Source: an uncultured Cellvibrionales bacterium (GTDB taxonomy: Bacteria; Pseudomonadota; Gammaproteobacteria; Pseudomonadales; CAWVSB01). Taken from it: a DNA stretch of 64,000 nt. Shown in pieces: positions 1 through 64,000 of this stretch (positions are counted from its first letter, which is position 1; each line of letters opens with the position of its first letter). The position numbers and the translations under genes are program-made. The notes below the pieces were generated by a model. It was not told the origin of the DNA and did no database searches. It worked only from the letters and a program-made list of their open reading frames with translations. The DNA is taken from the NCBI GenBank assembly GCA_963933215.1, contig CAWVSB010000010.1, forward strand, positions 32,256 to 96,255, read 5' to 3'.

Positions 1-1781
1 CTTATTACACCAGCATTACCATTGATCAACCGGCGAAGGTTGGCATTGGCCAAGCCCGCATGGGCTTTTGGGCTGGCGGTAATCACACCTGGACTGACTC
101 AAACGTCGCACTGATTATTGGCAACAATACTTTGGTTTCACACTTCTCAATTCCTGGTGGCATTCCTGCTTTTAGCCCCAGCAATGCTTTACGTGAGGGC
201 AAAAAACGCGGCATGAAAATTATTTGTGTTGATCCGCGCAAATCTGAAGTCGCTTCACGCTCTGATATTCACCTACAAATAAAACCTGGGCAAGACGCGG
301 TATTACTGGCAGGGCTTATCCATATTATTCTTGCCGAGAACTTACATGACGTTGAATTTTGCACTGAAAATATTGAAAATCTGGCAGAATTTAAAACTAA
401 TCTTAGCCGCTTTAATCCTACCTATGTGGCTGAGCGTTGTGAGCTAGAACAAGACGACATCATCGCTGCGGCGCGCCTATTCGCCGCTGGCCCTAATGGT
501 TCAGCCAGTACTGGCACCGGCCCTGAAATGGGGCCCCATGGCAACTTAATCCAACATTTAACCCAGTCTATTAATGCTATTTGCGGTCGGCATTATCGGG
601 CTGGCGAAAAGCTACCTAACGCTGGTGTCCTTTCGCCGCTGGCGCAACCGTTAGCGCAAGCGGTGCCACCGCAACCCGAATGGCTGACAGGTATTCGTAG
701 CCGGGTGTCAGATGACATTGGTGAAGTGACGGTACTTACGGCTAATGGCCCGATCAAAGAAATGCCAACCGCTATTTTAGCCGATGAAATATTAATGGCA
801 GGTGATGGTCAAGTTAAAGCACTTATCTGCGTTGGCGGTAACCCATTGCTAGCATGGCCTGGAGAAGAAAAAGCGTATAAAGCGCTGCAGAATTTAGACC
901 TGTTAGTCTGTATAGATTATAAAATGTCGGCCAGCGCCGAAATGGCTGATTATGTGGTCGGCGCTAAGCTTTGTCTTGAGCGTGACGATTTAACCGTACT
1001 GACTGACATATGGTATGAACAGCCCTATAGCCAGTACGCCAAAAAAGTTGTCGACGCTGAGGGCGATGTGATTGAAGAATGGGAACTATTTTGGGAGCTT
1101 GGTAAGCGTCTGGGGCTTAATTTAAGTATCAACCAACAACATCCATTGGACATGAAAAACAAACCGAGCAAACGAGACATTTTAGCAAAAATGACAACCG
1201 ACTCGCGGGTGCCGCTAGATGAGATATACCAACGTGAAGGTGGCCATGTGTATGACGTGCCAGATGTTATCGTAGGGCCAGCAGACCCTGCGACCAAAGG
1301 TTATTTGAATTTATTACCGGAAGGAATTAGCAGCGAACTGAGCAAAGCGGCAGCAGATGCAGATGTCAGCTTACAACAAAAAACCGACTATCCCTTCCAA
1401 CTAATTAGTCGTCGAATGAAAAACGTTTATAATTCTACTGGTGTGGAGCTAAGCTTTCTCGCAGCTAAAGGCACTACTAATCCAGCCTTTATAAATCCTG
1501 CAGATATGTCTGCGTTGGGGATTGAAGATGGTGAAATAATTTCTATCGGTTCTCATCGAGGAGAAATTCCAGCAGTCGCCAAAAGCAGTCCCGACATTAA
1601 AGTTGGCGTGGTATCGATGGCTCATGGTTGGGGTGGTATGCCAGGCAATATTGGCGATAGTAAAGTACGAGAAATTGGTTCCAATACAAATCGCTTAATC
1701 AATAATTCAGATGAACCTGAAAGATATTCCGGTATGGCCAGACAAAGCGCAATTGCGGTAAAATTAACCAAGGCTAGTTAA
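1..1781 (+). CDS. Molybdopterin-dependent oxidoreductase (DMSO reductase family), 5'-truncated by window edge
   Basis: Frame is open from base 3 (YYTSITIDQPAK...) into the 60..1781 ORF. Motifs CVDPRKSE, IKPGQDAVL, GGNPL and a C-terminal molydop-binding region (SRRMKNVYNS, INPADM, VVSMAHGW). Confidence 0.85.
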   Translation, partial: YYTSITIDQPAKVGIGQARMGFWAGGNHTWTDSNVALIIGNNTLVSHFSIPGGIPAFSPSNALREGKKRGMKIICVDPRKSEVASRSDIHLQIKPGQDAVLLAGLIHIILAENLHDVEFCTENIENLAEFKTNLSRFNPTYVAERCELEQDDIIAAARLFAAGPNGSASTGTGPEMGPHGNLIQHLTQSINAICGRHYRAGEKLPNAGVLSPLAQPLAQAVPPQPEWLTGIRSRVSDDIGEVTVLTANGPIKEMPTAILADEILMAGDGQVKALICVGGNPLLAWPGEEKAYKALQNLDLLVCIDYKMSASAEMADYVVGAKLCLERDDLTVLTDIWYEQPYSQYAKKVVDAEGDVIEEWELFWELGKRLGLNLSINQQHPLDMKNKPSKRDILAKMTTDSRVPLDEIYQREGGHVYDVPDVIVGPADPATKGYLNLLPEGISSELSKAAADADVSLQQKTDYPFQLISRRMKNVYNSTGVELSFLAAKGTTNPAFINPADMSALGIEDGEIISIGSHRGEIPAVAKSSPDIKVGVVSMAHGWGGMPGNIGDSKVREIGSNTNRLINNSDEPERYSGMARQSAIAVKLTKAS

Positions 1782-1847
1782 GCTGTACTTTTTATCTGAC
1801 AATTTTAATTATATGACTACTAATATCCTAACGAGGACTCACCGCAA

Positions 1848-3314
1848 ATGTTAAACCTTTTAAATCAATCCCTGCTATGCGACAAGCTCTATATCAACGG
1901 CGAATGGGTTGGCGCAGACAGCAGCGCAGTAATGCCAGTATTAAATCCAGCGACCAAAGAAAAGATTATTGATATTGCTGATGCTGGAGCCAGTGAAACG
2001 CAGCGCGCAATAGCGGCGGCTGATGTGGCTTTTCAAAGCTGGCGCAAGGTCCCTGCCAAAGAACGCGGCGCGGCCTTAAAACGTTGGTTTACACTAATTA
2101 TGGACAACCAAGCCGACCTTGCCCAGTTAATGACTGCCGAACAAGGTAAGCCGTTAGCTGAGTCTGCTGGCGAAGTAGCCTACGGCGCCTCATTTGTTGA
2201 GTGGTTTGCCGAAGAAGGCCGCCGCGTTTACGGCGACATCATCGCATCCAATAACCCGACGCAACGTATTATTACGCTAAAACAACCCATTGGCGTGGTG
2301 GCGGCAATAACACCGTGGAACTTCCCCATTGCAATGATTACCCGCAAGGTTGCCCCAGCCCTTGCTGCGGGCTGCACTATTGTATTAAAACCGGCACCCG
2401 ATACCCCGTTATGCGCATTGGCACTGGCTAAACTAGCTGAAGATGCGGGCATTCCCGCTGGTGTGTTTAGCGTAATTACTGGCCTTGACGCCCCCGCTAT
2501 TGGCGGTGAGATAACGGCAAGTAAAATTATTCGTAAGGTTACCTTCACTGGGTCGACTGAAGTAGGCAAAATACTAATGGCGCAATGTGCCGGCACTGTG
2601 AAGCGAACCTCAATGGAGCTAGGCGGTAATGCGCCATTTATTGTCTTTGATGATGCTGACTTAGATGCTGCCGTGATTGGTGCCATGGCCTCAAAATATC
2701 GCAACGCTGGTCAAACCTGTGTTTGTGCCAATCGCATACTGGTGCAAGAAGGCGTGTTTGATGCTTTCGCTGAGAAGCTAGTCACCGCCGTGAAGGCGTT
2801 AAAAATAGGCAATGGCGCCGACGACGGCGTCACTATTGGCCCGCTTATCAATGATGCAGCCTTTGATAAAGTTAGCGCTATTGTCAAGCAGGCAACTAAC
2901 AACGGTGCCAAAGTACTTATTGGTGGTAAAGGCACTGAAGAAGATGGCAAAAACTTCTTTGAACCCACGGTGTTGGTAGATTGCGATGACAGCATGGACG
3001 TATACACCAAAGAGATCTTTGGGCCAGTTGCACCACTGTTTAAATTCACAACAGAAGAGGAAGCTATTCGCATCGGTAATGACACCCCGTTTGGATTATC
3101 GGCTTACTTTTACTCCCGTGATATTGGCCGTATTTGGCGCGTGGCAGAAGGTTTAGAGTATGGCATTGTTGGTATTAACGAAGGCATTATCTCAACCGAG
3201 GTTGCGCCATTTGGTGGCATGAAGGAGTCAGGTACTGGCCGTGAAGGTTCTAAATACGGCATTGATGACTATCTAGAAATTAAATACCTTAATATGGGCG
3301 GCATCGATCAATAA
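1848..3314 (+). CDS. gabD: NAD(P)-dependent succinate-semialdehyde dehydrogenase
   Basis: ALDH motifs ITPWNFP, FTGSTEVG, SMELGGNAP, RNAGQTCVC, EIFGP, PFGGMKESG.GREGSKYG; RBS GAGGA upstream. Confidence 0.9.
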   Translation: MLNLLNQSLLCDKLYINGEWVGADSSAVMPVLNPATKEKIIDIADAGASETQRAIAAADVAFQSWRKVPAKERGAALKRWFTLIMDNQADLAQLMTAEQGKPLAESAGEVAYGASFVEWFAEEGRRVYGDIIASNNPTQRIITLKQPIGVVAAITPWNFPIAMITRKVAPALAAGCTIVLKPAPDTPLCALALAKLAEDAGIPAGVFSVITGLDAPAIGGEITASKIIRKVTFTGSTEVGKILMAQCAGTVKRTSMELGGNAPFIVFDDADLDAAVIGAMASKYRNAGQTCVCANRILVQEGVFDAFAEKLVTAVKALKIGNGADDGVTIGPLINDAAFDKVSAIVKQATNNGAKVLIGGKGTEEDGKNFFEPTVLVDCDDSMDVYTKEIFGPVAPLFKFTTEEEAIRIGNDTPFGLSAYFYSRDIGRIWRVAEGLEYGIVGINEGIISTEVAPFGGMKESGTGREGSKYGIDDYLEIKYLNMGGIDQ

Positions 3315-3321
3315 CTACTAC

Positions 3322-3344
3322 AGGGCCCCAATAGGGCCTTTTTT
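3322..3344 (+). terminator. Rho-independent terminator after gabD
   Basis: GGCCC-caata-GGGCC stem followed by a T run. Confidence 0.7.
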
Positions 3345-3466
3345 ACTGCTATCAACCAATAACTTATCCCGCTAAATTAATTTTTAGTTTATACTTTAGT
3401 TATATTGTGATTGTTTTAAACAGGATATCTTGTTTTTAATTAAATCTACCACTCTATGGGAACAAA

Positions 3467-4147
3467 ATGACTGCTGGCAGCAAGAACAACACGAAAGCAA
3501 AAGCAAAGAACGGCGTAAGCTGGCAAGCACAAAAAAGTGCTATGACTCGCGACCGCATCTTAGATGCGGCTATCGATTGCTTTATCAACCTTGGCTATAC
3601 CAATGTCACCACGGCTAAAGTCGCCGACTTTGCCGGTGTATCGCGCGGCGCCATGCTGCACCACTTCCCTTCTAAAATAGAACTTATTCGCGCGGCCATT
3701 GAATACCTGCATGAAAAGCTATTAGAAGACTACACCAACCGGGTGACCAATCTTTCAACTGATTTAACTGGTGCCAAGCGTCGCCGCGCTGGCCTAGAAG
3801 CTTACTGGGAGCATTTAACTGGCGACTTGTTTATTGCCTACCATGAGTTATGCGTTGCTGGCCGCACCGATACCGACTTACATGAGATTTTAGACCAGTC
3901 GATTACTAGCTTTGAAGACCATGTTAATGAAACCAACACTGATCTATTTAACGAATGGCATGATCGCGGAGAGCGCTATATGCTGGCGATGGATTTAACC
4001 AAGTTTTTAATGGAAGGTATGGCCGTTGGTCAAATTGGAAAAGATAAAGAAAAGCGTATTAGCCGCTTATTAGATTATTTGACTGATCGTTTAGAGGAAA
4101 TATTTGAAGAAGACGAATCGAGTGCTATCGGGAGGCACTCAAGTTAA
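3467..4147 (+). CDS. TetR/AcrR family transcriptional regulator
   Basis: N-terminal HTH TRDRILDAAIDCFINLGYTNVTTAKVADFAGVSRGAMLHHFPSK. Confidence 0.9.
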   Translation: MTAGSKNNTKAKAKNGVSWQAQKSAMTRDRILDAAIDCFINLGYTNVTTAKVADFAGVSRGAMLHHFPSKIELIRAAIEYLHEKLLEDYTNRVTNLSTDLTGAKRRRAGLEAYWEHLTGDLFIAYHELCVAGRTDTDLHEILDQSITSFEDHVNETNTDLFNEWHDRGERYMLAMDLTKFLMEGMAVGQIGKDKEKRISRLLDYLTDRLEEIFEEDESSAIGRHSS

Positions 4148-4162
4148 CTTCTGATTCGTAAT

Positions 4163-4199
4163 ATAAAAAGGCAGAGTGATTAAACTCTGCCTTTTTTAT
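4163..4199. terminator. Bidirectional intrinsic terminator between convergent genes
   Basis: ATAAAAAGGCAGAGT-gattaa-ACTCTGCCTTTTTTAT, with an A-tract on one side and a T-tract on the other. Confidence 0.85.
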
Positions 4200-4218
4200 T
4201 GACCCGATAATTAATCCT

Positions 4219-5331
4219 TTATGCTGCTAAATCAGTGAATCGCTGCAAATAGAAATCTTCGTCGCCATACAACATACCTAGCAGTAGTAAGCGCTTAAAG
4301 TGATGACCCACAATCAACTCATCGGTCATGCCGATACCGCCATGTAACTGGATCGACTCTTGCGATACGAATCTGCCAGCTTCACAAACTTTTACTTTTA
4401 GCGCGCTACACGCTGCATCTATTTCATCACTGCCAGCATCCATTTGGATAACTGCGTTAAACAACAATGAGCGCGTCTCCTCTACCTTTAAATACATATC
4501 GGCCATACGATGCTGCAAGGCCTGAAACTTGCCTATAGGCTGGCCGAATTGCGTGCGTGTTTTGGTATATTCAACGGTAGTGTCTAACAGACTTTGCATA
4601 GCGCCCAATGCTTCAGCGCCGATGGCAATAATAGAATCGTTAACCGCTTGCTGTACCAACACTAAACCGTTATCCAATTCACCTAATACATTATCTGCTG
4701 ACACTGCGACATTATTGAAACTTACATTCGCGCCACGACTAGCATCGACCGCTGAAAAAGCTTGCCGGCTAACACCATCTGCACTAGCATCAACAATAAA
4801 TACGCTGACGCCGGTGGCCGTTTTCGCAGTAACTATTAAATGATCGGCATGCTCTCCATTTAGCACTGCGATTTTGTCACCGCTTAAGACAAAACCGTCG
4901 CTTTGTTCGGCAGTTGTTTTAATAGCCGCCATGTCATAACCGCTGCAAATTTCAGCAAACGCAAAAGCCCACTGACTGCGCCCCTCTATTATTGCTGGGA
5001 TATATTTACTTTGTTGCTCGCTATTACCACCGTGGCGCAAAAAACTGCCACTAGTAATAACCGTGCTTAAAATTGGCTCACGCACCAAGGCTTTTCCTAA
5101 CACCTCACAAATCACCATCACATCAACTGCAGCGCCGCCAAAGCCGCCATGGGCTTCGCTAAAAGGCACGCTTAACCAACCTAGTTCAGCAAATTGTTGC
5201 CAAGCACCTTTATCAAAGCCCTGCTTGGTCGCATTTAATTGTCGATGACGGTCGACGTCACAATTGTCGCGAACATACTTTTCAACGCTGTCTTGTAACA
5301 GAGTCTGTTCTTCGCTAAGCGAAAAATCCAT
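4219..5331 (-). CDS. Acyl-CoA dehydrogenase family protein (PimD-like small subunit type)
   Basis: MDFSLSEEQ start, RTQFGQPIGKFQALQHRMADM, IQLHGGIGMTDE; degenerate FAD N-terminal motif (AFAEICSGYD) and a YGDED C-terminus. Confidence 0.85.
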   Translation of the reverse strand: MDFSLSEEQTLLQDSVEKYVRDNCDVDRHRQLNATKQGFDKGAWQQFAELGWLSVPFSEAHGGFGGAAVDVMVICEVLGKALVREPILSTVITSGSFLRHGGNSEQQSKYIPAIIEGRSQWAFAFAEICSGYDMAAIKTTAEQSDGFVLSGDKIAVLNGEHADHLIVTAKTATGVSVFIVDASADGVSRQAFSAVDASRGANVSFNNVAVSADNVLGELDNGLVLVQQAVNDSIIAIGAEALGAMQSLLDTTVEYTKTRTQFGQPIGKFQALQHRMADMYLKVEETRSLLFNAVIQMDAGSDEIDAACSALKVKVCEAGRFVSQESIQLHGGIGMTDELIVGHHFKRLLLLGMLYGDEDFYLQRFTDLAA

Positions 5332-5404
5332 AGTGAATCCTTGTTGCTACTAATATTTAATGTGAACCAGAAACAGTGGTTTCATCCTAGCAAAAGACCT
5401 CTTA

Positions 5405-5430
5405 TAAAACAATCAGGTCTGCCTGTTTTA
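5405..5430. promoter_or_regulatory. Palindromic operator, copy 1 (AAACAATCA-GGTC-TGCCTGTTT)
   Basis: Imperfect palindrome in a divergent intergenic region. Its reverse complement matches 37727..37749 at 20 of 23 positions. Confidence 0.65.
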
Positions 5431-5528
5431 TTTTAATAACAATTACATTAAACTAAAACCCTGTAACTAAATCCATGTGGTAATCGCAACGCTTAAGCTG
5501 ACGCCGCCAACTCTAACTAGGATTAGTA

Positions 5529-6233
5529 ATGAACGAGAAAACCTGTGTAATAGCCGGTGTCGGCCCCGGTATCGGCAAAGCCTGCTGCGAACATTATGCT
5601 CAGCAGGGCTATCGCATAGTTATGCTGGCCCGCAACCAAGACTATTTAACTGAGCTAGCCAGCACACTGCCCGCTAATACCATTAGTATCGCCGTCGATC
5701 TAAGCGACGAAACCGGCGTTAACCAAGCCTTTGCCCAAATCGAGCAGCAATGTGGCGCCATTGACACGCTTATATATAACGCCGCTCGGGGCAGCTTTGG
5801 CAGCTTTTTAGAAGCCAAGCCAGAAGATTTAGCCAAAAATTTTGCCATTAACACCATGGGCTTACTCTATTGCGCCAGAGCGTGTGCGCCGAAAATGATA
5901 GCACATGGCCGCGGCTCCATAATGGTTACGGGCAATACCGCCGCCACTCGAGGTGGGGCAAAATTTGCCACCTTTGCGCCCTCTAAGGCCGCCGCTAGAA
6001 GCTTATGTCAATCAATGGCAAGAGAGCTTGGTCCGAAGCATGTGCATGTGGCATATTTAATAATAGATGGTGCCATCGATGGGCCCTTTGCCCGTGGTTT
6101 AAGCAAAGACAAACCAGACGATTTTTTTATTCAGCCCAAAGCAATTACTGAAGCAATTTGGTTTTTAGATCAACAACCCGAAAACAGTTGGACCTTTGAA
6201 ATGGATTTAAGACCATTTAAAGAGCCCTGGTAA
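5529..6233 (+). CDS. Short-chain dehydrogenase/reductase
   Basis: GVGPGIG Rossmann motif, YNAA, atypical FAPSK catalytic motif, C-terminal WTFEMDLRPFKEPW. Confidence 0.85.
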   Translation: MNEKTCVIAGVGPGIGKACCEHYAQQGYRIVMLARNQDYLTELASTLPANTISIAVDLSDETGVNQAFAQIEQQCGAIDTLIYNAARGSFGSFLEAKPEDLAKNFAINTMGLLYCARACAPKMIAHGRGSIMVTGNTAATRGGAKFATFAPSKAAARSLCQSMARELGPKHVHVAYLIIDGAIDGPFARGLSKDKPDDFFIQPKAITEAIWFLDQQPENSWTFEMDLRPFKEPW

Positions 6234-6270
6234 ATAACTAATCGCTAAAACTTAAAACAACTCATAACAA

Positions 6271-6291
6271 TAAACAGTAAACAGTAAACAG
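6271..6291 (+). repeat. (TAAACAG)x3 short tandem repeat just upstream of the RBS
   Basis: taaacag taaacag taaacag, read directly. Confidence 0.8.
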
Positions 6292-6309
6292 TAACAAGAG
6301 GATATAACC

Positions 6310-7758
6310 ATGAATGCCGTAAACGACCCTACTCAACAAGCACGTCAAGCTATGCAAACGGTTTTGGACGCACAAAAAAAGTCCTTTATTGCCGAAGGTG
6401 CAGTAAGCGTTGAAGTGCGTATTGAGCGCTTAGAGCGCTGCATAAAACAAGTGCTTAAATACCAAGATAAATTGGTTGCCGCGCTTAGTGAAGACTTTGG
6501 CGCACGCTCTGTTCAGCACAGTAAAATGATGGATGTTGCCGCCGCGGTCGGGCCACTGCAGCATGCTAAAAAGCATGTGAAAAAATGGATGAAAGCGGAA
6601 AAGCGCAGCACGATGTTTCCGCTAAACTTATTAGGTGCGCGTTCGCGTATTGAATATAACCCCCTGGGTGTAATCGGTATTATCAGCCCTTGGAATTTTC
6701 CAGTGAATTTAACCTTCGGCCCGTTAGCCAACGCACTAGCCGCGGGAAATCGCGCCATGATTAAACCGTCAGAGTTTTCTCCGGCCACATCAGAAGTAAT
6801 GAAACAATTAATCGAAGAAGAATTTGATAGCAGCGAGATTGCGGTATTCACCGGCGGCCCAGAAGTTGGCCAAGCATTTAGCTCACTTGCCTTCGACCAT
6901 CTTATCTTCACCGGCGCTACCTCGATTGCTCGCCACGTTATGGCAGCAGCGGCGCAGAACTTAGTGCCGCTAACACTAGAATTAGGCGGGAAATCACCAG
7001 TAATGATTGGCCGCACAGCAGATTTAAAGCAAGCAGCAGATCGAGTTATGTTTGGTAAAACATCTAATGCTGGGCAGATTTGTTTAGCCCCCGATTATGT
7101 ATTAGTAGCTGAAGAAAAGTTAGACGAGTTGGTAGAAAATCTAACTGCTTCGACCAAGATGATGTTTAGCAACCTTTTAGATAACCCAGACTACACTTCA
7201 ATCATCAATGATCGTCACTTTGAACGATTGCAAAGTTATATTAAGGATGCTGAAGAAAAAGGTGGCAAAGTGATCCAGCTTAATCCGGCCAATGAATCAT
7301 TTGAAGGCCAAGCGCATCATAAAATTCCACCAACATTAATTGTTGATGCAACTGATGACATGAAAGTTTTACAGGAAGAAATTTTTGGTCCGCTACTGCC
7401 AATTAAAACCTATAAAAACTATGACGAAGCGATTGCTTATGTAAATGCACAAGAGCGTCCTCTTGCGCTGTACTACTTCGGCGAGGACGCGATCGAGGAA
7501 CGTCATACCTTAGACCATACAATTTCAGGTGGGGTAACACTTAATGATGTCATTATGCATGTTGTCCAAGAAGACCTTCCCTTCGGTGGTGTAGGCCCAA
7601 GTGGTATGGGCTCTTATCATGGCTTTGACGGTTTCAAAACCTTTAGCCATGCCCGTGCAATCTTTAAGCAAACCAAAAAGGATGTCGCTGGCATGATTGG
7701 CTTTCGACCGCCGTTTGGTGAAAAAACTGAGAAGACTATTAAGGGCATGATTAAATAG
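6310..7758 (+). CDS. calB: Coniferyl aldehyde dehydrogenase family ALDH
   Basis: PLGVIGIISPWNFP, GNRAMIKPSE, LELGGKSP, NAGQICLAPDY, PFGGVGPSGMGSYHG. Confidence 0.8.
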   Translation: MNAVNDPTQQARQAMQTVLDAQKKSFIAEGAVSVEVRIERLERCIKQVLKYQDKLVAALSEDFGARSVQHSKMMDVAAAVGPLQHAKKHVKKWMKAEKRSTMFPLNLLGARSRIEYNPLGVIGIISPWNFPVNLTFGPLANALAAGNRAMIKPSEFSPATSEVMKQLIEEEFDSSEIAVFTGGPEVGQAFSSLAFDHLIFTGATSIARHVMAAAAQNLVPLTLELGGKSPVMIGRTADLKQAADRVMFGKTSNAGQICLAPDYVLVAEEKLDELVENLTASTKMMFSNLLDNPDYTSIINDRHFERLQSYIKDAEEKGGKVIQLNPANESFEGQAHHKIPPTLIVDATDDMKVLQEEIFGPLLPIKTYKNYDEAIAYVNAQERPLALYYFGEDAIEERHTLDHTISGGVTLNDVIMHVVQEDLPFGGVGPSGMGSYHGFDGFKTFSHARAIFKQTKKDVAGMIGFRPPFGEKTEKTIKGMIK

Positions 7759-8091
7759 CGGGTAAACGCTAAACCAAGCTCAGCTAGTGCTTAATTGCTG
7801 GTTCAGACATTAAACAACGGCACGGAAGCTGTATATGCTGATGACTAGCGCTTCGTAAGTTCATCCACAATAGCGTTTACGACCTAGACAGCTGCAGTTA
7901 ACAATCGCACCGGCGTCTGCTGGCAGTTTATCACCGTGATATCATAGTCGATGGCTATAAACGTTATAAAAATTCTGGGGACTGTCGCGGCCAATAATTA
8001 CTTGAGCGCTAGGCTTATACCCAGAAAAAAATGTAGTATTGATCTGCTGGTTGTTTCGAAACGTAACATAGTAGTATAAACGTTACTACAC

Positions 8092-8338
8092 AGTTTGTAC
8101 TTTATTCGAAAGCCTACCAATAGGGATTTACTATGCAGCGCGTGATTGTCTCAGTGATTTGTTTGGCCTTCTTTAGTGGCTGTGTGCAACTCAAGAACAA
8201 GCGTAGCGTGGAACCGAGTTTGTACTTTATTCGAAAGCCTACCAATAAGGATTTACTATGCAGCGCTTAATTGTCTCAATGATTTTTTTGGCCTTCCTTA
8301 GTAGCTGTGTGCAATTCAACAACAAGCGTGGCGTGGAA
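8092..8338 (+). repeat. Diverged 122-bp tandem duplication (8092-8213 and 8217-8338, period 125) of the 5' end of a lipoprotein gene
   Basis: Both copies begin AGTTTGTACTTTATTCGAAAGCCTACCAATA and end GCGTGGAA. I counted 10 mismatches by eye. Confidence 0.95.
8133..8270 (+). CDS. Possible 45-aa lipopeptide ORF created by the duplication (or gene remnant)
   Basis: MQRVIVSVICLAFFSGCVQLKNKRSVEPSLYFIRKPTNKDLLCSA*. Retains RBS (AGGGA) and lipobox FSGC, and overlaps the next start. Confidence 0.35.
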   Translation: MQRVIVSVICLAFFSGCVQLKNKRSVEPSLYFIRKPTNKDLLCSA

Positions 8339-8617
8339 GTGGCGTGGCAGCCTAAGGTGGTCAGCGAGATGGAGCGCGGCATTACTTCGCGTGCCGATGT
8401 ATTAGACGCTCTTGGGCCGCCGTCGCAGGTCATATCCCTTGATGAAGAAACAGTTATGTACTATCTGTTTGAAAAAGCAGAGGGTAATGGCTTAATGCTG
8501 ATCGTTTACAACACCGTCAAAATTGAAACGCGCTATGACCGTGCAATTTTCTTTTTCGACGAAAACGACATACTAACCGACTTCTCCACCCGAATTTATC
8601 CAACGGATGACCAATAA
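8258..8617 (+). CDS. Lipoprotein, SmpA/BamE-like domain
   Basis: Lipobox LSSC; G.TSRADVLDALGPPS and .FFFDENDIL patterns typical of the SmpA/OmlA fold. Confidence 0.65.
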   Translation: MQRLIVSMIFLAFLSSCVQFNNKRGVEVAWQPKVVSEMERGITSRADVLDALGPPSQVISLDEETVMYYLFEKAEGNGLMLIVYNTVKIETRYDRAIFFFDENDILTDFSTRIYPTDDQ

Positions 8618-8620
8618 GTC

Positions 8621-9211
8621 TTGAACGGGTATCGCACTGTCATACTACTGCTATTTGTTGCGCTGTCTGGGTGTGTACAAACCCGTTACTACGAGCTTGG
8701 ACTGCCGCTTAAAAAGGCAGATTCGCCTGATCCTGCAGCCAATGTCACTATGGCTGATGTAATGGATAGCCTAGGACCGCCGTTGCGACTATCGACCAAG
8801 CCTGCCGGCTACATTATGGCCTGGGAATATTGGTATATCAGCCAGATAACTGTTGGTTTCAGCCCTGCCGGGGCAGATTTTCTTTCCATGGACTGGGGTT
8901 CTGCAACCGCTAAAGGTGATTTTCTGTTAATGAGTTTCGACAAAGACCATCGGTTATTAACCAGTCATCTTCAAGAGTGGGATTTTAATGCCGGTGGCGG
9001 TCAAGGTGTACAGGCATTTGTCAGCGCGGTTGATATGGTCGACATTGACGATCTATTACAGCAATTGCCGCCCCACCAATGGGGCTTTAATAATCTCGAC
9101 GAACTGCCAACCGCGCTTAATCGCGACAACAGGCTGGACAGCGGTCAGAGCGGTATTGAACAGCGAGGGACGAGTCGACGAGTCGGTCAGCATGCTTTGG
9201 AAGTGAATTAA
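8621..9211 (+). CDS. Lipoprotein, distantly SmpA/BamE-like
   Basis: Lipobox LSGC; TMADVMDSLGPP and SFDKDHRL echo the upstream gene. TTG start 3 nt after the upstream stop. Confidence 0.6.
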   Translation: MNGYRTVILLLFVALSGCVQTRYYELGLPLKKADSPDPAANVTMADVMDSLGPPLRLSTKPAGYIMAWEYWYISQITVGFSPAGADFLSMDWGSATAKGDFLLMSFDKDHRLLTSHLQEWDFNAGGGQGVQAFVSAVDMVDIDDLLQQLPPHQWGFNNLDELPTALNRDNRLDSGQSGIEQRGTSRRVGQHALEVN

Positions 9212-9359
9212 GGGTCGGTGATTTACTATAGCCCTTACGAGCAAATCTAAGCAATGGGGGCCGAGCAAATTGGCGGCCAACGACCCTCACAATTTTAACC
9301 TGTCGCTGTGGATATCAAAAATCTTAACTATGGTGGCAGCGGAGTTGAAAAAAATAGAC

Positions 9360-10112
9360 TTACAACGCGTAGGTCTGATTGAGATAAATCATAATATCGC
9401 TGGACTCAAACATTTCTATGTCAATATTTGGATCAATCAAATAGGGAACTTGGACCTTACCCGTTTGTTCCAATAGTCGCAGACGGTTACGACCTTGCAC
9501 CGGCTCATCGGGAAATAACTTGGCACGAATACTAGGTGGCCCCATATCTTTCAACATTGCCTTGCCGGTATTTCGCAACTCGTAAGCTAGCTCTAGTTCG
9601 CACAATAGCTCTCTTACTGGACGAGAAAACGGACTAGATTCAAAACTGTATAGAATTAAAGACTGTACTGGTTTACTGGCAGATTTAACCCGTTGCCCTT
9701 TTAAGCCGCGACTAGCCGATGACAACATGGAACCGGCAAGTTTTAACCCGTGTAAGCTAGGTCCATTACTTTTTCCACCATAGGTTTTAACTAAATAAGC
9801 AACAATATCTGCCGACTCATACATCTCGATCCCTGTGTTGCTATCAACTAAAAACGGAAACTGCGCTTTACCGCCCTTCTCTTTGGCAAGCGGCCTGTAA
9901 CGCTCACCCCCCTTAGGGCAAGGATAAATAATCGCGTCTAGATCAAGCACAGTGAGAGCCTCACGGACCACACGGCAATAAGGGCAGTTTTCAATATCAT
10001 ATAGCTCTAGCAACTGGACCGGCGGATTTGGTGCAGGCCTTGAATTAGTGCCACGCCAGAAGCTAGCTGTTGACGCAAGAGTTGACGTTAAGGTGTCGAT
10101 AAATGTATTCAT
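9360..10112 (-). CDS. Tandem GST N-terminal (glutaredoxin-like) domain protein
   Basis: Two repeats: ENCPYCRVVRE...GKAQFPFLVD...MYESADI and ESSPFSRPVRE...GKVQVPYLID...MFESSDI. ATG at 10112 preferred over TTG at 10127. Confidence 0.85.
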   Translation of the reverse strand: MNTFIDTLTSTLASTASFWRGTNSRPAPNPPVQLLELYDIENCPYCRVVREALTVLDLDAIIYPCPKGGERYRPLAKEKGGKAQFPFLVDSNTGIEMYESADIVAYLVKTYGGKSNGPSLHGLKLAGSMLSSASRGLKGQRVKSASKPVQSLILYSFESSPFSRPVRELLCELELAYELRNTGKAMLKDMGPPSIRAKLFPDEPVQGRNRLRLLEQTGKVQVPYLIDPNIDIEMFESSDIMIYLNQTYAL

Positions 10113-10174
10113 TGCTGATCTCGCCAATTATTAAAATTTTACTGCGGCATAATTAGTTATAGGCATGTTTAAAA

Positions 10175-11149
10175 CTATCTATTTTTCTTTTTTTTAGTCG
10201 CATAAAGCTTAGCATCTGTTTTATTTGGACGAGTCTTAAAACGTCTATGCACCCACAAATATTGTTCCGGCGCCACCCGCACTGCTTGCTCTATAACACG
10301 GTTAAGCACAGTTGCATTATTAACATCATCATCATTGAATTGATCTTCAAATGGGTCAGTTATCCGAATCAGGTAACGAGTATCTTTACCTTTGCCTATT
10401 CGGTAATGACTAAAATAGAGCGGCTTTGCCTTAGTAAGTTTTAGCAATGTGCCAATGGTTGAAAGGGTTGCAGTTTGATGACCAAAAAATGGCACGAAAA
10501 CCGAATTCTTGCGGCCAAAATCTTGGTCAGTTGCATACCACATAGCGCGCCCAGACTTAACCAATTTGATCAGCCTGCGCATTTGTTTCTTTTCTACCAT
10601 ATTGGTAAAACGTTTTAGCCGATATTTTAATATACAGTAGTCAAATACTGGGTTTTTTTGCTTTTGGTAAGAGCTATCTACGTCTACTTTTAGCCGCAGT
10701 AGGCGCCCCGCAAGATCCAATGTTGTAAAGTGTGAGCCAATTAATAATACCCCCTGGCCTTGGGCTTTAGCAGCTTCGATTAACTCTACGCCTTCATAAT
10801 CAGTGCGCCGGCGCAGTTCGTCATCGCTTGCCCACCAACTGTATACAGTTTCTAGCATACCCAAATAAGTAGAGATGATTATGTCGGTAACAAGCTGCTG
10901 TTGCTGCTCACTGGACCGTTCAGGAAAGCACAGACGAACATTAACCTCTGCAATATGCCGCCGGCGCCTGAGTAATGCTGAATTGGCGCTGATACGCCCC
11001 AGCCACTGACCAAATATAAGTAAAGTGCTCAGCGGCAATAAGCACAAGCAGCGGGTAAACAGTATACCCAGCCATGATATCCAATAGCGTGGATGATAAA
11101 GAGCTTTATTCACGATGGTAAGGCTTATCCTTAAGAAGAGTGAGACCAA
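10175..11149 (-). CDS. lpxL: Lipid A lauroyl/myristoyl acyltransferase (LpxL/HtrB family)
   Basis: HFTTLD (HxxxxD/E), YATDQDFG, VFVPFFG, PEQYLWVHRRFKTRP. True start may be GTG at 11113. Confidence 0.85.
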   Translation of the reverse strand: MVSLFLRISLTIVNKALYHPRYWISWLGILFTRCLCLLPLSTLLIFGQWLGRISANSALLRRRRHIAEVNVRLCFPERSSEQQQQLVTDIIISTYLGMLETVYSWWASDDELRRRTDYEGVELIEAAKAQGQGVLLIGSHFTTLDLAGRLLRLKVDVDSSYQKQKNPVFDYCILKYRLKRFTNMVEKKQMRRLIKLVKSGRAMWYATDQDFGRKNSVFVPFFGHQTATLSTIGTLLKLTKAKPLYFSHYRIGKGKDTRYLIRITDPFEDQFNDDDVNNATVLNRVIEQAVRVAPEQYLWVHRRFKTRPNKTDAKLYATKKKKNR

Positions 11150-11283
11150 TTCTACACCGATAATTAACCAGTCTGTTCATTATCTGACGGCGACCGATAG
11201 ATTAGTAATATTAGGGGCTTAATGGCTATCTGGACTTTGAAGATAAAGATTAAGCCGCGCTTTATCACTTAGCATCATCACTG

Positions 11284-11322
11284 CGAACCAAAACGGTGCA
11301 GTGCTTGCGCACTACTTGTGCA
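11284..11322 (+). promoter_or_regulatory. Tandem NtrC-like enhancer boxes
   Basis: CGAACCAAAACGGTGCA (11284-11300) and TGCGCACTACTTGTGCA (11306-11322) resemble TGCAC-N7-GTGCA. They are spaced 22 bp and lie about 75-110 bp upstream of a sigma54 site. Confidence 0.6.
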
Positions 11323-11393
11323 ATTGGCTAAAAACTACCAATTAAAAACCTTTAAAACGTTACTAAAGTACACATGTTACCAAACTAAATAAT

Positions 11394-11409
11394 CGGCATG
11401 CTACTTGCA
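11394..11409 (+). promoter_or_regulatory. Sigma54 (-24/-12) promoter of the AP2-domain gene
   Basis: CGGCATG-CTAC-TTGCA fits TGGCACG-N4-TTGCW. Confidence 0.7.
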
Positions 11410-11491
11410 TTACAGTTACTAAGAGATGCTATTTAAAGGCTAATACTAAATAGCGATCACGCAAGCAACTGGTTAAATTAAGGTATCGACA

Positions 11492-12046
11492 ATGACCACG
11501 ACCAAAGACAACCCAACCCAAATGTATGGGATCACCAGAATTGATAATGAAAAGTATCGTACCCACGCATGGCGAGTAAGCTTGTCGCGTCACAAAAAAA
11601 TGCATGTTAAAAATTTCTCAGATAAGAAATGTGGCACTAAAGACATCGCCTTGCAACAGGCCATACAACATCGCGACGAGTTGGTTAGGACCTATCCTCC
11701 TATAAGTCGCAAAGAAATTTGCAAGCTTAAACGATCAAACAATAAAACAGGCATTACTGGCGTCTACCAATATGCAAAGCCCTACACACTGAGTGACGGA
11801 GAAATTCGTGAAAACTGGTATTGGGAGGCGAGCTGGCCTGATGTTGAAGGGGAAAGCGTGGCCAAAGCATTTTCAGTTAAAAAATACGGCGATGAACTCG
11901 CTAAACAGATGGCGATACGTGCCAGGAATAATGGGTTAAAGAATGTTGAGGGTGTGTTTTGGGTATCTAAGCGTGGTGAGTTGGAGACTGATAGCTTTTC
12001 ACAACTATTTGCATCCATAAAGTCGGTTATTAATCGGGTGGCTTAA
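11492..12046 (+). CDS. Stand-alone protein with two AP2-like DNA-binding domains
   Basis: Repeat 1: YGITRID...AWRVSL...KNFSDKKCG...ALQQAIQHRD. Repeat 2: NNKTGITGVY...YWEASW...KAFSVKKYGDELAKQMAIRAR. No HNH or integrase domain. Confidence 0.75.
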   Translation: MTTTKDNPTQMYGITRIDNEKYRTHAWRVSLSRHKKMHVKNFSDKKCGTKDIALQQAIQHRDELVRTYPPISRKEICKLKRSNNKTGITGVYQYAKPYTLSDGEIRENWYWEASWPDVEGESVAKAFSVKKYGDELAKQMAIRARNNGLKNVEGVFWVSKRGELETDSFSQLFASIKSVINRVA

Positions 12047-12264
12047 CCACCTCGCACTGCCACTATAGCGTCTTGATTTTGGCTATCTAGCAAAAAATCC
12101 ATAGGGTTTAGCCGTTCAGCGTAAGAGTTAGTTATCATCAATTTTGTCAGCACAGCGTTTAACTGAGTATTTAACACACCGATCTCAGTCAAAGCCGGCG
12201 ACGCGGTGACTTCAGCAATCGCTGCAGTCACCGCGTCGTTAGCAATTTTTAACTCGCCTGCCAT
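12043..12264 (-). CDS. Small hypothetical protein (73 aa)
   Basis: ATG preceded by GAGGG; helical-looking sequence; stop overlaps the AP2 gene stop. Confidence 0.5.
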   Translation of the reverse strand: MAGELKIANDAVTAAIAEVTASPALTEIGVLNTQLNAVLTKLMITNSYAERLNPMDFLLDSQNQDAIVAVRGG

Positions 12265-12414
12265 ACAACCCTCTGGTCACCTTTATTCAAGCTATAAGCT
12301 TAACTATTAAGAACACATTGGCATTGACATAAATCATCAGTACAACAAAAGCTAGTAGGTAGACCGTTTGAACAGCTAGCTTTGCGCTACAGCCACAAAC
12401 TCTGCCAAAGTATT

Positions 12415-12831
12415 TTAACTTGGATCGTTGCCAGCGCAGCAGATTAATAACTGGCGCTCTAAGCCTGCCTCACGGTGAACGTGTGCAGCTTGATATTCTG
12501 GCGAGCTGATCATATTGAGAAACGCTTGCCGACTGGGGTACTGCATAATGGCTATAATATCGAAGTCGGTCGAGGCGCTATCGCCAATTACGCCTTGGGC
12601 TACGCCTTCTGAGAACACTAATTTAGCCCCCGCAGCCGCTAGAATACCTTCTTTGTGCAAGGCAACTGAATACCTAATATAGGCTTGCATACCATTGTCA
12701 CAGCCACCGTCGCTACCGTCAGCGTATTCTGCTTTTTTCTTAAACTTAAGCATATTTAACATTCGTATCGACCCTTCTGCAGGGCCTTTCATTAGTGCAT
12801 CTATTTGTTCTTGGGTTGAATCAGTTGCCAT
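12415..12831 (-). CDS. DUF1330-like (dimeric alpha-beta barrel) protein
   Basis: MLNMLKFK..A.Y, AYIRY, QYPSRQAFLNMISSPEYQAAHVHREAGL. Confidence 0.75.
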   Translation of the reverse strand: MATDSTQEQIDALMKGPAEGSIRMLNMLKFKKKAEYADGSDGGCDNGMQAYIRYSVALHKEGILAAAGAKLVFSEGVAQGVIGDSASTDFDIIAIMQYPSRQAFLNMISSPEYQAAHVHREAGLERQLLICCAGNDPS

Positions 12832-13065
12832 GATTATTCCTTATAAAATTATTGTTAGCGTTGGATTTTAGCCAAAATCGCTATCTACTCTGCCGCCTGC
12901 GCTATCTACCTCTAATCATTAAATAATGACGATGTAAACTGTGTATAGCTTTCTCTATACCAGCTATTGCTCATCACTAAGCCTCGGCTATACATATTTT
13001 TTTGAGTCATACCGAGTATGGATAAAATTTGAAATGTATTAGTTAATGCTAGCTCTAAGTTCGCC

Positions 13066-13794
13066 CTAACTTAATGCTACATTTTCAGGCAACACGCCGC
13101 TAGGTACAGTTAATTCATCAACCCGGCTTCGCCACTGACTAAGTCGCGTAAATCTTTCCATTAGCGCGCGCCCTTCTTGTGCTCGGGCCATTACCGTACA
13201 CATACTGGCAACGCTGATATCGGCGATACTTAACTCATTGCCGACTAACCAACGACTGCTTAGTAGCAAATTCTCCAGCGCATTAAAATGGCTCTCGACA
13301 TCCTCTAGCACTTGCTTTTTAGATTTACGGCCAATACCTTGAGTTGCCGTGGTTTTGCGCAAGGCCTTGCCTACTATAGGGCGAATTAATCGGCCAAATA
13401 AGCCTGGATTTTCGATCAACAAGTCGTCTTCTAGTAAGCTAATATTATTATCCCAGCAACGCATAGTGACATCGTAAAAGTACAAACTCTCGTCAGCCCA
13501 ATCTTCTATAATATGAGCATGCGCTTGCTGCACAGGGTCTGCTGGAAGCAGGGGTTTATCAGGCGTGAGCTCGTCCAGATACGCAGTGATTTTAGAACTG
13601 TCAGCGATAAATACACCTTTATGCTCTAACACTGGCAACTTACCAATGGGACTTAGTTTTCGCACTTTACTAATATCTAATAGCGCATAATTTACCACTT
13701 CAAAAGTTAGAAACTTGTAATACAACACCCGCCGAATTTTTGCGCAAAACGGTGATGCTTGGTATTGATGCAGCGTTATTGTGTCAGTAGCCAT
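13066..13794 (-). CDS. Glutathione S-transferase family protein
   Basis: SPFCAKIRRVL, GKLPVL, DSSKI, EDWADE, SIADI. Confidence 0.85.
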   Translation of the reverse strand: MATDTITLHQYQASPFCAKIRRVLYYKFLTFEVVNYALLDISKVRKLSPIGKLPVLEHKGVFIADSSKITAYLDELTPDKPLLPADPVQQAHAHIIEDWADESLYFYDVTMRCWDNNISLLEDDLLIENPGLFGRLIRPIVGKALRKTTATQGIGRKSKKQVLEDVESHFNALENLLLSSRWLVGNELSIADISVASMCTVMARAQEGRALMERFTRLSQWRSRVDELTVPSGVLPENVALS

Positions 13795-13968
13795 GATTTT
13801 TTCTCAAAAGTCCGATAACCATTAAGCTACAGTAGCAGCGTGTTTATACCTAGCAAGCTATTATCCTCCTTTGCTAGACATATTATTTGATAATACCCAT
13901 CACTTAACTAGCTAGATTTAGTAAATACACTAAGATACCTCAAATAAGTAAAGTGCGAGAAGTTAACT

Positions 13969-14421
13969 ATGGCGATCAAATCGATACCCGCTGAACAAGA
14001 GATAAGCGCATTGGCCGGGCATCAGTTTACTGGTGGCGACTATACAATAGCCCCTTGGGAAAACTTTTTGCTGACCGATTGTACCGGTGCACAGCTGCTG
14101 CCAAATGGACTAGCCCATCCGGTCGCATTATTTCATATACCGATTGTTGGCGCGGGCACTTCAATCGCTGAAATGTTCGAATTGGGGCAAGCTGAGTCTG
14201 ATCTTTCGATAATAATAGAAAGCTATGACTGGGAAATATTTACTAGCCTAAAAGAACAAACTACCTATCAAGTTAGCGGGAAAATCACTTCAGCTGAGCG
14301 TTGTAAAAATGACCAAAGTCAAACCTATGATCGCATTCAATTCTGTTTTGAACTATGTAATAACCAACGGTTAACTGCGCGCACTACTATCACTTGGCAC
14401 TACACAAGGAACATATTGTGA
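13969..14421 (+). CDS. Hypothetical protein, probable hotdog-fold partner of the MaoC protein
   Basis: Coupled to the downstream gene by a GTGA overlap; LAHPV and beta-rich C-terminus resemble MaoC N-type subunits. Confidence 0.5.
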   Translation: MAIKSIPAEQEISALAGHQFTGGDYTIAPWENFLLTDCTGAQLLPNGLAHPVALFHIPIVGAGTSIAEMFELGQAESDLSIIIESYDWEIFTSLKEQTTYQVSGKITSAERCKNDQSQTYDRIQFCFELCNNQRLTARTTITWHYTRNIL

Positions 14422-14825
14422 ACTTAACACCAGGCGACAAAATACCAGCATGGATAATGCCAAACGTAAGCAGTGAGCGGATGAAGACTATGGCAGCAAT
14501 TCTGCGTGACCCTAACCCGCTGCACTGGGACAGAGACGCTGTTGCCTCTCTGCCGCTAGGTCTAGGACAGCGCACTATAAATCAAGGACCATTAGGGTTA
14601 AGTTATATGGTTAATATGTTGCATGCGTGGCGTGGCCCAGAGTGCATACGACGCCTTGTGATGCGCTTCCCGCAAGTGGTGTTAGACGGTGAAGAAGTGA
14701 TTGCCAATGGCATCGTCACTGCAGTAACCATAGATGATGGTGTAGCAATAGCCGAGTGTGATATTTGGTTATCGCATGCCGACCGCGGCACCTTGCTAGA
14801 AGGCAGCGCACTGGTTGTAATTTAA
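14418..14825 (+). CDS. MaoC family (R)-hydratase/dehydratase
   Basis: Hydratase motif DPNPLHWD and INQG. GTG start at 14418 with AAGGA RBS. Confidence 0.8.
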   Translation: MNLTPGDKIPAWIMPNVSSERMKTMAAILRDPNPLHWDRDAVASLPLGLGQRTINQGPLGLSYMVNMLHAWRGPECIRRLVMRFPQVVLDGEEVIANGIVTAVTIDDGVAIAECDIWLSHADRGTLLEGSALVVI

Positions 14826-15034
14826 TTTTTTCAACCCAATCAGCGCGTCTAATTTGAGCCATACTCTGATTGCAGTATCTCGAACACAGACTGCTATCTA
14901 GTTAAAAAATTTAACGCAATAGATCAGCGCCTTAAAGCTATTCAAGCACTGCGGTCAGATCCCAGTCTTGATGTGCTTGCTGTCCTCAAGCCGCCAATAT
15001 CGCGACTAGTTTCCAGCGCTATCACTACGACACT

Positions 15035-16057
15035 TTACTGTGTTTTGGCCAAAAGATTTGCGGCGGCGTTGAAAATTATTTGAGTCTCTGCCGGTAATCG
15101 ACCTGGCCCTCCTGCAATATGGCCAAAATCAGACTGCAGTATTTGACAGTCGAGCCCTAGATCATTTGCGTCTTGACGGGCATCAGCCGCAGTAAAATAT
15201 AAATCACTGCTCGACGGCATCATCATACCGGGGCAGGCTAATTGCTGCACTACCCGCCCACTGCGTTGGTTAGACCCTATGATGTTGCTATCCTGCCACG
15301 TTCGTAACTGCAGGAGCAGATCGTTAGCGTCCTGCTCTAGGTGATCCTGAACCCAGAATTCCAATAGCTGATCAATAGACTCAAAGCCTAACTCACGATA
15401 CCTGCCATCTCGATAAAAAGGCTGACTATAAGCCCAACCCGCATAAACCTTGGCAAAGGCGGTCAAACCTCGCTTTGGTGGAGCTAAATAGTGGCCATCG
15501 GCAAAATCAGCATCTGCGCTCAGCGCGCTCGCCACACCTTCAAGAAACACTTGATTGTGAGGGTAGCATTTTGCGGTCGCACAAATTGCCAACACACTGC
15601 CAACATGGCCAGGGTATTGATGGGCCCACTGAATTGCCTGCATGCCGCCCATGGACCAGCCCATCACCATGCGAGGCTTGGCATCGAGGAAGCTTACCGC
15701 AAGCAGTTGCCGCTGCGCGCAGACGTTGTCGCCCAGGCTGATCTCAGGGAAATTTGGCCCTGCTTGGGAGCCACTGGTATTGCTGGGTGAACTGGACTCT
15801 CCGGCGCCGAATAAGCAGGGGATGATCAGGCAAAAGTCCTGCCCATAAAAGGGACTCGATGGATCATCCACCCAAGGCTTATTACTAATGCCCTTACCAC
15901 CGTAATAAGTAGGCATGATAATCAGGTTATTTTTTAGTGCGTTAAGCGCACCGAGTTGGTGATAGCAGAGTTTTCCGGTTAGCAGAACTTCGCCACTTGC
16001 CAGTGTAAAGTCGCCTAATTCAAACTCATACTGTTCCCATTCTTGTATATTTTTCAA
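15035..16057 (-). CDS. Alpha/beta hydrolase, homoserine O-acetyltransferase (MetX)-like
   Basis: GDFTLASG, SSSPSN, nucleophile GWSMGGMQA, SDLYF (Asp), FGHIAG (His). TTG start. Confidence 0.8.
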   Translation of the reverse strand: MKNIQEWEQYEFELGDFTLASGEVLLTGKLCYHQLGALNALKNNLIIMPTYYGGKGISNKPWVDDPSSPFYGQDFCLIIPCLFGAGESSSPSNTSGSQAGPNFPEISLGDNVCAQRQLLAVSFLDAKPRMVMGWSMGGMQAIQWAHQYPGHVGSVLAICATAKCYPHNQVFLEGVASALSADADFADGHYLAPPKRGLTAFAKVYAGWAYSQPFYRDGRYRELGFESIDQLLEFWVQDHLEQDANDLLLQLRTWQDSNIIGSNQRSGRVVQQLACPGMMMPSSSDLYFTAADARQDANDLGLDCQILQSDFGHIAGGPGRLPAETQIIFNAAANLLAKTQ

Positions 16058-16092
16058 TGGCTTACCCTCTTTTAACTAACCGATCTAATTAA

Positions 16093-16118
16093 ACATACAA
16101 ATTGGCATGTTTCTTGAA
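16093..16118 (+). promoter_or_regulatory. Sigma54-like promoter of glnT with adjoining ACATACA motif
   Basis: ACATACAAAT-TGGCATG-TTTC-TTGAA; the -12 element reads GA instead of GC. The same upstream motif occurs at the 22.78 kb promoter. Confidence 0.55.
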
Positions 16119-16161
16119 TACTATTAATACAGCAAGAATCATTCCCACTTAAGGAAATCAC

Positions 16162-17514
16162 ATGAAAATTGATCAGTTACAACAACAGTGCCGAGACAAG
16201 GGCATCAAATATGGCATCGCCAGCTATGTGGATGTTCATGGAGCGAGCAAAGGAAAATTTGTGCCGGTCAACCATTTCAAGCAGATGTTTGCTGGTTCTG
16301 AACTGTTTACCGGAGCGGCTCTGGATGGTGTTCCCCAAGATATATCCGATGACGAAGTCGCCGCTATGCCCGATATGGCCTCGATGCAACAATGCCAGTG
16401 GAATCCTGAGTTAGCCTGGTTTGCAAGCGATCTTTACCTGAACGGCAAACCATTTGAAGCCTGCTCTAGAAATATACTCAAGCGCCAATTGGCTAAAGCA
16501 GCATCAATGGGCTACAAATTTAACTTAGGCATAGAAACCGAATTCTTTATTTTGCGACAACTACCAGACGGTAAGGTTGTGCCTTTCAGCAGCCGAGATA
16601 CCCAGGAAAAGCCCTGCTACGATGTGCCCACAATGATGGACAATATTGCCATTATTGATGAATTGGTACAGGCACTTGATGATATGGGCTGGGGTGTTTA
16701 CTCATTTGATCACGAAGACGCCAACGGCCAGTTCGAAATCGACTTTAACTTCAGTGATGCTCTCACCATGGCAGATCGGATTATCTATTTTCGGATGCTG
16801 GCCAATGAAATAGCGCGCAAGCATGGCGCATTCGCAAGCTTCATGCCAAAACCATTTGCCGACCGCACTGGCAGCGGTGCCCACTTCAATATGTCACTTG
16901 CCAATATCGAAACTGGTCAGAATCTGTTCGCAGTAAAGCCTGAAGACGATCGTTACGACTGCGGAGTGTCTGAGTTAGCCTATCAATTTATTGGTGGTAT
17001 TTTGGGGCACGCTAAACCGATCAGTGCGGTAGTGGCGCCGACGGTAAACAGTTACAAACGCCTAGTGCGACAAGGCAGCATGTCTGGCTCTACTTGGGCC
17101 CCTGTGTTCTGCTGTTACGGCAATAATAACCGAACTAATATGTTGCGTATTCCAAGCGCTGGTGCCCGGGTTGAATGTCGCGCACCCGACATTGCTTGTA
17201 ACCCCTATCTGGGGGCAGCAATGCTGCTGGCCGCTGGACTAGAAGGGATAGAGCAGAGTATCGACCCCGGTCTGCCGCACCGAGAAAACATGTACAACTA
17301 TAGTAGCAAGGAAATTGACGACGCCGGAATCGAGTGTTTACCGAGAAACCTGTCGGAGGCAACTGATGCCATAGCCGGGGATGCGCTGGCCTATAGCGTA
17401 TTGGGGGCAGACATGCACAAAGCTTTTGTCGACTTCAAGCGTGGTGAGTGGGATAGCTATCATAACACTGTATCCGATTGGGAGATGCAGCGTTACCTGC
17501 GTCAGTTTGGCTAG
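16162..17514 (+). CDS. glnT: Type III glutamate--ammonia ligase (GlnT; gamma-glutamyl-amide synthetase family)
   Basis: YVDVHGASKGKFVP, LGIETEFF, DHEDANGQFE, FMPKPF, GSGAHFNMS, PTVNSYKRL, NNRTNMLR, RVECRAPD...NPYL. The SGSTWAP insert is typical of GlnT. Confidence 0.88.
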   Translation: MKIDQLQQQCRDKGIKYGIASYVDVHGASKGKFVPVNHFKQMFAGSELFTGAALDGVPQDISDDEVAAMPDMASMQQCQWNPELAWFASDLYLNGKPFEACSRNILKRQLAKAASMGYKFNLGIETEFFILRQLPDGKVVPFSSRDTQEKPCYDVPTMMDNIAIIDELVQALDDMGWGVYSFDHEDANGQFEIDFNFSDALTMADRIIYFRMLANEIARKHGAFASFMPKPFADRTGSGAHFNMSLANIETGQNLFAVKPEDDRYDCGVSELAYQFIGGILGHAKPISAVVAPTVNSYKRLVRQGSMSGSTWAPVFCCYGNNNRTNMLRIPSAGARVECRAPDIACNPYLGAAMLLAAGLEGIEQSIDPGLPHRENMYNYSSKEIDDAGIECLPRNLSEATDAIAGDALAYSVLGADMHKAFVDFKRGEWDSYHNTVSDWEMQRYLRQFG

Positions 17515-17602
17515 TAAAAACTGGGGCCTGAGATTATCCACGGCGTTGACCTTTGTAGGCGGCATCACTAGACTAATTTTTTTTGCACAAACTGAACTGG
17601 AC

Positions 17603-18214
17603 ATGAGACGAACTAAGGAAGATGCAGCAAAGACTCGTCAGAGTTTGATTGACGCCGCCTTAAATATTTTTGGCCAGCGCGGCTACAGTGGTACAACTCT
17701 GCGCCTTATTGCGCAGGAGGCCGGCTGTTCGCGGGGCCCAATCTATTGGCATTTTGCTAACAAAGAAGAACTGTTCGAGGAGATTCTTGCATACTCTCAG
17801 GCACCACTGGAGCAATTGGTGGCGCAGCAGCAGAACAGCAGCGATCCCGAGGATGCCGCTGATAACTTTTCGCGGCAATGGTTGCGTTTGCTGATAGACG
17901 ATACCTACTTTCGTCAATCCTTCGAGATTTTCTTAAACAAAACCGAGTTCACAGAAGCCTTGTCAAAAACCTTGGAACGGGAGCGAGCACTAACTGCTTC
18001 ATTAATTGTGATGTTTTCATCATGGGTTACGATTTATCGCAAACAAGAGAACGTAACCGCAGCAAGTGCCAGTGATACTGTGGCGCTATCGATGTATGCT
18101 TACTTAATGGGTATTACCCAAAGCTGGTTATTCGACTCAAAAATCACCGACTTAGATAATAATTTGGATTTTTTTGTCGGCGAGTTTCTTCGACTACTAC
18201 GAACACTCAAGTGA
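17603..18214 (+). CDS. TetR/AcrR family transcriptional regulator
   Basis: MRRTKEDAAKTRQSLIDAA...IAQEAGCSRGPIYWHFANK (AcrR/TtgR-like). Start reassigned from 17381 to ATG 17603. Confidence 0.88.
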   Translation: MRRTKEDAAKTRQSLIDAALNIFGQRGYSGTTLRLIAQEAGCSRGPIYWHFANKEELFEEILAYSQAPLEQLVAQQQNSSDPEDAADNFSRQWLRLLIDDTYFRQSFEIFLNKTEFTEALSKTLERERALTASLIVMFSSWVTIYRKQENVTAASASDTVALSMYAYLMGITQSWLFDSKITDLDNNLDFFVGEFLRLLRTLK

Positions 18215-18991
18215 TTGCGAACGCATCATTTTCCTTATATCACGCTCGAGTTGTCGATATTCACTAACGTCAAGAATAGCATCACGATCGGTGCTACTCC
18301 TATCAAAACTGGGTCGGATAGTTTCTATAATGCGGCCAGGGCGTGTGCCCATGAAAAAAACGACATCGCCTAAATAGAGTGCCTCTTCTATGTCGTGTGA
18401 AACCATCAGTACCGTGGTGCGTTCCTTTTTGACGATTTCTAATAACAGGCTTTGCATTTGCCAACGCGTTTCCGGGTCGAGGGCACCAAATGGCTCATCC
18501 ATTAGCAATATGGAGGGGCTGCCTACTAGACTTCTAGCGATAGCAACTCGCTGCTGCATTCCGCCTGATAGCTGATGGGGATAAGCTTTTTCAAAGCCAC
18601 CTAATTTTACTGCTTGGATAAAATGGTCGACAACACCTGCGCGTAAAGTGCGCGATTCATGCCTAGCTTTTAGTCCAAAAGCCACGTTCTCTTCCACGGT
18701 TAACCAGGGAAAAGAACTATAATTTTGAAACACCATGCCGCGATCCACTCCTGGACCATGGATAGATTTGCCGGCGACTGAAATATCGCCCTGCTCCTGA
18801 CTTTCGAGCCCGGCGACTATTCTCAGCAAGGTTGATTTACCGCAACCTGACGGGCCCAGCAACACCCCTACGGAGTTCTGCTCTAGCTCAAAGTTTATAT
18901 TATCCAACGCTTTGAGCGGTTGGCCCGAGCGCAGCATAAAAGTCTTGCCAACGCCCGAGACCACTAGTCCCTGTTTTTGTTGCTCAATCAT
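18197..18991 (-). CDS. ABC transporter ATP-binding protein (NitT/TauT/SsuB type)
   Basis: GPSGCGKST, LSGGMQQR, LLMDEPFGALD, VSHDIEEA. Confidence 0.92.
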   Translation of the reverse strand: MIEQQKQGLVVSGVGKTFMLRSGQPLKALDNINFELEQNSVGVLLGPSGCGKSTLLRIVAGLESQEQGDISVAGKSIHGPGVDRGMVFQNYSSFPWLTVEENVAFGLKARHESRTLRAGVVDHFIQAVKLGGFEKAYPHQLSGGMQQRVAIARSLVGSPSILLMDEPFGALDPETRWQMQSLLLEIVKKERTTVLMVSHDIEEALYLGDVVFFMGTRPGRIIETIRPSFDRSSTDRDAILDVSEYRQLERDIRKMMRSQSLECS

Positions 18992-20013
18992 TTAGTCAGC
19001 GCCGCTGCCAGCGGTGCTGTATCTACGCCAGCAGACATTGGCATTGCCTTGTCAACAAAACCAAATTGCAGCCACCAGTCGGTGGTAACATCCCAATGAG
19101 CCTTCATTCCATCAGCAATAATATTAAGCGGTAGTTTGCCAGGTTTAAGACCCATAAAAATAGCCGCCTGATCGCGATCAAAAATGAATATCCCACCCTT
19201 ATGAATTTCACCAGTACTGCCAAGTACTTGCTCAACATCTGCCACCGAAAACTTTAAACCATCGGCGATAATCTGATTCGCTTCAGCAGTATTTTCTTTC
19301 CAAAAATCAACTGCATTAAAATAAGCGCGGGTCAGCTTTGCCGCATCTTCAGGCCGCTTATCAAGAAATGCCGTACTCATATACATGGCATCGCCAAGCA
19401 TCGCCGTGGTGATGTATTTCTCTTCAGTTGAGTCTGCCGCTACTGTCGAACCTGGCAGAGCCTCAAGCACCTGAGAGCCAAACGGTTCCCAAAATTCAGC
19501 CGCTGCTGCAGTGCCGCCAATCATTGCACCAACAGCGTCGTCCATGATCAAATTAGTAAAGCTAACCTCATCAATTCCTACGCCGTTATCAGCCAACCAC
19601 TCGGCCATAAAGATTTGGGTCAGGCCACCTTCAAGTACTGCCACCGTTTTACCTTTAAGCTGCTGGGCACTGGTTATGCCAGGTGCCAAAATTATTTTGT
19701 CGGTGCCATAAGATGGATTGGTATAGGTTACCAGTTTGATACCCACGTCTTTATCTGCCGCAATCGGCCCGTACTCTGCCGTGCTGGAGGTTGCGTCGAG
19801 ACCGCCGGCAGTCATCATGCCAAAGCTTTGGTAAGGGTCTTCAATAATGCTAATCTCTAGTTCTAAACCCTCAGTAAGGCCTTTTTCTTTGGCGATAAAC
19901 CAAAATCCATAGCCCGGCCATGAGAACAGCGATAGTTTCACGGGTTCCGAACTTTGCGCAGTGGAGCACAGTGCGAGTGCCAGAATGGCAATGCCTAATC
20001 GAATATGATGCAT
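18988..20013 (-). CDS. ABC transporter substrate-binding protein (NitT/TauT family)
   Basis: Signal peptide MHHIRLGIAILALALCSTAQS, SWPGY, SYGTDKI, LKGKTVAV, WEPF. Start at 20013 with GAGGAG RBS. Confidence 0.85.
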   Translation of the reverse strand: MHHIRLGIAILALALCSTAQSSEPVKLSLFSWPGYGFWFIAKEKGLTEGLELEISIIEDPYQSFGMMTAGGLDATSSTAEYGPIAADKDVGIKLVTYTNPSYGTDKIILAPGITSAQQLKGKTVAVLEGGLTQIFMAEWLADNGVGIDEVSFTNLIMDDAVGAMIGGTAAAAEFWEPFGSQVLEALPGSTVAADSTEEKYITTAMLGDAMYMSTAFLDKRPEDAAKLTRAYFNAVDFWKENTAEANQIIADGLKFSVADVEQVLGSTGEIHKGGIFIFDRDQAAIFMGLKPGKLPLNIIADGMKAHWDVTTDWWLQFGFVDKAMPMSAGVDTAPLAAALTK

Positions 20014-20038
20014 GGTGATTCTCCTCGGTTTATGGTTA

Positions 20039-20854
20039 CTACTTATTGATTTCAAGATAACGAAACGCACTGCGATGCAGCGCTTTAAATAAGGCATCAA
20101 ATAACAGACCAAGCAGGCCGATAACTAAAATACCCGCCATGATGTCATCGACATGAACAAATCGTTTTGCGCGCATCATCATGGCGCCAATACCGTCGGT
20201 GGCTGCCACAATTTCGGCGATTACCAAATAGGTCCAGCTGACGGCCAGCAGTTGTCGAAACACGTCGACATAGCCCGCCATGCTTGCTCTGAAAATAACC
20301 GAGCCCAGTATTTGAATCGGTCGCAAACCCAACGTTTTGGCTGTTTCTATGTAAACCTTGGGCACTTGGCGCGTCACATCGGCGATCATGATGATCAAGA
20401 AGAACAGAACGCCAATAACTAGCAGGGCAATTTTTTGTGCTTCGCCAGTACCCAGCCACATTAGTAGTAGCGGGATAAATGCCGGCGCTGGCAGGTAGCG
20501 AAACGTCCCCGCCAAGGGGCCCAACAGACGATCAACAGGTCGATACGCGCCGATCAGTAGGCCAAATGGCAATGCCAGCAACACTGCAATAGAGAAACTC
20601 GTTAAAATACGTTTAACGCTGGCCCATATATCAGCCGCAAACTCTTTCTCTGCTAGCAATTCATACAGGCTGATGAAAACCCTATCTGGCCCCGGGAATA
20701 ATCGCTCTGGCGCCAGCTCCGCGTTGGCGGCAAGCCACCAGCCGACGACAAATAGAGCCCAGCCCAACGAACCTAAAAATAGCTTAGAGCCGAGCACCGC
20801 GACCAGCGACGCCGTGGGTTTAACCATTACAGTGGCGGTATCCATGCGTGGCAT
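20039..20854 (-). CDS. ABC transporter permease (NitT/TauT family)
   Basis: FRYLPAPAFIPLLLMWLGTGE, EAA-like IETAKTLGL, SWTYLVIAEIVAA. Confidence 0.9.
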   Translation of the reverse strand: MPRMDTATVMVKPTASLVAVLGSKLFLGSLGWALFVVGWWLAANAELAPERLFPGPDRVFISLYELLAEKEFAADIWASVKRILTSFSIAVLLALPFGLLIGAYRPVDRLLGPLAGTFRYLPAPAFIPLLLMWLGTGEAQKIALLVIGVLFFLIIMIADVTRQVPKVYIETAKTLGLRPIQILGSVIFRASMAGYVDVFRQLLAVSWTYLVIAEIVAATDGIGAMMMRAKRFVHVDDIMAGILVIGLLGLLFDALFKALHRSAFRYLEINK

Positions 20855-21868
20855 CTAGAACGCGGTAAGAAAGCTGAGTGCATCGGCGCCAACGGCTCGA
20901 CCTTGTTTAAGCGATTCTTTTACTTCATCAGCGCCATAATCGTCGGCATAAATTCGAGCCAGCCGATGTTTATGAAAGGCGCGGGCTTGCTCCATAAAGC
21001 CCAGAGTCTGCGATTCAACTGCCGGTAACATTTTGGCATGCAGGGTCGGCAGTCGATACCACCCCAGCGTAGGTTTTTCGTGGTGGGCGTTGTGATAGCA
21101 AAAATTTAATACCAGCAAATTGAGCTTAGGAAAGCGAGCAGATAACAGATTGCTATAGGTGTTGCGCTGCTCATACGCTGTGTCTCCGCGGTAGGGACGC
21201 GCAACCTCTTTATCCTCGAGATTGAATACCACTTCGTAATTGTGCTGATAGCAATCCATGAAGCGTAAAGCAGTGAATAACAGCAATTGCGCCAGCGCAT
21301 ACAAAAAGAAAGCGACAGCACTGTAGAAGAATATCACCGCCAACAAACTGGCACGAATTGCCAGCACCTGCAGCACGCGGCGACGCTGCCCACGCTTTGA
21401 CTCGATGCACCATGGGGCTGCGACTAGCATTGTGTGCATCATGATTTCGACAGCAGGAATATAGACCCATTCTGCCCCTTTCACGACGACTTCCAGCCGC
21501 GGGCGGTTCTTCAAAAAGCGGCGGTAATCCCACACCACGGGGTCATAGTTATCAACATGATGCCGCATGTGCTTGTAACGAATATCTTCATAACGTCCAT
21601 AGCAGCTACCGGCTATCCAGTTAAGCACTTTGCCCAAGTGAGCATTTCTAGTGGTCGATAAAAACACCGTATTGTGACCGCAGTCGTGAAGCAGATACGC
21701 TGCAATCAACATACTGTGTGCCAAAGCAATCACGCCAATAATATTGCTCGCTACACTGCCCTGAAGAATGGCAATCCAGCCACCAATATAGGTGATGGCA
21801 ATATAAAGTAATACCGCCGCCGTGTAGCCCACCCCAGCAGGGTCGCGCAGTTCAAGAAATTTAAGCAT
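20855..21868 (-). CDS. Membrane di-iron fatty acid desaturase/hydroxylase family protein
   Basis: Three His boxes HDCGH, HMRHH, HNAHH plus TM segments. ATG at 21868 overlaps the upstream stop. Confidence 0.85.
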   Translation of the reverse strand: MLKFLELRDPAGVGYTAAVLLYIAITYIGGWIAILQGSVASNIIGVIALAHSMLIAAYLLHDCGHNTVFLSTTRNAHLGKVLNWIAGSCYGRYEDIRYKHMRHHVDNYDPVVWDYRRFLKNRPRLEVVVKGAEWVYIPAVEIMMHTMLVAAPWCIESKRGQRRRVLQVLAIRASLLAVIFFYSAVAFFLYALAQLLLFTALRFMDCYQHNYEVVFNLEDKEVARPYRGDTAYEQRNTYSNLLSARFPKLNLLVLNFCYHNAHHEKPTLGWYRLPTLHAKMLPAVESQTLGFMEQARAFHKHRLARIYADDYGADEVKESLKQGRAVGADALSFLTAF

Positions 21869-22733
21869 GCTGAGCTTCCTGTTGAACCGACGCTTGTGAC
21901 CAAGTCTCAAAGTGATTCTGTTCAGTGGCACCAATCCAGCGGTTAAGATCCCAGAGGTCAGCGATTGGCGCGTTGGTGAAGGGCAGATGATGCAAGTATC
22001 CGTCGGGACCAAACTCAGGCGTCATCGTCGTTTCTTTATAGCCACGGGATTTTTGCGCAAGCCAGACCGCTTCCCAGCACCGTTGATGGCTGGCGAGAGC
22101 CTCGCCATATTCAGGCGCGCCGGGATGTGGCACTTGCGGACCTTGGTCGTAACCAACGCGGCTGTGCACATGGTGTGCATGCTTTGCCGCAAGCTCAATG
22201 GCATCCCATTCACTGTCCATGAGGCGCTCACACACAACGACCCAATGACTAAAATCACAGGTTATTTTGATGTCGGGGATTTGCCCAAGCACAGCCATGG
22301 TATTCCATGGGCTGAAAAAGGGGCGGCCACGATGGGTCTCGAATGAGCAGACAACACTATGCTTGTCGGCGATATCCATTGCCGCCTTAAAAAAATCAAC
22401 ACTAGTACTAACCGGCCATGCATCACAGCCCCCCATCACGTTGACAAACTTGGGGCCCAGTGGCTTGCCAATAAGAATCTGTGATTCAAGGTCTGCTAGG
22501 TGCTCGCTTACACTGGCATGTCTTCTAGGAACGTAAGAACCTGCGGTACAGATTTCCTGCACCCACTGCAGATTATGTTCATTTAAGCTTTTATGCAGTG
22601 CCGGTAAATGGGCCGAGTTTTCGTCGACTGCCGGGGCCTCAAGCCCCGCGAAGCCAGCGGCTTTTGCCAGCACGGCAGCTTCTTCTATGCTGCCGGTATG
22701 CCCCCAAAGCGTTTTAAATGTAAGTAATTGCAT
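21861..22733 (-). CDS. Sugar phosphate isomerase/epimerase (xylose-isomerase-like TIM barrel) family protein
   Basis: AGFAGLE, FETHR, CDFSHW, HVHSRVG, TPEFGP metal-ligand pattern. Confidence 0.8.
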   Translation of the reverse strand: MQLLTFKTLWGHTGSIEEAAVLAKAAGFAGLEAPAVDENSAHLPALHKSLNEHNLQWVQEICTAGSYVPRRHASVSEHLADLESQILIGKPLGPKFVNVMGGCDAWPVSTSVDFFKAAMDIADKHSVVCSFETHRGRPFFSPWNTMAVLGQIPDIKITCDFSHWVVVCERLMDSEWDAIELAAKHAHHVHSRVGYDQGPQVPHPGAPEYGEALASHQRCWEAVWLAQKSRGYKETTMTPEFGPDGYLHHLPFTNAPIADLWDLNRWIGATEQNHFETWSQASVQQEAQHA

Positions 22734-22771
22734 GATCTTGCCTCAACACTGCATGTGACTGAGGTTAAAAC

Positions 22772-22812
22772 TGCAATAACTATGCCAATCTGTATGTATA
22801 AATCTATCATAC
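22772..22812 (-). promoter_or_regulatory. Sigma54 promoter of the isomerase-desaturase-ABC operon, with an upstream GTATG-N11-CATAC inverted repeat
   Basis: Minus strand reads GTATGatagatttataCATACAGAT-TGGCATA-GTTA-TTGCA. Confidence 0.75.
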
Positions 22813-22873
22813 TGATTAATAACTAGTTTTTGTGATTTTTGAGGTATCTGGCAGTATCGCCCACTAGGCTGCA

Positions 22874-22912
22874 TGCACCGATAGTGACGATAATGCGTGC
22901 CCTTTTGGTGCG
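22874..22912 (-). promoter_or_regulatory. Tandem degenerate NtrC-like boxes
   Basis: TGCACCGATAGTGACGA (22874-22890) and CGTGCCCTTTTGGTGCG (22896-22912). Outer half-sites are intact, spacing is 22 bp, about 90-125 bp upstream of the sigma54 site. Confidence 0.5.
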
Positions 22913-23105
22913 CCTAGGACATTTTAGGCAGTGCTCACCCGCGCCACAGCAATTCGATTGCGCCAACGACAACGCTAGCAACGAGCTTGCTCACAGCGAA
23001 CAAGCTTATAATTATTTTTTGAACGTTATACTCAAGGATAAAACCTTGCCTAAATCTAACCCGCATTGCATTGGTTAGCTATTAGCTAAAAGTTCTATTA
23101 TTGAC

Positions 23106-23537
23106 CTAATCTATAGCTATAGTAATTTCGTTAAGGCCTGACTTAACCTCAATACTCGCCTCGTGAAAATTAGGCGGACCAAAAGCGCCCATCGGTGCGG
23201 AAAACCCAAATGGCTCTTGAGGATAACCAATAAAATTAGTGTCCAATTCATCGTTAGCGTTTACATCATGGAAAATAGACAAGGCGTAGCTGCCTGTAGG
23301 AATGTCTTCAATTAACAGAAACACTTCTGCTTCACCACTAACGGCTTGGCTGGCTTCAGCGAAAGACACAGTATCAGCTTCTGTGCTCAACCAATCATCG
23401 GCGTTGTCAAAAACAGCAACCACAATACTGCCGCTGTCATGGGTAATGCCGGAAACAGTTATCGCTAAACTACTCTGTTGAGCAAACGCTATATTGGTCG
23501 TAAGCAATAAACTCAAGACTAAAAGAACCTTTTCCAT
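23106..23537 (-). CDS. DUF2141 family secreted protein
   Basis: Signal peptide; GSYALSIFHDVNANDELDTNFIGYPQEPFGFS. Confidence 0.85.
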   Translation of the reverse strand: MEKVLLVLSLLLTTNIAFAQQSSLAITVSGITHDSGSIVVAVFDNADDWLSTEADTVSFAEASQAVSGEAEVFLLIEDIPTGSYALSIFHDVNANDELDTNFIGYPQEPFGFSAPMGAFGPPNFHEASIEVKSGLNEITIAID

Positions 23538-23605
23538 ATTCTACCTATCAGCATAATTTTTATTAATAACAGTTAGTAAAAATGCGAGCATTACTCGGCT
23601 TTTAC

Positions 23606-25039
23606 TTAGTTGCCTTGACGCCAGGTACCGTGAAATCCGGCAGGTACATTATGCGACAACCGCACTACAGCTAAAGGTCCTTTCGATAGTGCTAGTGCAT
23701 CGAAAATATATAAGCTACTGGTATGGGTTTCAAAACTGCTGCCAACCGTCAATAAAAACCCTTCGCCTTCTGCAGCATTCTCTGACTTTGGCACAAACAA
23801 TGCTTCGGAAGCAGTACTTTGCCCTAGCGAATAACGATCATCTTTGCCAGTCTCATGGTCAAAGTGTCCAACTACATTAAAAAAGTGATCGGCATCTTTG
23901 CTTATCGTACTCGCCAATTCACCGTCAGGCGAGACATACCAACCGTGACGATAAGGCTTACCCAAATAGCGTAAATCACACTGGGGAAACTCTGATTCAT
24001 AGTCGTCGATTTTTTCAAATTCGACTCGCGGATTGTCTGCATTCATATCGATAGTCCAGCGATGCAAATACGGAATCGCCTTACCACTCTCACTGCCATC
24101 CACCAGCGGAAACAACGGGGCATGAGTGAGCTGGCAACAATCAACAGTGATGACCCCATCTTGATCAAAGCCATTCATAAAGTGAAATACAAATGACAAA
24201 TCCATATCCAGCCACTGGATGTTTTCAGCATTACCGCCGTGACGCGCTAAAATACCTATTTTTACTGGCAGATCTGGCTCCCATGCAAATGGGGCTCCAC
24301 CTTCCATCGCCCGCTCTAAACTGCCAGAGATCGGAAATACTGGAATCAAAATATAATTATCAGTGATAACAAAATCATGAATCATCGAAGAATACGGTGC
24401 CGGAATATGAATACTTTCCGTCAACACACCAGCAGGGTTTACTTTATGCAACATCACATCTGGGGCAAATGGGCCTGTTGCCATATAGGCAAAGAAAATC
24501 ATCTCACCAGTAACGGGATCTATCTTAGGGTGCGCTGTCATGGCCGTATGTAACTTGCCGCGGAACGACCAACTGCCTATTGATTCCAAGGTGACTGGGT
24601 CTATCTCGTAAGGCCTATGCCCCTCTTCCAGCGCCAATAATCTGTCGCCATGCCAAACCATAGCGGTATTGGCTAAGCCTTCTTTATCCACCAATACAAA
24701 ATCACTATATTCTGGCTCACAATCAAAAGGGTTCATCGCATTAACTAATGCCCGACCTTCTTTTGCTTCCATATTAAACTTGGCGGTACGCACCCAGCGG
24801 TTGTTATAGCTAGCTTTACCGTCTTTGATATGAAACGCATGCACCATGCCGTCGCCAGCAAACAAATGATATTCACCTCTTGGTGCATAACGTTGATTTG
24901 GGCCATTACGATACAAACTCCCATGTAACTCAGGCGGTATTTCACCCTCAACAACTAAATCATGAGCATCGCATTCCATCTGAATAGGGCCAAATGGAAA
25001 CTGCAAAAATGGATTATCGCTGGGCATTGGCTTAGCCAT
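23606..25039 (-). CDS. Carotenoid/stilbene cleavage oxygenase family protein (lignostilbene dioxygenase-like)
   Basis: GEIPPELHGSLYRNGPN, GDGMVH, four Fe-His motifs TAHPK, MIHDF, VFHF, GFHG; EFP. Confidence 0.9.
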   Translation of the reverse strand: MAKPMPSDNPFLQFPFGPIQMECDAHDLVVEGEIPPELHGSLYRNGPNQRYAPRGEYHLFAGDGMVHAFHIKDGKASYNNRWVRTAKFNMEAKEGRALVNAMNPFDCEPEYSDFVLVDKEGLANTAMVWHGDRLLALEEGHRPYEIDPVTLESIGSWSFRGKLHTAMTAHPKIDPVTGEMIFFAYMATGPFAPDVMLHKVNPAGVLTESIHIPAPYSSMIHDFVITDNYILIPVFPISGSLERAMEGGAPFAWEPDLPVKIGILARHGGNAENIQWLDMDLSFVFHFMNGFDQDGVITVDCCQLTHAPLFPLVDGSESGKAIPYLHRWTIDMNADNPRVEFEKIDDYESEFPQCDLRYLGKPYRHGWYVSPDGELASTISKDADHFFNVVGHFDHETGKDDRYSLGQSTASEALFVPKSENAAEGEGFLLTVGSSFETHTSSLYIFDALALSKGPLAVVRLSHNVPAGFHGTWRQGN

Positions 25040-25058
25040 GTAGTTATCCTTGGTTAGT

Positions 25059-25109
25059 TGTTGACAGTGTAAACATTAGCAGTAAGACTGTATGTTTACA
25101 ATAGTAACA
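25059..25109. promoter_or_regulatory. Pair of palindromic operators between the oxygenase and TetR genes
   Basis: TGTTGACAGTGTAAACA (25059-25075) and TGTTTACAATAGTAACA (25093-25109). Confidence 0.65.
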
Positions 25110-25159
25110 TTCGTCTCAGTTTGGTATTATGAGCATCGGTCTTCCAATTAGAGTTATCT

Positions 25160-25774
25160 ATGCAAGCCAACAAAACTACTTACCACCACGGAGATTTGAG
25201 GTCAGCACTACTCGATGCCGCACTTACAGTGATCAACGAAGCTGGCTCAAGCCAGTTAACAATCCGTGAAGTAGCAAGACGAGCTGGGGTTTCTCATACC
25301 GCACCCTACCGACATTTTGCTGACAAAGATGAACTCATTGTGGCAGTTGTAGAGCAAGGCTTTGAGCTGCTCCAGCAAACGATGCAAGCAGAAAAGGACG
25401 CAGCCGCCAAAGACCCTATAAGCCAATTCGCCGCATCTGGCACCGCTTATATAGACTTTGCTTTACAGCACCCTGCTTATTATCGCGTTATGTATAGCGG
25501 CGATTTATTAACCAGCGACGGCCATGAAAGCTTACAACATACTAGCTCAAATACATTTGCCCAAATGGTCGACGACATAACGACCTGCCAGCAACTGAAT
25601 ATAGTTAAGTCGGGCAACCCAGCCCTTCAAGCCTTAGCCATACTTTCTACCGTCCATGGCTTTGTCACCATGGTTAACGACAATCGGGTAAATGCCCTAC
25701 TCGGTCAGAATCCAGACATTAATGCTGTGCGCGACATGATTATGACTTCTATCTTTGAGGGTTTAGGAACTTAG
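25160..25774 (+). CDS. TetR/AcrR family regulator (WHG-like C-terminus)
   Basis: YHHGDLRSALLDAA, REVARRAGVSHTAPYRHFADK, STVHG. Confidence 0.9.
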   Translation: MQANKTTYHHGDLRSALLDAALTVINEAGSSQLTIREVARRAGVSHTAPYRHFADKDELIVAVVEQGFELLQQTMQAEKDAAAKDPISQFAASGTAYIDFALQHPAYYRVMYSGDLLTSDGHESLQHTSSNTFAQMVDDITTCQQLNIVKSGNPALQALAILSTVHGFVTMVNDNRVNALLGQNPDINAVRDMIMTSIFEGLGT

Positions 25775-25827
25775 CGACTGAGCCATAAAGGCTGCTGCTA
25801 GCGTGATCGCTGTAACACTTATAAAAA

Positions 25828-25850
25828 AAACAGTCATTACCGTTTGTTTT
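25828..25850. promoter_or_regulatory. Palindromic operator, copy 2 (AAACAGTCA-TTAC-CGTTTGTTT)
   Basis: 18 of 23 positions match the 37727 copy; sits upstream of the TonB receptor. Confidence 0.55.
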
Positions 25851-25977
25851 TAAAAGACCCCTTTGCTAGTATCTTAAATATACAGAATATTCTGCGCACA
25901 AAGAATCTTATGACGTAGCTGTATTAGTAATGCAACACAAAACCACCACCACTAAAAATTATAAAACGGTGTTAATA

Positions 25978-28383
25978 ATGAAAATATCTACTCCTGCTCT
26001 AGCGACTCTTGTGCTTTCATCTTTTATTACGGCCCAAGTAAACTCACAAGAGAACGCAGATAAAATGGGCTTCGCCTTAGAAGAAGTTATTGTAACTGCC
26101 AACAAACGGGTACAAAGCCTGCAAGAAGTCCCGATGTCGGTAAGCGCGTTTACCGAAGACTTTCTCAGAGACTCTGGGTTAACCAACTTTGCAGACCTGC
26201 AGCAATATGCACCTAACTTAAAAATATCAACAACTGCCAGTACCGCATCCACCTCTGTACGTATTAGAGGCATCGGCTCTGTCGGCACTAACTCGGGCAT
26301 AGACCCAAGTGTCGGCATGTTTATAGATGGCGTTTATCAAGGTCGAGCGGGCATGAGCGTAGCCGACCTTGTTGATATCGAACGAATTGAAGTATTGCGC
26401 GGCCCACAGGGAACTTTATATGGCAAGAACACCGCCGCTGGTGCCATCAGCATTATTACTCGCCGTCCTAATGACATCTTTGAAGGTCTGTTAGAGCTCA
26501 CTTACGCCAACGACAACCGCATCGAAGCTCGCGGTATGGTTAACATCCCCTTCGGCGATACTGAAAATGCTATGCGCGTAAGTGGCTATGTCGTCAATGG
26601 TGACCATATCTATGAAAATGAATTTAATGGCGAAGGCCTAAACGACGCCAACAAGTGGGGCCTCAGAGCACGAACATTATTGGTAGCTAGTGACACTAGC
26701 GAATGGTTATTAACCGTCGATTATAGTGAAGAAGACACCGATTGCTGCGGTATTGCGGTAATTGATTACGACGGTTTATCAACCCTTGGTACACCCACCT
26801 TAAATGCAGCGTCAGCTGCCTATCAACAAGGACTAATTGACGCTAACAACGGCTCTTCATTACCTTTTAACTCATTTGAAGATACCGAAGCTATTTCACC
26901 ACCTACTGCTGACCCATTTGACGATAACTATTGGGTAGATGGCGAAACCACTAATAAAGTAACAGTTGGCGGGGTTGCAGTTGAATGGAACAAAGACTTT
27001 GCCAACAACAGCTCACTCACTTTCATCAATGCATGGCGTAATTATTCGTCAGACTCGTTCTATGATGGTGACTTTACCGGCCACGATGCGGTATCGGGTT
27101 CCACCGAAGTTGAGCTGGATCAATACTCATCAGAAATCAGACTAGCCTCTGAATCTGGCAATACGGTTGAATATCAAGTTGGTTTATTTGGCTACTATTC
27201 AGAATTTGACTCCCTCGGCAAGTTTGCCCAAAGCAAACTGTTAATTGATAAAATTGGCCTTGGCGGACTTTATTCAAATGGCACTTTAAATACCGACGAT
27301 AACTTATATACCACCACCAGTGGCGCGGCGTTTGGTCAACTAACGTGGAATATGTCTGAAGAATTAAGCGCAACCTTTGGCTTGCGCTATACCTATGAGA
27401 AAAAAGAACGCGATGGTTCGCAAGTTACAACGCCGGACCCCGAAGGAGGGATAGTTGCACCTAACTTACCCCCTATTGCCGGGCCAAATTATTTCACTGT
27501 TGTTGATCGCAGCGATACAGCAGTCTCGCCAATGATCAACATTCGTTACTTCTTAACAGAAGATATAATGACTTACGCTAGTATCAGCCGAGGCTTTAAA
27601 TCCGGTGGTTTTAACCAACGCCGTGAAGCAACGCTGCCTGACGGCACCGCGCCATCGGGTGAGTTTGAAGAAGAGATCGCCACTAACTATGAAATGGGGT
27701 GGAAAGGTTCTTGGCTAGATCGGCGTTTGCAAGTAAACGGCACGTTCTTCTATGTTGAATATGACGATTTTCAATCGCAAGGTTTTGACGGCTCGACGGT
27801 CAAAGTAACCAACGCTGGATCAATGGAAAGTTATGGTAGTGAACTAGAAATTGTGTATTTACCGGCGGCCAATTTAACGTTAGGTTCTGCTTTAGGCTAT
27901 ACCCATGCGACTTATAGCGACTTTAAAAATGGCGAATGTACAGTCGCCGACAATTATGACTTAACCTTTTACCAAAATACTAACTTTCTTGCCCCTGCGC
28001 TCGCCGGGGAAGCATGTACGAAAGATCTTACTGGCGAACAACTAGATAATGTGCCCGAATGGACTGTCGCCACTTTTGCACAATATAAAATAGAACTGAA
28101 TGAGAATCTAAATGGAACTATTCGTCTAGAGCATAGTTATACAGATTCATTCTTTTTAGATGTGGATCTTGACCCAAATCTTGAAAACGATGCAGTTAAT
28201 CTATTCAACCTTAGATTGTCCCTAGCGAATGAAAATTTAGACTGGGAAGTCGCCGCTTGGATGCGCAACATAACTGATGAAGAATACTTCGCTATCGGCC
28301 AAGACATACCAGTTTTGGGCGGCTATATCGGCGTTGCAGCTCCAGAAAGAACTTATGGTGCCACCCTGAGACTATTCTTCTAA
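25978..28383 (+). CDS. TonB-dependent receptor
   Basis: Signal peptide, TonB box LEEVIVTA, plug motif IERIEVLRGPQGTLYGKNTAAG, C-terminal RTYGATLRLFF. Start 25978 or 25930. Confidence 0.92.
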   Translation: MKISTPALATLVLSSFITAQVNSQENADKMGFALEEVIVTANKRVQSLQEVPMSVSAFTEDFLRDSGLTNFADLQQYAPNLKISTTASTASTSVRIRGIGSVGTNSGIDPSVGMFIDGVYQGRAGMSVADLVDIERIEVLRGPQGTLYGKNTAAGAISIITRRPNDIFEGLLELTYANDNRIEARGMVNIPFGDTENAMRVSGYVVNGDHIYENEFNGEGLNDANKWGLRARTLLVASDTSEWLLTVDYSEEDTDCCGIAVIDYDGLSTLGTPTLNAASAAYQQGLIDANNGSSLPFNSFEDTEAISPPTADPFDDNYWVDGETTNKVTVGGVAVEWNKDFANNSSLTFINAWRNYSSDSFYDGDFTGHDAVSGSTEVELDQYSSEIRLASESGNTVEYQVGLFGYYSEFDSLGKFAQSKLLIDKIGLGGLYSNGTLNTDDNLYTTTSGAAFGQLTWNMSEELSATFGLRYTYEKKERDGSQVTTPDPEGGIVAPNLPPIAGPNYFTVVDRSDTAVSPMINIRYFLTEDIMTYASISRGFKSGGFNQRREATLPDGTAPSGEFEEEIATNYEMGWKGSWLDRRLQVNGTFFYVEYDDFQSQGFDGSTVKVTNAGSMESYGSELEIVYLPAANLTLGSALGYTHATYSDFKNGECTVADNYDLTFYQNTNFLAPALAGEACTKDLTGEQLDNVPEWTVATFAQYKIELNENLNGTIRLEHSYTDSFFLDVDLDPNLENDAVNLFNLRLSLANENLDWEVAAWMRNITDEEYFAIGQDIPVLGGYIGVAAPERTYGATLRLFF

Positions 28384-28399
28384 TTATAGGCTTAAACTG

Positions 28400-29209
28400 A
28401 TGGGTGATAAAGACGTAATTAGCACTGACACTGGCTCCGGCCGCGTAGCTCCCATTAAACGCCGTGGTTTTATGTATAACTGGGGGCCGCAAGCGTGGAT
28501 CGATATGTGGATGTCAAATTCCATGCTGGTGAAAAAAGCAATGCCAATTATCAACCACACTTTTGTCCCTATTTTGCGCCTAAGCTGTGACAATCGAGAT
28601 CAGCTAGAAGCTGACTACATTGAGATAAAATCGCGCCGCGAAACGATAACAATATTTGAAGCCCCGCGCGAGAAATGGCGCAAGCGTTACGGCAACTTTG
28701 TTCGTGAAATGGAATGGGCACTGTTAGAGCTGCGCAAATACTTCAACCAAACTCAGTTTGAAGATATTGTCGTTGGCACTAGCGTAGCCCTGTCACATGA
28801 CAATACTGCTGAATTTTTGGATATGATGAATTCTATCTCTGACAAAAATAAACCGAAGAAAAATAATACCAAGCAAAAACGCAAATCTACCGACCCCAGC
28901 TGGTTTACTAGCCTAATGTTTGAAATGTTTAACCCCGCAGGCTGGCTAACAGGTCCAGCAAAAATCACCACTTTCGACCCAGATAACGGTTTAACCATAA
29001 TGGAAATACCAGAATGCGGCTGGCATGTATGCGCCTCACAAGACACATTACCAAACCCCAAGGCACTGCCCGAAGAAGGTTGCCTATATATATGTAAAGG
29101 CCCCTTTGAGGCTTTATTTAAAGGCCAAAATGGCGGTTTAAAAATGGAGTTTGAGCCACACCTGCCGGCAACCTCATGCACTGTTCGCATGAGCTGGGTA
29201 ACCGGTTAA
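28400..29209 (+). CDS. Hypothetical protein with Cys-containing, possibly V4R/ATC-hydrolase-like C-terminus
   Basis: EIPECGWHVC...GCLYICKGP...TSCTVRMSW. The fold assignment is a guess. Confidence 0.55.
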   Translation: MGDKDVISTDTGSGRVAPIKRRGFMYNWGPQAWIDMWMSNSMLVKKAMPIINHTFVPILRLSCDNRDQLEADYIEIKSRRETITIFEAPREKWRKRYGNFVREMEWALLELRKYFNQTQFEDIVVGTSVALSHDNTAEFLDMMNSISDKNKPKKNNTKQKRKSTDPSWFTSLMFEMFNPAGWLTGPAKITTFDPDNGLTIMEIPECGWHVCASQDTLPNPKALPEEGCLYICKGPFEALFKGQNGGLKMEFEPHLPATSCTVRMSWVTG

Positions 29210-29224
29210 CTCGGCGCTGAACTG

Positions 29225-29500
29225 ATGGTTAAGTTGTTTAGAATTTTCCGTATGCAGAAAAAATTATTGCTGCAACACAGACAACAAACACGAGAAATAA
29301 AACAGCTCAGAGCAGCACTAGCAAAACTGCGTACACAAAATAACAGTATGCGAGATGGCCTGCGTCGCTGCGTCAGTTGTGACTACCGCATCGACATTAA
29401 ACAAAAACAAGCAAACGCAAACGACACTACAAATTATAATTCTTATAGCAAATCAAACATTCACTCAAACATTCACTCAAATATTATCCACAGCGAATAA
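29225..29500 (+). CDS. Small coiled-coil protein with CxxC
   Basis: Heptad-rich N-terminal half, RRCVSCDYR; operonic spacing. Confidence 0.55.
   Translation: MVKLFRIFRMQKKLLLQHRQQTREIKQLRAALAKLRTQNNSMRDGLRRCVSCDYRIDIKQKQANANDTTNYNSYSKSNIHSNIHSNIIHSE
29453..29488 (+). repeat. 12-bp tandem repeat (TCAAACATTCAC)x2 plus a degenerate third copy, encoding SNIH
   Basis: Read directly from the sequence. Confidence 0.75.
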
Positions 29501-29515
29501 ATTAGGAGCAACAAT

Positions 29516-30400
29516 ATGTCTGTTATTTTAGTTACTGGCGCCAGCACCGGTATTGGCCAAGAAACCGCCCTTCACATGGCACGCAAAGGCTGCGAAGTTT
29601 ATGCCGCATGTCGCAGTCCCGATAAAGCTGACGAACTAAAACAAAAAATTGGTGAAGAAAATTTATCCGTGCATGTTATCCAAATGGATTTAGTCGATCC
29701 AGCCTCGATCAAAACTGCTATCAGCACCATTATGACGCAAAGTGGTCGCATCGATGGCCTCGTCAATAATGCTGGGATAGGCGGCGGTCAAGCCGTTGAA
29801 ATGACAAGCCTAGAAGATTCACGTAAGATTTTTGAAACTAATTACTTCGGCAACGTTAGTGTATTACGTGAAGTCACCCCGATCATGCGCAAGCAGAAGT
29901 CTGGCCGTATCGTCACGGTTGGCTCATTAGCGGGACAAACAGTAATGGGCTGCCATGCGCATTACTCTGCCTCGAAGTGGGCAATGGAAGGCTTGTCAGA
30001 AGCACTGGCTGCTGAAATGGCAGAGTTCAATGTAAAGATAGCAATTATTGAACCAGGCTGTGTAATCACACCAATTTGGGGCAAAGGCTCATTGCCCGAA
30101 GGCGAACAACCATACATCAACTCGTTAATGAAACTAGGCCGCTGGTTTGAATTTGGATTAACTCGGCCCGCTTATCCAACTGACTGCGCAGCCGCCATAG
30201 AGCATGCCTTAACCGCCGACAAACCCCAATTTAGATATCCAGTAGGCCATGATGCCAAAGAGCATGTAGCCGCCCGTAATAGTGTGACCGATGACGAATG
30301 GATGGAGGCTAACTGCCTGCAAGGGGAAGCCTATTATGATCGAATGGAAGAGCTGATAGGCGTTGATTATTTTCGTGGCGAATTGCCTACCTCTGAGTAA
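29516..30400 (+). CDS. Short-chain dehydrogenase/reductase (17beta-HSD-like classical SDR)
   Basis: TGASTGIG, NNAG, YSASK, IIEPG; RBS AGGAG. Confidence 0.9.
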   Translation: MSVILVTGASTGIGQETALHMARKGCEVYAACRSPDKADELKQKIGEENLSVHVIQMDLVDPASIKTAISTIMTQSGRIDGLVNNAGIGGGQAVEMTSLEDSRKIFETNYFGNVSVLREVTPIMRKQKSGRIVTVGSLAGQTVMGCHAHYSASKWAMEGLSEALAAEMAEFNVKIAIIEPGCVITPIWGKGSLPEGEQPYINSLMKLGRWFEFGLTRPAYPTDCAAAIEHALTADKPQFRYPVGHDAKEHVAARNSVTDDEWMEANCLQGEAYYDRMEELIGVDYFRGELPTSE

Positions 30401-30404
30401 CCAC

Positions 30405-30438
30405 GAACAACCGGAGTTGACGCTGACTCCGGTAGTTC
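30405..30438 (+). terminator. Stem-loop after SDR (probable terminator/3' stabiliser)
   Basis: GAAC-a-ACCGGAGTT...GACTCCGGT-a-GTTC; weak U tract. Confidence 0.5.
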
Positions 30439-30717
30439 AGTTAATTTATTAATCAGTAAACTCGACAGCACAGCGTTGAGTTATATTTTGAGCGCCCAAT
30501 CGGCGGTGAACAAATTCATTGACACCGCCCCAGCCTGCGTCGATAAAGGCGGTGTTTAAATGCCTGCCACGACAGGTAAAAACAGCTCATTATTAACTAA
30601 TATAACAATATAAGCCCAACTAATACGTTAATACTATCGCTTGCAGGCTGCGCCCTATATTCTGCGGCAAATGAATGGCTAGTGAGGCTTAATACTATGT
30701 TAGGGGTAGAAAACTCG

Positions 30718-30936
30718 ATGAATAAAATCAATCCTAAGAAGCTCCTTAATAGTAAATGGACAGCGGTTATACCAGCTAACAAAGAGAAGCACTTTCTTGT
30801 CACAGAGATGGAGTTCGATGAAGATGGTGATGTTATTCATTGTTTAATTGAGGCAGTTATATCTAACCGCTCACAGACAATTGATTGGCAGGAGCTAAAA
30901 AACACCGAGCAGTGGCTGCAAGGTTGGAAATATTGA
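30718..30936 (+). CDS. TIGR02450-type Trp-rich small protein
   Basis: MNKINPKKLLNSKWTAV.P.NKEKHFLVT...IDWQELK...WLQGW. Confidence 0.85.
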   Translation: MNKINPKKLLNSKWTAVIPANKEKHFLVTEMEFDEDGDVIHCLIEAVISNRSQTIDWQELKNTEQWLQGWKY

Positions 30937-31023
30937 TGGCCAATTTGATGTAAATAGGCAAACATCAGTCGCGCAAACACGATAAAGTAATGTTAACGAT
31001 CAACTACCTCTAGCAGACCAAAA

Positions 31024-31881
31024 TTGAAAATACCTAAACGGCTACAACCCCTTGTCGACGATGGCTTGATTAACGAAGTCAAAGGCCGACTAATGAGCGG
31101 TAAAGAAGCTGATATTTTCATTGTGCGCTGTGGTGATGATATTCGCTGCGCTAAAGTCTATAAAGATTCAATGAAACGCAGCTTTAAAAAAGCTGTTCAA
31201 TATCAAGAAGGCCGAAAAGTTCGCAGTGGGCGCCGAGCAAGAGCCATGGAAAAAGGCTCTAGCTATGGGCGCCAGCAGCAAGAAGAAGTTTGGCAAAATG
31301 CTGAAATTGACGCTTTATCACGGCTAAACAATGCTGGCGTGCGCGTACCAAAAACATTTGGTTGTGTCGATGGCGTTTTAATTATGGAATTAGTCACCGA
31401 CCAAGATGGTGATGTTGCACCGCAGCTCGGTGATGTAACGATGCCTGCAGAACAAGCGATTGAAGATCACACCTTGATGATGCATTACATAATGCTGATG
31501 CTTTGCGTGGGAATTGTACATGGAGATCTATCAGAATTTAATGTCCTGGTTGATGACCAAGGTCCAGTCATTATCGACTTGCCACAGGCAGTAAATGCTG
31601 CCGCTAATAACAACGCCGAAGAAATGTTCGCTCGTGATGTTAACAATATGCGCCGCTATTATGGCGAGTTTGCACCCGCCTTATTGAAGACACAATACGC
31701 CAAAGAAATGTGGGCGCTATTTGAAGAAGGTAAATTAACCACCAACTCAACCCTTACCGGGGAGTTTGAAGACGATAGCGATAGCGCTGATGTCGATTCG
31801 GTATTAGAAGAAATCAAGGCGGTAATACAAGAAGAGCAGGATCGCCAAGAGCTTATCAAGGAAGCCGAGCAGGACGACTGA
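31024..31881 (+). CDS. RIO1-like Ser/Thr protein kinase (PA4780 family)
   Basis: MKIPKRLQPL, LMSGKEA, CAKVYK, HGDLSEFN, IIDLPQAV. Confidence 0.9.
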   Translation: MKIPKRLQPLVDDGLINEVKGRLMSGKEADIFIVRCGDDIRCAKVYKDSMKRSFKKAVQYQEGRKVRSGRRARAMEKGSSYGRQQQEEVWQNAEIDALSRLNNAGVRVPKTFGCVDGVLIMELVTDQDGDVAPQLGDVTMPAEQAIEDHTLMMHYIMLMLCVGIVHGDLSEFNVLVDDQGPVIIDLPQAVNAAANNNAEEMFARDVNNMRRYYGEFAPALLKTQYAKEMWALFEEGKLTTNSTLTGEFEDDSDSADVDSVLEEIKAVIQEEQDRQELIKEAEQDD

Positions 31882-31972
31882 GTCTTGTTTTGCCCTAGCC
31901 CCGCAGTCATTTAACCCACCGCTGAACTAAAACATCCTTCACCGCGTATCTTTTGCCAACTAGTTATTAACG

Positions 31973-33427
31973 ATGGAAGGCAAGATGAGCAACCTTATTA
32001 CCCTAGATAAAACTATTGAGGTCACACGCAAGCTACATGAAGCCTTTGCCTATGTTGCTGAGTTCTCGCGGATTGAGCAATGGGATCCGGCTGTGGCTAA
32101 AGCCTCGAAGCTATCTAGTGGCAAGCCCGGCGTCGGCAGCCGCTATCAGATCGATATGAAAGCAGGTTTTACTCTGTACTACGAAATCATTGAGTTTGAA
32201 GCCAACAAGCGCCTACTAATGACGGTAGATTCAAAACTATTTACAGCCGAAGAAGAAATTTTATTTACCACTAGCGGCAGCAGTACCAAGGTTCGCTATA
32301 TTGCCAACTTTAACTTCCCTGCACCCGTGGCCATGATCAGTCGATTAAGTCCTGCAGTGATGGACTGGGTCGGCAATGCTGCCCTTGAAGGCTTGCGACA
32401 AGCCTTAGAAGGAAATTTTGCTACTCCCAAAGCGTCAACAGCGCTGGCCATTGCCGATAAGCTAATATTACCCGGAGTTTGGCGCTTTACCCGCTTGGGT
32501 TATACAAATTCTCGTAAGCGCTGGAATGCGCTATCCGCATACATGGGTGATCGCCATGCAGTAATAACCGGCGCAACCTCTGGCATTGGCTTGGCAGCAG
32601 CAAAACAATTAGCTGCACTCGGTGCGCAGCTGACATTGGTAGTGCGTGACGAAAACAAGGCTAAGCAAGTTGTCGCTGAGCTAGCACAACAAACTGGCAA
32701 CACTCGAATCAATATAGAGCTTGCCGACATGTCGCTGATGAAAGATGTACACGCCCTAGCAGGCCGTTTACTTAAAGCCGGTAAGCCGGTTGATATATTA
32801 ATCAACAATGCCGGCGCGTTGTTTAATCCACGCCAACAAACTACTGAGGGTGTAGAGCAGAGTTTTGCCCTACTGCTTCTTGGGCCTTATATACTTACCG
32901 AAAGATTACATCCATTGCTGGTAAAGTCGGAATCAGCAAGAGTGGTAAATGTATTGTCTGGTGGGATGTACTCGCAAAAAATTCAAGTCAACAACTTACA
33001 AAGCCAACGCGGCGAATACTCCGGTTCTGCAGCCTATGCGAGGGCAAAACGCGGCTTAATGATTTTAACCGAAGAGTGGGCTAAGCGCTGGCAAGGTGAT
33101 GCTATAAGCGTCAATGCAATGCACCCTGGCTGGGTGGATACGCCAGGGGTTGTTAATGCCCTACCTGAGTTTTATCGAGTGACTAAGCGTGTACTGCGGA
33201 CACCTGAGCAAGGCGCTGACACGATTACATGGTTAGCTGCTGCCAAAGAAGCGGGCACAGTATCGGGTAAGTTTTGGCTAGATCGAGAGCAACACCCCAG
33301 TCATCTGTCGAAACGTACAATTGAAACCCAAAGCCAGCGCGACGAACTGCTGCAGGCATTAGCAGCATTGATAAAGAGCACTGCAGCGGCTAAAACAAAA
33401 CGCCGTAGCAAGGCTAAGGCAAGCTAA
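31973..33427 (+). CDS. SRPBCC (START-like) domain fused to a DHRS12-like SDR
   Basis: N-terminal FAYVAEFSRIEQWDP...GVGSRY; C-terminal TGATSGIG, INNAG, YARAK, MHPGWVDTPG. Start may be a few codons downstream (MSNL). Confidence 0.85.
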   Translation: MEGKMSNLITLDKTIEVTRKLHEAFAYVAEFSRIEQWDPAVAKASKLSSGKPGVGSRYQIDMKAGFTLYYEIIEFEANKRLLMTVDSKLFTAEEEILFTTSGSSTKVRYIANFNFPAPVAMISRLSPAVMDWVGNAALEGLRQALEGNFATPKASTALAIADKLILPGVWRFTRLGYTNSRKRWNALSAYMGDRHAVITGATSGIGLAAAKQLAALGAQLTLVVRDENKAKQVVAELAQQTGNTRINIELADMSLMKDVHALAGRLLKAGKPVDILINNAGALFNPRQQTTEGVEQSFALLLLGPYILTERLHPLLVKSESARVVNVLSGGMYSQKIQVNNLQSQRGEYSGSAAYARAKRGLMILTEEWAKRWQGDAISVNAMHPGWVDTPGVVNALPEFYRVTKRVLRTPEQGADTITWLAAAKEAGTVSGKFWLDREQHPSHLSKRTIETQSQRDELLQALAALIKSTAAAKTKRRSKAKAS

Positions 33428-33640
33428 TAACTTGATATCTGCCTGAGCTTTGCCAGCATTTAATCGCTAGTAACAAGCTCAAGGCAGTGGCCCATACGAG
33501 CCAGTCAACCTTGGGTTGAAGCGGACATACCGTCACAGCGACTTAGGCCAAAGTGACTTAACTGGCTTCACTCATCTACAACCAAAGCCACTCCACAATA
33601 AACAATAGTCCTACACACATCATAAAATCTCTCTTGCAAT

Positions 33641-33672
33641 TTATATTGTACGCAATATAATTGATAACAATT
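33641..33672. promoter_or_regulatory. OhrR/MarR-type operator palindromes
   Basis: TTATATTG-TACG-CAATATAA followed by AATTG-ATAA-CAATT, upstream of the membrane protein-MarR pair. Confidence 0.65.
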
Positions 33673-33700
33673 TATATTACGATCACATTGAGAGAAAATC

Positions 33701-34186
33701 ATGTCACTAAGCATTTTAGGTATTTTTCATACAATTTTTGGCTTGGGCGCCATATTAGTAGCCGCTTACATACTCTGCAAAGACAAGCAATTTGGGCTTA
33801 ACGGTGGCTTAAACAAGTTCTACCTTGCAGCAACTGTATTTACCGCAGCAAGTGCACTAGGTATCTACAAACAGGGAGAGTTTAATGGGGCTCACGGTTT
33901 AGCTGTATTGACTATTTTGGCCGTTGTTGCCGGTATCATTGCCACTAAACTTACTTTTTTAGGTGGTCTAAAAAAGTATCTTGTTGCTCTGTGTTTTTCT
34001 TCAACAATGCTGTTTCACTTACTCCCCACTGCAACCGAAATTTTGACACGCTTTCCGATGGACGCGCCAATGGTTAGCTCACTGCAAGATCCTCTACTGT
34101 TAAAAACATTTGCCATAATAGGTGTATGCTTTGTGATTTTACTTGCCCTACAATTAAATTGGCTACATAAAAACGAAAAGACATAA
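33701..34186 (+). CDS. Integral membrane protein (about 5 TM, His-containing)
   Basis: Hydrophobic segments; GIFHT, GAHGL, LFHLLP. Confidence 0.7.
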   Translation: MSLSILGIFHTIFGLGAILVAAYILCKDKQFGLNGGLNKFYLAATVFTAASALGIYKQGEFNGAHGLAVLTILAVVAGIIATKLTFLGGLKKYLVALCFSSTMLFHLLPTATEILTRFPMDAPMVSSLQDPLLLKTFAIIGVCFVILLALQLNWLHKNEKT

Positions 34187-34196
34187 AGGTAATAAT

Positions 34197-34643
34197 ATGA
34201 CGCAAGACGCTAGCGATGCAGCAGCACTGTTATTTGACAATCAAATTTGTTTTCCGCTGTATAGTGCTGCCAATGCCATGGTGCGCGTTTATCGCCCGCT
34301 GCTAAAAGAGCTGGACGTCACTTACCTGCAGTACATGGTATTAATGCTGTTATGGGAACGAAAGACGCAAAATGTTAAAGAACTAGGGCAACAGCTTCGC
34401 TTAGATTCAGGAACATTAACGCCGCTGTTGAAGCGACTCGAGCAAAAGGATTTGGTAACACGCAGCCGCAGTAAAGTTGATGAGCGAGTACGTGTTATTA
34501 CCATTACCAAGCAAGGCTTGGCATTAAAAACTAAGGCCAAAGACATTCCAACTAAACTGGCCTGTAAGGTCGGCTTATCCAAACCACGTATTAAAGAATT
34601 TAATACTATGTGTCTAGAGTTACTGGCCTTTCTGGACGATTAA
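34197..34643 (+). CDS. ohrR: MarR family regulator, OhrR-like
   Basis: DNQICFPLYSA (redox Cys), YRPLLKELDVTYLQYMV, LDSGTLTPLLKRLE, DER. Confidence 0.8.
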   Translation: MTQDASDAAALLFDNQICFPLYSAANAMVRVYRPLLKELDVTYLQYMVLMLLWERKTQNVKELGQQLRLDSGTLTPLLKRLEQKDLVTRSRSKVDERVRVITITKQGLALKTKAKDIPTKLACKVGLSKPRIKEFNTMCLELLAFLDD

Positions 34644-34653
34644 AAAAATGCCC

Positions 34654-35688
34654 CTAGGCAAACTTGGTTAATACCTTACATTGACCACTTGGCGTTCTTA
34701 ACGCTTCAAACGCTTCAGGCAGTTCATCTATGGTGACTATGTCAGTAATCATAGAGGCGACCTCTATTCGGCCTTGGGCCATCATCGCTACTGTCGTTTC
34801 AAAATCGTCTTTGGTATAAGCGATGGCAAACTGTAGACGGACTTCTTTAATCAACGCTAAAAATGGCATGATGGCATCCGGTTGCTCACACACCCCCACT
34901 GGAATAATTTTACTGCCAAACGAGGCTAGCTCAATGCATTGCTGCAGTAAGCCCGGCGCACCAACGCATTCAAAAATGACATCAGCTCCACCACCGGTAA
35001 TATCACCAAACTGCTGACTAAGCCCTGCAGTGCCGGCGTCAATATCTGGTCTAATAATATCGGTAGCGCCCATACTTTTGGCCAGCGCTGCGCGTGATTG
35101 GGCCAGTTCGCTAACGACAACATCGCGCGCGCCAAAAAAACGCGCCCATGCTGCTACCGCTAAGCCAATCGGCCCTGCACCAATAATTAGTACCCGGTCG
35201 CCGGCTTGTAAATCAGCAACCCGCACAGCATGTAGTCCTACTGCCATAGGCTCAATTAGCGCAGCGTGCTGCATACTGAGGTCATCTGGTAGCAATAGTG
35301 TTTCGCGGCTGCCAGTGGTGACATATTCAGCAAAGCCGCCGGGGGCATCTACCCCAGAAACTTTTTTATTTAAGCATTCAAAAAACCGACCAGTCGCGCA
35401 GGCTGCACATTTACCACAGGCAATAAATGGTAGTGCACAAACACGGTCACCGACTTGCCAGTTGCCATCGGCTTCTTTGCCTACTTCAGCAATTTCACCA
35501 ACGTATTCATGCCCCAGTACTTGGCCACAACAGGCAGTAGTTAAACCTTCACGGGTGGCATGTAGATCAGTTCCGCATACGCCGCAGTAACTTACTTTTA
35601 TTACCAACTCAGACGGTTCTGGCGTTGGATCTGCAACGTTTTCCACCGCTAATGGTGTCCCCACTTGTTTAAATACTGCGGCTTTCAT
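34654..35688 (-). CDS. Zn-dependent alcohol dehydrogenase (MDR family)
   Basis: GVCGTDLH, GHE, CGKCAAC...C, GAGPIG. Confidence 0.9.
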   Translation of the reverse strand: MKAAVFKQVGTPLAVENVADPTPEPSELVIKVSYCGVCGTDLHATREGLTTACCGQVLGHEYVGEIAEVGKEADGNWQVGDRVCALPFIACGKCAACATGRFFECLNKKVSGVDAPGGFAEYVTTGSRETLLLPDDLSMQHAALIEPMAVGLHAVRVADLQAGDRVLIIGAGPIGLAVAAWARFFGARDVVVSELAQSRAALAKSMGATDIIRPDIDAGTAGLSQQFGDITGGGADVIFECVGAPGLLQQCIELASFGSKIIPVGVCEQPDAIMPFLALIKEVRLQFAIAYTKDDFETTVAMMAQGRIEVASMITDIVTIDELPEAFEALRTPSGQCKVLTKFA

Positions 35689-35731
35689 AATCTATTCCAA
35701 TACTTGTTATTATTTTTTAAACTGTAAGTGA

Positions 35732-36352
35732 CTAACCTACAGTGGCTGCGGCTGACGGGCGCTCGCCTACTCTGGCAAACCATGCCTGTATATTTGCCAG
35801 CTCGGCTGGAATACCTTGACCAATCAAATTACCAAAGTCAGCAAAGACATAAAGCTGAACATCAGCCAAGGTAAAACGCTCACCACAAACATATTGTTTA
35901 TCGCCCATTAATCCATCTAACCATGCCCAGCTTTCTTGCACGATAGCTTTTAAATCATCAGCAGCATGAGGAATAACACGACAACGGCTTTCAAACATTG
36001 GTAAACCTTCAGCGCTTCTGAAGGCTAGCGTTAACGGCTCAAGGATTTTGCCATCAATACGACGGCTCCACATACGCGTTTCTGCACGTTCTTCTGGGGT
36101 AGTACCAATTAAAGAATCACCATCAGAAATTTCATCTAAATAGGAGCAAATAACGGTACTTTCAGCCAACGCCATACCGTTGTCTAAAATTAAGCAAGGT
36201 GACTGCGCCGAAGGATTTAATTTTTTATACTCATCATTAAGATTTTCTCCGGCCATAATATCTATTTCGACTCGGTCAATCTCGACACCGCGCTCGATCA
36301 TAAACATATTTACAACCCGAGGGTTTGGACCAACTGACGTATATAGCTTCAT
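35732..36352 (-). CDS. Glutathione S-transferase family protein
   Basis: MKLYTSVGPNPRVV, LNPSAQSPCL, ESTVICSYL, FTLADV. ATG at 36352. Confidence 0.88.
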   Translation of the reverse strand: MKLYTSVGPNPRVVNMFMIERGVEIDRVEIDIMAGENLNDEYKKLNPSAQSPCLILDNGMALAESTVICSYLDEISDGDSLIGTTPEERAETRMWSRRIDGKILEPLTLAFRSAEGLPMFESRCRVIPHAADDLKAIVQESWAWLDGLMGDKQYVCGERFTLADVQLYVFADFGNLIGQGIPAELANIQAWFARVGERPSAAATVG

Positions 36353-36403
36353 TATCTTCTCACTTGTTATCAATTATAAATCGCTAGTTTTAAGCCGACA
36401 CTA

Positions 36404-37639
36404 TTACTTTTTATCAAAAGTAATATGTAGCTCTTTTAGGCCTCGCAATACAACATTAGGCCAATGAGTTAAGTCATTTTTATCTTTTGCTAATGTTATA
36501 TTAGTTAGGCGCTGTAATATTTTACTAAAAGCTACGTTCATTTCTTTACGACCTAACATAGCGCCTGGGCAAAAGTGTACACCTTGGCCGAAAGCAATAT
36601 GGTCTTTAGCATTACGTCGACAAACATCCATATTTTCAGCGTCATCAAACACTTCTTCATCGCGGTTACCTGAGGCATAACGCAGCATCAACAAGCTATC
36701 TTTAGCAATGGCAACGCCATCAATCTCGGTATCGCGAGTTACCACCCGCCAAATCCCGGCAGTTGGCGATGATAATCGCAGCATTTCTTCTACGGCGTTG
36801 CCCATTGTCGACATATCTTCCAGTACAGCTTTCATTTGCATAGGCAGCTGAATAAGATTCAGCAAGCCTTCAGCTATCGATGAGGTGGTGGTCTCATTAC
36901 CAGCAACTAACAATTGTTGCACCATGCTAAGTAGCTCCTCCATTGTCATCAACCGGCCATCGTCAATTTGGGTGTTGGCCAAATCTGAAATCATATCGTC
37001 TTGAGGCTGTTTCCGGCGCTGCTCAATCACATCGGCCATGTAGAGTTGGTACTCAACAATTAGTTGTGCATTTTCTATTTCTTCCTCAGCTGTCACCATC
37101 CCCCCAAGGCGTGAAGCAAACGCATCTGACCAGCTTTTAAAACTGTCCAAGCCGCTACGTGGCACACCCAACTGGTCGGCAATGACATACACTGGCAATG
37201 GCGTCGCAAAGTCTTTAATAAACTCACATTCACCCTTGTCAATAAAACTATCGATTAACTCATCAGCTATTTGTTCGATATAGCCGTGCATTTTCTCTAC
37301 TCGTTTGGCCGAGAAAACTTTATTGATTAAGTTACGATATACCCGGTGGCGAGGTGGATCCATAGTTAGCAATGTATCGACTTGCTCATAGCCATCTTCA
37401 TATATTTTTGCCGCTGCTGGAGTTGGTTCTGGCCCCTGTAGCAGATGTTTAAAGTCACTAGAGAACAGCTCAGTATCTTTTAACGCGCGCCGAATATCGC
37501 CATGTTTAGACACCATAAATATATTGGTTTCTGGCAGTTGGTAAACCGGTGCTTGGTCACGTAAAGCCTTATAAAACGTGAATGGACACTCGATTGTCTC
37601 GGGGTCAAAAAAATCAAAATCAGCGACTGACTTACTCAT
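36404..37639 (-). CDS. Cytochrome P450
   Basis: MDPPRH, AGNETT, EEMLR, FGQGVHFCPG heme motif. ATG at 37639 with AAGGAG RBS. Confidence 0.93.
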   Translation of the reverse strand: MSKSVADFDFFDPETIECPFTFYKALRDQAPVYQLPETNIFMVSKHGDIRRALKDTELFSSDFKHLLQGPEPTPAAAKIYEDGYEQVDTLLTMDPPRHRVYRNLINKVFSAKRVEKMHGYIEQIADELIDSFIDKGECEFIKDFATPLPVYVIADQLGVPRSGLDSFKSWSDAFASRLGGMVTAEEEIENAQLIVEYQLYMADVIEQRRKQPQDDMISDLANTQIDDGRLMTMEELLSMVQQLLVAGNETTTSSIAEGLLNLIQLPMQMKAVLEDMSTMGNAVEEMLRLSSPTAGIWRVVTRDTEIDGVAIAKDSLLMLRYASGNRDEEVFDDAENMDVCRRNAKDHIAFGQGVHFCPGAMLGRKEMNVAFSKILQRLTNITLAKDKNDLTHWPNVVLRGLKELHITFDKK

Positions 37640-37726
37640 TGAACTTACTCCTTGCAATAGCCATTATTGGAATTTTGGATTGGCTATATTCGTTAATTCT
37701 GACCGTCACAGTATCCGAAGAAAAAT

Positions 37727-37749
37727 AAACAGTCAAATCTGATTGTTTT
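37727..37749. promoter_or_regulatory. Palindromic operator, copy 3 (AAACAGTCA-AATC-TGATTGTTT)
   Basis: Near-perfect palindrome in the divergent P450/SDR intergenic region. Confidence 0.65.
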
Positions 37750-37862
37750 TTTTCGAGAGGTTTGCTAATGTGACTTTTAACTTAAAAACAATAACTAACA
37801 ATGCTCTTTCTACGGCACATGTAAGCTCATTTACACTGCCACAACCACCACAGGAGAAATTC

Positions 37863-38624
37863 ATGGATCTCGGACTATCTGGCAAAAAAGCTGTCATTAC
37901 TGGATCAACTCGTGGCATTGGCCGCGCCATTGCTAACCTTTTAGCAGACGAAGGCGTGGCTCTAGCGATATGTTCACGCAACCAGGAAGAAGTCGACTCA
38001 GCGGTTGCCGACCTAAGCGCTAAAGGCGTTAAAGTTATCGGTAACGTGGTAGATGTTGCTGATAAAGAGACTTACCAAGCATGGATTGCAAAGGTCGGCA
38101 AAGAACTTGGCGGTATCGATATTTTTGTACCCAATGTCAGTGCTGGCGGTGGCATGCAAGGAGATGAAGGCTGGAAGGCGAATTTAGAAGTAGACGTACT
38201 GGGAACTACCCGTGGCATAGAGGCGTGCATGCCATTTTTGGAAGCCTCAGCAGCCGCTTCAATTATTATTATTTCCAGCACCGCTGGAGTCGAAACGTTT
38301 ATGGCTGCCAATCCATATAATGCCATCAAAGGTGCGTTAATTGTCCATGGCAAGCAACTTAGTCAAGCCTTAGCGCCACAAGGCATTCGCGTTAACTGTG
38401 TCTCACCAGGCCCTATCTTCATTGAAGGTGGTGCATGGGACTTTATTAAAAACAATATGACGGAAGTCTATGACGCCACTCTAGCCCAATGTCCGCAAGG
38501 CCGCATGGGCAGTGCTGAAGAGATTGCCAACAGCGTAGCGTTTTTAGCTAGCCCTGCGGCCAGCTTGATCACCGGTGTCAACTTAGTTGCCGACGGTGGT
38601 TTTACTAAGCGCGTGCAGTTGTAA
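37863..38624 (+). CDS. Short-chain dehydrogenase/reductase
   Basis: MDLGLSGKKAVITGSTRGIG, YNAIK, VSPGPI, ADGG; RBS AGGAG. Confidence 0.9.
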   Translation: MDLGLSGKKAVITGSTRGIGRAIANLLADEGVALAICSRNQEEVDSAVADLSAKGVKVIGNVVDVADKETYQAWIAKVGKELGGIDIFVPNVSAGGGMQGDEGWKANLEVDVLGTTRGIEACMPFLEASAAASIIIISSTAGVETFMAANPYNAIKGALIVHGKQLSQALAPQGIRVNCVSPGPIFIEGGAWDFIKNNMTEVYDATLAQCPQGRMGSAEEIANSVAFLASPAASLITGVNLVADGGFTKRVQL

Positions 38625-38643
38625 CTAAGCTGTTAGCACTACC

Positions 38644-38676
38644 TAATAGCCGAGCCCTGCTCGGCTATTATTTTTT
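38644..38676 (+). terminator. Rho-independent terminator
   Basis: TAATAGCCGAGC-cct-GCTCGGCTATTA followed by TTTTTT. Confidence 0.85.
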
Positions 38677-38738
38677 CTTAAGTCAGCTCCCAAAAGTCAG
38701 TTTGATCAGATCAGTAGTCAAACAATGGAATAATAAAT

Positions 38739-39509
38739 ATGGGCAAAAGTGATCGCATAGACGTTTATTTGGTGGCCGGTGGTAAATACCACAATATTGA
38801 CCACGCCAGAGTTGAGATTTTAAAGCTATTAGCTGAGCAGCCGCGCATAAAAGTACAAGTGGGTAGCGATTACAGTGATATTGACGCTATTTGTGCAGCT
38901 GATTTTTTAATTACCTACACCTGCGATGTATTGCCCGAAGGTGACCAAACTCAGCGCTTAATTGAGTTTATACAAAGCGGCAAAAAATGGTTTGCACTGC
39001 ATGGCACTAATTCTATCTTGCGCTTTTTAGAACCCGATGAAGACGGCAACTTTAAAGTTGATTGCCCAGAAGAAAACCTATCATTTATGGAAATGCTGGG
39101 CAGCCAATTCAGGTCTCATCCGCCTATTCATGAATATGAAGTTCAAATAACAGAACCAGACCATCCCTTAGTAAAAGATATACCTCCTTTTAAAGTAGAT
39201 GATGAACTTTACTTATGTAAATTTTATGGTGAGCACCGCACATTGCTGCATACCAACTGGAGTGAGCCAGTGGCTAATTTTATTCGTGATGACTGGATGA
39301 AAGACACAGACCAACAGCCAGTACTTTATATCCACCCCTATGGCAAAGGCGAAGTATTGTATTTAACCCTAGGCCATTGCCGCGGTAAATACGATATGCA
39401 ACCGCTGATAGAGGAATATCCAATACTCGAAGAAGGTGCTTGGCGCACCGAGGAATTCTACGAGCTATTACGCCGCGGCATTGTTTGGTCAATGACTGAG
39501 ATTGCCTAA
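38739..39509 (+). CDS. ThuA-like domain protein
   Basis: FALHGTN, GSQFRSHPP, HPLV...FKVDDELY, GKGEVLYLTLGH. Confidence 0.8.
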   Translation: MGKSDRIDVYLVAGGKYHNIDHARVEILKLLAEQPRIKVQVGSDYSDIDAICAADFLITYTCDVLPEGDQTQRLIEFIQSGKKWFALHGTNSILRFLEPDEDGNFKVDCPEENLSFMEMLGSQFRSHPPIHEYEVQITEPDHPLVKDIPPFKVDDELYLCKFYGEHRTLLHTNWSEPVANFIRDDWMKDTDQQPVLYIHPYGKGEVLYLTLGHCRGKYDMQPLIEEYPILEEGAWRTEEFYELLRRGIVWSMTEIA

Positions 39510-39548
39510 ACCTCACACCATTAAGTGTCACAATAACTAGGAAAGACT

Positions 39549-40736
39549 ATGGATTTACAATTCAGCGAACAAGAACATACTTTTCAATTAGAGGTTCGCG
39601 AATTCTTGGCTAACAACCTTCCCGCTCATATCGTAGACAACGCCAAGCGTAACGGCGGCGTCTTCATGGAACAGGCAGAAGCCCTGCAGTGGCAAGAAAT
39701 TTTAGTTAGCAAGGGCTGGGCTGTACCCCAGTGGCCAGTGGAACATGGCGGCACTGATTGGACGCCAGCGCAAAAATATATTTTTAGTAAAGAGTGCTAT
39801 CACGCCGGCGCACCGATGCTAATTCCGCTTGGCTTATTAATGCTAGCGCCAGTTATTATGGCCTTTGGTAGTGACCAACAAAAAACCGATTACCTACCTA
39901 AAATACTCAGCGGTGAACATTATTGGTGCCAAGGTTACTCAGAGCCAGGGTCAGGCTCAGATTTAGCCAGCCTTAGCTTAAAAGCCGAATCAGCCGGCGA
40001 TGATTATCTTGTTAACGGCTCTAAAATCTGGACCACTCATGCCCACTTTGCTAGCCACATTTTTTGTTTGGTACGCACAGATAACAGCGTAAAACCACAA
40101 GCAGGCATTAGTTTTTTACTCATCGACATGAAAACTGCAGGTGTGGTGGTTGATCCCATTATTACCATGGCCGACGATCACGAGCTTAACCAAGTATTTT
40201 TTGAAGATGTTCGCGTACCAAAAACCAACCGCATAGGCGAAGAAAACAAAGGTTGGACCTACGCCAAATACTTGCTTGAATTTGAACGTGGCGGTGGTTT
40301 TTCAGCCCACCGTATTAAGCATGAAATTAATATGCTGAAAACACTATTAACCGACTTACAATCAGCAAATCCTTCGTTAAATGCCACTGGTGATATCAGC
40401 CGCAAACTAGCTCGTATTGAGATAGATTTAAAATCACTAGAGATAACCGAGTTAAGAATTTTATCGGCACTTAGCGCCGGCGGTAATCCAGGCGCTGAAT
40501 CGTCAATTATGAAATTGACAACCGTGCGTTTAGAACAAGCAGTCAATGAATTAATGGTGACAGTAACCGGCTATAACGGCTTTGCCATGAACAAACCAAC
40601 TGACGGTACGCCTTATCGCGACAATGATATAGCCACAGTGGTGCCACGTTATTTAAACAACCGTGCATCTTCAATCTTTGGTGGTTCACAAGAAGTACAA
40701 CGTAATATTGTTGCCAAAATGGTACTGGGGCTTTAA
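39549..40736 (+). CDS. Acyl-CoA dehydrogenase (PimC-like large subunit type)
   Basis: WCQGYSEPGSGSDLA, NGSKIWT, NQVFFEDVRVP, LEFER, SIFGGSQEVQRNI. Confidence 0.9.
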   Translation: MDLQFSEQEHTFQLEVREFLANNLPAHIVDNAKRNGGVFMEQAEALQWQEILVSKGWAVPQWPVEHGGTDWTPAQKYIFSKECYHAGAPMLIPLGLLMLAPVIMAFGSDQQKTDYLPKILSGEHYWCQGYSEPGSGSDLASLSLKAESAGDDYLVNGSKIWTTHAHFASHIFCLVRTDNSVKPQAGISFLLIDMKTAGVVVDPIITMADDHELNQVFFEDVRVPKTNRIGEENKGWTYAKYLLEFERGGGFSAHRIKHEINMLKTLLTDLQSANPSLNATGDISRKLARIEIDLKSLEITELRILSALSAGGNPGAESSIMKLTTVRLEQAVNELMVTVTGYNGFAMNKPTDGTPYRDNDIATVVPRYLNNRASSIFGGSQEVQRNIVAKMVLGL

Positions 40737-40857
40737 GTAGTCGGGGGCAGCTTAAACAGCAATGAACTAATTAGTAAAATAATTTATTAATTGACCAATA
40801 TCTGTAATATGTAGATCCAAATCACCATCTTCAATTACGATAAGACGACGACTACAG

Positions 40858-41292
40858 ATGAACAAGAGCTTTTCTGAAGCGAGCAATAGTAACGCTTACA
40901 TAAAACACACTATTAGTTTGCTAATTTTTTTGCATATATTTAGCGCAATAACAATTTTAGCAGCAGAATACTCTGACCAGCAATCTTATGAAAACCTTAC
41001 ATTACTACTTAAAGAAATTGATTATGTAGATATTAATGAAAGCAAAGGTGTTGCTAAGTATGGCGTCAGTTATGACGACATAAGCCATGAAACAATACTT
41101 TTTAAGGGGCAACAATACCAAACGATGCCAGATTTTTTTCTGCCAAAAAAAGCCAAAGCCAAAGCCAAAGCCAAAGCCAAAGCCAAAAACTTTACCATTG
41201 ATGGCGCACCCATTATATTAATGGGCGACACACCAACGGAACTGCCTACATTAGATGGCGCAACAATAAACATAGAACTAAAAATTCCCTAA
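40858..41292 (+). CDS. Hypothetical exported protein with an internal (KA)n tract
   Basis: N-terminal hydrophobic segment; in-frame hexamer repeat. Confidence 0.55.
   Translation: MNKSFSEASNSNAYIKHTISLLIFLHIFSAITILAAEYSDQQSYENLTLLLKEIDYVDINESKGVAKYGVSYDDISHETILFKGQQYQTMPDFFLPKKAKAKAKAKAKAKNFTIDGAPIILMGDTPTELPTLDGATINIELKIP
41149..41184 (+). repeat. Microsatellite (AAAGCC)x6
   Basis: Six perfect units, in frame (KAKAKAKAKAKA). Confidence 0.95.
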
Positions 41293-41313
41293 ATAAAAAC
41301 TAAAGGACTCACC

Positions 41314-41712
41314 ATGAAATCAGCATTAACCCATACTGGCCGTAGCCTACTCGCCCTCTATTTTCTTCTACCCGGCATCATGAAATTTGTACAGTGGGAT
41401 ATGCATGTCACATTAATGGAAAGCCACGGCATGACGATGGTGCCCGCGTTACTATTATTGGCTGGAATCATTCAAATTGGTGCAAGTGTTTTCCTATTAA
41501 TCAATAAGCAAGTAGTGATCTGCGCGCTTGGTCTAGCGGCGATGACTTTAATTATTAATGTAAACCTACATGATTTTTGGAATATATATGAAGGGGTAAA
41601 CGCTGAGCGTGAAACACAAAACTTTGTGAAAAATTTAGGCATTTTCGCCGGGCTGTTATTACTCGCTGCAGCGAACATACCCAGCTCTGAAAAAGCTGCT
41701 GCTAGCGCGTAA
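41314..41712 (+). CDS. DoxX family membrane protein
   Basis: GRSLLALYFLLPGIMK, HDFW, FVKNLGIFAGLL. Confidence 0.85.
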   Translation: MKSALTHTGRSLLALYFLLPGIMKFVQWDMHVTLMESHGMTMVPALLLLAGIIQIGASVFLLINKQVVICALGLAAMTLIINVNLHDFWNIYEGVNAERETQNFVKNLGIFAGLLLLAAANIPSSEKAAASA

Positions 41713-42162
41713 GACGATGGCTAGACTAGCCATTATTTAAATACGTTTGATAGCTCTATTATGAAACGTGAGGGCATGGTAAAAACTCTAAATAGCCGCT
41801 AATTTTTTAAATTAGTTTTTACTCTGCCTCCAAAATACCAGTCCGGCGCTGGACGATGTATCGAATAAGGCACCACTCGGATCGCTGCACTGGCTCTCCT
41901 TAGGCCAAGCGAAAAATTTGCTCGCACTGGCTAAACTTATGCCAAAGTTGTTAGTAAAGTGCCCCCCAGAGTTTGCCTAACACACTAGGAAAGATTAACC
42001 GCACTTAAGTATGACTTGGCAAAGTTTTTTGGCTTTAAATTTAATAGCATCTCTATTATTGCCATATTTTGTTAATTTTCGAAAAGTGTTCTTTAGCCTT
42101 TATCGCTCTCTTGCGTGTTGATAATTAACAATCTTGGAGCCTATCCTCAGCCATATCGCTGC

Positions 42163-42217
42163 GCGCAGATTGCGAATCGCTAGATGCAAATTGCAACTGC
42201 TGTGTTGCTATATGCGC
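42163..42217. promoter_or_regulatory. Three phased enhancer-like boxes (TGCA-W3-TGCA type)
   Basis: GCGCAGATTGCGA (42163), ATGCAAATTGCAA (42184), TTGCTATATGCGC (42205); 21-bp period. Confidence 0.6.
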
Positions 42218-42314
42218 TAGCTAGCCTTGATGGGCTTGATTTGCACGTGATCAGATTTCAGATAATCGGCCTCAAGCCCCGTCATTGCTAGCTTCGTCAC
42301 CTTTACTCAACACT

Positions 42315-42330
42315 TGGCACGCCAGTTGCT
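42315..42330 (+). promoter_or_regulatory. Sigma54 promoter of EPS operon 1
   Basis: TGGCACG-CCAG-TTGCT, consensus match. Confidence 0.85.
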
Positions 42331-42414
42331 TTAGTACTGTTAGTAGCAGCTACTATCCAGTCGCTGAGTTTGGCTCATGGACACCTGCCTCCATAGTATT
42401 CAAGGAAAAAGCGT

Positions 42415-43038
42415 ATGCAATCGTTACTAAAAACGAGCATTAAGCAAGATCAGGTTTTATTAATGTTATTTTTTCTATCCGGATCGACCGCCCTGGTTTA
42501 TCAGGTTATTTGGCAAAAGCTACTGTTTACTGCCTTCGGAGTCGACCTGCAGTCAACTGCCATTATCGTATCGACGTTTATGCTAGGCCTGGGTTTAGGT
42601 GCACTTGTTGGCGGTCAGTTTGCTGAAAAATATCCGAATGACCAGCTGTTATTTTTCGTCTTTGTAGAGGTGGGAATTGGTCTCTTTGGTTTCGCCAGCT
42701 ATGATGTAATTCGCTTTGTGGCTGAATCTTTTTTCGAGTATCCGTTGTTCGTTATAGGCACTGTAAATTTTCTGCTGCTGCTGTTCCCTACTTTACTAAT
42801 GGGTGCCACCTTGCCGGTACTGGTATCTCATCTCTATAAGCAATCTCGCAACGTCGGCACATCGATAGGAAGTCTCTATTTCGCAAATACCTGTGGCGCA
42901 GCCCTAGGATGCTTTTTCGGTGGTTTCATTTTTCTTAATTTTTTTTCCTATAGTGAAACGTTAATCATCGCGGCGATAACAAATATGGCGGTTGCGGCCC
43001 TCGCTTACCTATTTATTTATAGAGCTGAGATAGTATGA
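42415..43038 (+). CDS. Membrane protein, N-terminal module of fused MFS/spermidine-synthase-like family
   Basis: FFLSGSTALVYQVIW, FMLGLGLGA, PTLLMGATLP, LYFANTCGA; about 6 TM. Confidence 0.8.
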   Translation: MQSLLKTSIKQDQVLLMLFFLSGSTALVYQVIWQKLLFTAFGVDLQSTAIIVSTFMLGLGLGALVGGQFAEKYPNDQLLFFVFVEVGIGLFGFASYDVIRFVAESFFEYPLFVIGTVNFLLLLFPTLLMGATLPVLVSHLYKQSRNVGTSIGSLYFANTCGAALGCFFGGFIFLNFFSYSETLIIAAITNMAVAALAYLFIYRAEIV

Positions 43039-44624
43039 AAAAACTACGCTATTACATCCCATTTTGGTTATCACTGTTTGTCGGCTTTTCTAGTCTGAGC
43101 ATCGAAGTCCTCTGGATTAGAGTGGTATCATTTTCTGTTCACACTGTGCCACAAGCGTTCTCTTATGTACTGATTCTTTTTTTAGCAGGCATCGCAGCTG
43201 GGTCTTATATCGGCAAGCGTATGTGTGAGGTCCCCCATCGAGATTTATATGCGGTCTCAGCCGTAGTACTGATTCTGGCCGCCTTAGTAGATTTCGCGTC
43301 ACTGCGCTTAATCAACTTTGAGGATCGAATGCTGAATATTGGGCTGTATTCGCTACTTATTTTTGTGACCGCTATGCTTAAAAGTGTAGTTTTTCCGATT
43401 GCTCACCACTTGGGATCTAATCAGAGCGATAAAGTCGCTGCTTCTGTCTCCTATGTATATTTCGGCAACATCTTGGGTGCCACACTAGGACCTCTAGTTA
43501 CGACCTTTGTACTACTGCGCGTATTCACCACGACACAGTCATTTCTTGTGGTCAGTCTTGTCACATTGGCGACCGCATTGCTGGCACTAATGTGTAGTGA
43601 TAGAAAATTAGTGATTCTAAAGTTTTCGACTGTTCCAGCGCTAATAGCTGCCATTATCTTCAGTAATCTGCCTGACGACAAACTTTGGTATCGACTAATC
43701 GATGTTGGCCGCAAGCACGCTGAATACCCTAATAAACAATTCAAAGATAATTTTGAAAGCCAATATGGCGTAATCAATATTGAGGCAAATGATACTGGCG
43801 ACCTAGTATTCGGCTTTGGTAAATACGACGGCCGCCTAAATACCAGCCTCGCGCGAAATTCTAACGAAATCGATCGAGCCTATCGTATCGCCGGCTTCCA
43901 TACAGCGCCAAAACGCGTGCTCATAATCGGCTTTAGCACTGGCTCTTGGGCGAACGTTATTGCTTGGCTCCCTGGAGTAGAGCAGATAGAGATAGTTGAA
44001 ATAAACCCAGATTACATGAAGATGGCAAGTGGCAGACCTGAAGTATCGGCAATACTGGATAATAACAAGGTCAACTACCACGTCGATGATGGCCGTCGCT
44101 GGCTTAAGAGAAACCCTGACCAACGCTTCGATCTCATCGTAATGAACAGCTCTTATCACTTTCGCAACTCGGTGACACATGTGCTTTCAAAGGAGATGTT
44201 GGAACTGGCTCAGAGCCGTCTAAACAAGCGCGGTGTTTTCTACTTCAATACAACTGGCTCGCCAGATGCTTTTAGGACAGCCAACGAGGTATTTTCTGTT
44301 ACCAGTTCTTACAAATATTTTGTCGCTGCTAGTGACTCCCCATTCGTGCTTGATCGAGGCCCTACCCTTACACGTCTGGCCAATATGAAAAATGGCTCAG
44401 AGCTAGTGTTTGGCAACAGTCCCGCTGAGCTAGAGACGTTTAACAAAATGTTAGATATCGACATGGTTGAATTCTCGCAGGTAGTGTCATCATTGCCACG
44501 CGAGACAAAAATTATTACCGACAACACCCCCGTAACCGAATACCAATACGGTTGGCTAGCCGGAAAATTGGGCTTAATAGATCCCCAGCCATGGAAAGCC
44601 AGTTGGCCGCAATCAGGGAAATAA
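43035..44624 (+). CDS. Membrane module fused to a spermidine-synthase-like SAM-binding domain
   Basis: Second TM repeat (GFSSLSIEVLWIR, YFGNILGA), then PKRVLIIGFSTG, IVEINP, DDGRRWL, FDLIV, ITDN. ATGA overlap with the previous gene. Confidence 0.8.
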   Translation: MKKLRYYIPFWLSLFVGFSSLSIEVLWIRVVSFSVHTVPQAFSYVLILFLAGIAAGSYIGKRMCEVPHRDLYAVSAVVLILAALVDFASLRLINFEDRMLNIGLYSLLIFVTAMLKSVVFPIAHHLGSNQSDKVAASVSYVYFGNILGATLGPLVTTFVLLRVFTTTQSFLVVSLVTLATALLALMCSDRKLVILKFSTVPALIAAIIFSNLPDDKLWYRLIDVGRKHAEYPNKQFKDNFESQYGVINIEANDTGDLVFGFGKYDGRLNTSLARNSNEIDRAYRIAGFHTAPKRVLIIGFSTGSWANVIAWLPGVEQIEIVEINPDYMKMASGRPEVSAILDNNKVNYHVDDGRRWLKRNPDQRFDLIVMNSSYHFRNSVTHVLSKEMLELAQSRLNKRGVFYFNTTGSPDAFRTANEVFSVTSSYKYFVAASDSPFVLDRGPTLTRLANMKNGSELVFGNSPAELETFNKMLDIDMVEFSQVVSSLPRETKIITDNTPVTEYQYGWLAGKLGLIDPQPWKASWPQSGK

Positions 44625-44627
44625 CAC

Positions 44628-45692
44628 ATGAAACCAGCAACTGAGATTGCAAAAGATCTATCTATTATTATCGTAAGCTATAATACCAAGGAGCTTACCC
44701 GTAGCTGTATACAGTCAATATATGATTCTAAGCCGACTTCTAGCTTTGAGATAATCGTCTATGATAATGCGTCACATGACGGAAGCGTAGAAGCATTAGC
44801 TGACTATTTCCCTGAAATAAAAATCATGGCATCGGACACTAATATTGGTTTTGCTGCGGCCAATAATATTGCTCGCAGTAGTGCAACGGGGAAAAGGCTG
44901 CTACTACTAAATCCAGACACAAAAATAATCTCTGACGGAATCGACACATTATTTCAGTTTGCCAGCACACATGGAAAGCCTGGAATATTCGGTGGCGCTT
45001 CATACACATTATCGAATGAGCTTGATTATGGAAGCTGCTGGGGTAAACCTTCACTGTGGAGCCTTATTTGCAAGTCATTAGGACTGTCTATTATTGGACA
45101 AAATATCCAATTCCTAAATCCTGAAGCACTGCCCAATTTCCATAGAGACAGGGTGAGAGATGTCGCCGTGGTATGTGGCTGTTTTTTTATGCTAGACGCC
45201 GATATATGGGACCAACTGAATGGGTTTGATGATGACTACTTCATGTATAGCGAAGAAGCTGATTTATGTGCCAGAGCACAAATCATGGGACATGATTGTG
45301 TCTTCGTTCCAGAAGCCAAAATCATGCATATAGGGTCCGCATCAGAAAGCAACAAGTCGCATAAGACAACGAAATTACTCAATGGAAAATCACTCTATTA
45401 TCAAAAACACTGGAGTGGCGTAGAGAGACTGTGTGCCGGCTTACTGACTGACATCTTTGTGTTGTCGAGAACGTGTGGATTTAATCTCGCAGCTACTGTT
45501 TTCAAAAGATATAGCGATCAAGCGACACATTGGTCAACAGTCTGGGCAAGTAGAAAGAAGTGGCATATAAAATACACCGTACTCGGAAGAACAGTCACCT
45601 GTAAAGTCAGTAAACTTCTGGATGAGCATCGACAACTAGATACAGTAACTTACTACGAGATATACGATTCGTCTCAGGGTAAATTACCATGA
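44628..45692 (+). CDS. Glycosyltransferase family 2
   Basis: IIIVSYN, DNASHDGS, GFAAANN, LLNPD, GFDDDYFMYSEEADLC. Confidence 0.9.
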   Translation: MKPATEIAKDLSIIIVSYNTKELTRSCIQSIYDSKPTSSFEIIVYDNASHDGSVEALADYFPEIKIMASDTNIGFAAANNIARSSATGKRLLLLNPDTKIISDGIDTLFQFASTHGKPGIFGGASYTLSNELDYGSCWGKPSLWSLICKSLGLSIIGQNIQFLNPEALPNFHRDRVRDVAVVCGCFFMLDADIWDQLNGFDDDYFMYSEEADLCARAQIMGHDCVFVPEAKIMHIGSASESNKSHKTTKLLNGKSLYYQKHWSGVERLCAGLLTDIFVLSRTCGFNLAATVFKRYSDQATHWSTVWASRKKWHIKYTVLGRTVTCKVSKLLDEHRQLDTVTYYEIYDSSQGKLP

Positions 45693-46711
45693 CTGCATGG
45701 AACGTGAAAAGTCTAACTCGGTCCGAGTGGTTGTCGCTCGCTCCGACTTATACCGATTACAACTATCAGCAGACGCTTGGCTATCTTGAGACAATAACCG
45801 AAGCTCAGAATTCACTTCTGGAGTTAGTTGGTGTCTATGAAAACGCTGAGCTACGTGGGATCGCCGGTGTTCGCATTAAGCGAATACCCATATTAAACAG
45901 CGGCGTGGCATATCTGGCTGGGGGGCCATTAGTTCTGCGACCGCAAGTGAACCTGATGACATTCACCCAAGTTACCAGTGCCCTTGCCCATCACTACGCG
46001 CGAGAACAAAACTATGCTCTACGTATAGCTGCGCCCATCTGGGATATCTCGACGGTTGTCGATCAAATCAGCAGTCTCGAAAAACTGGGCTTTAGCCGCA
46101 ATACCTTTTTACCTCACTACTCTACTTCGGTGCTGGACTTGTCGATTGGAGAAGAGCAACTAAAAAAGAATTTTCATAAAAAGTGGCGCTACCTCCTTAA
46201 TGCCTCATTACGCAATAAACTAACCATCAGAACGGGTACCATCGAGCGATACTATGAAGAGTTTTTCACGTTATTTGAAGCTCACAAAAACAGAAAAGGA
46301 TTTAGCGTAAACCTTGAACCTGATTTTTACCGACAGGTAGAACGGAGCACCGAAAACAACAAGGACTATATTATACAGTTGGTGGAACAAGATGGTGTGG
46401 TAATTGCCGGTCATATTGGATCTTATGTGGGCGATACAGCGGTGTATTTGTTCGGTGCCTCAAGCGTGCAGGGCAACGCTGTTGGTGCACCCTACCTGCT
46501 GCAGTTTCAGGCAATCCGGAAGGCTATTGAGCTCGGAATTAATAACTACGACACCGGCGGGATGGATCAAGAAAATAATCCTGGAGTATATACTTTTAAG
46601 AATAGAATGAAGGGTGAACTAGTAACGTCGGCTAGTTTCTTTGACTACTCAACGGGCATTAGACAGAAGGTCGCATTGGCGGCAGAGAAAATTTATCGGC
46701 TATTGAAGTAG
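45689..46711 (+). CDS. FemAB/FemX-like (GNAT) aminoacyltransferase
   Basis: YQQT, YLAGGP, LDLS...KKWRYLL, AVYLFGAS, YDTGG...PGVYTFK. Confidence 0.75.
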   Translation: MTAWNVKSLTRSEWLSLAPTYTDYNYQQTLGYLETITEAQNSLLELVGVYENAELRGIAGVRIKRIPILNSGVAYLAGGPLVLRPQVNLMTFTQVTSALAHHYAREQNYALRIAAPIWDISTVVDQISSLEKLGFSRNTFLPHYSTSVLDLSIGEEQLKKNFHKKWRYLLNASLRNKLTIRTGTIERYYEEFFTLFEAHKNRKGFSVNLEPDFYRQVERSTENNKDYIIQLVEQDGVVIAGHIGSYVGDTAVYLFGASSVQGNAVGAPYLLQFQAIRKAIELGINNYDTGGMDQENNPGVYTFKNRMKGELVTSASFFDYSTGIRQKVALAAEKIYRLLK

Positions 46712-46876
46712 CTAGACTGCTATCATTATTGGCTTATACTAGCTCAAAAATTTTCTGCGCGGATCTACTGGTAGTATCGGTGATAAATACATTGCTACCT
46801 AAACATGATACGTATCTATTAGCCGAAGCTCCGCAGCACCAGCGATTACTTCCGACCAGCGTATGGAATATATAAA

Positions 46877-48154
46877 ATGCTTCGACTGGTGCCACTGCCA
46901 ATTGCTATTTTTCTCGCGTCATTGCTGCTACCACCAGAGCTTTCTGTAGAACTAGGATCTCTGCGCTTATCTGGGTATCGCATTGTACTCCTAGTGATGT
47001 TTTTACCCTGCCTCTATCAGCTATTAACTGACCCTACTACAAAGATTAGTATCGCCGACTACTTAATGTTTTTTACTACAGCGTGGTGTCTACTCTCACT
47101 TCTGCTTAACCATAATTTTAGTTACATGTTAGAAACTGGCGGCATGTTGGCAATAGAAATGCTGGGAGCCTATCTTCTGGCGCGGATCTATATTTGTTCA
47201 TTAGATGCATTTGTGGCTACTGCAAAAATGTTTGTGCTATTAATTTGCGCTCTACTTATATTTGCGATACCTGAATCTATCACCGGACAACACTACTTGC
47301 GCGGACCTATAGAGTTTGTTTATCCGAAGCGTCTGGGCCTGCATCGTGTCTACGGCCCGTTTGATCATCCAATTTTATTTGGCGTGTTCTGCGCGTTGGG
47401 TCTTTCTTATGCTTATTATATATTTGCGGGCGGGGCAGTTAATAGCTTCAAGAAATTTGGCGTTATAATGTTAATTGTTATTGCTACATTTCTGTCAGTC
47501 TCTGCTGGTCCGTTAATCGCATTGTTCGCGCAAATCGGGTTAATTCTCTGGGAGAAAATGACTCGTACTATTCCAGGACGGTGGTGGTTCACTACCGGAG
47601 GACTGGTGCTTGTTTATATTGTGTTAGATTTACTATCGAACCGTTCGCCTATCGCATTAGCAATTAGCTATGCCAGTTTCTCAGGTCAAACTGCATACTT
47701 TCGCCTGTTAATTTTCGACTATGGCAGTGCTGAGGTTATGAACAATTTCATGCTAGGTATTGGCTTCAATGAGTGGAATCGCCCGTCCTGGATGCCATCG
47801 TCTGTAGATAACTTTTGGCTACTGACGGCAATGCGCTATGGTCTGCCATGTCTCATCGCTATGATTGCGGCAATTGTATATCTCGTTATCAAGACTGCCA
47901 AAAGAAAGTCAGATTCTTTACCAATGAAGAATGCTGCAAAAGCATGGGCAGTTGGGCTGGCGGGTCTAATGATAGTAGGCTGTACCGTAACTTTTTGGAA
48001 TTCTCTGTTTGTACTTTTCTTCTATTCGCTCGGCAGTGGCTGCTGGTTTTTGGAGTCACAAAAGAGACCGTCTAATCACCCGGCGGGGCTAACTCCAGAC
48101 GACCATTATACGATACTACCGCCACCAATGACTGACAGAAAAACCCTATTCTAG
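46877..48154 (+). CDS. wzy: O-antigen ligase/Wzy-type polysaccharide polymerase
   Basis: More than 10 TM segments; RVYGPFDHPILFG, FRLLIF, LGIG, VDNFWL. Confidence 0.7.
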   Translation: MLRLVPLPIAIFLASLLLPPELSVELGSLRLSGYRIVLLVMFLPCLYQLLTDPTTKISIADYLMFFTTAWCLLSLLLNHNFSYMLETGGMLAIEMLGAYLLARIYICSLDAFVATAKMFVLLICALLIFAIPESITGQHYLRGPIEFVYPKRLGLHRVYGPFDHPILFGVFCALGLSYAYYIFAGGAVNSFKKFGVIMLIVIATFLSVSAGPLIALFAQIGLILWEKMTRTIPGRWWFTTGGLVLVYIVLDLLSNRSPIALAISYASFSGQTAYFRLLIFDYGSAEVMNNFMLGIGFNEWNRPSWMPSSVDNFWLLTAMRYGLPCLIAMIAAIVYLVIKTAKRKSDSLPMKNAAKAWAVGLAGLMIVGCTVTFWNSLFVLFFYSLGSGCWFLESQKRPSNHPAGLTPDDHYTILPPPMTDRKTLF

Positions 48155-48319
48155 CGTTTATATCAAGCAGGCTATTTTTTAGCACTTAATCGCAACTGTA
48201 CACAGGTTACTGACATGTTATCTTAGAAGCTCTAATAATTATTATCTGCGGCTTTTAAGCTTCTGCGAAAACACAACCCAAATTTACTAACATTTGTACG
48301 AGACACCAGGACCGCAAGC

Positions 48320-49423
48320 ATGAATATCACAATGGTAAAGAGTACCTCTTTGGCAACTGTCTACTCAACTACAATGCAACTCTTAACCGCACTAGGAATT
48401 TTATTGTTACTGGCCTCATGTGGTTCAGCGACTATAAACCAAGACTCAAAAGCGCTACCAGCAACCACCGTATCAGATCAGCCCAGCGAGAGTTATGCCA
48501 GCTCTACCCCTGGCGTTAAGAGAGAAATTATTTCTCTCGACCAGACTGATGTAGCTACGCTAGAAAAGCCGGAAAGCGACTATTTGATTGGCCCCGGTGA
48601 TGTACTGGATATCAATATTAATGGTGAAGCGGGGATGGATGCTCTGCGAGTCAGAGTTGACGCCAACGGCGAGATCCAACTTCCCGTGGTTGAGAGTATT
48701 AACGCGTTAGGGCAATCTATCAGCACGCTACAGAAAAACCTCAAGAAAGCCTATCTAGTTGAATTTAAGGATCCATGGATCGTAGTTGGTATCGCAGAAT
48801 TTCGCAGTCATCCATTGTATTTTCTTGGTGAGTTTAATTCTCCCGGAGTTATATACATGGATGGGCCGGTAAACTTACTACAGGCCATCGGACTCGCTGG
48901 TGGGATGACTAGTAACTCGTATCTCGCTGGCGCACGTCTGTTGCGTGAACAGAAAATTCTCCCTATCGATATCAAATCACTGCTAACAGAAAACTCATTT
49001 GCACAAAATATATGGCTACAGTCTGACGATACTTTTTACGTGCCCAGTTACGAAGATTTAAATGTGTTTGTGCTGGGCGCGGTAAACTCACCGGGTGCGC
49101 AGCCCTTTAAAAATACACCTACCTTACTGACCGCTCTAGCGCAGTCTGCAGGAGCTGTCAGCGCTCGAGCCAAACTATCTGAAACTAGGATAATTAGAAC
49201 TCGGTCACCGCTCAAAGGAGAGTTAATAACAGTGGATGCTAAAAGTATACTTAATGGCACCCTACCTGACTTTCCCCTCGTACAAGGAGACATTATCTTT
49301 GTACCAAATTCAGCGGCTGGCGACTGGAATGAGATTATCCAAAGGATCGCACCGACTGTCGATCTGGTTGGCGGCATGCTTGAACCCTTTGTCCAGTATA
49401 AATTCCTCAACGATAACGACTAA
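48320..49423 (+). CDS. wza: Polysaccharide export outer-membrane lipoprotein (Wza/OPX, SLBB repeats)
   Basis: Lipobox LASC, YLIGPGDVLDI, VDANGEIQLP, GEFNSPG, GAVNSPG, GDIIFVP. Confidence 0.85.
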   Translation: MNITMVKSTSLATVYSTTMQLLTALGILLLLASCGSATINQDSKALPATTVSDQPSESYASSTPGVKREIISLDQTDVATLEKPESDYLIGPGDVLDININGEAGMDALRVRVDANGEIQLPVVESINALGQSISTLQKNLKKAYLVEFKDPWIVVGIAEFRSHPLYFLGEFNSPGVIYMDGPVNLLQAIGLAGGMTSNSYLAGARLLREQKILPIDIKSLLTENSFAQNIWLQSDDTFYVPSYEDLNVFVLGAVNSPGAQPFKNTPTLLTALAQSAGAVSARAKLSETRIIRTRSPLKGELITVDAKSILNGTLPDFPLVQGDIIFVPNSAAGDWNEIIQRIAPTVDLVGGMLEPFVQYKFLNDND

Positions 49424-49482
49424 GGCCTTGCCATTCAGGTTATCGGCATTCGATCTTAATGCATAAAAACATCAGCACCAAT

Positions 49483-51582
49483 TTAGGGTGAAATGAACGG
49501 ATCATTAGGAAATATACCACTGAGTACCAGCCGAGTTCTGGATTGACTTGATCTATTAAGTTCGTAAGCGGCTCTTCGAACACTAGCCAAAGCGCTACCC
49601 GGCTTTGTAACCAACACCGATAAATCAGTCTCTGTATTAATCAGCGAGGCTGACAGCGTGCTACCAAAAACACCTATGTTGAATATAATCACATCGTACT
49701 CCGACGCTAAACTTGAGATGGCGGCTCTCACTCCATTGAGCGATACATTCTCATCTCGGTGGCAAAATGGATCACCAGCGTTCAAATAATCAAAGCCAGG
49801 CTGTAATTCTTTAACCGTATGAGAATCACCCTTTAGCAACTCTCTCCAACCGTGGCTATCATCGCTGTTTGAGACACTAGCTAATCCTATATCAGCATTA
49901 ACTAACAGCGTCTTCAGACCCGAGTCTGAAAAGCTTCTACCCAGTCTGCTAGCTACCTCATCACACTGTACATCTGTTGAATCTGCAACCACTGACATGA
50001 TACGAGCTCTGCGCTCAGCCTGCAGCGGCTCCAAGTTGGTCAACTGGATTGCATTACGTATTTTATGAGCACTGATGTCAGCTGATGGCAACGATTCCCC
50101 ATCAACTCCCAGTGGTTCCAGGCATCCAATCAGTGGCGCTTGCAAAGCCAAAGAGCCCAGATCGTCGCTAAACCTCACCGCAGGACGAATTATAGCTGCG
50201 CCAACATATATTAGCAGTGTTAACCCGACCATAAATACTGCGGCAATCACTGAAAAAATATTTCTTGTATCTTTCGCAGGTTCAGTAGCAATTTGTCCCC
50301 GCGATACAACTTCTATAACTCCTGGCACGTCAAAGCGGCTTTCAAGTTGAATTTCGTCAAGAATTCTGCGCGTTTCATCAAGCAGCTCTCTGAGTACTAT
50401 AGATTCCTTTTCAAGGAATTTTAATTCGATGATTTTTCGATTCAGAATTCTCGCTTCATCTCGCAGGCCTGTATATATTTCCTTGGCACCATCTCGCTTG
50501 CCAGCAAGCTCCTGCAATCTTTGGCTTCTTGATTCACTAGAGCTCAAAGGGTCGGCGCCTGCTTTGAGCGCTCTAATAGATTCACGCCGATCGGTGATTG
50601 ACTGCTCTAGGATTGCTAGCGCCGACTTTGAATTTACTACGTTGCGCTGCCACGGTTGATAACGATCCTCCATATGAATCAATTCGGTCCTCAATTTCAT
50701 CCTGTCGTATATCATTTCATCAAGTGCATCATCATCAACCAATGCTCTGGTGGTATCTTTGTCATAAGACAGCGACGCAGACGTAATCCCCGTCTCTTGT
50801 AACTCAGTTATCATCCGGTTGTAATCCGCCAATTTTTTAGATGCAGTCTGCAGCTGCTCAACCGTCGTTGAATGCGCCGCAACTGCCGAGTCGACTCCGT
50901 ACTCCCCACCTATTTCGAGTGCCTGTGCATTCTTATTCTTTATCTTGTCCAATAATCGCTGTTCTCGTTGTGACAACTCCTGCTCACGATAGCTGACGCG
51001 ACTTCTGGTACCCTCGCGCTGCATCGATAAATAGGTATCCAGCAGCGTGTTCGTAAAGATTGCCGCTATCGCTGGGTCAGACTGCCATGTTTTTAGAGTA
51101 ATAAGACTTTTCGACTGCGAGATATTCAAGCGGCTTTGTAACTCTTGTTTGGACAAAGCAATAGTAGGATGCTTATCGACAATATTCTGGACCGTTCTGT
51201 CTAGCAGCACCGGTCCAGAAAGTAGACTGATTTGTGACAATACGAATGCGTCAAAGTCCCTAGATTGCATTGAATCATTTTCATAAAGAATGAAGGGTTG
51301 TGTGGCGGCTATTCGAATCAGCGCCTCGCTTTCATACCGGGGCGAACTCATGATAGTAACCACCAGAATGGCAACAAAAGCACTCAGCGCAGCATAACGA
51401 GCGACCTGTTTGTACCGGCCTCGAAAAGTTCGCAGCAACCATTTTAAAGGATCCGGCGGCGGTGACTCGCTGCTCTCCACGAAATTTCTAACACGCAGCA
51501 ACGATGGGTCTCCAGCAAAGCTGTTGACAGAAGTATTGGCATACCCACGCTGACCCTCTGCATGAGTTGACTCAGCGCTCAT
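49483..51582 (-). CDS. wzc: Wzc/GumC-like polysaccharide co-polymerase with degenerate P-loop domain
   Basis: Two TM segments flanking a coiled-coil periplasmic domain. Cytoplasmic domain keeps GLKTLLVNAD and YDVIIFN but lacks the Walker A GK[ST] and the Tyr cluster. Confidence 0.75.
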   Translation of the reverse strand: MSAESTHAEGQRGYANTSVNSFAGDPSLLRVRNFVESSESPPPDPLKWLLRTFRGRYKQVARYAALSAFVAILVVTIMSSPRYESEALIRIAATQPFILYENDSMQSRDFDAFVLSQISLLSGPVLLDRTVQNIVDKHPTIALSKQELQSRLNISQSKSLITLKTWQSDPAIAAIFTNTLLDTYLSMQREGTRSRVSYREQELSQREQRLLDKIKNKNAQALEIGGEYGVDSAVAAHSTTVEQLQTASKKLADYNRMITELQETGITSASLSYDKDTTRALVDDDALDEMIYDRMKLRTELIHMEDRYQPWQRNVVNSKSALAILEQSITDRRESIRALKAGADPLSSSESRSQRLQELAGKRDGAKEIYTGLRDEARILNRKIIELKFLEKESIVLRELLDETRRILDEIQLESRFDVPGVIEVVSRGQIATEPAKDTRNIFSVIAAVFMVGLTLLIYVGAAIIRPAVRFSDDLGSLALQAPLIGCLEPLGVDGESLPSADISAHKIRNAIQLTNLEPLQAERRARIMSVVADSTDVQCDEVASRLGRSFSDSGLKTLLVNADIGLASVSNSDDSHGWRELLKGDSHTVKELQPGFDYLNAGDPFCHRDENVSLNGVRAAISSLASEYDVIIFNIGVFGSTLSASLINTETDLSVLVTKPGSALASVRRAAYELNRSSQSRTRLVLSGIFPNDPFISP

Positions 51583-52481
51583 CTTAGCCCTCGACTTGAC
51601 TCATCTCTTTCCCACGCCCTATTATTATATTGCCCTGTCAGCAATACTTTGACTCTTATCCACGTGCTGATAACAATATATATGGGCAACGGTAACCACA
51701 GCGATGGTCGACCTAACATTTTCTTCATTATGTCGACTAACGACCCCGCCGCTAAAGAATCATTGCTAGCATAACCGAGTTTCTGGAGCTCCAAAGTACC
51801 GCGTATTGCTCTGGTTCGAATCTTCACTAGGCCACTGAGGGTATGCGGAGCTGACATCTGAAAAACACAGTTCTCAACATGCGCACGCTCGTGGCTTTTG
51901 AACAGCTGTTTGACATATTCGTCGTCATTAGTGACGTTGGGGAATTCTCCAAGCCGCTCAGCGCCCTTCTCTGATATTGCAAATACACCGCCAAATTTGC
52001 CCGAGGAAAGATAGCTATTATGTTGCCAAATATTATAAAAGGCTTGAACGACGTAACTCGAACGGTTGGTATATACATGCATATTTCCACAAGAAACAAA
52101 GAACTCACTGTTAAGTAATGGCGCGATCAGAGACCTTAAGCTCGAGCTTGTAACCTCCAAATCCGCATCCAAATAGATTCTGGGGTAAACCCTGTTACCG
52201 CTATCAGCAAGATTTAGAGCATGAATCTTGGAGGCCACGGCTGTTTCGATAACGGTTACTTCAGGAAAGTACTGGCGTACAATAGCTGCGGTATTATCAG
52301 TACAGCCGTTACAGACGACAGTTATCGCAAACTCTCCTTTATAGGCAGATTGAAGCACTGACGTCAGACATCTGCCAATAACACTGGCTTCATTATGAGC
52401 GGGTATCACAATCGATGCCCTGACAGCGCTCAAATCATTACGGTGGTTCGGGCTAGATGACATATTCAGGTAATGGGTCAT
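51579..52481 (-). CDS. Glycosyltransferase family 2
   Basis: IVIPAHNEA, CNGCTDNT, SKIHALN, YLDAD, NDD. Confidence 0.9.
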   Translation of the reverse strand: MTHYLNMSSSPNHRNDLSAVRASIVIPAHNEASVIGRCLTSVLQSAYKGEFAITVVCNGCTDNTAAIVRQYFPEVTVIETAVASKIHALNLADSGNRVYPRIYLDADLEVTSSSLRSLIAPLLNSEFFVSCGNMHVYTNRSSYVVQAFYNIWQHNSYLSSGKFGGVFAISEKGAERLGEFPNVTNDDEYVKQLFKSHERAHVENCVFQMSAPHTLSGLVKIRTRAIRGTLELQKLGYASNDSLAAGSLVDIMKKMLGRPSLWLPLPIYIVISTWIRVKVLLTGQYNNRAWERDESSRGLR

Positions 52482-52559
52482 TAGTAAACTCTAAGTTGCT
52501 CTGCATTATAATAATTGGCATCTGCGGGTAACAAACCCGAGTAGAGCCCACTGCTGTGT

Positions 52560-53156
52560 TTAAGTAGTATAGTTTTCCCAGGTTTCATTGCGCTCCGTCA
52601 TAACGGGCTGCTGGACATCGCATTTTTGCATCTCATCACCGTCAATAAATTTCCTCACCATATTGATTAGCTCTATATTTCTCGCCCCCCCCACACTCAG
52701 TTTTTGACCTTCAACTACCCGCTTTGGCGCTGCCAGCGCACGCTCAATACAGGACCCGATTTCATTTTCGTTGTGAGCCAAATATATGCCATCGATATGC
52801 GCGAATTTATTCGCAGTAGCTAGTTGATGATCGTTACGATGCTCGCCCTGCACCGCCAACCTAGGTAATATAACAATAGGTTTACCAAGGTCTAACGCCG
52901 TAATGATTGACCCCATACCAGCATGTGAAATCAGCAGGTCTGCGTGAGCTACCTGGCGCGCAAATTCCATCATGGAAATACGTGCTTGACTGTCAATGTG
53001 AAAAGGTAGCACTGAGCCCTCTCCAACTTGCGCGAATATATCTGTTTGCGAATTTTGGACTGCCCAACAATCGATAGCGGTGATCAATCGATCGAACGGC
53101 AGTTGAGTACCTACAGTTACAAATATAGCGTTTCGCTTTTTTGATAAATTGCTCAC
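52560..53156 (-). CDS. pssE: PssE/CpsG-like (Alg13-like, GT28 C-terminal) glycosyltransferase subunit
   Basis: IFVTVGTQLPFDRL, ISHAGMGSI, PR...GEHRNDHQ. Confidence 0.85.
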   Translation of the reverse strand: MSNLSKKRNAIFVTVGTQLPFDRLITAIDCWAVQNSQTDIFAQVGEGSVLPFHIDSQARISMMEFARQVAHADLLISHAGMGSIITALDLGKPIVILPRLAVQGEHRNDHQLATANKFAHIDGIYLAHNENEIGSCIERALAAPKRVVEGQKLSVGGARNIELINMVRKFIDGDEMQKCDVQQPVMTERNETWENYTT

Positions 53157-53611
53157 AATACGGCTCCTCGATAAAAAACTCGCTGCTCATCAGATAACTC
53201 TGGCCATTGGGTCAACACCAGATCTGAATGGGCAACTGCTAATTCACCCGACAGCGACAACTTCTCAGCGTTGGCAATAGAGTCAATGAATAGTCCCTTG
53301 GCGCCGACAAGTTTGCCCAGTCGTATGGCGAGATATCCATGCGCGGCACCGGTCGAAACAATTACATCTGGGCGAAAAGCGAGGACAATATAGAGAAGCT
53401 TGACAACAATAAAAATCAGCTTTAATTTCGTGCTCCTATTGCCGTCAAGGACACGGTAAAATTTATCGGGGGCTACCGCCGCCCGCGAGCCCTCATCTAC
53501 TGATACAAAAGCACAACGACATCCAGTCAGCGCTGGGCGTAAACGCATTAGCTGCACCCAGTGACCACCGCCTGAGGCGACGGCAAGAACTTTTTTTTGA
53601 CTTGTCTTCAT
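53153..53611 (-). CDS. pssD: PssD/CpsF-like (Alg14-like) glycosyltransferase subunit
   Basis: VASGGGHWVQL, RPDVIVSTGAA, FIDSIAN, LTQW. ATG at 53611 (TTG at 53626 is an alternative). Confidence 0.85.
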   Translation of the reverse strand: MKTSQKKVLAVASGGGHWVQLMRLRPALTGCRCAFVSVDEGSRAAVAPDKFYRVLDGNRSTKLKLIFIVVKLLYIVLAFRPDVIVSTGAAHGYLAIRLGKLVGAKGLFIDSIANAEKLSLSGELAVAHSDLVLTQWPELSDEQRVFYRGAVL

Positions 53612-53663
53612 AGGCTTTTGCTCCAATTACAAACTTAATAATTACTGTCTCAACCTACCTAAG

Positions 53664-53679
53664 AGCAACAACTGTGCCA
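53664..53679 (-). promoter_or_regulatory. Sigma54 promoter of EPS operon 2 (pssD-pssE-GT2-wzc)
   Basis: Minus strand TGGCACA-GTTG-TTGCT. Confidence 0.8.
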
Positions 53680-53823
53680 AACAGTTAACTTGAGGTAACA
53701 AGCTATAGAGAATCAGTAAAATACTAATAATATTAGTAACTTAAGGAATTTAACGAGTCCGCAACTATTCAATTATGGCCGTTATTCACACTTAGGCCGC
53801 GGGGTATAGGTGAGCCATATGCA

Positions 53824-53864
53824 TTGCAATTTGAAAGAAAAACCAACAGCCTCGCATTATGCGA
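53824..53864. promoter_or_regulatory. Shared enhancer-like boxes between divergent sigma54 promoters
   Basis: TTGCAATTTGAAA (53824) and TCGCATTATGCGA (53852), the same pattern as the boxes at 42.2 kb, roughly equidistant from both promoters. Confidence 0.6.
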
Positions 53865-53993
53865 CCAAATAGTGGGTCAGGGTGGCTGGTGCCGGCGATA
53901 CCACCGTGGCTATCTCACTATTATTTGCGACTAAACTGTTAAAATTTTTGTCTATCTGTCTGTTTTTCGTCATTTTATAAGTTCTTATCAACA

Positions 53994-54009
53994 TGGCACG
54001 GTCTTTGCA
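53994..54009 (+). promoter_or_regulatory. Sigma54 promoter of EPS operon 3
   Basis: TGGCACG-GTCT-TTGCA, consensus match. Confidence 0.85.
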
Positions 54010-54038
54010 GTTTCCCTTAGGTAACGCAACCTAGAGCA

Positions 54039-54191
54039 ATGACAATGAACAGACCTAAACAGACACAGAAAAGTAGCAAAGATGTGACGCGAACCAACTA
54101 TTACACTAGATGCGTTGCAGATATTGGGTCAACGTTAGACTCTTGTTGTCGACAGGCTTATTGCGGTAACAATGGTGCATGGGCGTCATGA
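54039..54191 (+). CDS. Possible 50-aa Cys-rich small ORF
   Basis: MTMNRPKQTQKSSKDVTRTNYYTRCVADIGSTLDSCCRQAYCGNNGAWAS*. The stop overlaps ATG 54188 of the next gene (ATGA). Confidence 0.3.
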   Translation: MTMNRPKQTQKSSKDVTRTNYYTRCVADIGSTLDSCCRQAYCGNNGAWAS

Positions 54192-56107
54192 TCATGAATT
54201 GGTTTAGTTTGGGAATTGCTGATCCTTCTAGCCGTCAGCAGAGCCAACGTCGTCCTCTCGGACTGGTATTTCTCACCGCACTGCCACTATTATTATTATG
54301 GAAATACTATAGCGTTTCTGCGGAAGAACTTGCCGTTCAGTTAGAATGGGGATTCTACGACTATGCGACCTGCTTTGTGCAAGACATCTTTATCTGGAGT
54401 GCACTGTATCTAATTTGCTCCAAAATGCTGACGCGGCCGTCTGGCTGGAAAGTTTTTGTCAGCCTGTTTTCTATTAACTTAATACTGCTACTGCAAATCG
54501 TTGACGCACGCATCAAGTTAAAGTTTCTCGAGCCGCTTTCGATAGATCTTATCCGCTTTAGTATCGAGGAGGCCGACCTGCTGGCTGACAGTTTCGAGTT
54601 ATTTGCAGGGGTGAATTTCTGGAAAGGCGCGTTGGTATCTATGGCAGTGTTATGGCTGGTTTGCGCTGTTACACAGCGCTCTAAATGGCTTTCTCCACAG
54701 GGTTATTTCGCCAAGCCGTTGGCCGCTATAGAACGGTTTACCGGCTACTGCGCGCTTGTCCTTGTTAGCAGCACACTGGTACTCAGCACGTTAACGTCTC
54801 CTAAACCCTATGGCTTGCATCAGAATTTTGTTTTTTCCGCTATGTCACAAGGAATCTTTTCAGAGCAGTTGCCAGGCTACCGAGATCATCAAAATCGACA
54901 CTCGTCAGAACCATTGCGCCTATCTTCAGCAGATGATTTTCAACACCAATCGGCAGCGGGAATAGATCTCGCTAAAGACTATAATGTGGTGCTGTATATA
55001 CTTGAAAGCACTCCACTGAAGGCGCTGCAACTGGCAGAGAAGGCAACTGGCACATCTTTATATAAAGAATTAGTTGAGGATGGCGCGTTATCGATGCCCT
55101 GTTATGCAACCTTCGCAACCTCCACAAAGTCTATGTATACATTACAAACGGGCATGTATGCGAGCCCTACCCAGGAAGTACTGGAAACAAGGATAAAGCA
55201 ACTAACAGGGTTGCCGCGCACATTGCGCGATGCTGGATATCATACTGAGTTTATCAGCGCTCAGAAACTGCATTACCAAGGATCGCGTACCCAATATGAA
55301 AATATGGGTTATCACCAGGTGACTGGGCTACCTGAACTGGCAGACCTTGCCGAGGAAAAAGGGGTAGCGTTTTCGCGTTCGGGTTTTGGGGATGGCGATG
55401 ATCGATTAATGTTCCTCCCCGGCTTTGAGCAGCTTAAGCAACAACAACCGTTTCTTGCTACTTACTACACGTCGGCCTCGCATTACCCTTATGACTTCCC
55501 TGGCAACACTGCGGGCACAGATTTTGAAAGACATCAACGGTCAATTGAATTCTCCCAGCTCGCGCTTCGAGAAATGATTGCAGGGCTTGATGCGCAAGGC
55601 CTGATGGAAAATACACTAATTATCATTACCTCAGATCATGGCGAAGAATTTTTTAATGGCAGCTTTCGTGGTCGGGGCACAACCCTCAGTGAGGCAACGC
55701 ATCTCGTACCATTAATACTGTATATCCGCGGCAAGGAAATTACCCTACCAACTCTGGAGTACGCCCGTCATATTGATATTGTACCTAGTATTCTAGACCT
55801 ATTAGGGTTGGCACCCGAGGGGTTGCCGCTACAGGGACACTCCATCTTTAAAAATGTCGCCAAGCGTCCAGTTTATATGAATAGCATCGGTCGCCTGCGC
55901 AGTATTGGGCTAATCGACAACGGGGTAAAGACCGTTCACTCGCTCGACACCAAGCTGACACGGTCAGGGCCAATGCCATTCCCAGGAGCCGAAGAAACAC
56001 TTACCTTAGTGGATTTGGGAGGACACAATCAGCTTGTTGAAAAAATGAAAAATTTCTCTATTTATAATGAAGCGGCATTGAGAGACAGAACTGGCTCTAA
56101 CAGATGA
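54179..56107 (+). CDS. LTA synthase/sulfatase-like membrane phosphotransferase
   Basis: About 5 N-terminal TM segments, then VLYILES, ATSTKS (Thr nucleophile candidate), SHYPY, TSDHGE, HIDIVPSILDLLG. Start may be 54188 or 54194. Confidence 0.8.
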   Translation: MGVMIMNWFSLGIADPSSRQQSQRRPLGLVFLTALPLLLLWKYYSVSAEELAVQLEWGFYDYATCFVQDIFIWSALYLICSKMLTRPSGWKVFVSLFSINLILLLQIVDARIKLKFLEPLSIDLIRFSIEEADLLADSFELFAGVNFWKGALVSMAVLWLVCAVTQRSKWLSPQGYFAKPLAAIERFTGYCALVLVSSTLVLSTLTSPKPYGLHQNFVFSAMSQGIFSEQLPGYRDHQNRHSSEPLRLSSADDFQHQSAAGIDLAKDYNVVLYILESTPLKALQLAEKATGTSLYKELVEDGALSMPCYATFATSTKSMYTLQTGMYASPTQEVLETRIKQLTGLPRTLRDAGYHTEFISAQKLHYQGSRTQYENMGYHQVTGLPELADLAEEKGVAFSRSGFGDGDDRLMFLPGFEQLKQQQPFLATYYTSASHYPYDFPGNTAGTDFERHQRSIEFSQLALREMIAGLDAQGLMENTLIIITSDHGEEFFNGSFRGRGTTLSEATHLVPLILYIRGKEITLPTLEYARHIDIVPSILDLLGLAPEGLPLQGHSIFKNVAKRPVYMNSIGRLRSIGLIDNGVKTVHSLDTKLTRSGPMPFPGAEETLTLVDLGGHNQLVEKMKNFSIYNEAALRDRTGSNR

Positions 56108-56144
56108 CACCTGAACGCATAGCAAAACTGGAGTCGTTACTACC

Positions 56145-57593
56145 TTGACTATAAAAAATTTTATTATAGGCAGCTCGGCATTAGTAAGCGCGCAGCTTCT
56201 ATCATCCGCTTGTTCATTTGTTAGAAATGTAATGGTTGCGCGGGAGATTTCCCTAACCGATTTCGGCATTGCTTCAGCCCTAGCCGCTACTCTGGCTTTA
56301 GTCGAGATGGCAAGCGCTGTAGCAATAGACAAGCTGCTACTGCAAGATAGTGAGGGCGATAGCGATCTGATGCTGTCTTCAGCTCATACACTGAGTATTA
56401 TAAGAGGCGTGCTATTAGCTGCCATACTGTACTTTTCTGCATGGCCTATAACTCATATTTTCAACTTGCAGGAAACACTGTGGGCTTTTCAGTTGCTAGC
56501 ACTGTTGCCCCTTATCAGCGGCTTTATTCATTTTGATTTTGTCACTAAACAACGCCAGATGAATATTTTTCCCACCTCCATCAATATCGTTGTTCCACAA
56601 GTGCTGGCAACAGCATTAGTCATTCCTGCCTTACATTACTTGCCCGACTATCGCGCGATGCTGCTGGTGATAATTGCCATACCTGTGTTTAATCTTCTGA
56701 TTTCACACATGACTGCAACGCGGCGATACAAGCTTAGTTTGGACTATGGTATTTTACTAAAAATGCTCACATTCGCTTGGCCACTGATGATAAGCGGTCT
56801 GTTAATGTTCACTATCTTTCAGGGCGATAAAGTCATTATTGGCGGTTATTATGACATGGCAACGCTTGGCCTATATAGCGTCGTTTTTTCGTCCTTGCTG
56901 CTACCAACGATGATACTGCACCGCTTATACAATGCTATGGCACTGCCACTAATTGCTCGCTCTTTTCACAGTCAAGTCGACTTCCAAACCCATAGTTCTA
57001 TAATCGTCTCGTCGACAATCGTACTTTGTGCAATAACAAGCGCAGTATTTCTTATTCTCGGCCCCACTCTTTTGATTCTGATCTTTGGCGAAAAGTTTAC
57101 TGGTAGCTTAGTCATTCTGCCATGGATAGCCCTAATGCTAAGCGTTAGAGTACTTAGAATCGCACCATCGGTCATCACCCTAGCAATGGCCGAACCCCGC
57201 TGTGAGTTATACGCAAATCTTGCACGGACTATCGCAATCCCGTTGTCATTAATCGCTGTCTATCAAGATTGGCCTATATATAGCATCGCTATCATGGGGT
57301 TTGTTGGCGAAATCTGTGCGCTGATTACTGCTTACACCCTACTAAAAGTACCTTTCAGCCGACGCTCACTAGTTGCCCCAATGCGAAATTCACTGTTGCT
57401 TTTAGTGCTGTTTGTGAGCATGGCATTTTTCTATTCACAGCTGTCACTTGGCATCGCTGGGCTGGCGACGATGGTAGCGGCAGCAGTTGTACTAGCAGCC
57501 GTTTTCATCACACTGTGTTTGATGGTTTATCGCTCTGTGCCCGACTTAAGCAATCTCATTAACGAATTCAATACAACGCCACACAGAATATAA
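56145..57593 (+). CDS. wzx: Wzx-type oligosaccharide flippase
   Basis: Many TM segments; AREISLTDFG, FAWPL, QGDKVIIG...LGLYS, FGEKF. Confidence 0.85.
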   Translation: MTIKNFIIGSSALVSAQLLSSACSFVRNVMVAREISLTDFGIASALAATLALVEMASAVAIDKLLLQDSEGDSDLMLSSAHTLSIIRGVLLAAILYFSAWPITHIFNLQETLWAFQLLALLPLISGFIHFDFVTKQRQMNIFPTSINIVVPQVLATALVIPALHYLPDYRAMLLVIIAIPVFNLLISHMTATRRYKLSLDYGILLKMLTFAWPLMISGLLMFTIFQGDKVIIGGYYDMATLGLYSVVFSSLLLPTMILHRLYNAMALPLIARSFHSQVDFQTHSSIIVSSTIVLCAITSAVFLILGPTLLILIFGEKFTGSLVILPWIALMLSVRVLRIAPSVITLAMAEPRCELYANLARTIAIPLSLIAVYQDWPIYSIAIMGFVGEICALITAYTLLKVPFSRRSLVAPMRNSLLLLVLFVSMAFFYSQLSLGIAGLATMVAAAVVLAAVFITLCLMVYRSVPDLSNLINEFNTTPHRI

Positions 57594-57684
57594 CCGCCGT
57601 AGTAGCGATACTAGGCATGTGGCAACGACATTAATATTGAGAGTTTTAGTACTTGATATGTCAGCAGCAGATAAGGAAATGATA

Positions 57685-58437
57685 ATGAAGTTTATTAGTA
57701 AGCTTGAAAGAATATTGGCAAAATCTCTTGTCACCGCGCCGGCAGAACTAACCGGGGACGCTCCTGCCGTGTCGTTCAGTTTCGACGACTTTCCTAAAAC
57801 TGCGTATACCAACGCAGGTAAAATTCTCGAGGACAATGAGGCCAGAGGTACCTATTTTTTATCTACTGATCTTATTGATACCCATTATGAAGGGCAAGCT
57901 CAGTGCGATACTAAAGACCTGCAAAATGTTATAGACAACGGTCATGAGATCGGTGGCCACACACAAAGCCATAAGCACCTACAAACTCTCAACAAAGCGG
58001 AAATGGAATCTGAAATCGTCGTAAACCGTGATTTTATTCGCAAAACTTTAGATACAGAAGTTAGCTCATTTGCATTTCCATTTGGAGGCACAAGTCCACA
58101 GGCCAAAAAAGCTGTCCTACCTCATTATCGGATTGCTAGGTCTATTAACCCTGGTCTCAATAGCGGGAGAATCGACCGGATGCATATAAAAGCTTACTCG
58201 ATATATGGCGAGAACTTCTGCCTCCGAAGGATTGAGCAGCTAGTTGAAGAAACGCTACGACAGAACGCATGGTTGGTTTTTTACACTCATGATGTCCAAA
58301 ATAAACACAGCGCCTATGGATGTTCAGTTAACCAGTTTGAGGCCGTTGTTAACGCGGTAAAAGCGCGCCAAATAGATATTAGAACAATGTCAGCAGTATC
58401 TAGAGATAGCATGCACATAGACACAGTATTATGTTAG
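57685..58437 (+). CDS. Polysaccharide deacetylase (NodB/CE4)
   Basis: SFSFDDF, GHEIGGHTQSH, FAFPFG, WLVFYTHDV. ATG at 57685 with AAGGA RBS. Confidence 0.85.
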   Translation: MKFISKLERILAKSLVTAPAELTGDAPAVSFSFDDFPKTAYTNAGKILEDNEARGTYFLSTDLIDTHYEGQAQCDTKDLQNVIDNGHEIGGHTQSHKHLQTLNKAEMESEIVVNRDFIRKTLDTEVSSFAFPFGGTSPQAKKAVLPHYRIARSINPGLNSGRIDRMHIKAYSIYGENFCLRRIEQLVEETLRQNAWLVFYTHDVQNKHSAYGCSVNQFEAVVNAVKARQIDIRTMSAVSRDSMHIDTVLC

Positions 58438-58471
58438 CCACTTGTCTACTGAAAGGGAATTTTAAATCATC

Positions 58472-59611
58472 GTGAAAGAGAAAGAGCTAATTTTTATAAT
58501 TGATGACCCCGTTGTGGGTCTAGGATTACTGCGAACGGCAGCAGTTAATAACCGTACAGCTGTAGTGATAGCCCGCTATGGCTGCGGCTCATTAAGATTT
58601 GCAGCTGCCTGCACAAAATTTTATGAAATCAGCCTGAGCAACATGACGCATAGGCTACTCAAGTCGCTGCATCAGCTAAAGATTGATACCAAAAGTTGTA
58701 GCATTGTGCCAGCCGGAGACATTGCAACCACGGCATTGATCAACGCATCAGCTTGCGCTGAACTAAAGACCTTTCCGCTGCCATCGCTAGACGTATCCTC
58801 AAGACTCGGTAGCAAAGATAAATTTGCAGAAATTTGTCTGGAAGTAGGTGCTCGCATCCCAACAACCGAAGCTGTTGAAAACAAACATTCACTTAGCAAT
58901 TTTATTAATGGCTCTCGGATACCCTATCCGATAATTGTAAAGCCAGTAAACATGTCTGGCGGCATAGGTATCAAGGTCGTGAAGAATGCCGCGCAACTGC
59001 AATCAATCATAGACGATAAAACATTCAACTTCTCTCCGCTGGTCGTTCAAGAATATATTGACGGCGAAGATGTTGGCTTGAGCCTACTCGCCAAAAAGGG
59101 GTTCATCACGCATGCCTATGTTCAGCATAGGTCGAAGTCTGGTGATCGGTTTCCCCCTATGCCAGAACTCGTTAATCAGGTTAAAAAATTAGTTCACAAG
59201 GAAGATTATAGCGGCCCAGCTCATGTGGATGCGCGGTTAGGCCGCGATGGTAAACTCTATCTCATTGAATTCAACGCCCGATTTTGGGCTAGTGTGCATA
59301 TTAGCGACTACCTGGGTGTTGATTTTCTTGGACTTGGACTTATGCGAGATGCCAGTCCCGATAATAAAACAGATACAAGAATAGTTAGTTGCGAACTAAA
59401 TGAGACGTTCTCTTTTACTCAGGCGCTTTTAGGCTTCTTAGGTATTGGTGTACTTAGCTCTAAGCAATATCGTAGGTTTTTTAGAACAATAATGGCAGAC
59501 CCGCTTGCCTACGTTTTCACCAAGCTGCCTACTCTTAGGCGCTTTGTGAATAGATCTTCAGTGCTAATATTCAATACGAAAGGAAGTGAAATTCCAGCTG
59601 CACGAAACTGA
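58472..59611 (+). CDS. ATP-grasp domain protein
   Basis: SKDKF, IPTT, YPIIVKP...GGIG, VVQEYIDGED, LIEFNARFW. Confidence 0.85.
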   Translation: MKEKELIFIIDDPVVGLGLLRTAAVNNRTAVVIARYGCGSLRFAAACTKFYEISLSNMTHRLLKSLHQLKIDTKSCSIVPAGDIATTALINASACAELKTFPLPSLDVSSRLGSKDKFAEICLEVGARIPTTEAVENKHSLSNFINGSRIPYPIIVKPVNMSGGIGIKVVKNAAQLQSIIDDKTFNFSPLVVQEYIDGEDVGLSLLAKKGFITHAYVQHRSKSGDRFPPMPELVNQVKKLVHKEDYSGPAHVDARLGRDGKLYLIEFNARFWASVHISDYLGVDFLGLGLMRDASPDNKTDTRIVSCELNETFSFTQALLGFLGIGVLSSKQYRRFFRTIMADPLAYVFTKLPTLRRFVNRSSVLIFNTKGSEIPAARN

Positions 59612-59697
59612 TATTATATGCCCAGATCGTAAAGTTTGGAAATTATGATGACTGTATAATATAGTGCCATTAACGACTTATAATACCAGGAAAATAT

Positions 59698-60330
59698 GTG
59701 CTAACGACTCGCAATGTAATCACCCAAATAAGACGAACTGGGCCGCTACTATCTTCAATTTATATTGTGTTAACTGGTTTTTTATTTTCTATTGCGATGA
59801 TAAGTAGCTATTACAACATACCTATTGACTCATTTACACGTGACCCAATCTCGGTATTAGGTGGTGCCGCTTATGTTGGTTTTATATCTAATATCGGTAT
59901 ATTATTTTGGGCTTTTACTGCTGCGATTTGTCTCTTTGCTTCAATCGTTCGCAACCAAGATACCGATCAAGCTACCTCGCAATTTTTACTCTGCTCTGGC
60001 CTGCTTACCTTGTGGTTATTGTTAGATGATATGTTTATGTTACATGATTCCATCTTACCCTATCACTTAATGATACCGGGAAAGCTGATATATCTAGGTT
60101 ATATAACTATAGCTTTTGCTTATTTGGTTAAATTCAAAACACAAATATTACGCTATGAATACGTAATTTTGTTTAAAGCTTTTTGTTTCTTTGCAGTGTC
60201 GGTGTTAGCCGATCTATTGCTAGAACAACATGGGTTTGTATTGTTGATCGAAGATGGTTTTAAGTTATTTGGGATTGTGACCTGGTTTATATTCTTTTTC
60301 AGAACATGTCGGGTTTATCTACAACAGTAG
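59698..60330 (+). CDS. Hypothetical polytopic membrane protein
   Basis: About 7 TM segments; TRDP, GFISNIG, LDDMFMLHD, IEDGFK; AT-rich. Confidence 0.65.
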   Translation: MLTTRNVITQIRRTGPLLSSIYIVLTGFLFSIAMISSYYNIPIDSFTRDPISVLGGAAYVGFISNIGILFWAFTAAICLFASIVRNQDTDQATSQFLLCSGLLTLWLLLDDMFMLHDSILPYHLMIPGKLIYLGYITIAFAYLVKFKTQILRYEYVILFKAFCFFAVSVLADLLLEQHGFVLLIEDGFKLFGIVTWFIFFFRTCRVYLQQ

Positions 60331-60601
60331 CGAGTATAAAACTAACCTAGTCATAACGAGGGATTAAAACCAGCAACGAAAAATATTCGTTGCCACGTTT
60401 AATAGCAAAAAATATTAGCGATATAAATAGTTAGTCAGTATTTTTTAACACGCCTAATTATTAAGGCAGTTAGTTACATGACTGAGCGTCATATTAAGCA
60501 GTGCTAGAGGCGTGATCTCGATTTAATGTCAGTACATAATTGCTCACATCACCCGCCTTAGGCGGCTGCAGGAAAGCTCTATACTCTAATAAATCTAAGC
60601 T

Positions 60602-60650
60602 AAAAAAAATATCTGGAGTCAGAAGTTAGTTTTTACTCTGACCCCAAATA
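60602..60650 (-). terminator. Probable terminator of the TonB receptor gene
   Basis: Imperfect stem ATATCTGGAGTCAGA...TCTGACCCCAAATAT with an A8 tract (U tract on the minus strand). Confidence 0.55.
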
Positions 60651-60674
60651 TCTTAACAGCTGGACTTTGATTTT

Positions 60675-63365
60675 TTAGTATTCCCAAGCAACTGATAACG
60701 CGACCGTTTGACCTGGTTCCTGTTCAAAGATAGTAACTCCGTCTTGTTCAATCTCTACTGTAGAGCCTAATAGGTTCTGCAGCTTAAGCTTAACTGAGAT
60801 TTCTGGCTTTGGATAATAGCTATAAACGAAATCCAACGCGTGGAATGACTGTTCGAAAGCATCGTCCTGCCCATCTCTGCCCGCAAAGAACAAACGCTCA
60901 TCGGCAACATTATAAACCAGTGATGCAGTATGCTTTTCGTTCGGTGAGTCGTAACCAAGCTGGAAATTAACTACCCAAGGCGAATGGTTAGTCATTTGGC
61001 GTTCATTATTAGTCAAACCAGTATCAAACGCATCTACCGTAATGTCTGATTCGCTTATAGTGATATTTGAATTAAAGAATAGCCCCGGCGTCAAACTCGA
61101 TAGCTCTTTCAAATATTCAACTTCTAAGCCATACATTTGTGCTTCTTCAGCATTCAGAAATGACAATACTATGTTGTTATCTGATCCTGCCAAACGAGTA
61201 GTTTCAATAGGATTTACTATATCTTTATAAAACAATGAAAAAGTTAAACTATCACCATTTTCATAAAACATATCAGCACGAATGTCGAAGTTATCAAGCT
61301 GGGCTGTATCCAGGTTAGGATTACCAACAATGCGGTATTCAGTTAATGGATCTATATACGATGCCGAAGAAATTTCACGTAAATCTGGACGAGTGACAGT
61401 ACTAGAATAACCAAAACGTATTTGGAATTCGTCAGCCAAAAAATCGTCTTGTAGATAGGTTACCGCCAGCGATGGATAATAGTCATCTTCTAAAAAAACA
61501 GCGTCATTCAGCTCTTCAACCGGAATAGCAAGTTGGCCAACATCAGCGTCGTATTCGGTTAGATTAATAGGCACCGATACTTGTTGAAACTGTTCATAAC
61601 GAACGCCGCCACTTACGCGCCAGCTATTGTTCCAAAGCACATCAAATTCACCGAAGTAGGCATCTACTGCTTCTGCAGCTAAATAACTCTCGGTACCCAA
61701 ACCGCCAATAGTAGTTTCGAAAAGGTTATTAGGGTCGAGGATATTGGCCGAACTAAATACTTCAGAAGCCGTGTTGTCCAATGTGCCCGCAGGAGTATTT
61801 GGTGTACCGATATTCCAAATGTAGTTAGAAAATTCTCGCGCTTTTTTGTAATAGTCATAACCGCCAGTAAATTTATACTCGGCATTGCCTACCATAAACG
61901 GCCAAGATGCAGCTCCGCCATAGCTTTCTACGTCATCAGTGAGCTCACTAAAGGCAAATACAGCTGCCGTAGATGACCCTGCCACGCGCGAGTTCAAAAC
62001 CTCTCTAGTCACTGGGTCTACGTTGTCGATACCTTCAACCGACATTTCGTTAGGAATATCAGTAGATGCTCCAGAATCGGTGTAATACCAGTCATAGGTA
62101 ATGCCAGACAATAAGTCATGATCAAACCACTGAGCGGCTTGGTGCGAACCACTAAATTGAACTATATCCAACTCACGCTGTTCCCAACGCACGTCTAAAT
62201 CTCGAAAACCACGACCATTAGTCAGCTCAAACCCTTGCGAGTGGCCAGTCGTCACTGAGACTTCATCTTCAGTGCTACGAATTTGAATAATGTTGGCATT
62301 GACAGAGTGATAACCCCCATATTCAATACCCATCGTTAAAGTAGTCGTCAAATCTATACTGTTAACGGTACGCTGGGTTTCACTAAAGTTCTCAATTGGG
62401 TTGTTCGCATTGCGATTGACGCGATCTATATTGCGCCATTTATTGCTATAAGACACTAAACCAAGGGCGCCAACCGACCACTGTTCGTCTTCACCTAAAA
62501 TCCAGTTATTTCCTGCGGTGATTTGCCCATTAACATCGGGGCTCATTGATTTACTTCTAATGTCCATCGCATCGCGGTATAAAAAGGTTGAAAGCTCTCT
62601 ATTGATGGTTTCAGCATCAGACAGCTCATTTTGACCACCATCAAAATTGAGTGTGTTTAAAATATTAACGGGGCTAATTTGACCGCGATATGTGTCAAGC
62701 GCAGTAAATAGCTCAGCCGACATCGCCCGCGTGCCATCATCATCACCCCACTTGTCATCGCTACCACCGGAGTAAGTTAAGCCGTCGTGATCTTCACTGT
62801 TAACACCAGTACCTAGTTGAAGCTTTAGCACTGGGCCACTGGGTATACTTTTGGTACGAATATCAATATTACCGCCACCAAAAGTAGCTGGTAAATTAGG
62901 TGCAAACGTTTTCGACACTGACAAAGATTTAACAATATCTGACGGGAATAAATCCAATGGCACAACATTACGTGACAAATCTGGTGATGGTACGTAAGAA
63001 CCATTTAGTGTAGTACTTGAGTAACGCTCGCCGAGACCGCGCGTATAAATAAATTTGCCACCTACCAACGTTAGCCCTGGCACTCGCTTTAGCGCCGCAG
63101 CAACATCACTGTCGCCCGCTCTGGAAATAGCATCCCCACCCAGTAAATCCACTGCAAATGCCGAATTTTTACGCTCATCGACTAATTGTCCGCTAGCACT
63201 TCTTAAGCGGCCAGTAACAACGGTTTCTTCAAGTATGCCCAACTCAGCAGCGGCTTGAGTTTCTCTCTCATCCTGGGCCAAGACCATTTGGCTATTTCCA
63301 AGTACGGTTATACCAGCCACCGCTATTGCCAGAGGTTTGAGCCTGGCAGGAATTAATTTGTTCAT
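60675..63365 (-). CDS. TonB-dependent receptor
   Basis: Signal peptide, LEETVVTG, AALKRVPGL, RGLGERYS, VPLDLFP, RPDLRE, GNPNL, C-terminal aromatic residue (WEY). Confidence 0.92.
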   Translation of the reverse strand: MNKLIPARLKPLAIAVAGITVLGNSQMVLAQDERETQAAAELGILEETVVTGRLRSASGQLVDERKNSAFAVDLLGGDAISRAGDSDVAAALKRVPGLTLVGGKFIYTRGLGERYSSTTLNGSYVPSPDLSRNVVPLDLFPSDIVKSLSVSKTFAPNLPATFGGGNIDIRTKSIPSGPVLKLQLGTGVNSEDHDGLTYSGGSDDKWGDDDGTRAMSAELFTALDTYRGQISPVNILNTLNFDGGQNELSDAETINRELSTFLYRDAMDIRSKSMSPDVNGQITAGNNWILGEDEQWSVGALGLVSYSNKWRNIDRVNRNANNPIENFSETQRTVNSIDLTTTLTMGIEYGGYHSVNANIIQIRSTEDEVSVTTGHSQGFELTNGRGFRDLDVRWEQRELDIVQFSGSHQAAQWFDHDLLSGITYDWYYTDSGASTDIPNEMSVEGIDNVDPVTREVLNSRVAGSSTAAVFAFSELTDDVESYGGAASWPFMVGNAEYKFTGGYDYYKKAREFSNYIWNIGTPNTPAGTLDNTASEVFSSANILDPNNLFETTIGGLGTESYLAAEAVDAYFGEFDVLWNNSWRVSGGVRYEQFQQVSVPINLTEYDADVGQLAIPVEELNDAVFLEDDYYPSLAVTYLQDDFLADEFQIRFGYSSTVTRPDLREISSASYIDPLTEYRIVGNPNLDTAQLDNFDIRADMFYENGDSLTFSLFYKDIVNPIETTRLAGSDNNIVLSFLNAEEAQMYGLEVEYLKELSSLTPGLFFNSNITISESDITVDAFDTGLTNNERQMTNHSPWVVNFQLGYDSPNEKHTASLVYNVADERLFFAGRDGQDDAFEQSFHALDFVYSYYPKPEISVKLKLQNLLGSTVEIEQDGVTIFEQEPGQTVALSVAWEY

Positions 63366-63411
63366 CTGAATTAACCTTTATTTGATGGCTATTTATGCAT
63401 TAACGCGAGCA

Positions 63412-63459
63412 ATAAAATGGGTGGGTTACAACATTACGATTAACTGTTGTAACCCAGCC
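63412..63459 (-). terminator. Intergenic hairpin (partial terminator or mRNA stabiliser)
   Basis: TGGGTTACAACA...TGTTGTAACCCA 12-bp stem; on the minus strand it is followed by ATTTTATT. Confidence 0.6.
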
Positions 63460-63473
63460 GATAGTGTTAAAAA

Positions 63474-64000
63474 TTACTCGGTATATGTTGGCCATCCACC
63501 GCGGAAAACCCACTCGTTAGTCCAGTCATCGGAGGCTGATACGGCACCGGCATAGTCAACTGTTTCAAAAAAGTCATCCGCAGGTAGCGCTACAGGCGTA
63601 CCTGTAAAGGTAGTGAAGATTCCATCTAATACTGGGGCTAGGTCAGTAGCATCAGTATGCTGCGCAATGACATTAGATTTAGCTGGTTCCAAAAACCATT
63701 CCGCAACACTAGTACTAGGGTCTAGGTCGTCTTTAGTTGGCTCTGTACAGGCGAGAACGCTACCTTGGATATCTAGAGTGCCATCTTGAGCATTTTGTCG
63801 AGTAGAATTAGTATCTATTTCCAGACACTCGTTGCCGTTAACAAAGCCAGGCGAGGTAACAACTGAATTGAAAATTTTACCCGTAGTACCATGGCGAAGC
63901 AGAATACCTTCCGAGTCGTTACCGGCGTTGTTATCGTCGCCAGCAGAAGTGATACAAGTCATATTGGCAATCACTGGATTAGATATCGGCGTAACCAACC
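63474..64000 (-). CDS. C-terminal part of an acidic secreted/surface protein, truncated by window edge
   Basis: Open frame to the edge; PVIANMT, GILLRHGT.G.IFNSVV, CLEID, DYAGAV...DWTNEW; beta-helix-like. Confidence 0.65.
   Translation of the reverse strand, partial: LVTPISNPVIANMTCITSAGDDNNAGNDSEGILLRHGTTGKIFNSVVTSPGFVNGNECLEIDTNSTRQNAQDGTLDIQGSVLACTEPTKDDLDPSTSVAEWFLEPAKSNVIAQHTDATDLAPVLDGIFTTFTGTPVALPADDFFETVDYAGAVSASDDWTNEWVFRGGWPTYTE

Follow-up and report, generated by a model that had tools for sequence, protein, structure and literature searches.

Within a stretch of 64,000 nucleotides from an uncultured marine Cellvibrionales bacterium (the window), a single locus combines a glutamate-amine ligase (GlnT), a hydrolase, an ABC importer, a TIM-barrel protein, and a protein with the fatty-acid-desaturase fold, raising the question of which nitrogen compound these genes serve. 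The first-pass annotation had proposed an undescribed nitrogen-scavenging system in which an imported amine or amide is glutamylated, oxidised, rearranged, and hydrolysed along one linear route. The scavenging system is upheld here by the co-occurrence of its genes in relatives and by an operator-like motif common to its two modules, and literature searches of open-access full text found no papers on the desaturase/TIM/GlnT combination. The enzymes of the locus, which were not found described in these searches, are likely to strip substituted guanidines for the guanidine-to-ammonia pathway.

The eight genes (15035–22733; Table 1) are all intact and contiguous, belong to the families first assigned to them, and form two modules: TIM barrel–desaturase–ABC importer, and hydrolase/GlnT/TetR. 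The tight coupling claimed for the five-gene operon is evident from its gene ends, as the desaturase and TIM genes overlap by 8 nt, the permease start abuts the desaturase stop, and the ATPase start overlaps the stop of the substrate-binding protein (SBP) gene. The TetR gene overlaps the end of the ATPase gene by 18 nt.

Table 1. Features of the locus, with positions in the window
Feature	Position	Strand	Remarks
MetX-like alpha/beta hydrolase	15035..16057	-	PRK07581-like, below cut-off; Ser135-Asp285-His313 triad
Palindromic operator-like site (16091-16112), overlapping sigma54-like glnT promoter	16091..16118	+	-12 word non-canonical
GlnT, glutamate-amine ligase	16162..17514	+	TIGR03105 above cut-off; clade A, sister of GmaS
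TetR/AcrR-type repressor, likely binder of shared site	17603..18214	+	Predicted binding; start (17603) set by homology
ABC ATPase, TauB/SsuB type	18197..18991	-	
Substrate-binding protein (SBP), NMT1/SsuA class	18988..20013	-	Own clade; start (20013) set by homology
ABC permease, TauC/SsuC type	20039..20854	-	
Membrane di-iron oxygenase, fatty-acid-desaturase fold; predicted N-alkyl hydroxylase	20855..21868	-	Three His boxes; start (21868) set by homology, 337 aa
Xylose-isomerase-like TIM barrel; predicted hemiaminal lyase	21861..22733	-	Glu132, Asp160, His190, Glu240
Importer-operon sigma54-type promoter (22772-22788) and overlapping shared operator-like site (22778-22799)	22772..22799	-	
Weak NtrC-like boxes, 5-6 mismatches	22857..22912	.	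Better boxes at equivalent place in relatives

One palindromic operator-like motif is common to the glnT promoter and the TIM promoter of the importer operon. In relatives, it is found in 40/41 glnT upstream regions and 42/69 TIM upstream regions, and both modules carry it even where they lie far apart; TetR is likely to bind this site and to hold both modules in one regulon. The sigma54 type, first assigned to both promoters, holds for the TIM promoter, which lies one mismatch off the sigma54 consensus (328 comparable sites genome-wide) and has the canonical form in 30/69 homologous regions under a strict pattern; the glnT promoter is only sigma54-like, with GC missing from the -12 word in 41/41 homologues. 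The NtrC-like boxes reported before the importer operon are weak in the window (5 and 6 mismatches of 14; sites with 5 mismatches number 5,649 on one genome strand), while boxes with three mismatches or fewer occur upstream of 25/69 TIM homologues, as against 0.4% of shuffles. NtrC is encoded in this genome, and the scavenging system is probably nitrogen-regulated.

GlnT matches TIGR03105 above the cut-off (568.8 vs 469.6 bits), and its best solved relatives are GmaS enzymes (RhGmaS 7cql, 9qur). A phylogeny, as suggested at first pass, puts GlnT clades A and B on a branch of their own that is sister to GmaS (support 99, quick tree). Against the PuuA family model, GlnT scores below the cut-off (NF045547; 266.7 vs 650). 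The GmaS catalytic set (Lys30', Tyr147, Asp177, Glu179, Glu186, Trp300, and Arg312) is retained in 43/43 clade-A rows, while the ammonium-site residues of glutamine synthetase are gone, the Asp50' site being Thr and the Glu-flap site Trp in 53/53 clade A and B rows (roles of these sites from PMC7948447); this loss agrees with the earlier expectation that GlnT acts on more than ammonia. Gln175 and Asn188 of GmaS are replaced by Ser and Asp in 53/53 clade A and B rows, and an argument from this altered amine pocket for a bulkier, cationic substrate was dropped because Ser175 and Asp188 resemble glutamine synthetase type I-alpha as well. The absence of mgsABC, first noted for the window, extends to the whole genome (98.8% complete), in which no mgsA, mgsB, mgsC, or mgdA orthologues were found, ruling out methylamine use through the N-methylglutamate (NMG) pathway.

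The neighbour of GlnT is a MetX-like hydrolase in 61/66 clade-A sequences, for which it is a fixed partner, and a creatininase-like hydrolase in 10/10 clade-B sequences; a hydrolase thus adjoins GlnT in 71/76 sequences, and four of the five misses are cut by the locus end. Clade A is also often accompanied by its own TIGR03427 paralogue. The hydrolase falls far short of the homoserine acyltransferase models TIGR01392/NF001209 (90.2 vs 500, 83.3 vs 331). By far its closest solved relatives, 5e4y/5efz and 5d6o/5d7b (E 1e-67 and 2e-64; next 2e-27), are labelled homoserine O-acetyltransferase in the PDB, and we take them to be the MetX-like esterases MekB and CgHle, an identity on which a literature search found nothing. 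Neither GlnT nor the hydrolase stands in for allophanate hydrolase, which is ruled out by AtzF in 56/57 genomes.

The desaturase belongs to the membrane di-iron desaturase/hydroxylase superfamily by its three His boxes (61–65, 100–104, and 259–263), whose histidines are fully conserved in alignments of 22 and 21 rows, and by its modelled fold, which matches 8xks_K (Z 18.3, rmsd 4.0, 281 aligned) and AlkB 8sbb_A (Z 11.1, rmsd 5.0, 253 aligned). The TIM barrel (PF01261) resembles sugar 3-epimerases (Foldseek E 5e-9) and is a xylose-isomerase-like metalloenzyme by fold and by Glu132, Asp160, and Glu240 (invariant) and His190 (at least 90%; 20 rows), which we assign to the metal site by motif positions; it also has several conserved arginines. 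Single-sequence PDB searches with the TIM barrel and the SBP gave no match, profile searches gave distant matches only, and an ESM Atlas search returned only unnamed isomerase clusters. Among 83 loci with desaturase homologues, TIM is present in 68 and the SBP in 56, with translational coupling in most.

The partner of desaturase homologues is the TIM barrel in some loci and a lyase of the MgdL type in others. MgdL acts with MgdH in methylguanidine demethylation in Vreelandella boliviensis, with a narrow specificity for N-(hydroxymethyl)guanidine (PMC12508155). MgdL-like genes, judged by eye against the supplement of the published paper, come directly after the desaturase in L212 and L259 and were found in five TIM-less desaturase operons, and a GlnT operon without desaturase (G194) carries a 2-oxoglutarate dioxygenase and an MgdL-like gene, an MgdH/MgdL-like pair. 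These swaps, and the way the genes track the guanidine pathway, make N-alkyl hydroxylation the most likely role of the desaturase, and hemiaminal cleavage that of the TIM barrel.

This tracking is seen in the CgdA/B deiminase family, which is present in this genome and occurs in 61/64 carrier genomes vs 39/400 background genomes, and in 57/60 desaturase-bearing and 4/4 desaturase-less GlnT genomes. The genomes are kin, so that these counts overstate independence, and one genome appears twice in the carrier list. In genus g24, CgdA/B is present in 45/111 genomes, which contain 33/33 GlnT and 11/11 desaturase genomes, giving the nested pattern CgdA/B > GlnT > desaturase. This genome encodes gca, cgdAB, atzF, and a TIGR03427 SBP and has riboswitches of the guanidine-I and -II classes, and its guanidine carboxylase pathway genes lie on another contig, C17; in several relatives (L023, L211) the genes of the locus and of the carboxylase pathway share one cluster. 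Desaturase homologues also lie within a guanidine-I operon (L014) and immediately behind a guanidine-II riboswitch (L083), and a clade-B GlnT lies behind a guanidine-I riboswitch (L151). The guanidine carboxylase pathway, overlooked at first pass together with the MgdH/MgdL analogue (PMC12508155), is probably the common hub of both modules. Against a guanidine-feeding role, no riboswitch was found in the window and no ferredoxin or reductase gene in the cluster, and a sister desaturase clade mostly lies away from the pathway, with a carboxylase-like match in 2/80 metagenome loci (many on short contigs) and no CgdA/B in G015 and G218. The SBP shares only 23% identity with the TIGR03427 binding protein of guanidine type in this genome, scores 39.5 against the TIGR03427 (guanidine/urea-carboxylase SBP) cut-off of 333.9, and has as its nearest solved relatives, in distant profile matches, proteins that bind taurine and sulfonates.

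The co-occurrence check suggested earlier showed that desaturase, TIM, GlnT, and importer do occur together, and that desaturase and GlnT are separable. GlnT and the hydrolase occur without the desaturase in 23/33 g24 genomes and in 4/6 GlnT genomes of an even phylum sample, and desaturase homologues occur without GlnT in 16/60 genomes. These counts do not support the linear route as first stated, and the g24 count means that a single glutamylate-oxidise-hydrolyse line is not required.

We give about even chances, judging from sequence comparison, to a locus that supplies the guanidine carboxylase pathway under nitrogen starvation, with an N-alkylguanidine oxygenase and lyase and a ligase-hydrolase second arm. 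An N-alkylated guanidine would enter through the importer and be hydroxylated at its N-alkyl carbon by the di-iron enzyme, and the hemiaminal so formed would be split by the TIM barrel into an aldehyde and guanidine. The likeliest substrate would be methyl- or dimethylguanidine, in which case the aldehyde is formaldehyde. Ammonia would then be freed by guanidine carboxylase, CgdAB, and allophanate hydrolase. GlnT and the hydrolase would form, under the same TetR, a second arm that needs no oxygenase, in which, as a best guess, GlnT may gamma-glutamylate a guanidine-type compound or a small amine freed from one, and the hydrolase may strip the acyl group off an acylguanidine. It is a rather unlikely refinement that GlnT forms gamma-glutamyl-guanidine from guanidine or methylguanidine, to be opened by the hydrolase, with the desaturase as di-iron N-demethylase and the TIM barrel as hemiaminal lyase; if true, this would be a third bacterial route of guanidine-nitrogen mobilisation, beside carboxylation and nickel hydrolysis, and some gmaS genes counted in ocean surveys as methylamine use would belong to guanidine metabolism.

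Glutamylation may instead come first, the order proposed at first pass, in the style of aniline dioxygenase. GlnT would then glutamylate a small amine, such as methylamine that the carboxylase route has released from methylguanidine; the di-iron enzyme and the TIM barrel would demethylate gamma-glutamylmethylamide, yielding glutamine and formaldehyde, and the amide pool would be kept low by the hydrolase. This order, which we consider doubtful, would suit the retained GmaS catalytic set, the shared operator-like motif, the scarcity of the NMG synthase sink (mgsC in 4/64 carrier genomes), the aniline-type precedent in PMC11335346, and GlnT in 10/11 g24 desaturase genomes, a count that would also suit an oxygenase with a glutamylated substrate (within CgdA/B genomes the association is not significant, p=0.13). 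It is opposed by the dedicated importer, which suggests an external substrate, by the riboswitch-linked desaturase homologues of L014 and L083 in GlnT-less genomes, and by the 23 desaturase-less g24 GlnT genomes, where the 20 clusters inspected show no conserved oxygenase, so that a gamma-glutamyl amide would lead nowhere. That a Rieske oxygenase of the Halieaceae type supplies the missing sink in desaturase-less genomes was rejected, as one query for its gene matched in 1/56 genomes and in 0/45 of g24.

Slightly less probable still is an oxygenase attack at the carbon that adjoins the guanidino nitrogen of a guanidino acid (creatine, guanidinoacetate, or taurocyamine), with the TIM barrel, like an alpha-hydroxyglycine lyase, freeing glyoxylate (or sulfoacetaldehyde) and (methyl)guanidine, to be finished by GlnT/hydrolase and the carboxylase pathway. 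The nested pattern fits such an upstream add-on, creatininase-family genes are neighbours within related desaturase operons, taurine binders occur among the SBP class, and the TIM metal tetrad and arginines would suit an alpha-hydroxy acid. However, no glyoxylate genes recur across the 83 loci, the genes before the TIM-desaturase pair of L013 resemble formaldehyde-detoxification genes, and MgdL, which replaces TIM in some operons, has the narrow specificity given above (PMC12508155).

Action of the desaturase on membrane lipids, the two modules adjoining by chance in a nitrogen island, is highly improbable: PF00487 is its sole family match, database names say fatty acid desaturase, and homologues stand alone in ammonia oxidisers, but curated NCBIfam lipid-desaturase and carotenoid-oxygenase families reach at best 24.8 bits against a cut-off of 350, and the coupling to lyase-like and importer genes, the riboswitch before one homologue, and the operator-like motif shared by distant modules all speak against it. 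Just as improbable is an ordinary extra glutamine synthetase catching guanidine-pathway ammonia beside an unrelated hydrolase, which the TIGR03105 name (type III glutamate-ammonia ligase) and positions 175 and 188 would allow and the lost ammonium site and the adjoining hydrolase oppose.

PuuA and IpuC belong to glutamylation routes with a ligase of the glutamine synthetase type, a hydrolase, and an oxygenase in one locus. The same combination is described for the aniline/naphthylamine dioxygenase AtdA1-A5 (PMC11335346), whereas here the ligase and hydrolase are retained even where no conserved oxygenase accompanies them. The MgdH/MgdL system resembles the feeder proposed here in tying an oxygenase and a second enzyme both to an ABC importer and to the guanidine carboxylase pathway, in the MgdL-like genes that swap with TIM beside desaturase homologues, and in its genetic link to that pathway and to guanidine riboswitches, which here lie in relatives and elsewhere in the genome, outside the window. 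It differs in using a 2-oxoglutarate dioxygenase and a beta-barrel lyase (Asp-x-Arg) in place of the non-homologous membrane di-iron fold and TIM barrel, in its riboswitches in place of sigma54/NtrC/TetR signals, and in lacking the ligase-hydrolase arm; queries with the G194 dioxygenase and MgdL-like proteins found no such genes in this genome. The V. boliviensis proteome table contains no type III ligase, and creatininase is uninduced, so it has no bearing on GlnT. The guanidine carboxylase pathway (Gca, CgdAB, AtzF, TIGR03427 importer) is co-present, yet 0/8 genes of the locus are core pathway genes. GmaS of the NMG pathway (PMC7948447) shares catalytic residues and ammonium-site loss with GlnT, which differs in its separate clade, Ser175/Asp188, hydrolase partner, guanidine context, and absence of mgsABC/mgdA. 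The rhizopine oxygenase MocD, named in PMC2593844, is described as a desaturase-fold protein that turns 3-O-MSI, a small methylated molecule, into SI, a likeness by description only, and no ferredoxin/reductase or inositol genes are found here.

Where substituted guanidines come from in nature, and what becomes of them, is left open in the discussion of PMC12508155. The locus puts forward four enzymes, one binding protein, and one repressor site for testing in marine genera that can be cultured, carriers including Haliea salexigens and Marinobacter salinexigens; if the predicted role is true, the membrane desaturase fold gains small-molecule N-dealkylation. Caution is also due with gmaS, which serves as a marine methylamine marker (PMC7948447): not every TIGR03105/gmaS match is such a marker, as 6/15 TIGR03105 matches in the even 400-genome sample fall in guanidine-linked clades.

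All eight genes of the locus are intact and contiguous, and belong to the families named in the first-pass annotation. The 3′ ends of the tetR and ATPase genes overlap by 18 bases (window 18197–18214), a layout also seen in close relatives (locus L126). Two small overlapping genes (13969–14825), of which the latter encodes a MaoC-like dehydratase domain, converge on the hydrolase gene, and DUF2141, carotenoid-oxygenase (RPE65) family, TetR-like and TonB-receptor-like genes adjoin the locus at 23106–28383; neither group is conserved around homologues. No paper on the desaturase/TIM/GlnT gene set was found in the open-access text searched, and the set is undescribed in the accessible portions of PMC12186494, PMC11410670, PMC12623156, PMC2593844, and bioRxiv 10.1101/356014.

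Genes of the locus, with window coordinates
Gene	Coordinates	Strand
MetX-like hydrolase	15035–16057	minus
GlnT	16162–17514	plus
TetR	17603–18214	plus
SBP	18988–20013	minus
Permease and ATPase genes (same side as TIM barrel, desaturase, and SBP)		minus
Desaturase-fold protein	20855–21868	minus
TIM barrel	21861–22733	minus

We put at about even the chance that the locus is a nitrogen-regulated, TetR-controlled feeder that delivers substituted guanidines to the carboxylase pathway. Guanidine is the hub of both modules, one containing GlnT and the other the desaturase. The CgdA/B family (TIGR03424) occurs in 61 of 64 carrier genomes (the exceptions being G015, G218, and G445) versus 39 of 400 background genomes, the carriers being kin and their counts not independent. 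In genus g24 (111 genomes, including Marinobacter-titled loci), all 33 GlnT genomes and all 11 desaturase genomes fall within the 45 that encode CgdA/B, among which the nesting of the desaturase within GlnT is not significant (p = 0.13), and the carboxylase cluster encloses GlnT in 20 of 20 clusters examined. A guanidine riboswitch heads an operon containing a desaturase homologue (L014), lies 12 bases ahead of another homologue (L083), and heads an importer–creatininase–GlnT operon (L151). The 64-kb window has no Rfam match; contig C17 of the same genome carries gca, cgdAB, atzF, and both guanidine riboswitch classes. Just upstream of this guanidine operon lies a split Rieske oxygenase gene of ~109 + ~208 codons (L203, G000:C17:34940-36019). 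Close relatives (L015, L016, L017, and L056) have an intact orthologue beside the hydrolase, often accompanied by a gene of the metallo-beta-lactamase fold that resembles lactonases.

The expected co-occurrence of the GlnT family (TIGR03105) with the desaturase was confirmed: 60 desaturase carriers were searched, drawn from 50 of the 80 loci and from 10 handles (two genomes counted twice), and 44 of them gave a match, versus 15 of 400 genomes in an even phylum sample. Among 83 desaturase loci (the best 80 of 560 confirmed genome matches and 3 from relatives), a TIM gene lies within ~10 kb at 68, an SBP gene at 56, a GS-like gene at 25 (one a distant paralogue), and a hydrolase gene at 22; non-adjacent GlnT was found elsewhere in the genome, with the hydrolase and TetR. 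Desaturase carriers mostly have GlnT, but the reverse fails: in g24, both occur in 10 genomes, 23 of the 33 GlnT genomes lack the desaturase, and no conserved oxygenase was found in the 20 of these 23 clusters examined. The originally proposed glutamylate–oxidise–hydrolyse route thus retains its co-occurring genes but not a need of GlnT for the oxygenase. Glutamylation followed by oxidation, which has a precedent in the accessible part of PMC11335346, is unlikely given this distribution, and cleavage of guanidino acids is slightly less likely still.

The best solved relatives of GlnT are GmaS proteins; according to the residue roles in the available part of PMC7948447, it keeps their catalytic set and lacks the ammonium-site Asp and the flap Glu, making a plain glutamine synthetase highly improbable. 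The mgs-linked GmaS proteins lie on a separate branch from GlnT clades A (that of the window) and B (support 99; quick tree, 72 rows), and, as noted for the window, no mgsABC or mgdA orthologue was found in the whole genome (98.8% complete). A MetX-like hydrolase adjoins GlnT in 61 of 66 clade A sequences and a creatininase-like hydrolase in 10 of 10 of clade B; what the pair requires is therefore a hydrolase of the amide or ester type, in one fold or the other. Together with the TIGR03427 paralogue that often accompanies clade A GlnT, the rarity of NMG synthase (4 of 64 genomes), and the prevalence of AtzF (56 of 57), these partners suggest that the GlnT–hydrolase pair would add to the carboxylase pathway with neither an oxygenase nor a known gamma-glutamylmethylamide sink. 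Our best guess is that GlnT would glutamylate a guanidine-type compound, from which the hydrolase would then remove the acyl group.

The desaturase model (pLDDT 87) shows a membrane di-iron fold with invariant His boxes, and no lipid-desaturase family comes near the cut-off, leaving a lipid function very improbable. For the TIM barrel model (pLDDT 90), the matches are epimerases and dehydratases that depend on a metal. According to the accessible part of Sinn et al. (PMC12508155), MgdH hydroxylates methylguanidine and MgdL converts the resulting stable hemiaminal into guanidine and formaldehyde; a 263-residue gene of G194 matches, by eye, the MgdL alignment available there, including the Asp-x-Arg motif. 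Its homologues directly follow the desaturase in L212 and L259 and occur in five TIM-less desaturase operons, and in G194, which has no desaturase, a 2-oxoglutarate dioxygenase adjoins the MgdL-like gene within the GlnT operon. Mainly because of these gene swaps, the desaturase is most likely a hydroxylase and the TIM barrel a lyase; the locus would resemble MgdH/MgdL in its working, yet is not a member of that system. Against these predictions, the eight-gene cluster contains no electron donor gene, and a sister desaturase clade, represented by 80 metagenome loci out of 566 confirmed, lies beside carboxylase genes at just 2 of the 80; a second TIM type is present at 28. In this marine clade (L212–L291), the desaturase is often divergent from a 112-residue gene, presumably PII-like (25/80).

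Other arrangements were also observed. In L149 (G194:C3:1138500-1158400), an MgdH/MgdL-like pair keeps company with GlnT, a single run comprising TIGR03427-like SBP, EamA transporter, MgdL-like, 2-oxoglutarate dioxygenase, lactonase-like, creatininase-like, clade B GlnT, and the carboxylase operon. Another operon type (L082, L088, L157, L159, and L160) combines SBP and desaturase genes with one or two SDRs, a creatininase-family gene, a BiuH-like amidase, lactonase-like and MgdL-like genes, and ABC genes; its products might oxidise a cyclic guanidine and open the ring, or might act by way of an N-formylguanidine. Two desaturase paralogues share a cluster in L032 and L168, one with SDR and creatininase-like genes and the other with the TIM barrel. 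In ammonia oxidisers (Nitrosomonas and Nitrosospira titles; L072, L073, L077, L084–L086, L089, L091, L093, and L094), the desaturase stands alone, and the four genomes tested have CgdA/B and no GlnT.

Both promoters had been described as sigma54-type, and were scored with sigma54 and NtrC consensus patterns: the TIM promoter is a near-consensus site, but in the glnT promoter the GC of the -12 word is missing, as it is throughout the homologues (41 of 41). The NtrC-like boxes reported before the importer are, in the window alone, no better than chance, but a box with at most three mismatches occurs in 25 of 69 homologous regions versus 0.4% of shuffles. A 15-base pattern common to both window promoters occurs exactly twice genome-wide, and 40 of 41 regions upstream of glnT carry the palindrome containing it, ACATRC-N6-GCATGT. 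With a matrix trained on glnT sites, spacer ignored, the glnT site ranks first in the genome (circularly, having been used for training), followed by the TIM site, which scores just 0.1 above the next match; 42 of 69 TIM upstream regions score at least 11, versus 0.3% of shuffles, including genomes with distant modules. The two modules are thus predicted to form one regulon, and the TetR, because of its adjacency, is the putative binder of the shared operator-like motif. In L025 and L026, TetR adjoins TIM–desaturase without glnT. Methylophaga-titled genomes (L025, L026, L155, and L169) carry, in separate places, TIM–desaturase–TetR (in L025 next to a copper amine oxidase), a clade B GlnT operon that includes a NikR-like regulator, and a canonical GmaS–mgs cluster.
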